Origin: Candidatus Methylomirabilota bacterium | Lineage (GTDB): Bacteria; Methylomirabilota; Methylomirabilia; Rokubacteriales; CSP1-6 | Direction of reading: 5' to 3' | Assembly: GCA_046733575.1 (NCBI GenBank) | Contig: JBKPPN010000218.1 | Span: 1-30,108, forward strand | DNA length: 30,108 bases | In this document: positions 1 through 30,108 of the stretch, piece by piece | How the letters are laid out: the number at the start of each line of letters is the position of its first letter | Position numbering within the stretch: the first letter of the stretch is position 1 | The notes under the pieces: generated by a model | The model's input: the letters and a program-made list of their open reading frames with translations, nothing else | The model's database searches: none | What the model was told of the DNA's origin: nothing | Translations under genes and position numbers: made by a program

Positions 1-44
1 GGCAGCGTCAGCGTGTCGGACCGGAGATCGACGACGTCGTGCAT
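1..44 (-). CDS. ltaE: N-terminal fragment of a low-specificity L-threonine aldolase family protein (runs off the window start)
   Basis: Manual translation from ATG at 44 gives MHDVVDLRSDTLTL(P), matching the family N-terminal DLRSDTxT.P motif. It lies 7 nt downstream of the bamD stop, with AGAGG upstream. Only 14 full codons are visible. Confidence 0.7.
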   Translation of the reverse strand, partial: MHDVVDLRSDTLTL

Positions 45-51
45 GGCGCCT

Positions 52-798
52 CTACTTCTGGGCCAGGCGCTGCGCGGCGCGCCGTCCCCATTCGGTGTGT
101 GAGTACTCCATGGCCAGCCGTCGCAACGTGTCGGTGGCCTCGGCGGTCTTGCCCTCGCGGAAATTGACCTCGGCGAGCAGGTACAGTGCCTCGGGCACCA
201 CCAGGCTGCGCGGGTGATCCTTCAGGAGCGCCTCCACGCGCTGGCGCGCGGCGGCGGGATTACCGTTGGCCCAGTAGTAGCTGGCGACCCACAGTTCCTT
301 CTGCGCGAGTCGACCGCGGCAGATGTCGATCTTGGCGAGGCCATCCGTGGCATAGCGACTGTCAGGGTACTCCTTGACCAGCTTCTTGAACTGATCGAGC
401 GCCTTCTGGGCGAGGGCCTGATCCTGCTCGATCGGCTTGATCTGGTCGTAGTACGACATCGCGAGACGGTACTGGACGAGGTCCGCGATCTGATGGCGCG
501 GATAGAACGCCAGGAAAGTCTCGAACTCCTTGACCGCCTTCTCGAACTCCGACTCCCGGTAGTACGCCTCGCCCACGAGGAACCGCGCGCGCGCCGCGTA
601 CGACGAGTTCGGGTGTCGCTCCACGATCTTGGTGAACGCCGTCCGCGCCTCGGTGAACCGTCGCTTCGCCATCTCGTTCTCGCCGATCTGGTAGAGCTCC
701 TCGGGCGGAAGGATGGGCGTCGGCGCGGGGCGCAGCCACGACCAGCTGCACCCTGTTGACAGGTAGAGGAGTGCGACGAGCAGGATCCGGCCGAACAT
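52..798 (-). CDS. bamD: Outer membrane protein assembly factor BamD (TPR lipoprotein)
   Basis: Start moved from 852 to ATG 798, giving signal peptide MFGRILLVALLYLSTG-C with a lipobox Cys17. Contains TPR helices, the YPxSxYA / F...YP.H..A..V.Y motifs and LAQKELWVASYY, all typical of BamD/YfiO. Confidence 0.9.
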   Translation of the reverse strand: MFGRILLVALLYLSTGCSWSWLRPAPTPILPPEELYQIGENEMAKRRFTEARTAFTKIVERHPNSSYAARARFLVGEAYYRESEFEKAVKEFETFLAFYPRHQIADLVQYRLAMSYYDQIKPIEQDQALAQKALDQFKKLVKEYPDSRYATDGLAKIDICRGRLAQKELWVASYYWANGNPAAARQRVEALLKDHPRSLVVPEALYLLAEVNFREGKTAEATDTLRRLAMEYSHTEWGRRAAQRLAQK

Positions 799-810
799 CG
801 CAGGGAACTT

Positions 811-816
811 ATCATA
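811..816 (-). promoter_or_regulatory. Candidate -10 element (TATGAT) for bamD
   Basis: TATGAT on the minus strand, 12 nt before the ATG at 798. AT-rich hexamer in GC-rich DNA; no clear -35. Confidence 0.45.
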
Positions 817-836
817 TCCGCCGTCGGAAAAAGCCT

Positions 837-865
837 TTGACTTCGCCCACACCCGCCGGTATTAC
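837..865 (+). promoter_or_regulatory. Candidate sigma70 promoter TTGACT-N17-TATTAC
   Basis: TTGACT at 837-842, 17-nt spacer, TATTAC at 860-865. ATG follows at 875 with no SD. Confidence 0.5.
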
Positions 866-874
866 CGCTTCTAT

Positions 875-2122
875 ATGAGCCTCCCCCGCATGCTCCGCCT
901 CCGCCAGAACTTCCCGCGCCCCGTCGTCCACGACATCCCGGGCACCGTCAAGGCCCGGCTCGCCGCGTGCGGGCTCCCGGTGAAGCGAGGGGACACCGTC
1001 GCCGTCGGGGCGGGCAGCCGTGGCATCGCCAACATCGCGACGATCGTCGGGGCCACCGTGGAGTACCTGAAAGACGTCGGCGCCCGACCGTTCGTCTTCC
1101 CGGCGATGGGCAGTCACGGGGGCGGGACCCCGGACGGCCAGCTGTCGGTGCTCGAGCATTACGGGATCACCGAGGCCACCATGGGGTGTCCGGTGCGGGC
1201 CACCATGGACGTCGTGCAGGTCGGGGAAGCGCTCGGGCTTCCCGTGTGGCTGGACCGCTACGCCGCCGAGGCGAACTGGATCGGCCTCGTCAACCGTGTG
1301 AAGCCGCACACCGACTTCAAGGGGTCCATCGAGTCGGGGCTGTTCAAGATGATGACGATCGGACTCGGCAAGTACAAGGGCGCCATCCAGTACCACCGCG
1401 CCAACGTCCAGCACAGCTACGAGCGGGTGATCACGACGGTGGGACGCGAGATGCTCGCCAAGGCGCGCATCGGCTTCGGCCTCGGCATCGCCGAGAACGG
1501 CTACGACGAGACCGCGGAGATCCAGGCCTTCACGGCCGCGAACCTGGAGGAAGGCGAGCGCCGCCTGCTCAAGACGGCGCGCGACTGGATGGCGCGCCTG
1601 CCGTTTTCGTCGATCGTCGTCCTGATCGTGGAGCAGATGGGCAAGAACATCTCGGGCTCGGGGATGGACACCAACGTGATCGGTCGCCCGACCAACCCGC
1701 ACGAGCCGTTCCCGAACGACCCGCGCATCCTCTGGATCGTCGCCCTCGACCTCACCGAGGAGAGCTACGGCAACGCGACCGGGATCGGCAACGCCGACTT
1801 CACCACGCGGCGCCTCGTCGAACGGATCGACATGAAGCCCACGCTGATCAACTGCATCACCGCGTGCTCGCCCGGGATGGCGAAGGTCCCGGCGACGTAC
1901 GAGACCGACCGTGAAGCCGTGGAGGCCGCGCTGTCCTGCATCGGGCTCATCCCGGCCGAGCAGGCCCGGGTCGTCCACATCAAGAACACGCTGATGATCG
2001 GCGAGCTCGAGGTCTCCGAGGCCTATGCCGCCGAGGCGCGCGCACGTGCCGACCTCAGCGTGATCGGCGAGCTCACTCCGCTCGCCTTCGACGTCGCGGG
2101 ACGACTCGTGCCGCGAGCCTGA
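875..2122 (+). CDS. LarA-superfamily (lactate racemase-like / DUF2088-DUF362) putative nickel-pincer-dependent isomerase
   Basis: Motifs GAGSRGIANI, PAMGSHGGGT, NRVKPHTDF, SGLFKMMTIGLGK and GKNISGSGMDTNVIGR are characteristic of this family. 415 aa with good GC3 codon pattern. Confidence 0.75.
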   Translation: MSLPRMLRLRQNFPRPVVHDIPGTVKARLAACGLPVKRGDTVAVGAGSRGIANIATIVGATVEYLKDVGARPFVFPAMGSHGGGTPDGQLSVLEHYGITEATMGCPVRATMDVVQVGEALGLPVWLDRYAAEANWIGLVNRVKPHTDFKGSIESGLFKMMTIGLGKYKGAIQYHRANVQHSYERVITTVGREMLAKARIGFGLGIAENGYDETAEIQAFTAANLEEGERRLLKTARDWMARLPFSSIVVLIVEQMGKNISGSGMDTNVIGRPTNPHEPFPNDPRILWIVALDLTEESYGNATGIGNADFTTRRLVERIDMKPTLINCITACSPGMAKVPATYETDREAVEAALSCIGLIPAEQARVVHIKNTLMIGELEVSEAYAAEARARADLSVIGELTPLAFDVAGRLVPRA

Positions 2123-2162
2123 CGCGGGATCGCCGCCTCGCCGCGAGCCCGGACGACGGGGG

Positions 2163-2684
2163 TCACGCGTCGAGCAGCTTCTCCATGACGATGGTGTCGA
2201 CCCAGCGACCGTCCAGCAGTCCCTGCTCCTTGTAGATCCCCACCGTCCGGAACCCGAGCTTCTGATAGAGCGCCATCCCGGCATCGTTGGTGGGGAAGGC
2301 CGACAGCACCATCTTGTGGTAGCCCTGCTCCCGGGCCAGCTCCACGAGGCGCTCGAGGAGCAGGCGTCCCGCCCCCTTGCCCCGCCACGCCCGCTCGACG
2401 TAGATCGAGAAGTCGGCGACGAATCGGTACGCCTGGCGCGGGTTGTAGGGGTTCAGGCTGCCCCACGCGACGATCTCACCGCTCTGCGAGCCGCCCGCAT
2501 CGGGCACCTCGGCGACGACGACGGGATGCCGCGGCCCGCGGGCGGCGAGCCATTGCCGTCGCTCCTCCGGCGTGCGCAACTCGGTCTCCAGCGTCGCGAC
2601 GCGATCCTCGATGCCCTGGTTGTAGATGCGGCAGATGGCCGTCGCGTCGTCCGGGCTGGCGAGGCGAAGCGTGTACTCGGTCAC
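2163..2684 (-). CDS. GNAT N-acetyltransferase, phosphinothricin/arsinothricin (Pat/ArsN1-like) family
   Basis: GTG start at 2684 overlaps the upstream TGA (GTGA). Contains IYNQGIEDRVATLETE, AYRFVADFSIYV, acetyl-CoA motif RGKGAG, NDAGMALYQKLGF and G.LDGRWVD...MEK. 173 aa. Confidence 0.85.
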   Translation of the reverse strand: MTEYTLRLASPDDATAICRIYNQGIEDRVATLETELRTPEERRQWLAARGPRHPVVVAEVPDAGGSQSGEIVAWGSLNPYNPRQAYRFVADFSIYVERAWRGKGAGRLLLERLVELAREQGYHKMVLSAFPTNDAGMALYQKLGFRTVGIYKEQGLLDGRWVDTIVMEKLLDA

Positions 2685-3655
2685 GCGAGCTCCCGGGTGT
2701 CGAGTCGGCCGTCCTTCTGCAGACGTGCGAACTCGTCCAGCGTGCGGTGCACGCCGTCGGCGAGCGTCGTGGGCGGGCGGGGGCCGAGATCCTGCTGATA
2801 GCGTGCGTCGTCGAGCGCGTCGGGAAACGGGATCGGCTGCTCCACGTGGGTGACGAGTCCCTTGGCGGCCGGGCGCGCCTCCTCGATGAGCGTGATCACG
2901 TCGACCACCGACGACGACGCTCCGTGGAGGTTGTACACCCGCGCGCCGTCCAGCCTCGACGCCGACGCGCGGAGCAGCGCCTCGGATACGTCCTCGACGT
3001 AGATCAGATCGCTGCGGCCGCCCCAGCGGATCTGGAAGCGACGTCCGAGCACGGCCGCCTTCATGGCGATGGCGGGATCCGCGGTCAGCCCGAAGTCGCG
3101 GCCGGGTCCGTACACGCTCAGAGGACGGAATCCCATCGACGCGATGCCGTGCTGCTCCCAGTAGACGCGCGCCGTCTCCTCGTTGGCCACCTTGTAGACA
3201 CCGTAGTGCGTGGCCGGATGCGGGGCCGCGTCGTCCCTGATCGGACCGGGCGGATACAGAGCGGGCGGACCGAAGACGGCGGCCGACGACGCGTACACCA
3301 CGCGGCTCACGCGCCCTTCGCTGGCCCGGGCGGCCTCGAAGACATTCGTGGTGCCCACCACGTTGACGAGGGCGCCGCGCGAGGGGTCCTGACGGCACAG
3401 CGGGATCTGCCACGCCGCCAGGTGGATGAGACGGTCGACGCGGTGATCGCGCACCACGTTGATCACGGCGTCGCGGTCGGCGATGTCGCCGCGGACGAGC
3501 GTCGTGCGCGAGGCGACGTCGGGTCCCGCGATCATCGCGAGACGCCAGGGATCGTCGCTCACGTCGAAGACGACGGGACGCTCGCCGGTGGCGAGGAGGC
3601 TCTTCACGACCCACGAGCCGATGCAGCCCAATGCGCCTGTCACCAGCGTGGTCAT
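2681..3655 (-). CDS. NAD-dependent epimerase/dehydratase (extended SDR)
   Basis: Real start is ATG 3655 (MTTLVTGALGCIG, Rossmann GxxGxxG). Contains YASSAAVFG and catalytic YGVYK. The track's N-terminal extension to 4255 is antisense to the next gene. Confidence 0.85.
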   Translation of the reverse strand: MTTLVTGALGCIGSWVVKSLLATGERPVVFDVSDDPWRLAMIAGPDVASRTTLVRGDIADRDAVINVVRDHRVDRLIHLAAWQIPLCRQDPSRGALVNVVGTTNVFEAARASEGRVSRVVYASSAAVFGPPALYPPGPIRDDAAPHPATHYGVYKVANEETARVYWEQHGIASMGFRPLSVYGPGRDFGLTADPAIAMKAAVLGRRFQIRWGGRSDLIYVEDVSEALLRASASRLDGARVYNLHGASSSVVDVITLIEEARPAAKGLVTHVEQPIPFPDALDDARYQQDLGPRPPTTLADGVHRTLDEFARLQKDGRLDTRELA

Positions 3656-3663
3656 GGCCCCGC

Positions 3664-3672
3664 ACGATAGCA
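3664..3672 (-). promoter_or_regulatory. Candidate extended -10 promoter TG-C-TATCGT, near-leaderless
   Basis: TGn plus TAnnnT on the minus strand, 8 nt before ATG 3655; no SD. Confidence 0.45.
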
Positions 3673-3704
3673 CACGGGTCTTCGTCGCCCCCCGCCGCAG
3701 GTAG

Positions 3705-3729
3705 TAGAATCCCGCGCGTCGGCGCGGGA
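3705..3729 (+). promoter_or_regulatory. Candidate -10 (TAGAAT) overlapping a perfect 8-bp inverted repeat
   Basis: TAGAAT at 3705-3710. TCCCGCGC-GTCG-GCGCGGGA at 3710-3729 could be an operator or a 5' hairpin. SD-like AAAGGA precedes ATG 3759. Confidence 0.4.
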
Positions 3730-3758
3730 CTGCGCGCCGTCGTGAAAGGACGCGTGGC

Positions 3759-4742
3759 ATGGCTGATCGACCGCTCGTGGTGCTGGCCGGCAACATCGAT
3801 CCTGCGGGGCGGGCCGTGCTGGATCGCGAGGCACGCGTGATCGTGTGCGACGAGGAGAGCGAGGCGCCCTTCGTGAAGGTGGCGGCGGACGCCGACGGCA
3901 TCCTGTTCCGCGTCCGCCCGCGCTGCACGGAGAGCCTGATGGCCGCGTGCACCAAGCTGCGCGTGGTGGGCCGGCACGGCGTGGGCCTCGACACCGTCGA
4001 CATCCCGGCCGCGACCAAGCTCGGCGTGGCCGTCGTGCACGCCCCGGGCTCCAACGCGCAGTCGGTGGCCGAGCACGCGCTCATGCTCATGCTCGTCTGC
4101 GCCAAGCGCACGCTGAAGGTCGACCGCGACACCCGCAAGGCCGACTGGAACGCGCGCCGGGGCGGTAACGTGGAGCTCGCCGGCAAGACGGTCGGCATCG
4201 TGGGCGTCGGGAACATCGGCCGCAAGGTCGCGGCCTTCACGGCCGCGCTGGGCATGCGCGTCCTCGGCTACGACAAGTACGTGCCGGCCGACGAGCTGCG
4301 TCGGCGCGGCGTCGAGCCCGTCGACAGCCTGGAGACGCTCCTGCCCCAGGTCGACTTCCTCACCTGTCACACGCCGCTCACCGACGAGACGCGCGGCATG
4401 ATCAACGAGCGCAGCCTCGGCCTCATGAAGAAGGGCGCCGTGTACGTCAACACGTCACGCGGGCCGGTGCAGCAGGAGCGCGCGCTCTTCGAAGCCCTCA
4501 CGCGCGGACAGCTCGCCGCCGCGGGAATCGACGTCTTCGAGGAGGAGCCGAGCTCCGCGGACAACCCGCTGTTCAACCTGGAGAACGTCGTCGTCTCCGC
4601 GCACGTAGCCGGCGTGACGCGGGAAGCGACCGCGCGCGCCTCCGTGCAGGTGGTGAGCGAGATGCTGCGGGTGCTGCGCGGCGAGAAGCCCGACGTGCTC
4701 GTGAATCCCGAGGTGTGGCCGCGTCTCGGGCGGCGGGCGTAG
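3759..4742 (+). CDS. D-isomer-specific 2-hydroxyacid dehydrogenase (SerA catalytic-domain-like, no ACT domain)
   Basis: GRHGVGLDTVD, GIVGVGNIG (GxGxxG), NTSRG (Arg), DVFEEEP (Glu) and SAHVAG (His). Confidence 0.9.
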   Translation: MADRPLVVLAGNIDPAGRAVLDREARVIVCDEESEAPFVKVAADADGILFRVRPRCTESLMAACTKLRVVGRHGVGLDTVDIPAATKLGVAVVHAPGSNAQSVAEHALMLMLVCAKRTLKVDRDTRKADWNARRGGNVELAGKTVGIVGVGNIGRKVAAFTAALGMRVLGYDKYVPADELRRRGVEPVDSLETLLPQVDFLTCHTPLTDETRGMINERSLGLMKKGAVYVNTSRGPVQQERALFEALTRGQLAAAGIDVFEEEPSSADNPLFNLENVVVSAHVAGVTREATARASVQVVSEMLRVLRGEKPDVLVNPEVWPRLGRRA

Positions 4743-4745
4743 AAT
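4740..4745 (+). promoter_or_regulatory. Candidate internal -10 (TAGAAT) for a leaderless transcript starting at ATG 4752
   Basis: TAGAAT includes the upstream TAG stop and is followed by exactly 6 nt and then ATG; no SD. Confidence 0.5.
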
Positions 4746-4751
4746 CGGCGC

Positions 4752-5540
4752 ATGCCCATCGACAGCCGTCATCCCCGCGACATCCGCGCCGACATCCGAG
4801 CCGGGCGCATCACCGGCGTCACGGCCGGCCTCGGCCCCGGTCACGTCCAGGCGAACCTCGCCGTCCTGCCGCGTGACCACGCGTACGACTTCCTCCTCTT
4901 CTGTCAGCGCAACCCGCGCCCGTGCCCGCTCCTCGAGGTGACGGACGTCGGATCGCCCGAGCCGACCGGCGTCGCGCCCGGCGCCGACCTGCGCACCGAC
5001 ATTCCGCGCTACCGGATCTACGAGGACGGCGTCATGACGCGGGAGGTGACGGACGCCACGCCGTACTGGCGCGACGATCTCGTGGCGTTCCTGCTCGGCT
5101 GCTCGTTCACGTTCGAGTGGGCGCTCATGGAGGCGGGGATCACGCTCTGGCACGTCGAGCACGGCCGCAACGTCGCCATGTGGCGCACGTCGCTCGAGAC
5201 GCGCCCGGCCGGCGCGTTCCACGGTCCGACCGTCGTGTCGATGCGCCCGATCCCGACCCGGCAGCTCTCGAAGGCCGTCACGGCCAGCGCGCGCTTCCCC
5301 GGCGCGCACGGCGCGCCGATCCACATCGGCGATCCGGCCGCCATCGGCATCAGCGACATCACGGCGCCGGACTGGGGCGATGCGCAGCAGTTCGCGCCGG
5401 GCGACGTCCCCGTGTTCTGGGCGTGCGGGGTGACGCCGCAGGCGGTGGCCCTCGCCTCGAAGCCGCCCTTCATGATCACGCACAGCCCCGGGTCGATGTT
5501 CATCACCGACGTGCCCAACAGCGCGCTGGCGGCGTTCTGA
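4752..5540 (+). CDS. DUF1445/UPF0317 putative hydro-lyase (YcsI / D-glutamate cyclase-like)
   Basis: QANLAVLP, FLLFCQRNPRPCPLLEV, DLRTDIPRYR, FLLGCSFTFE, HGAPIHIGDP, VPVFWACGVTPQ and ITHSPGSMFITD. Sits next to pxp genes, like Bacillus ycsI. Confidence 0.9.
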   Translation: MPIDSRHPRDIRADIRAGRITGVTAGLGPGHVQANLAVLPRDHAYDFLLFCQRNPRPCPLLEVTDVGSPEPTGVAPGADLRTDIPRYRIYEDGVMTREVTDATPYWRDDLVAFLLGCSFTFEWALMEAGITLWHVEHGRNVAMWRTSLETRPAGAFHGPTVVSMRPIPTRQLSKAVTASARFPGAHGAPIHIGDPAAIGISDITAPDWGDAQQFAPGDVPVFWACGVTPQAVALASKPPFMITHSPGSMFITDVPNSALAAF

Positions 5541-6280
5541 GCTCGGCGACTCTCCCCCGGTTCCGGCCCGTCGGCGATCTCGCGGTGAGCGTCGAGCTGG
5601 GCGACGAGATCAGCCTGGACGTCAACACGCGGGTCCGCGCCCTGGAGCACCTGCTCGCAACACGCGGTGAGCCGGGCGTCACCGAGACCGTCCCGAGCTT
5701 TCGCGCGCTCCTCGTGTACTACGATCCGCTCGTCGTCCGCTACGACGCGCTCTGCGCGCGACTCACCACGCTCGCCGCGCACGCCTCCCCGGCGGCGCTG
5801 CCGCCCGCGCGCCACGTCGAGCTCCCGTGCTGTTACGAGGAGACGTTCGGCCTCGACCTGGTGGGCGCCGCGGCGCGCCTCGATCTCTCGCCCGAGGCGC
5901 TGATCGAGATCCATGCCGGCGCCGACTACATCGTCTACTTCATCGGGTTCACGCCCGGGCTGCCCTATCTCGATCTTCCGGAGCGGATCACGATTCCGCG
6001 CCTCGAGACCCCGCGCGTGCGCGTCCCGCCCAACAGCGTGTCGATCGGTGGGACGCAGTGCTGCATCTACTCGGTGGAGAGTCCGGGCGGCTTCTGGATC
6101 ATCGGACGCACCCCGGTCCCCCTCTACGATCCCTCACGCACCGAGCCCGTCCTGCTCCACGCGGGCGACCGCGTCCGCTTCCGCCGCATCGACGGCAGGG
6201 AGTTCGAGCGCATCAGCGAGGCGGCCCAGCGCGGGACGTATCGACCCGTGATCCGGAGCGACGTGGCCGCCCATCCGTGA
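5537..6280 (+). CDS. pxpB: 5-oxoprolinase subunit B (KipI/AHS1 family); start codon uncertain
   Basis: RPVGDLAVSVELGDEI, ETVPSFRALLVYYDP, VYFIGFTPGLPYL, PRVRVPPNSVSIGG and SPGGFWIIGRTP. Family similarity begins upstream of the first GTG (5585); the only start-like codon there is CTG at 5537. Confidence 0.85.
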   Translation: MSSATLPRFRPVGDLAVSVELGDEISLDVNTRVRALEHLLATRGEPGVTETVPSFRALLVYYDPLVVRYDALCARLTTLAAHASPAALPPARHVELPCCYEETFGLDLVGAAARLDLSPEALIEIHAGADYIVYFIGFTPGLPYLDLPERITIPRLETPRVRVPPNSVSIGGTQCCIYSVESPGGFWIIGRTPVPLYDPSRTEPVLLHAGDRVRFRRIDGREFERISEAAQRGTYRPVIRSDVAAHP

Positions 6281-7212
6281 TCGCGATCGTCGACCCCGGG
6301 CCGCTCACGACCGTGCAGGACCTCGGCCGCTTCGGCCAGCTCCGGTTCGGAATCCCGCCGTCGGGTCCCCTGGACCGCCCCGCCCTCGTCCTCGCCAACC
6401 GTCTCGTCGGCAATGCCGACGGCGCGGCGGCGCTCGAATGCACGCTGGGCGGCCCGCGTTTCGAGGTCGGCACGACCGTCGCGATGGCGGTCACCGGCGC
6501 CGACGTCGCCGTGTCCGTGAATGGCGAGGCCGCGCCGACCTGGACGACCGTGCCGCTGAAGTCGGGCGACGTGGTCAAGATCGGCATGGCGCGCTCGGGC
6601 GTGCGCTCGTACGTCGCCTTCGCGGGCGGCATCGACGTGCCGGTCGTGCTCGGATCGCGCGCGACGTACGTGCGAGGCCGACTGGGCGGCGTCGAGGGGC
6701 GTGCGCTGAAGAAGGGCGACCGGCTCTCGCTTCTGTCCGGCCCGGCGTCGCCCGCTCGGCGGCGGCTGAAGCCGGAGGCCGTTCCCGTCGCCGCGGCCGA
6801 CACCGAGCTCCGCGTCGTCCTGGGTCCGCAGGACGATCGGTTCACCGCCGAGGGCCTCGCCACGTTTCTCCGCTCCGCGTACGAGATGCAGCCGCAATCC
6901 GATCGCATGGGCGCGCGCCTGCGCGGGCCCGTCATCGCGCATCGCGCGGGCCACGACATCATCTCCGACGGGATCGCGCTCGGCAGCGTACAGGTGACCG
7001 GCGACGGGATGCCGATCGTGCTGCTCGTCGATCGGCAGTCGACCGGTGGTTACACGAAGATCGCCACGGTGTGCTCGTTCGACGTGAGCCGGCTGGCGCA
7101 GGTCAAGCCCGGGCATCGCGTACACTTCCGGGCCGTGACCGTCGACGAGGCGCACCGCGCGCTCACGGCGTCGGGTCGTGCGCTCGACACCGTGCTGGAG
7201 GAGATTTCATGA
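6277..7212 (+). CDS. pxpC: 5-oxoprolinase subunit C (KipA/AHS2 family)
   Basis: GTG 6277 overlaps the pxpB stop. Contains LTTVQDLGRFG, GPLD...LANRLVGN, RSYVAFAGGIDV, SDRMGARL and DRQSTGGYTKIA. Confidence 0.9.
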   Translation: MIAIVDPGPLTTVQDLGRFGQLRFGIPPSGPLDRPALVLANRLVGNADGAAALECTLGGPRFEVGTTVAMAVTGADVAVSVNGEAAPTWTTVPLKSGDVVKIGMARSGVRSYVAFAGGIDVPVVLGSRATYVRGRLGGVEGRALKKGDRLSLLSGPASPARRRLKPEAVPVAAADTELRVVLGPQDDRFTAEGLATFLRSAYEMQPQSDRMGARLRGPVIAHRAGHDIISDGIALGSVQVTGDGMPIVLLVDRQSTGGYTKIATVCSFDVSRLAQVKPGHRVHFRAVTVDEAHRALTASGRALDTVLEEIS

Positions 7213-8534
7213 GCATCGACAAGGAGCTCGCGGAGTACACGGCGAAGACGTCGCGCTCGCGCGCGCTACACGAGGAAGCGGCGCGCGTGATGCCGGGCGG
7301 CAACAGTCGCACCACGACGTTCTTCGATCCGTATCCGTTCTACATCGAGCGCGGCCAGGGCGCCCACGTCTGGGACGCCGACGGCACCGAGCGCGTGGAC
7401 TTCAACGGCAACTACACGAGCCTCATCCTCGGTCACGCGCCGCCCGAGATCATCAAGACCGTGCAGGAGGTCGCGGCGCACGGCTTGTCGTTCCCGGGAC
7501 CGACGGAGCACGAGATCCGGCTCGCCGAGGTCATCGGTCAGCGCGTGCCGTCCATCGAGACGCTGCGCTTCACCAACTCGGGCACCGAGGCCACCATGAA
7601 CGCGGTGCGCGCGGCGCGCGCGTTCACGGGCCGGTCGAAGATCGCGAAATTCGAGGGCGCGTTCCACGGCACGCACGACTGGGTGATGGTCAGCGTCACG
7701 CCCGATCCGAAGGCGGGCGGCGGACGGACCCGACCGAAGCCCGTCGCGTGGTCGGCCGGCGTGCCGCCCGCCGTCCTGAAGCACACGGTGGTCCTGCCGT
7801 GGAACGACGCCGACGCGTGCGAGTCCATCCTCGAGAAGGAGGCGGGCAGCATCGCCGCGCTCCTCGTGGATCCGCTCCTCGGCATCGGGGGGATCCTGCC
7901 GCCCGTCGAGGGATTCCTGGAGCGGCTGCGCGCGATCACCGAGCGGCACGGCATCGTGCTGATCTTCGACGAGGTGATCTCGTTCCGCGTCGCCCCCGGC
8001 GGCGCGCAGGAGCGCTTCGGGATCCGCCCGGACCTCACGACGCTCGGCAAGATCATCGGCGGCGGCCTGCCCGTCGGCGCCTTCGGCGGACGCGCGGACA
8101 TCATGGCCGCCTACGACCCGCGCAAGGGCGGCGCTCGGATCAGCCACGGCGGCACGTTCAACGCCAATCCGGTGACGATGGCGGCCGGGCTCACGACGCT
8201 CAACGCGCTGACGCCCGAGGCGTACGCGCGCCTCGACGACCTCGGTGAGAGGCTGCGCGGCGGTGTCACGCGTCTGCTCGCGAGCACGCGGCGGAAGGGA
8301 CAGATCACCGGCCTGGGCTCGCTCTTCTGCCTCCACTGGACGACGGTGCCGCTGAGCGACTACCGGTCGAGCCGACCGAAGGACGGGGACGCGCCGATGC
8401 GCGTGTTCATGGGACTGCTCAACGAGGGTATCCTCCTCTCCCAGCGCGGCATGGGCGCCTGCTCGCTCGCGATGAGCGAGGAGCACGTCGACCGCTTCGT
8501 GAACGCGCTCGCGCGGGTGCTGGCCCGCGGCTGA
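7209..8534 (+). CDS. Class III PLP aminotransferase, glutamate-1-semialdehyde aminomutase-like paralog
   Basis: ATGA overlap with pxpC. Contains RFTNSGTEA, KFEGAFHG, FDEVIS and PDLTTLGKIIGGG (PLP Lys). Has PGGNSRT and GTFNANP where canonical HemL has GGVNSPVR and GTLSGNP. Confidence 0.85.
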   Translation: MSIDKELAEYTAKTSRSRALHEEAARVMPGGNSRTTTFFDPYPFYIERGQGAHVWDADGTERVDFNGNYTSLILGHAPPEIIKTVQEVAAHGLSFPGPTEHEIRLAEVIGQRVPSIETLRFTNSGTEATMNAVRAARAFTGRSKIAKFEGAFHGTHDWVMVSVTPDPKAGGGRTRPKPVAWSAGVPPAVLKHTVVLPWNDADACESILEKEAGSIAALLVDPLLGIGGILPPVEGFLERLRAITERHGIVLIFDEVISFRVAPGGAQERFGIRPDLTTLGKIIGGGLPVGAFGGRADIMAAYDPRKGGARISHGGTFNANPVTMAAGLTTLNALTPEAYARLDDLGERLRGGVTRLLASTRRKGQITGLGSLFCLHWTTVPLSDYRSSRPKDGDAPMRVFMGLLNEGILLSQRGMGACSLAMSEEHVDRFVNALARVLARG

Positions 8535-8549
8535 CGTCACCCGAGAGGC

Positions 8550-8567
8550 GGCGCGGCTTTCCGCGCC
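8550..8567 (+). other. 7-bp GC hairpin in the aminotransferase-pxpA spacer (possible mRNA stabiliser or attenuator)
   Basis: GGCGCGG-CTTT-CCGCGCC; no following U-tract. Confidence 0.3.
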
Positions 8568-8615
8568 GGTCCACGCCGGGGCTGGGGGGGCCATCGAGGA
8601 CCCCATGGAGGAGAA

Positions 8616-9398
8616 ATGAGCAAGTTCATCGATCTGAACTGCGACATGGGGGAGAGCTTCGGACGCTGGAAGCTGGGCGCGGACGAGGAGATCATGCCGT
8701 TCATCACGTCGGCCAACGTGGCGTGCGGCTTCCACGCTGCCGATCCGCACGTCATGCGCAAGACGGTCGCCTTGGCCCTCAAGCACAGGGTGGCGATCGG
8801 GGCGCATCCCGGTCTGCCCGACCTCATGGGGTTCGGGCGCCGCGTGATGGACGTCACACCCGACGAGGTGAAGGACTACATCTGCTATCAGGCGGGCGCG
8901 CTGCGCGAGTTCGTGCGCGTGGCGGGCAGCGATCTCCAGCACGTGAAGCCGCACGGCATCCTCTACAACATGATGGAGAAGAGCGACGAGCTCGCCGCCG
9001 GCGCGGCGGATGCGGTCATGGCCTCGGGCGGGACGGACCTGATCCTCATGGCCGCGGCGTCGACGTCGTTCGATCGTGCCGTGCGAAAGATGGGCGCGCG
9101 GGTAGCGTCGGAGGGTTTCGCCGACCGCGCGTATACCGTTGATGGGCGGCTGGCGTCGCGAAAGATCCCCGGCTCGCTGATCACCGACCCCAAGCGCGCG
9201 GCCGCGCAGGCGGTGAAGATGGCCACCGAGGGCAAGGTCGTCACCATCGACGGCGTGGAAATCGACATCTCGGTGCAGTCGATCTGCTGCCACGGGGACA
9301 CCCCCGGCTCCGACACGATCGTCCGCACCGTGCGGGAAGCGCTGGACAAGGCCGGCTGTGTCGTGAAGCCCCTGCGGGAATGGCTCCCGCGCGCCTGA
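8616..9398 (+). CDS. pxpA: 5-oxoprolinase subunit A (LamB/YcsF family)
   Basis: IDLNCDMGESFG, ITSANVACGFHAADP, GAHPGLPDL.GFGRR, HVKPHG.LYN, EGFADRAY and ICCHGDTP. SD GGAGGAG upstream. Confidence 0.93.
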   Translation: MSKFIDLNCDMGESFGRWKLGADEEIMPFITSANVACGFHAADPHVMRKTVALALKHRVAIGAHPGLPDLMGFGRRVMDVTPDEVKDYICYQAGALREFVRVAGSDLQHVKPHGILYNMMEKSDELAAGAADAVMASGGTDLILMAAASTSFDRAVRKMGARVASEGFADRAYTVDGRLASRKIPGSLITDPKRAAAQAVKMATEGKVVTIDGVEIDISVQSICCHGDTPGSDTIVRTVREALDKAGCVVKPLREWLPRA

Positions 9399-9412
9399 CC
9401 ACGGGGCAGAAA

Positions 9413-9439
9413 TTCCCCTTCTCTTTGAAGAAAGGGGGA
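9413..9439. terminator. AT-richer hairpin between convergent genes; candidate bidirectional terminator
   Basis: TTCCCCTT pairs with AAGGGGGA (one G-U) around an inner TCT/AGA stem. Lies between the pxpA stop (9398) and the receiver-gene stop (9453). U-tracts are short. Confidence 0.5.
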
Positions 9440-9452
9440 GAACGGGGCCGTT

Positions 9453-9821
9453 TCAGGCCGCGACGCGGTCGCGGTCGGGCAGTCCCAGGTGCTGGAGGAG
9501 GGTGCTCCAGCTCACCGGCTTGGTGAGGACGACGTCAGCGCCGGCCTCGAGGGCACGAGTCTGGTACGGCTCGCCGTACCCCGTCACGACGACGACGCGC
9601 GGTCGTCGCCTCGCCGCGTCGAGGACGGCACGAATGACGATGTCACCCGGAATATCGGGGAGGCCGAGATCGGTGAGCAGGACGTCGATGTCTCCGCGTG
9701 CCGCCGCCTCGATGGCGTCTCGACCGTTGGCCGCCGCGGTCACCGTCAGTCCCTCCTCGGTGAGGAGGAGGGTGAACAGTTCGCGTATATCCTCGGTGTC
9801 TTCGACGACCAGAACCCTCAT
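9453..9821 (-). CDS. Stand-alone response regulator receiver domain (CheY-like)
   Basis: VLVVED acidic pocket, LLTDLGLP phosphoacceptor Asp, VVTG and LTKP; no output domain. 122 aa. Confidence 0.9.
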   Translation of the reverse strand: MRVLVVEDTEDIRELFTLLLTEEGLTVTAAANGRDAIEAAARGDIDVLLTDLGLPDIPGDIVIRAVLDAARRRPRVVVVTGYGEPYQTRALEAGADVVLTKPVSWSTLLQHLGLPDRDRVAA

Positions 9822-9833
9822 GACCTTCCGTCG

Positions 9834-9849
9834 AGCAAGAGGGATGCCG
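9834..9849 (-). promoter_or_regulatory. Candidate sigma54 (-24/-12) promoter for the receiver gene
   Basis: CGGCATC-CCTC-TTGCT: GG and GC are separated by the canonical 10 nt of TGGCACG-N4-TTGCW. Confidence 0.55.
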
Positions 9850-9869
9850 GCCGTTCGACCAGCCCTCCC

Positions 9870-9898
9870 TTGACCCCTCCGGGCCCGGATGGTCTACT
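9870..9898 (+). promoter_or_regulatory. Candidate sigma70 promoter of the gcv operon, TTGACC-N17-TCTACT
   Basis: Good -35 with exact 17-nt spacing; the -10 lacks the A at position -11. Confidence 0.45.
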
Positions 9899-9913
9899 GA
9901 GGCGCCCCGTCTG

Positions 9914-11023
9914 ATGACTGCTGCGTTGAAGCTCACCCCGCTGCACAGCCTCCACGTCAAGGCCGGTGCGCGCATGGTTCCCTTCGGGGGCTGGGACATG
10001 CCTGTCCAGTACACCGGCATCATCGAGGAGCACCGGACCGTGCGGAGCGCGGTCGGGCTCTTCGATGTCAGCCACATGGGCGAGTTCGAGGTCGAGGGCG
10101 GCGACGCGCTCACCGCCCTCCAGCGGGTCACGACCAACGACGTCGGCGCGCTCGCGGTGGGACAGGTCCAGTACACCGCGCTGTGCGCGGACGACGGCGG
10201 CATCGTGGACGACGCGACCGTCTATCGCCTCGAGGCCGACCGCTACATGATGACGGTCAACGCGAGCAACATCGACAAGGACTGGGCCTGGGTCACCGAG
10301 CGCAGCGCCGCGCCCGGCGCACGGTGGCGCAACGTCTCGTCCGACACGGCGCTGATCGCGGTGCAGGGGCCGCACGCCGAGGCGCTCGTCGGGCGGCTGT
10401 CCGACGTCGACGTGCCCGGCATCCCGTACTATCACGCCCGGCGCGGCCGTGTCGCGGGCGTCGCCACGCTGATCTCGCGCACGGGCTACACGGGCGAGGA
10501 CGGCTTCGAGCTCTACGTCCGCGCCGGCGACGCCGAACGTCTCTGGATCGCGCTGCTCGACGCCGGCGCGGGCGAGGGCGTCGCGCCCATCGGTCTCGGC
10601 GCGCGCGACACGCTGCGGCTGGAGATGCGGTATGCGCTCTACGGGAACGACATCGACGCGACGACGAACCCGCTCGAGGCGGGGCTGGGCTGGATCGTGA
10701 AGCCGGCCAAGGGCGACTTCATCGGCCGGGCCGCCATCGAGGGCGTCCGTGCCGCCGGCGTCACGCGACGGCTGGTCGGCCTCGAGATGCTCGACCGCGT
10801 TCCCGCGCGCCACGGCTACCGGGTCGTGGCGGACGGCTCGCCGATGGGCGTGGTGACGTCGGGATCGTACGGGCCGTCCGTCGAGAAGTCGATCGCGCTG
10901 GCCTACGTCGACATCGCGCACGCGGCCGTGGGCACCCCACTCGAGGTCGAGGTGCGCGGGCAGGGGCGTCCCGCGAAGGTCGTGCGCACGCCGTTTCATC
11001 CCTCGCGCGTCAAGAAATCGTGA
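9914..11023 (+). CDS. gcvT: Glycine cleavage system aminomethyltransferase T
   Basis: PFGGWDMPVQY, GLFDVSHMGEF, SRTGYTGEDGFE and GLGARDTLRLE; first gene of the gcv operon. Confidence 0.96.
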   Translation: MTAALKLTPLHSLHVKAGARMVPFGGWDMPVQYTGIIEEHRTVRSAVGLFDVSHMGEFEVEGGDALTALQRVTTNDVGALAVGQVQYTALCADDGGIVDDATVYRLEADRYMMTVNASNIDKDWAWVTERSAAPGARWRNVSSDTALIAVQGPHAEALVGRLSDVDVPGIPYYHARRGRVAGVATLISRTGYTGEDGFELYVRAGDAERLWIALLDAGAGEGVAPIGLGARDTLRLEMRYALYGNDIDATTNPLEAGLGWIVKPAKGDFIGRAAIEGVRAAGVTRRLVGLEMLDRVPARHGYRVVADGSPMGVVTSGSYGPSVEKSIALAYVDIAHAAVGTPLEVEVRGQGRPAKVVRTPFHPSRVKKS

Positions 11024-11048
11024 CGTCCACCCAGGAACGAGGAGCCCG

Positions 11049-11438
11049 ATGACCATTCCGGCCGATCTGCGGTACACGCGAGACCACGAGTGGGCGAAGA
11101 GAGAGGGCGATCAGCTCCGCGTCGGCATCACGGCCTTCGCGCAGGAGCAGCTGGGCGACGTCGTGTTCGTCGAGCTGCCGAAGATCGGCGCTCGCGTCAC
11201 CGCGCGCCAGTCGTTCGGCGTGGTGGAGTCGGTCAAGGCGGTCTCCGATCTGTTCGCCCCCGTCACGGGCGAGGTCCTGGAGGTCAACGGCGATCTCGTG
11301 AAGTCGCCCGAGATCGTGAACCAGGACCCCTACGGCAAGGGTTGGATGATCGCGGTGAAGCCGGTCAACGCCGAGGAGTGGAACGAGCTGCTCTCCCCGG
11401 CCCAGTACGAGGCGTTCCTCGCCGAGGCCGCGCACTGA
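11049..11438 (+). CDS. gcvH: Glycine cleavage system H protein
   Basis: [26 protein letters not shown] and VESVKAVSD (lipoyl Lys). SD GAGGAG upstream. Confidence 0.96.
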
Positions 11439-12787
11439 TGGCCTCGCGGTACATCCCGACCACGACCGCCGAGCAGCGCGAGATGCTGCGGACGATCGGC
11501 GTCGGGTCCATCGAGGACCTGCTCGCCAAGGTCCCCCAGAAGGCCCGCCTGTCGCGACCGCTGCAGCTGTCGCCGGCGCAGGCCGAGAACGAGCTGCTGG
11601 TCACCATGCGCGCGCTGGCGGCGCAGAACGCCGACGCCGACTCGCACGTCTGCTTCCTCGGCGGCGGGTCGTACGACCACTTCGTGCCGCTCGTGATCAA
11701 CCACATGATCCTCCGCGGCGAGTTCTTCACCGCCTACACGCCGTACCAGCCCGAGGCGAGCCAGGGCACGCTCCGGTCCATCTACGAGTACCAGACGATG
11801 ATCGCGGAGCTGACGGGCATGGACGTCGCGAACGCGTCCATCTACGACGGCGCGTCGTCGCTGGCCGAGGCCGCGCTGATGGCGCACTCGGTGACGGGAC
11901 GGACCGAGGTCGTGCTGTCCGCGGCGCTGAATCCGCTGCACCGACGCGTGACCGCCACGTACTGCGACGGACCCGGCCTGCGGCTGCGCGATTGCCCCGC
12001 CCCGGACGGCGTCATCGACCTGGACGCGGCGCGACGCCTCGTCACGGACAAGACGGCCGCCCTCGTGGTGCAGACACCGAACTTCTACGGCTGTCTCGAG
12101 GACGTGAAGGTCGCCGCGACCATCGCGCACGAGGCGGGGGCGCTGCTGATCGTGTCGGCGGATCCCGTGAACCTCGGGGTGCTCGAGGCCCCGGGCAAGC
12201 TCGGCGCCGACATCGTCGTCGGCGAAGGGCAGGGCCTCGGCGTCCCGATGAGCTTCGGCGGTCCGAACCTCGGCGTCTTCGCCACCAAGAACGAGCTGGT
12301 GCGGCGCATGCCGGGTCGTCTCGTCGGCGTGACGGTCGACCGCGACGGCGAGCGCGGGTTCGTGCTCACCCTGCAGACCCGGGAGCAGCACATCCGCCGC
12401 GCCAAGGCGACCTCGAACATCTGCACCAACGTCGCGCTGTGCGCGCTGATGGCGACGGTGTACGTCGCCACGCTCGGAAAGCAGGGACTGGTGCGCGTGG
12501 GCGAGCTCTCGATGGCCAAGGCGCATTACGCAGCGCGCCGGCTCACCGAGATCCCCGGCGTGTCGCTGCGGTTCTCCGCGCCCTTCTTCAAGGAGTTCGC
12601 GCTGACGCTTCCCAAGCCGCCCGATCGGGTGGTGGCCCGGCTGCTGAAGGACAAGATCCTCGCCGGCGTCCCGCTGAAGGCGTTCGATCGCAAGCTCGCC
12701 AGCGTGCTCCTCGTCGCGGTGACGGAGAAGCGGACGAAGACCGAGATCGACCGCTTCGCCGACTCGCTGGCCAAGGTGCTGGCATGA
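11438..12787 (+). CDS. gcvPA: Glycine dehydrogenase subunit 1
   Basis: TGATG overlap with gcvH. Contains [25 protein letters not shown] and [18 protein letters not shown]. Confidence 0.96.
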
Positions 12788-14274
12788 AGACGGGGGCCGC
12801 GTACGACAAGCTGATCTTCGAGATCTCATCGCCCGGCCGCGTGGGGTACTCGCTGCCCGAGGCCGACGTCCCCGTCGACGACGTCCGCGTGTCGCTACCC
12901 GCCGGTTTCGCGCGCGCCGAGGCGCCCGCGCTGCCCGAGGTGTCGGAGTTCGACGTCGTGCGCCACTACTCGCGGCTCTCGCGCATGAACTACGGCGTCG
13001 ACACCCACTTCTATCCGCTCGGCTCGTGCACGATGAAGTACAACCCGAAGATCAACGAGGACGTGGCGCGGCTGGCCGGCTTCGCGCGCCTGCATCCGCT
13101 CACGCCCGACGTCGCCGCCCAGGGCGCCCTCCGCCTCATGTACGAGCTGAGCGAGGCGCTCGCGGAGATCGCGGGGATGGACGCGGTGTCGTTGCAGCCC
13201 GCGGCCGGTGCACAGGGCGAGCTGGCCGGCGTCCTCATGATCCGCGCCTTCCACGAGGCCAACCGCGAGAAGCGCACGAAGGTCCTCATCCCGGATTCCG
13301 CGCACGGCACCAACCCCGCGACCACCGCGCTCGCCGGCTACACCGTGGTCGAGGTGAAGTCGGACCACGACGGCGGCGTCGACCTCGGCGAGCTGGAGCG
13401 GCACCTGGGTGCCGACGTGGCGGCCTTCATGATCACGGTGCCATCGACGCTCGGGCTGTTCGAGCCTCGCATCACGGAGATCACCGAGCTCTGTCACGCC
13501 AAGGGCGTCCAGGTCTACATGGACGGCGCCAACCTCAACGCGATCCTCGGGATCACGCGGCCGGGTGACCTCGGCTTCGACGTCTGCCACTTCAACCTGC
13601 ACAAGACCTTCACCACCCCGCACGGCGGCGGCGGTCCCGGCGCCGGTCCCGTCGGCGTCAAGGCGCACCTCGCGCCGTTCCTGCCCGCGCCCGTCGTGGC
13701 GAAGGAGACGAAGGACGGCGTCGACCGGTTCTCGCTGGACTGGAAGCGGCCGCGCTCGATCGGCAAGCTGCAGGCGTTCTGGGGCAACTTCGGGATGCTC
13801 GTGCGTGCGCTCACGTACATCCGCACGATGGGACCCGACGGGCTGCGCAGCGTCGCCGAGCACGCGGTGCTGAACGCGAACTACATCATGAAGCGGCTGG
13901 AGCCCCACTACGATCTCGGCGCGCCGGGTCCGTGCATGCACGAGTGCGTGCTGTCGGCGCGTCGTCAGAAGAAGCTCGGCGTGACGGCCACCGACATCGC
14001 GAAGCGTCTCCTCGATCTCGGGTTCTACGCGCCGTCCACGTACTTCCCGCTCATCGTGGAAGAGGCGCTGATGATCGAGCCCACCGAGACCGAATCCAAG
14101 GAGACACTCGATGCGTTCTGCGACGCGATGATCCAGATCGCGCGCGAGACGGAGTCCAACCCCGGCGTGATCCACGAGGCGCCCGTGACGACGGCCGTGC
14201 GCCGGCTCGACCAGACGAAGGCCGCGCGGGAGCCGGATCTCCGCTGGCGTCGCGCCCCGGCGGAGCGCGACTGA
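12784..14274 (+). CDS. gcvPB: Glycine dehydrogenase subunit 2
   Basis: ATGA overlap. Contains [40 protein letters not shown] (PLP Lys) and [12 protein letters not shown]. Confidence 0.96.
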
Positions 14275-14311
14275 GCCGGTCGGCAGCCGCCCCGGCTCGC
14301 TCCGGCCGCGC

Positions 14312-15139
14312 ATGACACCGGCGTGGCGGCTGCTCGTCACGGAGGCGACCGACGGCGCCACGAACATGGCGATCGACGAGGCGCTGTGGCGCGGCCGGCG
14401 CGCCGGGACGTCACCGCCCACGCTGCGCTTCTTCGCCTGGGATCCTCCCACCGTGTCGCTCGGCTACGGCCAGCGTCTCGACGACCACGTCGACGTCCCC
14501 GCGTGCGCACACCTGGGCGTCGGCCTCGTGCGGCGTCCGACGGGCGGCAGCGCGATCTACCACGACGGTCCCGAGCGTGAGCTGACCTACAGCGTGGCCG
14601 CCACCGCGGATGATCTGGGCGTCGGCGACGATCTCCTCCTCACGTACGAGTGGATCGGGCGTGCGCTCCTGCGCGGGCTGCGCGCGCTCGGCGCCGACGC
14701 CGAGCTGATGGCGGCGCGCCGGCCCGAGGGTCTCTCACCGGCGTTCTGCTTCGCGCGCACGGCAACGTGGGAGCTCGAAGTGGCGGGACGCAAGATCGCG
14801 GGCAGCGCGCAGCGCCGCCAGGGCCGATCGTTCCTGCAGCACGGCGCCGTGCTGCTGGGCGTCGACGAGCCGCGGCTGCGCGTCCTGTTTCCTCGCACGC
14901 GCGATCCCCTCGCCACGCTGACCACGCTCGAGGCCGCGCTCGGACACCGGCCGACGTTCGACCAGGTGGCCGCCGCGCTCGGCGCCGCGTTCGAGACGGA
15001 GCACGGGCTCACGCTGACCCCCGGTGGGCTGTCCGTCGACGAGGTCGAGGCGATGGAGCGTCTCGTGCGGGACAAGTACGCGACCCCGGAGTGGACCCAC
15101 CGGGGCGCGGCGCCGCGGCCCGTCCGCTCCGCCTCGTGA
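14312..15139 (+). CDS. lipM: Lipoate-protein ligase family, LipM-type octanoyltransferase (GcvH modification)
   Basis: NMAIDEAL, RRPTGGSAIYH, AFCF..T..WEL (catalytic Cys position of LipM), RKIAGSAQ and LQHG; directly follows gcv. Confidence 0.75.
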   Translation: MTPAWRLLVTEATDGATNMAIDEALWRGRRAGTSPPTLRFFAWDPPTVSLGYGQRLDDHVDVPACAHLGVGLVRRPTGGSAIYHDGPERELTYSVAATADDLGVGDDLLLTYEWIGRALLRGLRALGADAELMAARRPEGLSPAFCFARTATWELEVAGRKIAGSAQRRQGRSFLQHGAVLLGVDEPRLRVLFPRTRDPLATLTTLEAALGHRPTFDQVAAALGAAFETEHGLTLTPGGLSVDEVEAMERLVRDKYATPEWTHRGAAPRPVRSAS

Positions 15140-15579
15140 GCGCGCGCGAGTATCCCGACGCGCCGCGCGTCGGCGTGGGCGCCGTCGTGCTCAGCAGGGA
15201 CCGCGTGCTCCTCGTGCGGCGCGGGGGCCAGCCGTCGTCGGGAAAGTGGAGCCTGCCCGGGGGCGGGCTCGAGCTCGGCGAGACGACGGTCGAGGGCATC
15301 CAGCGCGAGCTCACCGAGGAGTGCGGCCTGCGCGTGCGCGTGGCGGGGCTCGCCGGCGTGCTGGACCGCGTCGTCCGCGACCCCGAGGGACGCGTGCGTT
15401 ACCACTGGGTGCTCGTGGACTTTCTCGCGTATCCCGAATCGGAGGAGATCTGCGCCGGCAGCGACGCCGCGGAGGCGCGCTGGGTGCCGATCACGGAGGT
15501 TTCCACTCTCGACGTGACGGACGGGCTCCTGGACATGATCGAGCGGGCCGTCGCGCTAGCCGGAGGATCCCGCCCATGA
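15136..15579 (+). CDS. NUDIX hydrolase (ADP-ribose pyrophosphatase-like)
   Basis: GTGA overlap. Complete Nudix box G-GLELG-E-TTVEGIQ-RELTEECGL. Confidence 0.9.
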   Translation: MSAREYPDAPRVGVGAVVLSRDRVLLVRRGGQPSSGKWSLPGGGLELGETTVEGIQRELTEECGLRVRVAGLAGVLDRVVRDPEGRVRYHWVLVDFLAYPESEEICAGSDAAEARWVPITEVSTLDVTDGLLDMIERAVALAGGSRP

Positions 15580-17078
15580 AGGTCGCCGTCGTCAACACCG
15601 CTCCCGTCGCCGTGAAGGCCGACGCGCTCGTGCTGGGCGCCGAGAGCGACGACACCCGGAAGTCGAGCAGCGCGCTCGCGGCCGTCGACCGTCACCTCGG
15701 CGGCCAGATCCGCGCCATCCTGGACGCCGAGAAGTTCGCCGCGAAATCCGGGCAGGTGACGTACGTGCACACGGCGGGCAAGCTGCCCGCCGATCGAGTG
15801 GTGGTGGTGGGCCTCGGCGCGCGTCGCGACACCACGGCCGAGGTCATACGGCGCGCCTCCGCGGTCGGGCTCCGGCGTGCGCGCGATCTCGGCGCGCGCA
15901 CGGTCGCGGTCGACCTGCTCGGCCACCGGCTGACGCCCGAGCAGCGCGCGCACGCCGTCGTCGAGGGCGCCATCCTGGGCGGGTACACCTTCGACCGCTA
16001 CAAGAAGGAGAAGGCCGACAAGGTCGTGGAGACCCTGACCGTGCTGTCGGGGGAGCCACGGGCCAGCCGGGAGGTGAGCCGCGGCGCGCAGACGGGTGAG
16101 ATCTTCGGCGACGCGACGGTGTTCGCGCGCGATCTCGTGAACGCGCCCGCCAACGACGTCCATCCCACGTATCTGGCGCGCGTGGCGTCCGAGGTGGCGC
16201 GGGACGGCGCACTGGGCGTCACGATCCTGGATCGCGCGGAGTGCAAGAAGCTCGGGATGGGCGCCTTCCTCGGCGTCGCCGCGGGCAGCGAGCAGCCGCC
16301 GAAGTTCATCCACCTGACGTACACGCCGAAGGGCAAGGCGAGGAAGCGCGTCGTGGTCATCGGCAAGGGCATCACGTTCGACTCCGGCGGTCTCGACCTG
16401 AAGCCGGCCGACGGCATGCTGCGCATGAAGAACGACATGTCGGGCGCGGCGGCCGTGCTCGGCATCATGCGCGCGCTGCCCAGGCTGGGCGCCGACGTGG
16501 AAGTCCACGGGCTGATCGCGGCCACCGAGAACATGCCGTCCGGCTCCGCCATCCGTCCCGGCGACGTGTTGCGCGCCATGAACGGCACCACCATCGAGAT
16601 CGGCAACACGGACGCGGAAGGCCGGCTGACGCTGGCCGACGCGATGTCCTACGCGGTGAGCCGGATCGAGCCCGACGAGATGATCGACATGGCGACGCTG
16701 ACGGGCGCGTGCGTGGTCGCGCTCGGTCCGCTCTGCTCGGGACTCTTCGCGAACAACCAGACGCTCGCCAACGGCTTGATCGACGCGGCGGGGCGGGCGG
16801 GCGAGCGGGTGTGGCAGCTGCCCCTCATCGACGAGTACCGCGACGGACTGAAGAGCGACGTGGCCGACCTCAACAATGTCGGGCCGCGCGGCGGCGGCGC
16901 CATCACCGCCGGGCTGTTCCTCCGGGAGTTCGCGGCGGGCAAGCCGTGGGCGCACCTCGACATCGCGGGCCCCGCCTACGTCGACAAGGACGGGCCGCTC
17001 GGCGGTCGAGGTGGGACCGGCGTCGGCGTGCGCACGCTGCTGACCTATCTCACCAGCCGGCCCGGCGGCCGCGCCTGA
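15576..17078 (+). CDS. pepA: Leucyl aminopeptidase (M17)
   Basis: ATGA overlap. Contains GKGITFDSGG, MKNDMSGAA, NTDAEGRL and WAHLDIAG. Confidence 0.95.
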   Translation: MKVAVVNTAPVAVKADALVLGAESDDTRKSSSALAAVDRHLGGQIRAILDAEKFAAKSGQVTYVHTAGKLPADRVVVVGLGARRDTTAEVIRRASAVGLRRARDLGARTVAVDLLGHRLTPEQRAHAVVEGAILGGYTFDRYKKEKADKVVETLTVLSGEPRASREVSRGAQTGEIFGDATVFARDLVNAPANDVHPTYLARVASEVARDGALGVTILDRAECKKLGMGAFLGVAAGSEQPPKFIHLTYTPKGKARKRVVVIGKGITFDSGGLDLKPADGMLRMKNDMSGAAAVLGIMRALPRLGADVEVHGLIAATENMPSGSAIRPGDVLRAMNGTTIEIGNTDAEGRLTLADAMSYAVSRIEPDEMIDMATLTGACVVALGPLCSGLFANNQTLANGLIDAAGRAGERVWQLPLIDEYRDGLKSDVADLNNVGPRGGGAITAGLFLREFAAGKPWAHLDIAGPAYVDKDGPLGGRGGTGVGVRTLLTYLTSRPGGRA

Positions 17079-17083
17079 GGGTC

Positions 17084-17935
17084 GTGGGCGCGCTCGACTT
17101 CCACTCCCACACGACGGCGTCCGACGGCACGCTGGCGCCCCGCGACCTCGTCCGTCTGGCCGCGCGCCACGGCGTGCGCGTGCTCGCGGTGACCGACCAC
17201 GACTCCACCGACGGGCTGGCCGAGGCGATGGAGGAAGCGACGCGTCACGGCGACATGACGATCGTCCCCGGGCTCGAGATCAACTGCGACGTCGAGGGCG
17301 CAGAGATCCACGTGCTCGGCTACTTCGTCGATCACGGGGCGCCGTGGTTCCAGGCGTTCCTGCGCGAGCAGCGCGCGGAGCGCGTGGCGCGCGTGCAGCG
17401 GATCGCCGAGCGGCTGGGTGAGCTCGGCATGCCGATCGATCCCGCCGAGGTGTTCGCGCTCGTGAAGGAGGGGTCGCCGGGCCGTCCCCACGTGGCGCAG
17501 GTCATGGTGAACCGCGGCTACGTCAAGTCGGTGCGCGAGGCGTTCGACCGCTTCCTGCACGCGGGCGGCTCCGCCAACGTTCCGCGTCGGCGTCTCACAC
17601 CGACGGACGCGGTGGCGGTGATCCGGCGCGCGGGCGGCGTCCCCGTCTTCGCCCATCCCGGGCTCGCCAACCGCGACGCGCTCATCCCCGACCTGGTGGC
17701 CGCGGGTCTGATGGGGATCGAGGCTTACTACGCCGAGCACTCCGCGGGGCAGACGGTGCGGTATCTCGACCTCTGTCGCGAGCACGGCCTGGTCGCGACG
17801 GGAGGCTCCGATTACCACGGGCCGCAGAGCGGTCGCGTGAATCCGCCCGGCACACCGACGGTGCCGGCGTCGGCGTGGGACGGTCTCCGACGCGCGCGGG
17901 ACGTCGCCGCGACTGCCGAGCGGCCCGTGGAGTGA
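17084..17935 (+). CDS. PHP-domain phosphoesterase (TrpH/YciV-like)
   Basis: DFHSHTTASDG, TDHD, HVLGY, AHPG and GGSDYHG. Start is GTG 17084, or the in-frame CTG at 17075. Confidence 0.88.
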   Translation: MGALDFHSHTTASDGTLAPRDLVRLAARHGVRVLAVTDHDSTDGLAEAMEEATRHGDMTIVPGLEINCDVEGAEIHVLGYFVDHGAPWFQAFLREQRAERVARVQRIAERLGELGMPIDPAEVFALVKEGSPGRPHVAQVMVNRGYVKSVREAFDRFLHAGGSANVPRRRLTPTDAVAVIRRAGGVPVFAHPGLANRDALIPDLVAAGLMGIEAYYAEHSAGQTVRYLDLCREHGLVATGGSDYHGPQSGRVNPPGTPTVPASAWDGLRRARDVAATAERPVE

Positions 17936-17939
17936 GGGC

Positions 17940-18317
17940 GTGCCTGCCATCACGACCGTGCAGATCTTCGGATTCAACGATTGTCAGGACACGCGGAAGG
18001 CCCGGCGCTTCTTCTCGGAGCGGCGCGTCCAGGTGCACTACGTCGATCTGGACGAGCGACCGGCGGCGAAGGGCGAGCTGCGGCGGTTCGCGGAGAAGTT
18101 CGGGGCGGGCGCCCTGATCGACCGGGAGAGCCGGCGGTTCCGGGATCTCGGCCTCCAGGTGCGCGGGGACTCTCCGGAACGGATGCTCGACCGCGCACTG
18201 ACGGAGCCTCGCATCCTGCGGACGCCGCTCGTGCGCGCCGCCAACCGCGTCAGCGTGGGCCACGCGCCCAAGGACTGGCAGCGCTGGCTCGACGAGGCGC
18301 GCGGGGCGGCTAGCTGA
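17940..18317 (+). CDS. ArsC/Spx/MgsR-family thioredoxin-fold protein (single Cys)
   Basis: IFGFNDCQDTRKARRFF, DLDERP..KGEL.RF and PRILRTPLVR. Confidence 0.8.
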   Translation: MPAITTVQIFGFNDCQDTRKARRFFSERRVQVHYVDLDERPAAKGELRRFAEKFGAGALIDRESRRFRDLGLQVRGDSPERMLDRALTEPRILRTPLVRAANRVSVGHAPKDWQRWLDEARGAAS

Positions 18318-18332
18318 CGCGGCGAGGACCGG

Positions 18333-18485
18333 TCACTCGTCCCAGGTGCGATCCCAGCCGCTCGCGCGCGCGGCGGCGATGATGCGTCGCTTGCTCTCGA
18401 GGGGAAGGCGGCCGAACACGCGCTCGTAGGTCCGCAGCACGTCCTCGGTGCGCCACGATTCCAGGTCGCTCACTTGTCGTCGCAT
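18333..18485 (-). CDS. Unannotated 50-aa small protein (absent from the ORF track)
   Basis: MRRQVSDLESWRTEDVLRTYERVFGRLPLESKRRIIAAARASGWDRTWDE. Strong SD AAGGAGG upstream, with a sigma54-type promoter at the appropriate distance. Confidence 0.7.
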   Translation of the reverse strand: MRRQVSDLESWRTEDVLRTYERVFGRLPLESKRRIIAAARASGWDRTWDE

Positions 18486-18517
18486 CGGTCGCCCTCCTTG
18501 GCTCGCCCGCGAACGAC

Positions 18518-18533
18518 AGCAAGCGACTTGCCA
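18518..18533 (-). promoter_or_regulatory. Sigma54 (-24/-12) promoter
   Basis: TGGCAAG-TCGC-TTGCT, one mismatch to TGGCACG-N4-TTGCW. Predicted TSS near 18507 gives a leader of about 22 nt containing the SD. Confidence 0.75.
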
Positions 18534-18600
18534 GACCGTCCGCGCACGCCGTCGTGAGCGCGAAACGCGTGCGCGGTGGCTTCAGTCCGGTCGAAACCGT

Positions 18601-18613
18601 GGAAAGACTTTCC
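18601..18613. promoter_or_regulatory. Perfect palindrome, candidate enhancer-binding-protein site
   Basis: GGAAAG-A-CTTTCC, about 100 bp upstream of the predicted sigma54 TSS. Confidence 0.45.
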
Positions 18614-18686
18614 GCAAGGCGGCAAATGTCGCCGTCAGAAGACGTCAGGCGGTGCCACGCTGACGTGCCAAATGCTGCACGAATGG

Positions 18687-19526
18687 TCAGGCACTCGTCA
18701 CGTAGCGCGGAAAGACCGCGTGCAGCACGTCGAGAGGGTTCATCGCAAGCAGACCGGCCACCAGACGTCGCGCCGCCCCACGTACGGCGACGAACGTGAT
18801 CCGGGCGGACGCGATCACCGAGCCGTCGTCGCCGACGGCGGCGAGATGTGTCAGCCAGTACCGGTCGTCGCCGGGAGCCGGCGCGACGTCGTCGCGCCGG
18901 CCGACGACGGTCAGCGCTCCCGTCCCGACCGTCCGACGGTGGAGCGTCACGCGCAGGTCTGTGGTCATGCCCGATTCTCCCGTCGCCAGTGCCCCGAGCC
19001 AGAAGGCCGCCTCGTCGAGGAGCGTCGTGATCGCGACGGTCGACACGGTGTCGTCATCCGCGCGAAAGCGCTCATCCGGAACGAACCGCCCGTGCACGGT
19101 CGCGGCGTCGTGTGACAGCCGGAGCCCGAGCCCGATGACGTTGTCCGCTCCGCACGCGAAGCACGAGCGCGAGACGGGCAGCGCCATGCCGCCGCTCGGA
19201 ACCGATGTCGGCGGCGCGGGCGCCGACGCGGCTGAGGTGACGATCTCGCCGTCGACCACGACGCCGCCGTCCGTGGCGAGCGCGTACGTCCACGTGTCGG
19301 CCCCCGTCACGGTCAGGCGGAGCGGAACGCCGAGCGGCACGCGACGGCGGTAGACGCCGCGGATCTCTCGTCCGCCCGCGACGCCGGCGAGCAGGTCGAG
19401 CGCGCCGAGCACGCTGCCGCCGTGCGCGGTGTCGGGGAGGCCCTCGAAGCGGGGATCGAGCGTGAGCCGGAGGCCGCCGTCGTGCGTCTCGACGCCCGCG
19501 CGGAGGAGGGAGGCGATGGTCTGCAT
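18687..19526 (-). CDS. Tandem (double) hotdog-fold PaaI-like thioesterase
   Basis: Domain 1 has FEGLPDTAHGGSVLGALD. Domain 2 has SCFACGADN.IGLGL and TLLDEAA. Confidence 0.75.
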   Translation of the reverse strand: MQTIASLLRAGVETHDGGLRLTLDPRFEGLPDTAHGGSVLGALDLLAGVAGGREIRGVYRRRVPLGVPLRLTVTGADTWTYALATDGGVVVDGEIVTSAASAPAPPTSVPSGGMALPVSRSCFACGADNVIGLGLRLSHDAATVHGRFVPDERFRADDDTVSTVAITTLLDEAAFWLGALATGESGMTTDLRVTLHRRTVGTGALTVVGRRDDVAPAPGDDRYWLTHLAAVGDDGSVIASARITFVAVRGAARRLVAGLLAMNPLDVLHAVFPRYVTSA

Positions 19527-19558
19527 GCGATACTCGCGCGATGCCCGCGGCGATTCTA
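19526..19558. promoter_or_regulatory. Candidate face-to-face divergent -10 elements
   Basis: Plus strand: TGC-GATACT (19526-19534), 6 nt before ATG 19541. Minus strand: TAGAAT (19558-19553), upstream of ATG 19526. Confidence 0.35.
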
Positions 19559-20710
19559 TCCCGGGGACCGTTCATGCGGGCCACGGTCACCAACTTCTTC
19601 TTCATCGCCAGCCTCAACGGGTTCGTGCTGCTGCCGCTGCACATTCACGCCCAGGGCGGTACCGACGTCGACGTCGGCATCGTGATGGGGATCTACAGCG
19701 CGGTGGGGATCGTCGCACAGCCCCTCGTGGGGCCGTGGGTCGACGCGGTCGGCCGGCGGCCCTTCATGCTGTGCGGCGTCGCGCTAACCGTCGCGTCCGC
19801 GGCGCTCGCCGTCGTGCTGGACACGATCCCGATGCTCGCCCTCGTGCGCGCGCTCCAGGGCGTCGCGTTCTCGATGTTCTTCGTGGCCGCGTTCGCCTAC
19901 GTGCTGGACCTGGTCCCTCCCGCCGAGCGCGGGTGGGCGCTCGGCATCTACGGTGTCTCCGGATTCGTGTCCACCGCGCTGGCCCCGCTCGTGGGCGAGC
20001 TGGTCATCCGGCGCTGGGGCTTTCGCGCGCTGGCGGCCGGCTCGGGACTGATCGCGCTCGTGGCCGCCGTGCTCGTGTGGCAGCTGCGACCCGCGCGCCG
20101 TGTGACGGTGCCCGCGACGGGTCCAGGCTGGACGCGCAGCGCGCTCACCGACGTCCTGCAGCGGTCGATGGCGGTCACGATCTTCTTCGGGCTGGGGACG
20201 GGGACGATCTTCGCCTTCCTCCCGACGTTCGCGGAGAGCCTGGGCGTCAGGACGCTGGCGATCTTCTACACCGCGTACGCGGTGGCCGCCATGGCGGTGC
20301 GCGTCTTCGGCGGGACGCTCATCGACACGCGCGGTCGTCGCGCCGTCATCGTGCCCGCGATGCTCGTGCAGACGACCGCCACGGGCGTCCTCGCCGCGCT
20401 GGGCGCGCTCGCCACGCGCGACGTGCGGCTGCCCGCCATCCCGGCGCTGTTCGTGGCCGGCGTCCTGGCGGGTGGCGCGCACGGCTTCCTCTATCCGGGT
20501 CTCGCCGCGCTGGTGACGGACCGCACGCCGGAGAGTCGCCGCGGCGCCGTGGTGGGCACGTTCAGCGCGGTGATGCTGGTGGGACAATCCGCGGGCGCGT
20601 TCGCCTTCGGCTACATCGCGCACGCCGCGGGATACTTCGTCATGTGGGCGTCGCTGACCGCGCTGCTCCTCGTCGGACTCCTGCTGAGCCTCCGCCTGCC
20701 CGGACGCTGA
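19541..20710 (+). CDS. MFS transporter
   Basis: About 12 hydrophobic segments, with MFS motif A-like GPWVDAVGRR and GTLIDTRGRR. Start is 19541 or 19574. Confidence 0.9.
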   Translation: MPAAILSRGPFMRATVTNFFFIASLNGFVLLPLHIHAQGGTDVDVGIVMGIYSAVGIVAQPLVGPWVDAVGRRPFMLCGVALTVASAALAVVLDTIPMLALVRALQGVAFSMFFVAAFAYVLDLVPPAERGWALGIYGVSGFVSTALAPLVGELVIRRWGFRALAAGSGLIALVAAVLVWQLRPARRVTVPATGPGWTRSALTDVLQRSMAVTIFFGLGTGTIFAFLPTFAESLGVRTLAIFYTAYAVAAMAVRVFGGTLIDTRGRRAVIVPAMLVQTTATGVLAALGALATRDVRLPAIPALFVAGVLAGGAHGFLYPGLAALVTDRTPESRRGAVVGTFSAVMLVGQSAGAFAFGYIAHAAGYFVMWASLTALLLVGLLLSLRLPGR

Positions 20711-20715
20711 CCGTA

Positions 20716-20721
20716 TATACT
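20716..20721 (+). promoter_or_regulatory. Candidate -10 (TATACT), leaderless geometry
   Basis: TATACT followed by exactly 6 nt and then ATG at 20728. Confidence 0.55.
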
Positions 20722-20727
20722 CGCGCC

Positions 20728-20802
20728 ATGCTCACGCGCGCCGCGATGCCGATGCGCCGCGCCGCCGCGCGCCCGCCTCGTTGGCGCGCCGCCCATGCCT
20801 GA
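20728..20802 (+). CDS. Putative leaderless upstream ORF (24 aa) overlapping the AAA start
   Basis: MLTRAAMPMRRAAARPPRWRAAHA*. Its TGA (20800-20802) overlaps the AAA start as ATGCCTGA, and the AAA ATG has no SD. Confidence 0.4.
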   Translation: MLTRAAMPMRRAAARPPRWRAAHA

Positions 20803-21736
20803 GCGCGAGCCCGAGGAACTGCAGTGGGCCATCCAGCGGCGGCTGGAAGACGTCTTCGCGAAGCTGGGAGAGAAGTTCGGCGACCTCACCGGCCGTGTCG
20901 AGATGCAGATGCGTCCCACCGTCACGTTCGACGAGGTGGGCGGGCTGCACCAGGCCAAGGAGCTGCTGCGCGGGTTCGCGCGCGCCCTCACGGACCCGGA
21001 GCTCTACCGGAAGTGGGGCATCGCGCCACCGAAGGGCGTGCTGCTCTACGGTCCCCCGGGCACCGGCAAGGCCATGCTGGCGCGGGCGCTCGCCACCGCG
21101 TCCGGCGCGATCTTCTATCACCTGAAGCTCATGAACCTGACCTCGAAGTTCGGCGCCAACACCGGCGAGCTGCTGCAGGAGATCTTCCGCATCGTGGTGG
21201 GCGAGGGGCGCGCGGTGCTCTTCCTCGACGAGGCGGAGGCGCTGTCGCTGGAGCACCTGCTGCCACCGCCCCAGGCGCGCGAGGCGAGCGCGCGGCTGGT
21301 CGCGTCGCTGTGTGAGAAGCTCGACGCGATCGCGCCCGAGGCGCGCGTGCTCGTGGTCGGCGCGACGAGCCGGACGGATGCGATCGACCCGGGGCTCGTG
21401 GCGCCTGGCCGTCTCGACCACCTGATCGAGATCGCGCTGCCCGACGCGTCCGCGCAGCAGGAGATCCTCGAAGGCCTGCGCACGCGGGCCGAGCGCAACG
21501 CCGAGCGCACGCTCTTCGACACCATCGACTACCGCAAGGTCCTGCCCGTCATGGGCGGCATGAGCGGCGCGGATCTGTCGGAGATCGTGCGGCGCGCGCT
21601 CGAGACGAAGGTGCACCGCGCGGCCGCGGACGGTGACGCCCCGCTCGTGACCACGGACGATCTCCTCGTCACCGTCGACGCGTACAAGCGCGTGCGAAGC
21701 GTGGTGGAGAAGATCCGCTACGGTCAGTACCTCTGA
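20795..21736 (+). CDS. Minimal classical-clade AAA ATPase (ARC/PAN/Cdc48-like module) with C-terminal GQYL proteasome-docking motif
   Basis: PTVTFDEVGGL, PPKGVLLYGPPGTGKA, LFLDE, SRH-like ATSRTDAIDPGLVAPGRLD and MSGADL. Ends RYGQYL-stop (21722-21736). Confidence 0.85.
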   Translation: MPEREPEELQWAIQRRLEDVFAKLGEKFGDLTGRVEMQMRPTVTFDEVGGLHQAKELLRGFARALTDPELYRKWGIAPPKGVLLYGPPGTGKAMLARALATASGAIFYHLKLMNLTSKFGANTGELLQEIFRIVVGEGRAVLFLDEAEALSLEHLLPPPQAREASARLVASLCEKLDAIAPEARVLVVGATSRTDAIDPGLVAPGRLDHLIEIALPDASAQQEILEGLRTRAERNAERTLFDTIDYRKVLPVMGGMSGADLSEIVRRALETKVHRAAADGDAPLVTTDDLLVTVDAYKRVRSVVEKIRYGQYL

Positions 21737-21747
21737 GGCGGCGGGGC

Positions 21748-22185
21748 ATGGCCGCACCGACGAACGACGACGCCGGCGTGACGACGACGGAGGTCCGCGT
21801 CCGCTACAAGGACACGGATTGCATGAAGGTCGCGTACTACGGCAACTACCTGACGTACTTTGAGGTCGGACGCGTCGAGTACCTCCGCCAGCGCGGGCTG
21901 CCGATGTCGGAGGTCGATCGCCGCGTTCACATGCCGGTGGTGGAGGCGACCGTCCGGTACGTGAAGCCGGCGCGCCTCGACGATCGGCTGCTCGTGCGGT
22001 GCTGGATCAGCGAGAAGAAGCGCGCGAGCTTCCGCTTCAGCTACGACATCCGTGACGAGGGCGACGAGCGCATCGCGCATGGCCACACGCTGCACGCGTG
22101 TCAGGACCCGGCCACGGGCAAGCTCGTCGGGATTCCGGCGTGGCTCGCCGGCGTCATGGTCGTCGCCGCCGTCCCGACGTCCTGA
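21748..22185 (+). CDS. YbgC/FadM-family acyl-CoA thioesterase
   Basis: VRVRYKDTD.M.VAYYGNYLTYFEVGR and Y.KPARLDD. Confidence 0.85.
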   Translation: MAAPTNDDAGVTTTEVRVRYKDTDCMKVAYYGNYLTYFEVGRVEYLRQRGLPMSEVDRRVHMPVVEATVRYVKPARLDDRLLVRCWISEKKRASFRFSYDIRDEGDERIAHGHTLHACQDPATGKLVGIPAWLAGVMVVAAVPTS

Positions 22186-22207
22186 GGCCCGCGGTGCGCG
22201 TCGCCCC

Positions 22208-22235
22208 TTGGACGGGGCGCCACGTCGGGTATACT
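22208..22235 (+). promoter_or_regulatory. Candidate sigma70 promoter TTGGAC-N16-TATACT
   Basis: The -35 sits in the loop of a 6-bp inverted repeat (CGCCCC/GGGGCG, 22202-22219). ATG follows 10 nt after the -10. Confidence 0.55.
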
Positions 22236-22245
22236 GCGTCGTCCC

Positions 22246-22485
22246 ATGCGAGAAGAGGCGCTCCGATCGACCATCCGTCAGAAGCTCCTCGACGGCCACT
22301 TGCCGCAGGCGAAGTGCCAGATCACGTGGTTCGGGCCGGGGAGTCGGCAGACGTGTGTCGCGTGCGATCGCACGATCGAGCCCAGCCACGTGGAGTGCGA
22401 GTGCGAGCATCCCGACGGCGGCGTGCTGCGGTTCCACCGGGAGTGCTTCGCGTTGTGGGACGAGATTCGCCAGGCGCTCGGCTGA
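22246..22485 (+). CDS. Small Cys/His-rich putative zinc-finger protein (79 aa)
   Basis: C37-x2-C40 and H64-x2-C67, plus C24, C51 and C53. Has its own promoter and fills the intergenic gap. Confidence 0.75.
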   Translation: MREEALRSTIRQKLLDGHLPQAKCQITWFGPGSRQTCVACDRTIEPSHVECECEHPDGGVLRFHRECFALWDEIRQALG

Positions 22486-22524
22486 ACGTTCTGCCTCAGG
22501 AGGTTACCCTCGTCGTCCGTCGTG

Positions 22525-22530
22525 TATAAT
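22525..22530 (+). promoter_or_regulatory. Candidate -10 (TATAAT) for the ABC operon
   Basis: Perfect consensus hexamer 20 nt before ATG 22551; no clear -35. Confidence 0.55.
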
Positions 22531-22550
22531 TCTCGATCGGTCAACGCGCG

Positions 22551-23540
22551 ATGATCGAAGTCGAAGGCCTCACCAAGCAGTACGGGCCCATCACCGCGAT
22601 CCGCGACGTCTCCTTCTCCGTCGCGCCGGGCGAGATCGTGGGGTTCCTCGGTCCCAACGGCGCCGGGAAGTCCACGACCATGCGGATCCTCTCCTGCTTC
22701 ATGCCCGCGAGCGCGGGGACGGCCAAGGTCGCGGGGTACGACGTGTTCCGCGAGTCGATGGAAGTCCGCCGTCGCATCGGCTACCTGCCCGAGAACGTTC
22801 CCCTCTACACCGAGATGCGCGTGGCCGCGTATCTCGACTTCGTGGCCGAGATCAAGGGCGTCTCCCGGGCCACGCGTCGGCGGCGCGTCGCGGACGCCAT
22901 GGACCGGTGCCTGATCGCCGACGTGCAGAACCGCCTCATCGGCAAGCTGTCGAAGGGCTATCGCCAGCGCGTGGGGCTGGCGCAGGCGATCATCAGCGAT
23001 CCGGCCGTGCTGATCCTCGACGAGCCCACCATCGGACTGGATCCCCGTCAGATCGCCGAGATCCGGGCGCTCATCAAGTCGCTCGCCGGCGAGCACACCG
23101 TCATCCTGTCCACGCACATCCTCCCCGAGGTGTCGATGGTGTGCAGCAGCGTGATCATCATCAACAAGGGCGCCATCGTGGCCCAGGGCCCCATCGACAC
23201 GCTGGTGGAGCAGTTCTTCCCGACCGCGCGCGTCCACGTGCAGCTCGACGGCCCCGCGGCCACGGTGCGGTCGGCGCTGCAGAAGATCTCCGGCGTGGTC
23301 ACCGTGCACGACGCCGCGCCCACGGGTGAGCCCGCTCCCGGCTTCGTGGTGGAGTCCGCCCGCGGACGCGACGTGCGCGGTGAGGTCTTCCGTCTCGCCG
23401 CCGAGCAGCGCTGGCCGCTCCTGGAACTCCGCCGCGTCGGCATGACGCTGGAAGAGGTGTTCATGCGCATCGTGGCGGGCGAGGAGACGGACGGCGCGGG
23501 CGTCGCGGGCGACATCGCGCCGCGTGAGGTGACGGCGTGA
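22551..23540 (+). CDS. ABC transporter ATP-binding protein (GldA-like)
   Basis: GPNGAGKST, signature LSKGYRQR, ILDEP and LSTH; has a C-terminal accessory domain. Confidence 0.93.
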   Translation: MIEVEGLTKQYGPITAIRDVSFSVAPGEIVGFLGPNGAGKSTTMRILSCFMPASAGTAKVAGYDVFRESMEVRRRIGYLPENVPLYTEMRVAAYLDFVAEIKGVSRATRRRRVADAMDRCLIADVQNRLIGKLSKGYRQRVGLAQAIISDPAVLILDEPTIGLDPRQIAEIRALIKSLAGEHTVILSTHILPEVSMVCSSVIIINKGAIVAQGPIDTLVEQFFPTARVHVQLDGPAATVRSALQKISGVVTVHDAAPTGEPAPGFVVESARGRDVRGEVFRLAAEQRWPLLELRRVGMTLEEVFMRIVAGEETDGAGVAGDIAPREVTA

Positions 23541-24307
23541 AGGTCTGGCCGATCTTCAAGAAGGAGATCCGCCTTTACTTCACGTCGCCCGTGGCGTACG
23601 TCGTGCTCGCCGTCTTCCTGGTGATCGCGGGGTACTTCTTCTACTCGATCTTCAACTTCTTCGCCATGGCCTCGATGCAGGCGGCCATGAACCCGCAGAT
23701 GGCGCGCGACCTCACCGTCACCGAGAGCGTGCTGCGGCCGCTCTTCTCCAACATCAGCGTGATCCTGCTCCTGCTCATCCCGCTCCTCACCATGCGGCTC
23801 TTCGCGGAGGAGCGCCGGTCGGGGACCATCGAGTTGCTCCTGACCTATCCCGTGCGCGACGGCGCCGTCCTCATCGGCAAGTACCTGGCCGCCCTCGTCC
23901 TCTACGCCATCATGCTGGGCTTCACGCTGCTGTATCCCGCACTGCTCGCCTACTTCGGGGCGCGGCCGGAGTGGGGACCGCTGCTCACCGGGTATGTCGG
24001 TCTGCTGCTCATGGGCGCGACGTTCCTGTCCGTGGGGCTGTTCGCGTCCTCGCTCACCGAGAACCAGATCGTGGCGTCGCTCATCACGTTCGGCGTCCTG
24101 CTCATCTTCTGGGTCCTGGGATGGAGCGCCGAGGCGGTGGGAGGGTCGTGGGGGAAGGTGCTCTCTGATCTGTCCCTGCTCGAGCACTACGACACGTTCG
24201 CCAAGGGCATTCTGGACACCAAGGACGTCATCTACTACGTCAACTTCACCGTCCTTGCGCTGTTCTTGACGCTGCGCTCGCTGGAGGCGCGGCGATGGAA
24301 GGGTTGA
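23537..24307 (+). CDS. ABC-2 permease (GldF-like)
   Basis: KKEIRLYFTSP.AY, TMRLFAEERRSGTIELLLTYPV, GKYLA and SSLTENQIVA; 6 TM-like segments. Confidence 0.9.
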   Translation: MKVWPIFKKEIRLYFTSPVAYVVLAVFLVIAGYFFYSIFNFFAMASMQAAMNPQMARDLTVTESVLRPLFSNISVILLLLIPLLTMRLFAEERRSGTIELLLTYPVRDGAVLIGKYLAALVLYAIMLGFTLLYPALLAYFGARPEWGPLLTGYVGLLLMGATFLSVGLFASSLTENQIVASLITFGVLLIFWVLGWSAEAVGGSWGKVLSDLSLLEHYDTFAKGILDTKDVIYYVNFTVLALFLTLRSLEARRWKG

Positions 24308-24308
24308 G

Positions 24309-25859
24309 ATGAGGCGGGTGGGCGACTGGATGAGCTACGCGGGGCTGCTGTTTCTGGCCCTGACCGTGCTGGCGACGGTGCGGCCGGCGTGGTGGCCGGA
24401 GCGGCTCGACCGCTTCCGCGTCGCCTTCTTCGTCGTCGGCGTGGTGCTCGTGCTCGCCTCCTTCCTGTTCCGTGTGCGCGACCTGCGTGGCACGCTCGGT
24501 CATCGCAGCACACGCTACGGCCTCAACACCGCGGTGATGGTGCTGCTCGTGCTCGGCGTCATCGGGTTCGTGGAGGCCTTCTCGTACCGGCACAACGCCC
24601 GCGTCGACCTCACCGAGAACCGCCGCAACAGTCTCTCGTCGCAGACGATCCAGCTCCTGGGCAGCCTGAAGGACGACGTCACGGCGACGGGCTTCTTCCG
24701 GCCCGACCAGCCGGGCAAGCGCGTGGCCGAGGACCTCTTCAAGCAGTACGCGCGCTACGCGAACGGAAAGTTCACCTGGAAGACGGTCGATCCCGACCGC
24801 GAGCCGGCCCTCGCGCGCCGCTACGGGATCGAGTCGTACGGCACGGTCGTCCTCGAGACGAAGGCCCGCTCGGAGAAGGTGCTGGATGCCGAGGAGGAGA
24901 AGCTCACCAACGGGCTCGTGAAGCTCACGCGCGAGGGCAAGCGCGTGGTGTACGTGCTGCAGGGCCACGGCGAGCACGATCTCAACAACACCGACCAGCC
25001 CGGCTTCAGCGTGGCGAAGGGCGAAGTCGAGAAGGCGAACTACGACGTCAAGCCGATCGTCCTCGCCCAGCAGGAGAAGATCCCGGACGACGCCGCCGTC
25101 GTGATCGTCCCCGGGCCACGCACGGACCTGCTACCCCCCGAGATCGCGGCCATCGAGGGCTACATCGGCCGGGGCGGCAAACTCCTCGTCATGCTCGACT
25201 CGACGTTCACGGGCAAGGTCCGCGAGGCGGCGCTCCGGAAGACGCTGGCCGACAAGTACGGTATCGACGCGGGCGACAACCTCGTGATCGAGGTCAATCC
25301 GGTGGCCCGGCTCTTCGGCGCCACCGCGGACATGCCGATCGTGCAGCAGTACGAGTCGCACCCCATCACGCGGGACATGCGGGGGATCATGACCATCTTC
25401 CCGCTCAGCCGCACGGTCGACCCCGCCAAGACGCCGCCCGCCGGCGTGAACGTCCTCTCGCTGGTGAAGACCAGCACGCAGAGCTGGGCGGAGACGAACC
25501 GCGCCGCGCTCGAGAAGGGGCAGATCAACCCCGACCCCGAGGACCCCAAGGGGCCGCTCTCCCTCGCCGTCGTGGCGACGAAGGACAAGGCGCGCATCGT
25601 CGTGTACGGCACGTCGGAGGTCGCGTCCAACCAGTTCCTGAACTTCCAGGGCAACCGCGACTTCTTCATGAACACCGTCAGCTGGCTCGCCGAGGAAGAG
25701 GGGCAGATCGCCATCCGACCGAAGGACACCAAGCAGACGCCCGTGTTCCTCAGCGCGCAGCAGGCGCAGGCATCCTTCCTCCTGCCCGTCGTCCTGCTGC
25801 CCGCCATCCCGATCGTCGGCGGCATCATCGCGGTCGTCCGTCGCCGCTCCGCGAACTAA
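24309..25859 (+). CDS. GldG-family ABC auxiliary component
   Basis: N-terminal TMs, RVDLTENRRNSLS.QT, VY.L.GHGE, GN.DFFMN.VSWL and a C-terminal TM ending in RRR. Confidence 0.85.
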   Translation: MRRVGDWMSYAGLLFLALTVLATVRPAWWPERLDRFRVAFFVVGVVLVLASFLFRVRDLRGTLGHRSTRYGLNTAVMVLLVLGVIGFVEAFSYRHNARVDLTENRRNSLSSQTIQLLGSLKDDVTATGFFRPDQPGKRVAEDLFKQYARYANGKFTWKTVDPDREPALARRYGIESYGTVVLETKARSEKVLDAEEEKLTNGLVKLTREGKRVVYVLQGHGEHDLNNTDQPGFSVAKGEVEKANYDVKPIVLAQQEKIPDDAAVVIVPGPRTDLLPPEIAAIEGYIGRGGKLLVMLDSTFTGKVREAALRKTLADKYGIDAGDNLVIEVNPVARLFGATADMPIVQQYESHPITRDMRGIMTIFPLSRTVDPAKTPPAGVNVLSLVKTSTQSWAETNRAALEKGQINPDPEDPKGPLSLAVVATKDKARIVVYGTSEVASNQFLNFQGNRDFFMNTVSWLAEEEGQIAIRPKDTKQTPVFLSAQQAQASFLLPVVLLPAIPIVGGIIAVVRRRSAN

Positions 25860-25866
25860 CCGCTTC

Positions 25867-27630
25867 ATGCGCTGGCAGACGACGGCCGTCCTCGCCATCA
25901 TTCTCATCGCCATCGGCGCCTTCTACTACGTCTACGAGATTCGCCAGGGCCCAGCGCGCGAGCAGCAAGAGGCGCGCAAGGGGCGCGTCTTCACCGCGGA
26001 GCCCGCCGACGTGACCGAGATGCAGCTCAAGCGGCCGTCCGACACCGTGAACCTCAAGCGTGAGGGCACGGGCTGGCAGATGCTGGCGCCCGTGAAGACG
26101 TCTGGCGACCGTGCGACCGTGGACGATACGGTCAGCACCGTGGTGACCGCGAAGATGGACCGAGAGGTGGCCAACGCGCCGGCGTCCCTCGCCGACTTTG
26201 GTCTCGACAAGCCGGCCGCCGAGTTGAATCTCACCCTGAAGGACGGCAAGCACCTGGCCCTGCTGCTCGGGGCGAAGAACCCGACCGGCGTCTGGGTCTA
26301 CGCCAAGGAGAAGGACAAGCCGGCGGTCTTCGTGCTCGGCGAGAGCGTGCTGCGCGACACCACGCGCCCGGTGGCCGACTATCGCGACAAGACCGTCCTC
26401 GCGTTCGACCGGAAGGACGTGACGGGCCTGGATGTCGTGCTGCCGTCCGAGACCATCGCGCTCGCCCAGGACGGGGGGAAGTGGACGCTGACGCGTCCCG
26501 CCACCTACCCCGCGGACGGCGATATCGTGAGCGACGTCCTCGACAAGCTGGCCAGCGCCAAGGTGCGCGAGTTCGTGGCCGAGGCCCCGGCGTCGCTCGA
26601 GCCGTTCGGCCTGACGCGTCCCGTGCGCGTCGACGTGCAGACGGGGAAGGACAAGGACCGCGCCACCAAGTCGCTCCTGCTCGGTCGCGTGGACGAGACC
26701 AAGAAGGGTGTCTACGCCATGCGCCCCGGCGAGCCGAGCGTGCTGTTGCTCGCCGAGGAAGTGTCGACGGCCCTGCCCCGCACGGTGGCCGCCCTCCGGA
26801 ACAAGAACCTCATCGAGGTCGCGGCGGACAAGGTGACGACAGTCGATCTCCAGAGCCCGAAGGGACAGGTCACGCTGGTCCGTGACAACGACCGCTGGAA
26901 GATCACCGCGCCCGAGCCGCTCCCCGCGGATCAGGTGGAAGCGGGCGGCGTCCTCTTCAAGCTGCGCGAGCTGCGCGCGCAGGCGTTTCTCACCGACGAC
27001 GCCTCCGGCATCGCCAAGTACCTGACCAGGCCCGAGGTGAAGGTCACCGTGACGTACAAGGAAGGGGCGCCCGCCGTGGTGCTGCTCGCTCCGTCACCGG
27101 AGCAACGCGGCGGACGGCCGACCGCGTACGCCGCCGTGGAGGGCCGCGGGCCCGTGATCCTGGTCGACGGTCGCTCCCTCACGGACCTCTCGCGATCGGC
27201 GACCGACCTGCGCGACCGCGCGCTCTTCGGCGACCTGCAGCCGCGCGACGCCAAGCGGGTGCGGATCACGAGCGAGGGCAAGACCGTCGTCCTCGAGCGG
27301 AGCGGCGATCGCGACTGGAAGATGCTCGAGCCCTCGAAGGGCAGTGCCAACGGCAGCAAGGTCGAGGATCTGCTCTACACGCTGCGCGGTCTCAAGTGGA
27401 CGGAGATCGTCTCGCCGCAGGGCGTCGACGCCGCCCGCTACGGTGTCGACGCGCCGACCATGACCGTCACGCTGCTGAAGTCCGACGGCGCGGAGCTCGC
27501 CTCCCTGGCCGTCGGCAAGCGAGAGAATGGCCGCGCGTACGTGCGGGCAGGTAAGGGCCCGGCGATCGAGGCGGTGGACGTCAAGCAGCTCGGCGACGCG
27601 CCGAAGATCCCGGACGACTTCAAGGGGTGA
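25867..27630 (+). CDS. DUF4340-domain protein with about four tandem repeats
   Basis: N-terminal TM anchor. Repeated W.M..P / (F,Y)GL..P / LLLG / (D,L)R.K units; typical partner of GldAFG-like loci. Confidence 0.75.
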   Translation: MRWQTTAVLAIILIAIGAFYYVYEIRQGPAREQQEARKGRVFTAEPADVTEMQLKRPSDTVNLKREGTGWQMLAPVKTSGDRATVDDTVSTVVTAKMDREVANAPASLADFGLDKPAAELNLTLKDGKHLALLLGAKNPTGVWVYAKEKDKPAVFVLGESVLRDTTRPVADYRDKTVLAFDRKDVTGLDVVLPSETIALAQDGGKWTLTRPATYPADGDIVSDVLDKLASAKVREFVAEAPASLEPFGLTRPVRVDVQTGKDKDRATKSLLLGRVDETKKGVYAMRPGEPSVLLLAEEVSTALPRTVAALRNKNLIEVAADKVTTVDLQSPKGQVTLVRDNDRWKITAPEPLPADQVEAGGVLFKLRELRAQAFLTDDASGIAKYLTRPEVKVTVTYKEGAPAVVLLAPSPEQRGGRPTAYAAVEGRGPVILVDGRSLTDLSRSATDLRDRALFGDLQPRDAKRVRITSEGKTVVLERSGDRDWKMLEPSKGSANGSKVEDLLYTLRGLKWTEIVSPQGVDAARYGVDAPTMTVTLLKSDGAELASLAVGKRENGRAYVRAGKGPAIEAVDVKQLGDAPKIPDDFKG

Positions 27631-27637
27631 GGCGTCG

Positions 27638-28336
27638 GTGAGCCAGGACACGATCTTCGTCCGCCAGCTCGAGCTCGGCCCGATGCAGAACTTCGTGTAC
27701 CTCGTGGGCGATCCCGAGGCCCGCCAGTGCGTCGTCGTCGACCCTGCCTGGGAGATCGACACGATCGTCGAGACCGCGCAGGACGCCGACATGACCATCA
27801 TCGGCGCGCTGGTGACGCACACCCATCAGGATCACGTCGGGGGCAGCCTGGCCTCGTGGGGCATGCCGGGTCGGATCCCGGGCGTGGAAGAGCTGCTGAC
27901 GCGCGTCCCCGCGAAGGTGTACGTGCACAAGGCGGAGCGCGAGTTCCTTCCCGGTCTCGGATCGGACCTGGTGAAGGTCGACAATCACGACACGCTGGCG
28001 GTGGGCCGGCTCACGCTCACGTTCCTGCACACGCCCGGCCACACGCCGGGCTCGCAGTGCTTCCTCGTCGAGGATCAGCTCATCTCCGGCGACACGCTGT
28101 TCATCGGGTCGTGCGGCCGCACGGACCTGCCGGGCAGCGATCCGAGCGAGATGTACTACTCGCTCACCCAGCGCCTGGCCGCGCTACCCGACAGCACCAC
28201 GCTTCTTCCGGGTCACAACTATGGCGGCAGCTCGTCGACCATCGGGACGGAGAAGCGGCAGAACCGGTTCATGCGCTTCCCGTCGCTCGGTGATTTCCTC
28301 GCCACCATGGGAGGCGGGCGCATCCGCTTGTCCTGA
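27638..28336 (+). CDS. MBL-fold metallo-hydrolase (glyoxalase II-like)
   Basis: GTG start at 27638. Contains NFVYLVGD, THTHQDH (HxHxDH), HTPGHTPGS, GDTLF, GRTDLPG and PGH.Y. Confidence 0.9.
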   Translation: MSQDTIFVRQLELGPMQNFVYLVGDPEARQCVVVDPAWEIDTIVETAQDADMTIIGALVTHTHQDHVGGSLASWGMPGRIPGVEELLTRVPAKVYVHKAEREFLPGLGSDLVKVDNHDTLAVGRLTLTFLHTPGHTPGSQCFLVEDQLISGDTLFIGSCGRTDLPGSDPSEMYYSLTQRLAALPDSTTLLPGHNYGGSSSTIGTEKRQNRFMRFPSLGDFLATMGGGRIRLS

Positions 28337-28386
28337 CCTCACGCGCGACGCCGCGACGCGCCTCGGCGGACGCTCGGTCTCGAACC

Positions 28387-29115
28387 TCAGCGCTCGATCT
28401 TCAGGATCTCGCCCGTCCGCGTGGGTGGACACGTTGCGAAGGCGAGCACCGCGTCCGTCACGTCGTCCACCGTCTCCGCGTGTCCGCGACGCACCTTCAT
28501 CCAGCGGGCGTGCGAGAACCCGGCCGGGCGGAGCACGCGTCCCGGCGCCACGCAGTTCACCGCGATCCTTCGTGAGGCGAGCGCGCGGGCCAGGCCTCGG
28601 GTCAGTGCCACGACGCCCGCCTTCGATGCGGAATACGCGAGGTAGCCGGGCCAGCCGTCATCCGCGCCCGCGTCCGAGATGTTCACGATGTGACCGCCGT
28701 CCGCCATCACGTCCGCGGCGGCCTGCGCGCACAGGAACGGCGCGCGCACGTTGACGGCGAGCACGCGATCGAACTCCGCCGCCGTCACCGTGCCGAGCGG
28801 CGTGCGGGCGAAGACGCCGGCGTTGTTGACGAGCACGTCGAGACCGCCGAGGGCGCGCACGGTGGCGTGGACGAGACGGCGCGGAGCCGCCGGGCGGGCC
28901 AGATCGGCCGGGAGCGCGACGCCGCGGACGCCGAGCCGTTCGATCGCGCGAACGGTCCGCCGCGCTTCTTCCATCGAGCGATGGTAGCTGATGGCCACGT
29001 CCATGCCGGACCGCGCCAGGCCGAGGGCGGTGGCGCGGCCGAGACGGATGGCGCCGCCGGTCACGAGCGCGCGTAGCCGAACCTTGACGGAGCCGGTTGG
29101 CTTTCGTGTCATCAT
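28387..29115 (-). CDS. Classical SDR oxidoreductase, pteridine reductase/FolM-like
   Basis: ALVTGGAIRLG, LVNNAG, YSASK and VNCVAPG. Start is 29115 or 29112. Confidence 0.85.
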   Translation of the reverse strand: MMTRKPTGSVKVRLRALVTGGAIRLGRATALGLARSGMDVAISYHRSMEEARRTVRAIERLGVRGVALPADLARPAAPRRLVHATVRALGGLDVLVNNAGVFARTPLGTVTAAEFDRVLAVNVRAPFLCAQAAADVMADGGHIVNISDAGADDGWPGYLAYSASKAGVVALTRGLARALASRRIAVNCVAPGRVLRPAGFSHARWMKVRRGHAETVDDVTDAVLAFATCPPTRTGEILKIER

Positions 29116-29124
29116 CGGATCACC

Positions 29125-29733
29125 GTGTCAGGCCGTATCAAGAACTGGCTCAAGGTCCGGCTCATCACCGGGTTCTTCGTCACCGTCCCGGCGGTGGCGA
29201 CGGCCTGGCTGCTGTGGGTCTTCTGGAGCCACATCGACGACATCTTCGCGCCCATCTACGACCGAATCTTCGGGCGCCCGATCCCCGGCCCGGGATTCCT
29301 CACCGCGGTCGCGGTCATGCTCCTCATGGGCACGATCGCGCGCAACGTCGCGGGTCGCCGTGTGCTGGCGTGGGGCGACGCCATGCTCCTGCGCATCCCC
29401 ATCTACCGGCGGCTCTATCCGTCCGTGAAGATGCTGATCGACGCGTTCTCGCCGGAGCGACGCAGCTCCTTCAAGGCCGTGGTGCTCGTGCAGCACCCGC
29501 GCGAGGGCGCCTACGCCTTCGCGTTCATGACCAGCGAGACGATGCTGGAACACCCGGAGGGCGGCAAGCGCGAGATGGTCACCGTCTTCGTGCCCACCAA
29601 CAATCTGTACCTGGGCGACGTCCTCGTCGTGCCCGCAGAGGACATCATCGTCACCGGACTCTCGGTGGAGGAAGGGATCCGGATCATCCTCTCAGCCGGG
29701 ACGGCCACGCCCGGCCGGCTTCCCCGCTCCTAG
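29125..29733 (+). CDS. DUF502 membrane protein
   Basis: ITGFFVTVP...T, RIPIYRRLY...K, VTVFVPT.N...G and SVEEGIR.ILSAG. Confidence 0.85.
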   Translation: MSGRIKNWLKVRLITGFFVTVPAVATAWLLWVFWSHIDDIFAPIYDRIFGRPIPGPGFLTAVAVMLLMGTIARNVAGRRVLAWGDAMLLRIPIYRRLYPSVKMLIDAFSPERRSSFKAVVLVQHPREGAYAFAFMTSETMLEHPEGGKREMVTVFVPTNNLYLGDVLVVPAEDIIVTGLSVEEGIRIILSAGTATPGRLPRS

Positions 29734-30108
29734 CTGCCGCGCCCAGGCCTCCACCGCGTCGCCCAGCGGCTCGAGCGCGCCTGCGAAGAAGTGATCCGCC
29801 GCTTCCAGCATCCGGACGTCGGCGCTTGGCAGCGACGCAACCGCCGCCTGCAGGACGTCACGCGGACAATAACTGTCGCGTCCGCCCGCGACGATGAGCA
29901 CCGGGCCCTGACATCCGGCGACACCGTCCAGACGGGCCGCGGCCACTCCGAGCGGTGGCGCGATCAGCGCGACGCCGGCCAGGGACGGGGGGCGGGCGGC
30001 GACGGCGGCGGTGATCATCGACCCGAAGGAATAGCCAGCCGCGGCCACCGCGTCGGAGCCGAGGCGGGCAGCGAGGTATGCGAGCGCGCTCTCGAGGTCG
30101 CCCTGCTC
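29692..30108 (-). CDS. Alpha/beta-fold hydrolase, C-terminal part (5' end lies beyond the window)
   Basis: The frame is open to the window edge: EQGDLESALAYL...AGYSFG (nucleophile elbow), GGRD (Asp) and ADHFF (His). Confidence 0.85.
   Translation of the reverse strand, partial: EQGDLESALAYLAARLGSDAVAAAGYSFGSMITAAVAARPPSLAGVALIAPPLGVAAARLDGVAGCQGPVLIVAGGRDSYCPRDVLQAAVASLPSADVRMLEAADHFFAGALEPLGDAVEAWARQLGAGKPAGRGRPG

What the first reader, a model, noticed from the sequence alone, without database searches (positions are those of the whole stretch)
18333..18686. Hidden sigma54-controlled 50-aa protein gene with a palindrome-rich upstream region
Seen: a complete expression unit missed by the ORF track. 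It has a near-consensus -24/-12 box (18533-18518), SD AAGGAGG, and a 50-codon ORF that is charged, helical-looking and ends in WDRTWDE. The roughly 150 bp non-coding upstream region contains a 10-bp inverted repeat (CCGCGCACGC 18540-18549 / GCGTGCGCGG 18567-18576), the palindrome GGAAAGACTTTCC (18601-18613) and a TGGCAC direct repeat (minus, 18670 and 18657). Established: sigma54 genes are activated from enhancers about 80-150 bp upstream. Inference: a tightly regulated small protein of unknown family, such as a stress or developmental effector.
Basis: partly seen in the sequence, partly recalled or inferred. Interest (0 to 1): 0.65.

Follow-up and report, generated by a model that had tools for sequence, protein, structure and literature searches.

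The report
Sigma-54-driven small protein gene, Rokubacteria
This is a real, conserved 50-residue protein gene of an uncultured soil bacterium (Rokubacteria) that is switched on from a sigma-54 promoter; it belongs to an undescribed small-protein family that carries this promoter type in every branch examined.

Summary
The 50-codon ORF (18333-18485, minus) is a real gene. It has 10 close relatives in metagenomes at 72-88% identity. dN/dS against six orthologous sequences is 0.07-0.18. The start codon and Shine-Dalgarno site are conserved.

The box TGGCAAGTCGCTTGCT (18533-18518) has the GG-N10-GC geometry of a sigma-54 promoter. It is unique in the window and invariant in nine orthologous loci. 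Equivalent boxes lie upstream of distant family members in other genera: 21 of 26 loci, against about 0.004 expected per upstream region at the stricter score cut-off (10 of 11 positions) that 19 of them reach. The genome encodes sigma-54 and about 19 enhancer-binding activators.

The protein is a predicted three-helix bundle with an invariant GWDRTW tail. It matches no Pfam or NCBIfam family, no solved sequence and no clear fold. The family was found only in one family of Methylomirabilota/Rokubacteria.

Most members end in -LAA or -AA, like the lineage's own tmRNA tag (…LALAA). The window's clade stops just before that tail. In one genus the promoter sits 13-14 nt from the ATG, which implies a leaderless mRNA.

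The protein's function remains inferred.

The parts
18333..18485 (-). Coding sequence of the 50-aa small protein, stop codon included. Predicted three helices (residues 2-9, 13-24, 29-42) followed by an invariant GWDRTW tail.
   Evidence: 10 relatives at 72-88% identity. (dN/dS 0.07-0.18 against the window; most changes fall at third codon positions). (AF2 mean pLDDT 82).
18493..18499 (-). Shine-Dalgarno site AAGGAGG, 7 nt before the ATG.
   Evidence: A purine-rich GGAGG-type element is kept at this position in all nine orthologous loci.
18518..18533 (-). Sigma-54 type -24/-12 promoter TGGCAAGTCGCTTGCT. GG lies at 18532-18531 and GC at 18520-18519. The predicted transcript start is near 18507, giving a leader of about 22 nt.
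   Evidence: unique in the window, 0.09 expected. (TGGCA and TTGC invariant in nine loci while the flanks diverge). (equivalent boxes in other genera).
18601..18613 (-). Palindrome GGAAAG-N-CTTTCC, centred about 100 nt upstream of the predicted start. Candidate activator-binding site.
   Evidence: no other exact copy in the 4.2 Mb assembly. (conserved in most orthologs and degenerate in the two most distant ones).
18620..18633 (-). Conserved element GGCGACATTTGCCG, 21 nt upstream of the palindrome's T-tract. Probably the second half of the enhancer.
   Evidence: a conserved island; ATTTGCCG is kept in eight of nine loci. (unique in the genome as an exact match).
18652..18670 (-). Direct repeat TGGCAC-N7-TGGCAC, about 145-163 nt upstream of the predicted start.
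   Evidence: It is conserved only in the nearest relatives (L023, L027, L028, L030) and altered in L031 and L032, so its role is uncertain.
18673..18686 (-). Conserved non-coding block CCATTCGTGCAGCA, directly after the stop of the upstream 279-aa gene.
   Evidence: nearly identical in the window, L023, L031 and L032.
18540..18576 (.). 10-bp perfect inverted repeat with a 17-nt spacer, just upstream of the -24 box. The sequence is not conserved.
   Evidence: present. (orthologs have different sequences here, though short G+C-rich palindromes recur at this position).
18318..18332 (-). Five codons after the TGA stop that read PVLAA in frame. Possibly a relic of the family's -LAA tail.
   Evidence: The family profile aligned through the TGA to its last position.

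Best explanation
The locus is a monocistronic, enhancer-dependent sigma-54 expression unit.

How it most likely works:
- Sigma-54 RNA polymerase sits on the conserved -24/-12 box at 18533-18518 as a closed complex.
- One of the genome's roughly 19 enhancer-binding ATPases, encoded elsewhere, binds the conserved elements 90-130 nt upstream (GGCGACATTTGCCG and the GGAAAG-N-CTTTCC palindrome).
- On its signal, that activator drives open-complex formation.
- Transcription starts near 18507 and gives a short mRNA with a 22-nt leader and a strong Shine-Dalgarno site.

The product is a 50-residue cytoplasmic three-helix protein with an invariant C-terminal GWDRTW motif. It belongs to an undescribed family found only in one family of Rokubacteria (Methylomirabilota).

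Shown here: the gene is under purifying selection, and the promoter type is conserved across the whole family.

Inferred: the protein acts as a signal-induced regulator or adaptor, through protein contacts made by its conserved tail. In most family members the amount of protein would be limited by a built-in ssrA-like C-terminal degron (-LAA), giving a short pulse. The window's clade has lost that tail and ends in acidic WDE, so its product should be longer-lived.

The confidence given (0.7) is for the whole statement. Taken separately, the expression unit stands at about 0.85 and the proposed role of the protein at about 0.3.
For: Gene reality
- Ten metagenomic relatives at 72-88% identity, with 25 invariant residues.
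- Conserved synteny: the gene lies convergent with ArsC-PHP-M17 peptidase genes.
- dN/dS is 0.07-0.18 against the window and 0.28 or less in every pair. Differences against the window are 16-20 at third codon positions, against 3-8 at first or second positions.

Promoter
- The pattern is unique in the window, with 0.09 expected.
- TGGCA-N6-TTGC is invariant in nine loci while neighbouring bases diverge.
- Boxes of the form YGGCAY-N5-TTGCW lie within 150 nt upstream in 21 of 26 loci from 9 genera, and 14 of them match at all 11 scored positions. Elsewhere in the same loci there were 4 hits at score 10 or more, and none at 11, in 138.7 kb.
- The four g34 loci that lack their own box sit in an operon whose first gene has one.

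Sigma-54 machinery
- rpoN is present in this genome and in all 5 relatives tested.
- The genome has about 19 enhancer-binding proteins, and relatives have 19-31.

Enhancer
- Conserved islands lie at about -95 to -125.
- A different conserved palindrome, TGGGTA-N6-TACCCA, sits at the equivalent place in genera g36 and g26.

Protein
- The AF2 model has three helices and mean pLDDT 82.
- A family profile found 70 cluster representatives in 1.84 billion proteins, mostly 50-70 aa.

Degron
- 51 of 69 representatives end in AA and 29 in LAA. Among long ORFs of this genome the figures are 2.2% and 0.17%.
- The tmRNA tag in five relatives ends in LALAA.
Against: - There is no transcript-start or expression data for this uncultured organism, so sigma-54 dependence is comparative inference.
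- The window's box has A rather than C at the sixth position (TGGCAA).
- The activator is unidentified and is not encoded nearby.
- No second copy of the enhancer elements was found in the 82%-complete assembly, so no regulon could be defined.
- Nothing bears directly on what the protein does. It has no family, fold or sequence match.
- Gene neighbours differ between clades.
- The degron reading rests on resemblance to the ssrA tag, and the window's own protein lacks that tail.
Confidence: 0.7

Rival explanations
1. The small protein is a DNA-binding feedback regulator: a minimal tri-helical, helix-turn-helix-like protein that represses or modulates its own sigma-54 promoter or its activator's targets.
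For: Three short helices and a net positive charge. Palindromes lie in the upstream region. The second Foldseek row is a LacI-type DNA-binding domain, but at E=9 and rmsd 8.1.
Against: No significant fold or sequence match to any helix-turn-helix family. The most conserved part is the unstructured Trp-rich tail, not a recognition helix.
Confidence: 0.15
2. The -24/-12 match is a chance or relic sequence. The gene is read from an ordinary sigma-70 type promoter, or by read-through from the upstream 279-aa gene on the same strand.
For: The upstream gene is on the same strand, 200 nt away, with no predicted terminator between them. About half of the TGGCA-N6-TTGC matches in this 70% G+C genome are expected by chance: 40 were seen, against about 22 by my own composition estimate.
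Against: The box is invariant in orthologs. It recurs in other genera where the upstream gene is different and divergent. No sigma-70-like promoter was found in the region.
Confidence: 0.06
3. The protein is a labile antitoxin-like or anti-adaptor-like inhibitor. It neutralises a partner encoded elsewhere and is removed by proteolysis.
For: It is small and helical. Most of the family carries a protease-type C-terminal tail.
Against: No conserved adjacent partner gene exists in any clade. The window's clade lacks the tail. Toxin-antitoxin pairs are normally co-transcribed.
Confidence: 0.1
4. The conserved element is mainly an RNA feature, and the ORF is incidental.
For: The unit is short and no function is known for the peptide.
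Against: The substitution pattern is codon-periodic and dN/dS is low. Protein-level conservation extends to 36-50% identity with the start codon and ribosome-binding site kept. There is no Rfam match.
Confidence: 0.02

Closest known systems
Sigma-54 (RpoN) dependent promoters with upstream activator sites, such as glnAp2, nifH and pspA (consensus TGGCAC-N5-TTGCW; my own knowledge of the Barrios et al. 1999 compilation)
   Same: GG and GC dinucleotides exactly 10 nt apart. Conserved palindromic elements 80-150 nt upstream. rpoN and many enhancer-binding ATPases in the genome.
   Different: The activator and its signal are unknown. The window's box reads TGGCAA. In a sister genus the box lies 13-14 nt from the ATG, which implies a leaderless mRNA. 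I know of no described sigma-54 promoter with that layout, though I searched the literature for it only briefly.
Small sigma-54-induced feedback proteins such as PspA (inhibits PspF) and HrpV (inhibits HrpS); my own knowledge
   Same: A protein made from a sigma-54 promoter, with no enzymatic domain, that could act by binding a regulator.
   Different: No sequence or fold similarity. Not encoded next to an activator. At 50 aa it is much smaller. Feedback on an activator is only a hypothesis here.
Natural ClpX substrates with ssrA-like C-termini (C-motif 1, -LAA; my own knowledge of Flynn et al. 2003)
   Same: 74% of family representatives end in -AA and 42% in -LAA, matching the lineage's own tmRNA tag ending …LALAA.
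   Different: The window's protein ends in WDE and lacks the motif. Degradation has not been tested for any member.

Membership tests
Sigma-54 dependent promoter | GG at -24 and GC at -12, separated by exactly 10 nt, within a TGGCAC-N5-TTGCW-like context | tested here: met
   TGGCAAGTCGCTTGCT at 18533-18518. It matches 10 of 11 consensus positions when Y is allowed at positions 1 and 6.
Sigma-54 dependent promoter | The organism encodes sigma-54 and enhancer-binding AAA+ activators | tested here: met
   PF04552 hit at 8.9e-62 on contig C361. About 19 strong PF00158 hits. rpoN present in 5 of 5 relatives.
Sigma-54 dependent promoter | The element is conserved in orthologs beyond the background level of conservation | tested here: met
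   Invariant in nine loci. Present in 21 of 26 family loci, with four more through an operon promoter.
Sigma-54 dependent promoter | Upstream activator site about 80-150 nt from the start | tested here: inconclusive
   Conserved islands lie at about -95 to -125, and an analogous palindrome occurs in other genera. No activator is assigned, and no second copy was found in the genome.
Sigma-54 dependent promoter | Transcription start about 12 nt downstream of the GC, dependent on rpoN and an activator | not testable with these tools
   No transcript data are available for this uncultured lineage.
ssrA-like C-terminal degron (ClpX C-motif 1) | Extreme C-terminus -LAA or -AA | tested here: not met
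   The window's protein ends …TWDE. The wider family meets the feature, with 51 of 69 ending in AA, and the five codons after the stop read PVLAA.
Any curated protein family (Pfam, NCBIfam) or solved structure | A significant profile or fold match | tested here: not met
   No Pfam hit at E 0.1. No NCBIfam hit for any of 14 members. No PDB sequence hit at E 10. The fold searches were inconclusive: best Foldseek E 8.3 and best VIA Z 3.6.
Type II antitoxin | Co-transcribed adjacent toxin gene | tested here: not met
   The gene is monocistronic in the window clade and its neighbours differ between clades.

The most novel reading that the evidence does not exclude
The family is a set of sigma-54-induced 'pulse' regulators specific to Rokubacteria. 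Transcription is enhancer-gated, in one genus from a leaderless sigma-54 mRNA. An ancestral ssrA-mimicking -LAA tail hands the protein to ClpXP, so the signal is brief. The window's clade has cut the tail off with a stop codon, leaving a PVLAA relic, and so has turned a pulse into a sustained response.
Probability: 0.25. Interest if true: 0.65.

Novelty: new member of a known kind. Interest (0 to 1): 0.5.

Why it matters
Rokubacteria are abundant, uncultured soil bacteria whose genomes hold 19-31 sigma-54 activators each, and almost nothing is known about what these circuits control. This small gene is a clean, compact output of one such circuit. Its promoter and candidate enhancer are defined by comparison across genera, so it could serve as a reporter for finding the cognate activator and its signal in a heterologous host. 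Two family-level features are of general interest if confirmed: sigma-54 promoters that abut the start codon, and a built-in tmRNA-like tail that one clade has lost. They bear on how sigma-54 transcription is coupled to translation start and to proteolytic timing.

Tried and rejected
- Pfam and NCBIfam scans of the protein and of 14 family members found nothing.
- Fold and structure searches gave only weak, unrelated helical matches: Foldseek against the PDB (best E 8.3), VIA-align against 48,161 chains (best Z 3.6, EF-hand-like rows) and a profile search of PDB sequences.
- The homodimer prediction returned no verdict (score 0.02). It says nothing either way.
- A genome-wide search for further copies of the palindrome, the ATTTGCCG element or the TGGCAC repeat found no convincing second site, so no regulon could be defined.
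- A search for an enhancer-binding protein near the small gene found none in the window contig. In five relatives the nearest on the same contig is 49 kb or more away.
- The first genome-contig scan with the close-ortholog alignment found nothing. A narrower alignment then returned named Methylomirabilota/Rokuibacteriota MAGs.
- No tmRNA was found in this incomplete assembly, so relatives were used instead.
- The Rfam scan of the region found nothing.
- The literature search for Rokubacteria plus sigma-54 returned no paper. Of the 36 hits for sigma54 plus leaderless, the ten listed titles and abstracts were looked at and none was opened.
- I first took the upstream 279-aa gene for a thioesterase. 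Pfam gives no support for that, so I dropped the label.

Full report
**Observation**

- A 50-codon ORF runs from the ATG at 18485 to the TGA at 18335-18333 and ends in WDRTWDE.
- AAGGAGG lies at 18499-18493, 7 nt before the ATG.
- TGGCAAGTCGCTTGCT lies at 18533-18518, with its GG and GC dinucleotides 10 nt apart. The pattern TGGCA-N6-TTGC occurs once in the 30 kb window, against 0.09 expected from shuffles.
- The 10-bp inverted repeat is perfect.
- No sigma-70-like promoter and no intrinsic terminator is predicted in 17900-18900.
- No Rfam family matches the region.

**Is it a gene?**

Yes.
- The identical protein is already in the public collection, so the gene is not wholly unannotated. Ten metagenomic relatives share 72-88% identity, with 25 invariant residues, most of them in the C-terminal half.
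- Their contigs keep the same arrangement, with the small gene convergent on an ArsC-family gene followed by PHP and M17 peptidase genes.
- Six distinct orthologous coding sequences differ from the window mostly at third codon positions: 16-20 changes there, against 3-8 at first or second positions. dN/dS is 0.07-0.18, and at most 0.28 in any pair.
- The start codon and ribosome-binding site align in all nine loci.

**Is the promoter real?**

The genome is a 4.2 Mb, 70% G+C, 82%-complete metagenome-assembled genome. It encodes sigma-54 and about 19 enhancer-binding ATPases.

In an alignment of nine orthologous upstream regions, TGGCA and TTGC are invariant, while the six bases between them and the flanks vary.

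More distant family members (36-50% identity) from other genera carry the same kind of box. Examples are CGGCATCGACGTTGCA and CGGCACGGCGGTTGCA.

I scored this systematically.
- 21 of 26 loci from 9 genera have a YGGCAY-N5-TTGCW-like box within 150 nt upstream.
- 14 of the 21 match at all 11 scored positions.
- The remaining 138.7 kb of the same loci hold four hits at score 10 or more, and none at 11.
- Many of these genomes are close kin, so the count overstates independence. At least seven genera still contribute.

Four of the five loci without a box (genus g34) have the small gene abutting a DUF308 membrane-protein gene, and that gene is itself preceded by a TGG-N9-TTGCA box. The fifth (L037) has GA in place of GC at the -12 position. 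Sigma-54 is present in all five relatives tested.

With the C at 18519 as -12, the transcript should start near 18507 and have a 22-nt leader.

**Enhancer**

Two islands stand out from otherwise diverged sequence in the window's clade: GGCsAsATTTGCCG (18633-18620) and CGGAAAGTCTTTCC (palindrome at 18613-18601). They lie about 95-125 nt upstream of the predicted start.
- The TGGCAC repeat is kept only in the nearest relatives.
- The 10-bp inverted repeat is not conserved.
- Genera g36 and g26 have a different conserved palindrome, TGGGTA-N6-TACCCA, in the equivalent place. Either the cognate activator or its site has diverged.
- No second copy of the window's elements was found in the assembly.
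- No activator gene lies nearby, here or in five relatives.

**The protein**

AlphaFold2, run with a 14-sequence alignment, gives three helices (residues 2-9, 13-24 and 29-42) and a less ordered GWDRTWDE tail, with mean pLDDT 82. Nothing significant matches in Pfam, NCBIfam, PDB sequences, Foldseek or VIA-align.

A profile search of 1.84 billion cluster representatives found only 70 proteins, nearly all 50-70 aa. Among 251 genomes of the phylum, the family occurs in 25. All 25 are in the window's own taxonomic family, spread over 9 of 68 genera.

**Family features seen on the way**

1. A tmRNA-like tail.
   - 51 of 69 representatives end in -AA and 29 end in -LAA (typically …MDGLAA or …ELLAA).
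   - Among long high-GC3 ORFs of this genome the figures are 2.2% and 0.17%.
   - The tmRNA tag of five relatives ends in …LALAA.
   - From general knowledge of ClpX recognition, this suggests a built-in degron.
   - The window's clade ends in WDE, WDEPAR or WDEPVS instead.
   - In the window the five codons after the TGA read PVLAA, and the family profile aligned straight through the stop. This hints at loss of the tail by a nonsense change, but a chance match in G+C-rich DNA is not excluded.
2. A leaderless layout. In genus g36 the C of the -12 element lies 13-14 nt from the ATG. A transcript starting 12 nt downstream of that C would therefore be essentially leaderless.

**Mechanism and confidence**

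The expression unit is well supported by comparison, at about 0.85: a sigma-54 promoter, an upstream enhancer, and a translated small protein under selection.

What the protein does is inferred only, at about 0.3. I favour a signal-induced regulator or adaptor that works through its conserved Trp-rich tail. Its lifetime would be set in most lineages by the -LAA tail and would be extended in this clade.

A homodimer prediction gave no verdict and is not used either way. Gene neighbours differ by clade, so context gives no firm functional lead:
- ArsC, PHP and M17 peptidase genes in the window's clade;
- nitroreductase and IF-2B-family genes in g36 and g26;
- a DUF308 gene in g34, and hybrid histidine kinase or response-regulator genes in g34, g10 and g11.

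**Novelty**

The promoter class is textbook. The protein family is undescribed and lineage-restricted. I found no paper linking Rokubacteria and sigma-54. I file the finding as a new member of a known kind, with two family-level twists worth testing.

Noticed in passing
L034-L036, L038, L040, L043, L046-L048, L050, L051 (genus g36), just upstream of the small gene: The sigma-54 type box CGGCAY-N5-GTTGCA ends 13-14 nt before the ATG. The predicted mRNA would have a 1-3 nt leader, so these would be leaderless sigma-54 transcripts.
   Followed up: partly
Family-wide (P0012-P0081); tmRNA loci L059-L063: 74% of family representatives end in -AA and 42% in -LAA, mirroring the lineage's tmRNA tag A(D/N)TQLALAA. 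The background in this genome is 2.2% and 0.17%.
   Followed up: partly
window 18318-18332 (minus): The codons right after the small gene's TGA read PVLAA. Orthologs read RGLAV or CGLAV at the same place. This may be a relic of a lost -LAA tail.
   Followed up: partly
L053-L056 (genus g34): Here the small gene abuts or overlaps the end of a DUF308 (HdeD-like) membrane-protein gene. A TGG-N9-TTGCA box precedes the DUF308 gene, and a hybrid histidine kinase lies convergent downstream.
   Followed up: partly
L042, L045 and the g36 loci, about 50-70 nt upstream of the -24 box: A conserved palindrome TGGGTA-N6-TACCCA lies between the small gene and a divergent nitroreductase-family gene. It is a candidate enhancer and differs from the window's palindrome.
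   Followed up: partly
window 18317-18333: The stop codons of the small gene and of the convergent ArsC-family gene (17940-18317, plus strand) are only 15 nt apart, with no predicted terminator. The two transcripts may overlap antisense. Orthologs (L023, L031, L032) have a G+C-rich hairpin here.
   Followed up: no
G026 contig C37 (L049 and L058): Two paralogs of the small gene lie 1.5 kb apart. Each has a TGGCAA-N5-ATGCA box whose -12 C is 58 nt upstream of the start codon.
   Followed up: no
window 9834-9849 (minus): A second sigma-54-like box, CGGCATCCCTCTTGCT, sits about 90 nt upstream of a 96-codon ORF.
   Followed up: no
L026, about 60 nt downstream of the small gene's stop: A further sigma-54-like box, GGCACGCCGGTTGCT, follows the small gene in this metagenomic relative.
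   Followed up: no
G000 and relatives G138, G143, G187, G189, G215: These Rokubacteria genomes each encode 19-31 sigma-54 enhancer-binding proteins, which points to a very large sigma-54 network.
   Followed up: no

Follow-up and report, generated by a model that had tools for sequence, protein, structure and literature searches.

The question raised by this locus is whether an ATPase that consists of little more than one AAA module and ends in GQYL belongs to the bacterial proteasome. The gene lies in a window of 30,108 nucleotides (the whole stretch of DNA that was analysed) from a Methylomirabilota MAG that is 82% complete. Mpa and PafE/Bpa are established to dock on the 20S particle and open its gate by means of GQYL (PMC12288473, PMC6017811). 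Reviews up to 2025 list three bacterial 20S partners, Mpa/ARC, Bpa/PafE and Cpa, all of which have been studied in Actinobacteria (PMC12288473, PMC6017811). The last of these has neither GQYL nor HbYX, and its final five residues are dispensable for binding (PMC6017811). The literature searched contained no publication on the AAA family described here and no description of a proteasome system in Methylomirabilota. Judged from its sequence, the protein probably represents a type of proteasome cap or regulator that has not been described before.

Protein architecture

The codon bias of the gene is of the coding type (GC3 0.92, GC2 0.47), and the translated ORF ends in EKIRYGQYL. Pfam recognises one AAA domain (E 2e-24), and there is a single Walker A, so the reading frame, the single AAA module and the KIRYGQYL tail proposed in the initial annotation hold. 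That annotation also described about 40 helical residues at the N-terminus; the extension does have this length, but only about 25 of its residues are helical in the AlphaFold2 model. The model, built from an alignment of 76 sequences and reaching a pLDDT of 91.2, runs from the N-terminal helix through a strand (residues 35-38) and the AAA core to a four-helix lid and a free tail (residues 309-313). Positions R15, R16, D19, L24 and G29 in the region of the N-terminal helix are conserved in the family. No OB or coiled-coil domain and no BPA domain (PF10759) was matched by Pfam in the protein. The AAA fold suggests that it forms a ring.

The best Foldseek match of the modelled AAA module is the AAA domain of PAN (3H4M/3WHK; TM 0.91, 30% identity). 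In the model, YGQYL projects past the last lid helix as a putative docking tail for the 20S alpha-ring. Only about five residues extend beyond this helix, which would be short for the alpha-ring pockets unless the helix frays, and this point counts against docking.

Features of the GQYL-ending AAA protein and its downstream neighbour (positions in the window)
Feature	Position	Strand	Basis or remark
AAA protein gene, 313 aa, ends in GQYL	20795..21736	+	ATG start, TGA stop 21734-21736, homologues of equal length
N-terminal helix, residues 4-28	20804..20878	+	AlphaFold2 model, conservation
AAA alpha/beta core, PF00004, residues 82-214	21038..21436	+	Pfam, Foldseek
Walker A GPPGTGKA, residues 86-93	21050..21073	+	Homologue alignment
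Pore loop 1 KFGA, residues 118-121	21146..21157	+	Homologue alignment
Walker B D145-E146, intact	21227..21232	+	Homologue alignment
Sensor-1 position, Ser192 replacing the classical-clade Asn	21368..21370	+	Homologue alignment
Arg-finger segment A203-P-G-R206, first Arg finger replaced by Ala, second kept	21401..21412	+	Homologue alignment
Four-helix lid (small AAA subdomain), residues 218-308, last long helix 287-308	21446..21718	+	AlphaFold2 model
Invariant C-terminal 9-mer EKIRYGQYL	21707..21733	+	Homologue alignments
4HBT/YbgC-type thioesterase gene, 11 nt past the AAA stop	21748..22185	+	Neighbourhood comparison

Relation to known proteasome partners

The best NCBIfam matches of the protein are PAN, Cdc48, FtsH and Mpa, with every score far below its cut-off. 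The PAN models (NF003069/TIGR01242) give 169.7 and 164 bits against a cut-off of 500, the CDC48 model, which describes tandem AAA proteins, gives 156 bits against 803, and the pup_AAA model of Mpa (TIGR03689) gives 108.5 bits against 504.75. The two Mpa proteins of the same genome score 746 and 726 bits with the last of these models. Phylogenetically, the family groups with its tail-less paralogues in a clade of its own (100/99, branch 0.77), outside Mpa, PAN, FtsH and Cdc48. A truncated Mpa or PAN was rejected on the basis of the tree and the family scores.

With Mpa/ARC the protein shares the classical-clade AAA module, the GQYL end with its penultimate Tyr, and presence in genomes that encode PrcAB, Pup and PafA/Dop. 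It differs from Mpa/ARC in lacking an N-terminal coiled coil, a double OB and a beta-grasp domain ahead of the tail. The Pup-capture domains of Mpa (PF17758, PF16450) are missing from it and present in the Mpa of its own genome. Furthermore, GQYL is preceded by Tyr instead of Thr, the five residues before GQYL are also invariant, and the motor motifs are degenerate. PAN, an archaeal protein, gives the best NCBIfam and structural match, and in both proteins the tail follows the four-helix lid directly. However, PAN has a coiled coil, an OB ring and an HbYX end, whereas the bacterial protein of the window has its N-terminal helix in place of these domains, ends in GQYL and falls outside the PAN clade.

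The GQYL end and the lack of unfolding domains are shared with Bpa/PafE, as would be the independence from Pup and perhaps the admission of loosely folded substrates, but the fold is unrelated, Bpa being a four-helix-bundle dodecamer without a nucleotide site. Cpa, Cdc48 and VAT are classical AAA proteins as well, and the best sequence matches in the PDB are domains of VAT and p97 (136 bits per domain); the window protein differs from them in having one AAA module and no N domain. Archaeal Cdc48 docks on the 20S particle by HbYX. The novel architecture that had been proposed for the protein is thus upheld by its domain content and its position in the tree.

Proteasome system of the genome

Whether the genome encodes a 20S proteasome could not be read from the window itself. 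Profile matches in the same genome place prcB, prcA and pafA together on one contig (C298), two mpa genes and dop on C502 and C517, pup on C245, and bpa on C18 (PF10759, E 6e-49). Its PrcA is close to those of Rhodococcus and M. tuberculosis (253 and 227 bits). Hence the Pup-proteasome system, 20S particle included, is complete in this genome. Apart from the AAA gene itself, the contig of the window (C218) has no match to pup, prc, paf, dop or mpa, in line with the absence of such neighbours first remarked on.

Among 39,049 stop-terminated ORFs of at least 50 aa in this genome, four carry GQYL at the C-terminus, where composition predicts 0.006 (Poisson P ~6e-11), and the tail is therefore not a product of chance. 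The four proteins are the two Mpa, Bpa and the window protein.

State of the motor

The lysine of Walker A (K92) is invariant, and in the window protein the next position is Ala, replacing the Ser or Thr that coordinates Mg. Among 121 close homologues, this position is occupied by S in 85, T in 20, A in 13 and G in 3. GKA as a family trait was rejected, since Ser or Thr is found in 105 of the 121 and Thr in the basal lineages; judged from the alignment, the variation is relaxed constraint and no fixed change. Walker B reads DE in 116 of the 121 homologues and AE, ND, DQ or DT in the other five. The pore loop is canonical (KWYG or KWYA) in the family f10 of the phylum, in the P0141 cluster and in the tail-less paralogues. 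In the clade of the window it is fixed as KFGA, a derivative of the canonical KWYG; it has become KGPD, without the aromatic residue, in the P0158 cluster and RWQD in one further genome (G287). Basal lineages and sister paralogues have fully canonical motors (KWYG, Asn and Arg-Arg in the basal lineages). Decay of the pore loop, sensor-1, one Arg finger and at times Walker A or B has occurred independently in three or more lineages, that of the window among them.

These data bear on the possibility of a fully active unfoldase cap that works without Pup and uses ATP hydrolysis to thread substrates into the 20S particle; the motif changes of the window's clade would then be tolerated variants. 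Such a cap would select its substrates through intrinsic degrons or through an adaptor bound to the N-terminal helix. The near invariance of the Walker A Lys, the Walker B DE and the second Arg finger, the retention of the pore aromatic (F119) in 119 of the 121 close homologues, the canonical motors outside the clade and the conserved N-terminal helix all favour this explanation. It is nevertheless unlikely: Ser/Thr of Walker A has given way to Ala or Gly in 16 of the 121, the window protein among them, Walker B is broken in five, and the pore aromatic is wholly gone in the P0158 cluster. The losses in Walker A, Walker B and the pore loop show relaxed selection on the motor. The "weak motor" is itself an inference, because Ser at sensor-1 and the loss of one Arg finger lower hydrolysis but need not abolish it.

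In the window's family, 25 of 31 loci have a tightly coupled BFN (DUF151) gene immediately upstream of the AAA gene, and its product could be a partner of an active unfoldase. However, a signal or membrane-anchor sequence is found at the N-terminus of the BFN protein, whose gene is missing from several lineages: in the window and five other loci an MFS gene takes its place, the upstream gene in f10 encodes DUF3568, and the P0141 and P0158 lineages lack BFN. For these reasons, BFN, the AAA protein and the thioesterase encoded downstream were rejected as one system. The thioesterase gene is probably co-transcribed with the AAA gene; it was left out of the system because it is conserved within the window's family only.

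The evidence for transcription is too weak to claim: one exact contig of 211 nt was found in a rhizosphere metatranscriptome, and the remaining matches are Walker A cross-mapping. A scan for promoters and terminators gave nothing useful.

Conservation of the tail

GQYL is kept in all 158 tabulated family members, down to 40% identity. In a divergent set of 60 proteins, seeded with a family member of 40% identity, 59 end in GQYL and the lone outlier in GAYL, so that the penultimate Tyr is conserved throughout. Among members that share only 40-50% identity, EKIRYGQYL is the longest invariant block. The constraint acts at the protein level, as the tail DNA occurs in 31 distinct versions in 39 loci with synonymous changes at each codon, and it equals that on the P-loop (entropy 0.031 bits for the tail, 0.027 for the P-loop and 0.355 for the next best segment). 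Conservation of the tail in homologues, which the initial annotation had named as a test of its proposal, is thus observed. A frozen tail on motors that decay in several lineages argues for docking, and not unfolding, as the selected function.

The same tail could have another job, such as ring assembly, autoinhibition or contact with a different partner, its identity with the proteasome motif being coincidental or convergent. C-terminal helices of some AAA proteins pack against the neighbouring subunit. The residues preceding GQYL vary in Mpa and Bpa, whereas nine residues are invariant here, which exceeds the requirement of those proteins and means that the tail may make a further contact or a different one. 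The nearest paralogues lack GQYL and have another conserved motif, [ST]IGF, at the same place; the C-terminus may therefore be a general interaction site. (Docking of these paralogues on ClpP via [ST]IGF was considered and dropped, as their gene contexts look unrelated and contain no ClpP.) On the other hand, the tail-less sister group shows that the segment is dispensable for such an AAA ring, the other three GQYL proteins of the genome are of proven 20S-docking types, and the low number of GQYL ends expected per genome makes a chance origin very unlikely. Together with the distribution of the family, these points leave another job for the tail quite unlikely.

Distribution and genomic linkage

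The protein is present as a single copy in 205 of 251 genomes of the phylum, and the 20S alpha subunit in 194 of 251. The only family of the phylum without a 20S particle (f6, two genomes, both 100% complete) also lacks the AAA protein. A second phylum has 20S in five of 301 sampled genomes and the AAA protein in two, one of which (G251) carries both on one contig. The family was not found in 401 sampled Actinomycetota, and a GTDB-wide scan with the family alignment gave one true member amid abundant matches to the generic Walker A pattern. The restriction to lineages that bear the Pup-proteasome, with concordant absence in f6, speaks against a different job for the tail. The lineage is non-actinobacterial, as had been supposed, and is known under the names Rokubacteria, Methylomirabilota and NC10.

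Co-occurrence with prcAB, predicted to be exclusive, is strong but not strict. The genome of the window, the tallies for the phylum and G251 agree with it; G287, from that second phylum, is the exception. This genome, which may be incomplete, has a member ending in ERIRTGQYL and carries HslV, but no 20S alpha or beta, Mpa or Pup ligase was detectable in it. Conversely, in f13 the 20S particle is found in 18 of 20 genomes and the AAA protein in two of 20, and in f8 the AAA protein is found in four of 15. The 20S-bearing genomes without the AAA protein, in f13, f8 and the sampled Actinomycetota, count against docking on the 20S particle. G287 does so too, and both it and f13 fit another job for the tail. 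The lack of linkage counts in the same two ways: the AAA gene is never in or beside the Pup-proteasome locus, the two being 110-185 kb apart when on one contig, and its neighbours are not conserved between lineages. The apparent lack of 20S in f10 (protein in 6/6 genomes, alpha subunit in 0/6) is an assembly artefact and no refutation, as fragments of Mpa, PrcB and the Pup ligase lie at contig ends in three of these genomes (G041, G043 and G045). The other proteasome-fold gene of f10 is a plain hslV beside hslU.

Proposed function

The finding of a 20S particle in the genome, the conserved tail and the distinct architecture support the original proposal of a separate proteasome regulator. We moderately favour a ring that binds nucleotide, lacks OB domains and does not recognise Pup. 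It would dock on the 20S particle by its tails and, in the clade of the window, act as a gate opener or competitor instead of a strong unfoldase. Binding of nucleotide, suggested by a Walker A Lys that never varies and a Walker B that is intact in most members, would drive assembly of a hexamer free of substrate-recognition domains. The conserved role of this ring would be docking on the alpha-ring of PrcAB by YGQYL, in the manner of the GQYL tails of Mpa/ARC and Bpa/PafE. The tails would leave the lid directly, as in PAN/Rpt and not from behind an Mpa-like beta-grasp domain, and enter pockets of the alpha subunits to open the gate. Without a coiled coil or OB ring, Pup would not be readable.

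With KFGA, Ser at sensor-1, one Arg finger lost and, in the window protein, GKA, the ring would be a weak translocase at best. It may open the gate for loosely folded substrates independently of Pup or, alternatively, compete with Mpa and Bpa or regulate them at both alpha-ring faces. In basal lineages, which retain the canonical KWYG, Asn and Arg-Arg, the proteins may still be true unfoldase caps. A bolder version, which we regard as possible but rather doubtful, is that the window's clade is a pseudo-unfoldase that binds nucleotide, has lost effective translocation and is kept to place six GQYL tails on the 20S particle. To our knowledge, no domain of life has a known AAA proteasome cap with a dead motor.

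A role as partner or assembly factor of other proteasome components, in mixed rings with Mpa or as a transient cover of the alpha-ring during 20S assembly, is very improbable: two Mpa paralogues in the genome and a weakened motor with an invariant tail would suit such a chaperone-like or placeholder role, but mixed rings are unlikely, as the AAA module shares only 28-32% identity with Mpa and belongs to a separate long-branch clade.

Implications

The GQYL of Mpa is recessed behind its beta-grasp domain, and the resulting poor docking on the 20S particle in vitro is a long-standing practical problem. An exposed GQYL could, if the proposed docking is correct, offer a tractable model for the engagement of an AAA ring with the bacterial 20S particle, and a minimal ring with the tail directly after the lid could simplify structural work on it. 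Should the pseudo-unfoldase version be true, the protein would sense nucleotide and, as a gate opener or plug, tune how Mpa and Bpa reach the bacterial proteasome. The family, in which a frozen docking tail is combined with motors decaying independently in several lineages, represents a natural experiment. Hosted by an abundant, uncultured soil phylum (Methylomirabilota, Rokubacteria/NC10), it would add a further class of 20S partner, built from a single AAA module with an exposed GQYL and without an OB ring.

Gene, fold and relationships

The AAA-GQYL gene encodes a 313-residue protein (P0001) with the C-terminus ...VVEKIRYGQYL. Its codon-position GC (GC3 0.92, GC2 0.47, in a host genome of 70% GC) marks the reading frame as a real gene, in contrast to the many spurious overlapping frames. 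The only Pfam match of substance in P0001 is a single AAA domain (PF00004, residues 82-214, E 2e-24). In NCBIfam, the archaeal nucleotidase PAN scores highest (170 bits), followed by Cdc48 (156), FtsH (113) and Mpa (108.5), all far under the curated cut-offs of 500-800 bits.

The AlphaFold2 model, built on a family alignment of 76 sequences, is confident (pLDDT 91.2, pTM 0.87). It predicts a helix at residues 4-28, a short strand at 35-38, an AAA alpha/beta core and a four-helix lid, the last helix of which would span residues 287-308 and leave the five residues YGQYL beyond the secondary structure. The initial annotation had described a single AAA module with a GQYL end behind about 40 helical residues; the module and the end hold, but only about 25 of these N-terminal residues are helical in the model. 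Neither a coiled coil nor an OB domain occurs in P0001. Among solved structures, the PAN nucleotidase domain comes closest to its fold (3H4M, 3WHK; TM 0.91, 30% identity); p97 D1 and FtsH rank next.

In a maximum-likelihood tree, 54 AAA domains were compared, among them those of the family, its paralogues, the host Mpa and FtsH and PAN-type proteins of archaea, besides Cdc48-type D1 and D2 domains of archaea and bacteria. The family is monophyletic (support 100/98), and its sister group consists of long paralogues of 470-561 aa (support 100/99) with an unrelated N-terminal extension and without GQYL. Together, the two groups form a clade with a long branch (0.77), apart from Mpa, PAN, FtsH and the two Cdc48 domains. 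The protein is therefore not a truncated Mpa or PAN, and GQYL was gained on a different AAA scaffold.

Sister paralogues at loci L147-L149 (P0172, P0212, P0411, P0414, P0422, P0425, P0427; 403-561 aa, long unrelated N-terminal extension, canonical motor) conserve an [ST]IGF or LGF motif 2-5 residues from the C-terminus; the position of [ST]IGF roughly corresponds to that of IRY in the family. FtsZ and sugar-nucleotide genes beside them give no hint of a partner.

Features of the window, of the host proteasome system and of related loci
Feature	Location	Strand	Remarks
M17 leucyl aminopeptidase gene	window 15024-17078		
MFS transporter gene	window 19541-20710		upstream of AAA-GQYL gene, gap 84 nt
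AAA-GQYL gene	window 20795-21736	+	ATG to TGA, open frame, 313 codons
ORF of 79 aa	window 22246-22485	+	between thioesterase and ABC genes; coding-type GC3; several Cys/His pairs (CVACD...HVECECEH); no Pfam match
GldA/F/G-like ABC-2 set	window 22551-27630	+	ATPase, permease, ABC_transp_aux, DUF4340
prcB, prcA, PafA-type ligase (451 aa)	contig C298		prcB with HG|TT processing site
Mpa/ARC gene 1	C502:4396-6228	+	start of dop follows; ends TGQYL
Mpa/ARC gene 2	C517:488-~2100	-	ends TGQYL
pup	contig C245		
Bpa/PafE homologue	C18:6659-7126 (locus L055:1660-2127)	-	PF10759, E 6e-49; ends ...GPGQYL
Family member of genome G287	G287:C99:12135-13034 (locus L145)		ends ERIRTGQYL
Upstream BFN genes (examples)	L017:906-1487, L026:854-1483, L064:2390-2983		

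Proteasome system of the host genome

The host MAG (4.2 Mb, 518 contigs, 81.6% complete, 3.8% contamination) was searched for 20S genes. It contains prcA and prcB together with pafA, mpa, dop, pup and bpa, all on contigs other than that of the window (C218), which agrees with the earlier remark that no pup/prc/paf/dop genes lie nearby. By its named homologues, the MAG belongs to Methylomirabilota as understood under the names Rokubacteria and NC10. Compared with the PrcA of Rhodococcus and of M. tuberculosis, the host PrcA scores 253 and 227 bits, respectively. The two Mpa/ARC genes (746 and 726 bits, cut-off 505) share 77% protein and 83% DNA identity and have different flanks. They are probably real paralogues, and G253, a genome of another phylum, likewise carries two, although strain mixing in the MAG may account for the pair. 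Given the Bpa/PafE homologue, the ATP-independent activator is present in a non-actinobacterial phylum too.

Rarity and conservation of the GQYL tail

A six-frame translation of the host genome has 39,049 stop-terminated ORFs of 50 aa or more, and four of them end in GQYL, against 0.006 expected from position-specific composition; these ends are not due to chance. They belong to the two Mpa proteins (TGQYL), Bpa (PGQYL) and the AAA-GQYL protein (YGQYL). The other three are thus all of types for which experiments show that 20S docking and gate opening depend on GQYL (PMC12288473; PMC6017811).

Searched against 5.8 billion proteins, the AAA-GQYL protein has 1,872 matches, the best 120 of which are 74-96% identical, almost all 313 aa long, and without exception end in KIRYGQYL. 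By exhaustive representative search, the family comprises very few clusters at 50% identity. The C-terminus is EKIRYGQYL in P0123 (72% identical), P0141 (45%) and P0158 (40%), and VVEKIRYGQYL in the 49%-identical orthologues of family f10. When eight divergent members are aligned (mean column identity 64%), the C-terminal 9-mer is the longest invariant block. All 158 tabulated members bear out the expected conservation of GQYL, 153 of them with EKIRYGQYL, as do 59 of 60 full-length proteins of a P0158-seeded set (GAYL in the remaining one). Among 39 loci, the 27-nt tail DNA occurs as 31 distinct sequences with synonymous variants at every codon, followed by any of the three stop codons. Conservation therefore acts on the protein, not the DNA. 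Column entropy is 0.031 bits for the tail, 0.027 for the P-loop and 0.355 for the next segment, the Arg-finger region; the constraint on the tail equals that on the P-loop and is ten times that on the Arg-finger region.

Distribution and co-occurrence

The protein and the 20S alpha subunit (TIGR03691) were surveyed in 251 genomes of Methylomirabilota. The AAA-GQYL protein is single-copy in every carrier.

AAA-GQYL protein and 20S alpha in the phylum
Group	AAA-GQYL protein	20S alpha
Whole phylum	205/251	194/251
f1 (window's family)	150/158	120/158
f2	19/21	20/21
f7	16/21	17/21
f8	4/15	11/15
f13	2/20	18/20
f6	0/2	0/2
f10	6/6	0/6

The joint absence in f6 is real, because both genomes are 100% complete. 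The missing 20S of f10 is an assembly artefact: fragments of Mpa, PrcB and the ligase lie at contig ends (G041, G043, G045), and the other proteasome-fold gene of these MAGs is hslV, adjoining hslU. The host's own proteasome locus is split over four short contigs (C298, C502, C517, C245). In MAGs of this phylum, contig ends systematically interrupt the Pup-proteasome locus, which produces false absences in f10 and f1. Where one contig holds both, the AAA-GQYL gene lies 110-185 kb from prcA (G109, G131, G132, G160, G161, G181, G183).

In a second phylum, 20S was found in five and the AAA-GQYL protein in two of 301 sampled genomes. G251 (1.9 Mb, 43% GC), from a different phylum than the window, has a member ending in EKIRYGQYL and 20S alpha 171 kb away on the same contig. 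The second carrier is G287 (3.7 Mb, no completeness figure reported), in which 20S, Mpa and Pup ligase were not detected and only hslV was; its locus has 71% GC, against 43% in G251. The expectation that the tail occurs only with prcAB agrees with f6, which lacks both, and with G251, which has both; G287 is an exception. A different role for the tail, to which G287 might point, is rather doubtful beside the company that GQYL keeps in the host genome. A search of 401 sampled Actinomycetota at E <= 1e-45 yielded no family member; elsewhere, searches of this kind find members with 42% identity.

Gene neighbourhood

Downstream of the AAA-GQYL gene, after 11 nt, lies a 4HBT/YbgC thioesterase gene. 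In 25 of 31 f1 loci, a BFN-domain (PF02577/DUF151) gene lies directly upstream, its product bearing an N-terminal signal or anchor sequence; in the window and at five other loci, an MFS gene takes this place. The sole BFN homologue of the host genome is a 36%-identical paralogue on C395. Other neighbours are DUF3568 (upstream, f10), hflX and mutS2 (P0288 lineage), and GNAT and GntR genes (P0141 locus). Since no neighbour is kept across the family, the context is uninformative on function.

In a rhizosphere metatranscriptome, one 211-nt contig matches window positions 20944-21154 with zero mismatches. A large depth spike at 21015-21115 represents cross-mapped Walker A regions of other organisms.

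Motor motifs and proposed function

Motor motifs were read from an alignment to VAT and a clade table. A canonical motor of the classical clade is present in the tail-less sister paralogues and in the P0141 cluster, with GKT at Walker A, KWYG or KWYA in the pore loop, DE at Walker B, Asn at sensor-1 and both Arg fingers. In the window's clade, the pore loop reads KFGA, sensor-1 is Ser and Ala replaces the first Arg finger; its Mg-coordinating Walker A residue is S in 85, T in 20, A in 13 (window included) and G in three members, and five of 121 have a broken Walker B. Independently, the P0158 cluster has KGPD in the pore loop, Ile at sensor-1 and Lys in place of the first Arg finger, and the G287 member has pore loop RWQD. 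Almost invariant, in contrast, are the Lys of Walker A and the second Arg finger. This pattern suggests that nucleotide binding, and hence probably ring assembly, is retained, while selection on hydrolysis-driven threading appears relaxed. On the tail, selection is strong.

Nucleotide-dependent hexamers would dock on the PrcA ring via their tails and open its gate. Such docking is predicted with good confidence; the fuller statement, which includes a weak motor, is favoured somewhat less firmly. The ring would be independent of pupylation, because nothing in the protein seems able to bind Pup. In the window's clade, the docking ring would open the gate to loosely structured substrates, or would compete with Mpa and Bpa or regulate them, and would not be a strong unfoldase. 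Sensor-1 Ser and one lost Arg finger need not abolish activity, and unfolding may persist in basal members with canonical motors. Of the other readings, an active unfoldase cap is unlikely and an assembly or mixed-ring role very improbable.

In the searchable literature, GQYL is described only for Mpa/ARC and Bpa/PafE; Cpa is a proteasome partner without it (PMC6017811). Bacterial proteasomes beyond Actinobacteria are called sporadic, e.g., in Nitrospirae, and nothing relevant was found that pairs Rokubacteria or Methylomirabilota with the proteasome or Pup. The docking motif and the fold are known, while the architecture and the lineage are not described for proteasome partners. The survey pattern implies that the proteasome system can work without the AAA-GQYL protein, a lineage-specific addition.

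Follow-up and report, generated by a model that had tools for sequence, protein, structure and literature searches.

Knowledge of bacterial proteasomes rests almost wholly on Actinobacteria, in which two docking activators, Mpa/ARC and Bpa/PafE, and a further interactor, Cpa, have been described. Mpa and PafE/Bpa need their C-terminal GQYL residues to open the mycobacterial 20S core, and act via a conserved lysine of the α-subunit (PMC12288473). Cpa is an actinobacterial Cdc48-like protein that interacts with the mycobacterial proteasome (PMC6017811), and in archaea Cdc48 and AMA dock to 20S (PMC3493965). For PAN, the proteasome-activating nucleotidase of archaea, and for the 26S proteasome, ATP binding alone drives both the association of the ATPase with 20S and the opening of the gate (PMC4608255).

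Here we analyze a gene in a stretch of 30,108 nt of DNA from a Candidatus Methylomirabilota bacterium (the window). It encodes a AAA protein of a single module that ends in GQYL (the GQYL AAA protein; Table 1). Its minimal architecture and decayed motor match no described proteasome regulator. A non-exhaustive literature search for GQYL-tailed stand-alone AAA proteins or Methylomirabilota proteasome accessory factors retrieved no description of either.

Table 1. Positions in the window of the gene for the GQYL AAA protein, its motifs and the neighbouring gene
Feature	Position	Strand	Basis
Gene for single-module AAA protein with GQYL end (P0001)	20795..21736	+	ORF, 313 aa
Family-specific N-terminal helix, residues 5-28	20807..20878	+	AF2 secondary structure
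Walker A GPPGTGKA, G86-A93	21050..21073	+	VAT alignment, family alignment, codon look-up
Pore loop 1, degenerate, S117-K-F-G-A121	21143..21157	+	Alignment to VAT and basal relatives
Walker B D145-E146 and the LSLEHLL after it	21227..21259 (D145-E146, 21227-21232)	+	Alignments
Sensor 1, A-T-S192	21362..21370 (Ser192, 21368-21370)	+	VAT and family alignment
Second region of homology (SRH), L-V-A203-P-G-R206-L-D	21395..21418 (L-V-A-P-G-R, 21401-21412)	+
C-terminal octapeptide K-I-R-Y-G-Q-Y-L, putative 20S α-ring docking tail	21710..21733	+	Family invariance
4HBT-family thioesterase gene	21748..22185	+	Pfam 4HBT, E 1.9e-16; syntenic neighbour

Architecture and distribution of the GQYL AAA protein

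A Pfam search identified one AAA domain (PF00004) at residues 82-214, with an E-value of 2e-24 and a score of 86.9 bits against a cut-off of 21.2. An AlphaFold2 (AF2) model built from a 77-sequence alignment (pLDDT 92, pTM 0.88) superposed on the AAA domain of PAN (3h4m) with a TMt of 0.89 and an rmsd of 2.8 Å. The PF00004 score and this structural match place the protein in the classic-clade AAA fold. Instead of the canonical catalytic set (GK[ST], DE, sensor-1 Asn and two SRH arginines), it carries GKA, DE, ATS and A-PGR. The GQYL AAA protein is a classic-clade AAA protein by fold and descent, not a canonical enzyme.

In the AF2 model, an N-terminal helix (residues 5-28) is followed by the AAA core, a lid, a terminal helix (287-308) and a tail of five residues; the segment of pore loop 1 is taken into a helix spanning residues 112-136. 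Neither the Pfam search nor the AF2 model of the 313-residue protein revealed an OB, coiled-coil or other N domain, and no Pfam domain was found over residues 5-28. As modelled, the N-terminal helix stands where PAN and ARC carry their coiled-coil and OB domains. Residues R15, R16, D19 and L24 in the helix region are at least 90% conserved in the family alignment, and G29 and G33 are invariant.

The NCBIfam models ranked with PAN first, followed by Cdc48, FtsH and ARC, all with scores far below the family cut-offs, and no curated family model in Pfam or NCBIfam claimed the protein. PAN gave the best NCBIfam score (PRK03992, 169.7 bits), and 3h4m was among the closest structural matches. Both proteins have a Tyr-containing C-terminal docking tail, which is putative in the GQYL AAA protein. 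However, the scores against the PAN models NF003069 and TIGR01242 (169.7 and 164 bits) are far below the cut-off of 500. PAN has a coiled coil and an OB domain, whereas the GQYL AAA protein has neither and only helix 5-28, and the tail of PAN is HbYX rather than the bacterial GQYL. Compared with PAN, the Arg finger, the sensor-1 Asn and the pore loop are degenerate, and the host belongs to a bacterial phylum.

Mpa/ARC has the same last four residues, GQYL, occurs in the same genome and has the same presumed 20S target. In contrast, the protein scored 108.5 bits against the Mpa/ARC model TIGR03689 (cut-off 504.75), and its module is only ~28-31% identical to that of ARC, which is joined to coiled-coil, double OB and beta-grasp parts and has the canonical GKT, KYVG, DE, SNR and RPGR. 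The best sequence matches in the PDB were the D1 and D2 modules of VAT/Cdc48/p97 (136 bits for VAT D1, 116 bits for D2). Cdc48, VAT and Cpa are active ATPases with two tandem AAA modules and an N domain, whereas the GQYL AAA protein is one decayed module. The likeness to Bpa/PafE (PF10759) would be functional, if the mechanism proposed below is correct, namely a GQYL-tailed ring that opens 20S without ATP hydrolysis; the fold of Bpa is unrelated, being a four-helix-bundle dodecamer with no nucleotide site. Plastid FtsHi is likewise a classic-clade AAA module under selection after loss of its catalytic residues, and the Ycf2-FtsHi complex (8xku) was among the structural matches to the AF2 model. 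However, FtsHi acts inside hetero-oligomeric membrane motors, and nothing ties it to proteasome docking.

A word-indexed search returned more than 1,700 relatives. The best 120 of these are 74-96% identical to the window's protein and nearly all 311-316 residues long (two have 320 and 324), and where named they come from Rokubacteria or Tectomicrobia. Of 151 genomes from the window's phylum scanned in six frames, 115 carry an ortholog, among them 88 of the 93 in the window's own taxonomic family (f1). Identity to the window's protein is 62-96% within f1 and 43-56% in the other families. In a pattern scan with the C-terminal octapeptide (one genome per species), the hits were, almost without exception, MAGs with the label Methylomirabilota, Rokubacteria or NC10. 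Five carrier MAGs with other labels were checked (four labelled non-Methylomirabilota and one 'uncultured bacterium'; two of the four are genomes already in the phylum sample), and all five have a bacterial 20S α-subunit. Judged by these sequence relationships, the GQYL AAA protein is best explained as belonging to an undescribed Methylomirabilota family of minimal AAA proteins. The best account of its members is that all share the same plan: a short helix at the N terminus, a single PAN/Cdc48-like AAA module and KIRYGQYL as an invariant tail.

Motif states and their evolution

The preliminary description, made from the DNA sequence, had read the motif residues of the protein as Ala93, SKFGA, DE, Ser192, Ala203 and Arg206, and each of these was found where it had been placed. 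Codon 93 is GCC (21071-21073) and puts Ala93 where a Mg-coordinating Thr or Ser is usual, with Lys92 kept. Walker B was described as intact at D145-E146, and the alignment to VAT agrees. The Arg said to be missing after Walker B is present in VAT and in basal relatives (DEID..R) and is indeed replaced here, by the His of LSLEHLL. Sensor 1 is ATS192 as opposed to ATN in VAT, and the SRH reads LVA203PGR206 as opposed to LRRPGR, with loss of the first Arg finger and retention of the second Arg (R206). Pore loop 1 had been described as lacking the aromatic-hydrophobic-Gly pattern, which is correct only in part: in a HMMER alignment, SKFGAN aligns with SKYYG and SKWVG of VAT, so that the hydrophobic-Gly pair is lost (Y-G to G-A) but the aromatic residue is kept as Phe119.

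We compared these states with those of 138 further AAA representatives of the classic clade that the same search had returned. Their Walker A is GKT in 273 cases, GKS in 7 and GKA in 1 (GKT or GKS in 280/281); sensor 1 is Asn in 202/216, and the residue before PGR is Arg in 171/174. The motif states of the window's protein are far from what chance would give and very unusual for the classic clade.

Sequencing error and pseudogene formation were considered as explanations and rejected, on the basis of an independent assembly, matching contigs and the substitution pattern. The nearest relative (P0002), from a separate NCBI assembly, is 96% identical and has the same GCC codon at position 93. Between the two genes, dS is 0.67 and dN 0.02 (dN/dS 0.03), so that purifying selection on the whole protein is strong. 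Codon 93 showed no differences in contigs of three DNA runs from soil metagenomes and of one RNA run from a rhizosphere, and no variant was listed at codons 192 and 203 where these contigs cover them. Note that a single study produced the three soil runs, which could come from the very sample that was assembled, while the rhizosphere metatranscriptome contig (X11; 211 nt, identical) comes from a different study. The preliminary description had argued that several substitutions together were unlikely to be errors and had proposed a check against reads. The soil DNA and RNA-run contigs, with codon 93 unchanged, supply the check.

Two further observations were made on the runs. Contig X11 gives a hint of expression only, as DNA carry-over is possible. 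All four runs showed a spike in depth at 21029-21070, which is due to P-loop sequence common to the AAA genes of other organisms and is not a feature of this gene.

Variation across the family was read from one alignment of 226 non-redundant Methylomirabilota (Rokubacteria/NC10) members. Lys92 is present in 225/226 sequences, as is Arg206, and Gly86 and Gly91 are invariant. In contrast, position 93 is Ser in 113, Thr in 81, Ala in 27, Gly in 4 and Pro in 1. At Walker B, Asp145 is found in 205/226 and Glu146 in 196/226, with Gln in 16 and Asp in 12, and the pair reads DQ, EE, ED or DD in some members. Sensor 1 is Ser in 169, Asn in 26 and Thr in 23 sequences; position 203 is Ala in 189 and the first SRH Arg in 10; Phe119 is present in 189. 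An E-to-Q change in Walker B is the classic hydrolysis-dead, ATP-trapping change, while Ser at sensor 1 or in Walker A is by itself not disabling in AAA+ proteins.

The order of these changes was followed on a tree built without the motif columns and rooted with P0171 and P0211, longer homologs that lack GQYL. The basal branches are canonical (GKT, KWY[G/A], DE, TNR, RPGR), and motif decay was therefore stepwise: the first SRH Arg was lost first, next the pore-loop W-Y and next the sensor-1 Asn. Within the crown group, sub-clades carry ED, DD, DQ or EE at Walker B, with DQ in one clade. On the tree, the Walker A hydroxyl disappeared or returned at least 13 times, and Walker B changed at least 8 times. 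The window's protein is one of a GKA pair nested among GKS sequences. Thus, the question raised earlier of whether the substitutions are fixed among homologs has a divided answer. Because homologs often have GKS or GKT, Ala93 is not fixed but a recurrent, tolerated lineage variant; ATN and RPGR, found on basal branches only, are absent from the whole crown group, of which ATS and APGR are fixed features.

Constraint has been lifted from both the Walker A hydroxyl and the Walker B Glu. With the residues for Mg coordination and water activation free to vary, Lys92 and Arg206 near-invariant and dN/dS at 0.03, the pattern is what selection for nucleotide binding but not for hydrolysis should produce. 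An alternative is that the protein is a working but unconventional ATPase and unfoldase for 20S, with Ser192 as sensor 1, Arg206 as the sole Arg finger and Phe119 as the pore aromatic, the GKA, GKG or DQ members being exceptions. Most members do combine GKS or GKT, DE and one SRH Arg, so that residual hydrolysis is possible; counted singly, 194 of the 226 keep GKS or GKT, 196 the Walker B Glu and 189 Phe119. Moreover, polar residues besides Asn act as sensor 1 in other AAA+ clades. However, an enzyme dependent on hydrolysis should not tolerate at least 13 changes of the Walker A hydroxyl and at least 8 of Walker B at a dN/dS of 0.03. The window's own protein is GKA, the first SRH Arg is present in 171/174 related AAA modules but in only 10/226 family members, and the family has no N-terminal substrate-recognition domain. 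We regard a working unfoldase as unlikely. The crown-group module, including that of the window's protein, is best explained by its residues as a pseudo-ATPase, or as an ATPase that is very slow at best. The earlier suggestion of a ring that binds nucleotide but hydrolyzes and unfolds poorly is supported by the retention of Lys92 and Arg206 and the drift of the hydrolysis residues.

The GQYL tail, proteasome genes and gene neighbourhood

KIRYGQYL is the longest invariant run in the protein. It is identical in 121/121 close homologs and in every phylum-wide ortholog that was fetched independently of the motif, down to 43% identity. In the window's genome, four ORFs end in GQYL (two ARCs, Bpa and the GQYL AAA protein), compared to 0.006 expected from position-specific residue frequencies over the 24,361 ORFs of at least 80 codons. 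The same genome carries prcB, prcA and pafA together on one contig (C298), two ARCs (746 and 726 bits with TIGR03689), one arc gene adjoining dop, and a Bpa homolog (PF10759, E 6e-49). All 19 PrcA sequences compared from the phylum have Lys52. Two features of bacterial activators are present, namely a C-terminal GQYL and, in the same genome, a cognate 20S with the conserved α-subunit Lys.

Structure prediction did not discriminate docking from a control. Folding two copies of PrcA with residues 216-313 gave a score of 0.53, compared to 0.51 when an unrelated protein replaced PrcA. In the AF2 model, only about five residues extend past the last helix, a short length for docking unless the end of the helix unravels.

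Docking of the tail need not mean activation. Chaperones of the Pba/PbaA type, which bear HbYX, use the same α-ring pockets. The GQYL AAA protein could thus bind the α-ring as a competing cap, as a factor for storage or dormancy, or as a chaperone of 20S assembly. The evidence for docking (the invariant tail and the count of GQYL ends) is the same for such a role as for an activating cap, and the pore loop, degenerate and modelled as helix, suggests that a translocation channel may not be maintained. However, gate opening is what GQYL has been tied to in Mpa and PafE (PMC12288473), and we consider non-activating docking quite unlikely.

At the locus itself, the thioesterase gene starts 11 nt past the stop codon of the AAA gene. 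The order MFS-AAA-thioesterase, followed by an ABC-2 transporter cluster, is conserved in families f1, f2 and f3. This synteny was absent from the basal families, where the neighbours varied (GNAT, LysM-SLT, CSD). No proteasome gene was found linked to the gene at its locus in the window or in families f1, f2 and f3. Only in one genome, the basal G124, was arc adjacent, arranged tail to tail with the gene; gene neighbourhood was dropped as too weak a link to the proteasome.

Co-occurrence was no more informative. A bacterial 20S α-subunit was found in 120 of the 151 genomes of the phylum. Within the phylum, presence of the gene showed no association with it: no α match was obtained in 22 of 115 carriers and in 9 of 36 non-carriers. 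Co-occurrence tells little within this phylum, as 20S is close to universal and the sampled genomes are both incomplete and related to one another. Five carriers without an α match were examined, and in two of them fragments of ARC or PafA lie at the ends of contigs, so that these two absences are probably assembly gaps. No 20S, ARC or PafA/Dop was found in G013 and G017 (one genus; 93% and 100% complete) or in G115 (98% complete), all of which keep the GQYL AAA protein with an intact tail. The argument that a lineage without proteasome shows independence from 20S is weakened, as three close relatives that share the EE Walker B variant of the G013/G017 genus carry prcBA; any loss in this genus is recent or an assembly artefact. 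HslV was considered as an alternative partner and set aside, as it adjoins a canonical HslU, with which it is already paired, in every genome checked.

These observations bear on the possibility of a function outside the proteasome, with the YGQYL tail bound to another partner or the protein working with the putatively co-transcribed thioesterase or the transporter neighbourhood. The MFS-AAA-4HBT synteny kept in three families, the 11-nt gap and the persistence of the protein in the three genomes in which no Pup-proteasome genes were found are consistent with such a function. On the other hand, the tail is invariant in the basal families, which lack the synteny; the family was found only in a phylum with widespread bacterial 20S; the chance is small that the fourth GQYL terminus of the genome is unconnected to the other three; and the close relatives of the proteasome-less genus have 20S. 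Taken together, a role apart from the proteasome appears improbable.

The preliminary description had also raised the idea of a poison subunit for ARC hexamers. A subunit that mixes into these hexamers, whether to poison or to regulate them, could use the retained, trans-acting Arg206 to sense the nucleotide of its neighbour, and the tail-to-tail arrangement with arc in G124 would suit it. However, at ~28-31% identity to the ARC module the protein scores higher with the PAN and Cdc48 models and has neither coiled coil nor OB domain; its invariant tail and its N-terminal helix are its own, and it is retained in two genomes without detected ARC. Mixing with ARC is very improbable, and the idea is not favoured.

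Proposed mode of action and significance

We propose that the GQYL AAA protein is a nucleotide-binding, hydrolysis-poor ring that would dock on the PrcA ring by its GQYL tails, cap 20S and open or regulate the gate without unfolding. We judge this proposal to be about as likely right as wrong. Given its AAA fold, the protein would assemble as a hexameric ring, and its GQYL tails would enter the pockets at Lys52 in the PrcA ring of the genome's 20S, like those of Mpa/ARC and Bpa/PafE. Binding of nucleotide, rather than its hydrolysis, would set the ring conformation that presents the tails; with the conformation set by binding, the ring could cap 20S and open or regulate its gate without mechanical unfolding. 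The capped 20S would admit peptides or already unfolded proteins. Alternatively, the ring may act as a competitor of ARC and Bpa at the α-ring, perhaps following the ATP/ADP state of the cell. The reading as a nucleotide-sensing gate, put forward in the preliminary description, fits the motif pattern.

We suggest tentatively that the family may represent a third, so far unrecognized class of bacterial proteasome regulator, a stand-alone AAA ring whose motor has turned into a nucleotide-sensing, non-hydrolyzing gate-keeper of 20S, with stages of the transition preserved in one phylum. If this is true, the family adds a structurally minimal AAA cap in a different, abundant soil phylum. Its living lineages show an ordered loss of the residues for hydrolysis and threading while the nucleotide pocket and the tail stay fixed. 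If the tail does not bind 20S, GQYL termini are no safe predictor of proteasome partners. The natural variants of the phylum (E-to-Q in Walker B, T-to-A and T-to-G in Walker A) are ready-made mechanistic mutants, and the long-discussed idea that nucleotide binding alone drives proteasome docking and gate opening becomes directly testable. The family would also illustrate cleanly how strong purifying selection can act on a pseudo-enzyme.

Neighbourhood and sequence variation of the AAA gene

The AAA gene lies in a conserved same-strand gene run together with genes for an MFS transporter, a 4HBT thioesterase, a 79-aa Cys-rich ORF, an ABC ATPase, an ABC-2 permease, an ABC_transp_aux (GldG-like) protein and a DUF4340 protein. 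Its stop codon is separated from the thioesterase start by 11 nt. A 211-nt rhizosphere metatranscriptome contig (X11), from an RNA run of a study other than that of the DNA runs, is identical to window 20944-21154, spanning the Walker A region. This match hints at transcription of the AAA gene in situ, with DNA carry-over as a possible alternative source of the contig.

Throughout one sub-clade of the AAA-GQYL family (loci L108, L178, L181 and relatives), Walker B reads D-Q, not D-E; the sub-clade comprises 13 sequences, which group together in the family tree. Replacement of D-E by D-Q is the laboratory substitution that traps AAA+ proteins in the ATP-bound state, and this sub-clade is a natural occurrence of it.

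The nearest relatives outside the family, P0171 (515 aa) and P0211 (561 aa), show 41-44% identity over the AAA module. Both have canonical motifs and long N-terminal extensions and lack the GQYL tail. They may represent the ancestral architecture.

Relation to the Pup-proteasome system

The only direct neighbourhood link seen between an AAA-GQYL gene and the Pup-proteasome system is in one basal-family genome (G124), where arc and a canonical-motif ortholog lie tail to tail, ~110 bp apart. No match for 20S alpha, ARC or PafA/Dop came from three near-complete MAGs (G115 and, from a single genus, G013 and G017), yet each still encodes the AAA protein, its KIRYGQYL tail intact. The G013 and G017 proteins also combine an E-E variant of Walker B with GKA or GKG.

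Proteasome activators in the window's genome

The window's genome encodes two full-length ARC/Mpa proteins, both ending in TGQYL, with TIGR03689 scores of 746 (contig C502) and 726 bits (C517). The C502 copy is the richer in Lys. The two genes may be paralogs, or one of them may be contamination, which amounts to 3.8% of the bin.

Coordinates of the gene run and of Pup-proteasome-related genes
Feature	Location	Strand	Remarks
Conserved gene run	window 19541-27630	one throughout	kept in three families of the phylum
arc and AAA-GQYL ortholog (gene pair)	L039 (G124:C1) 4187-5887 and 5998-7014	+ and -	basal-family genome
ARC/Mpa gene	G000 C502:4396-6231	+	TIGR03689; adjoins dop
ARC/Mpa gene	G000 C517:485-3076	-	TIGR03689
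Bpa/PafE homolog, 156 aa	G000 C18:6656-7126 = L011:6656-7126	-	PF10759, E 6e-49

Bpa/PafE is an ATP-independent proteasome activator, and work on it has been mainly mycobacterial. The window's genome encodes a PF10759 homolog whose C-terminus is GQYL, which shows that this activator occurs in a non-actinobacterial phylum as well.
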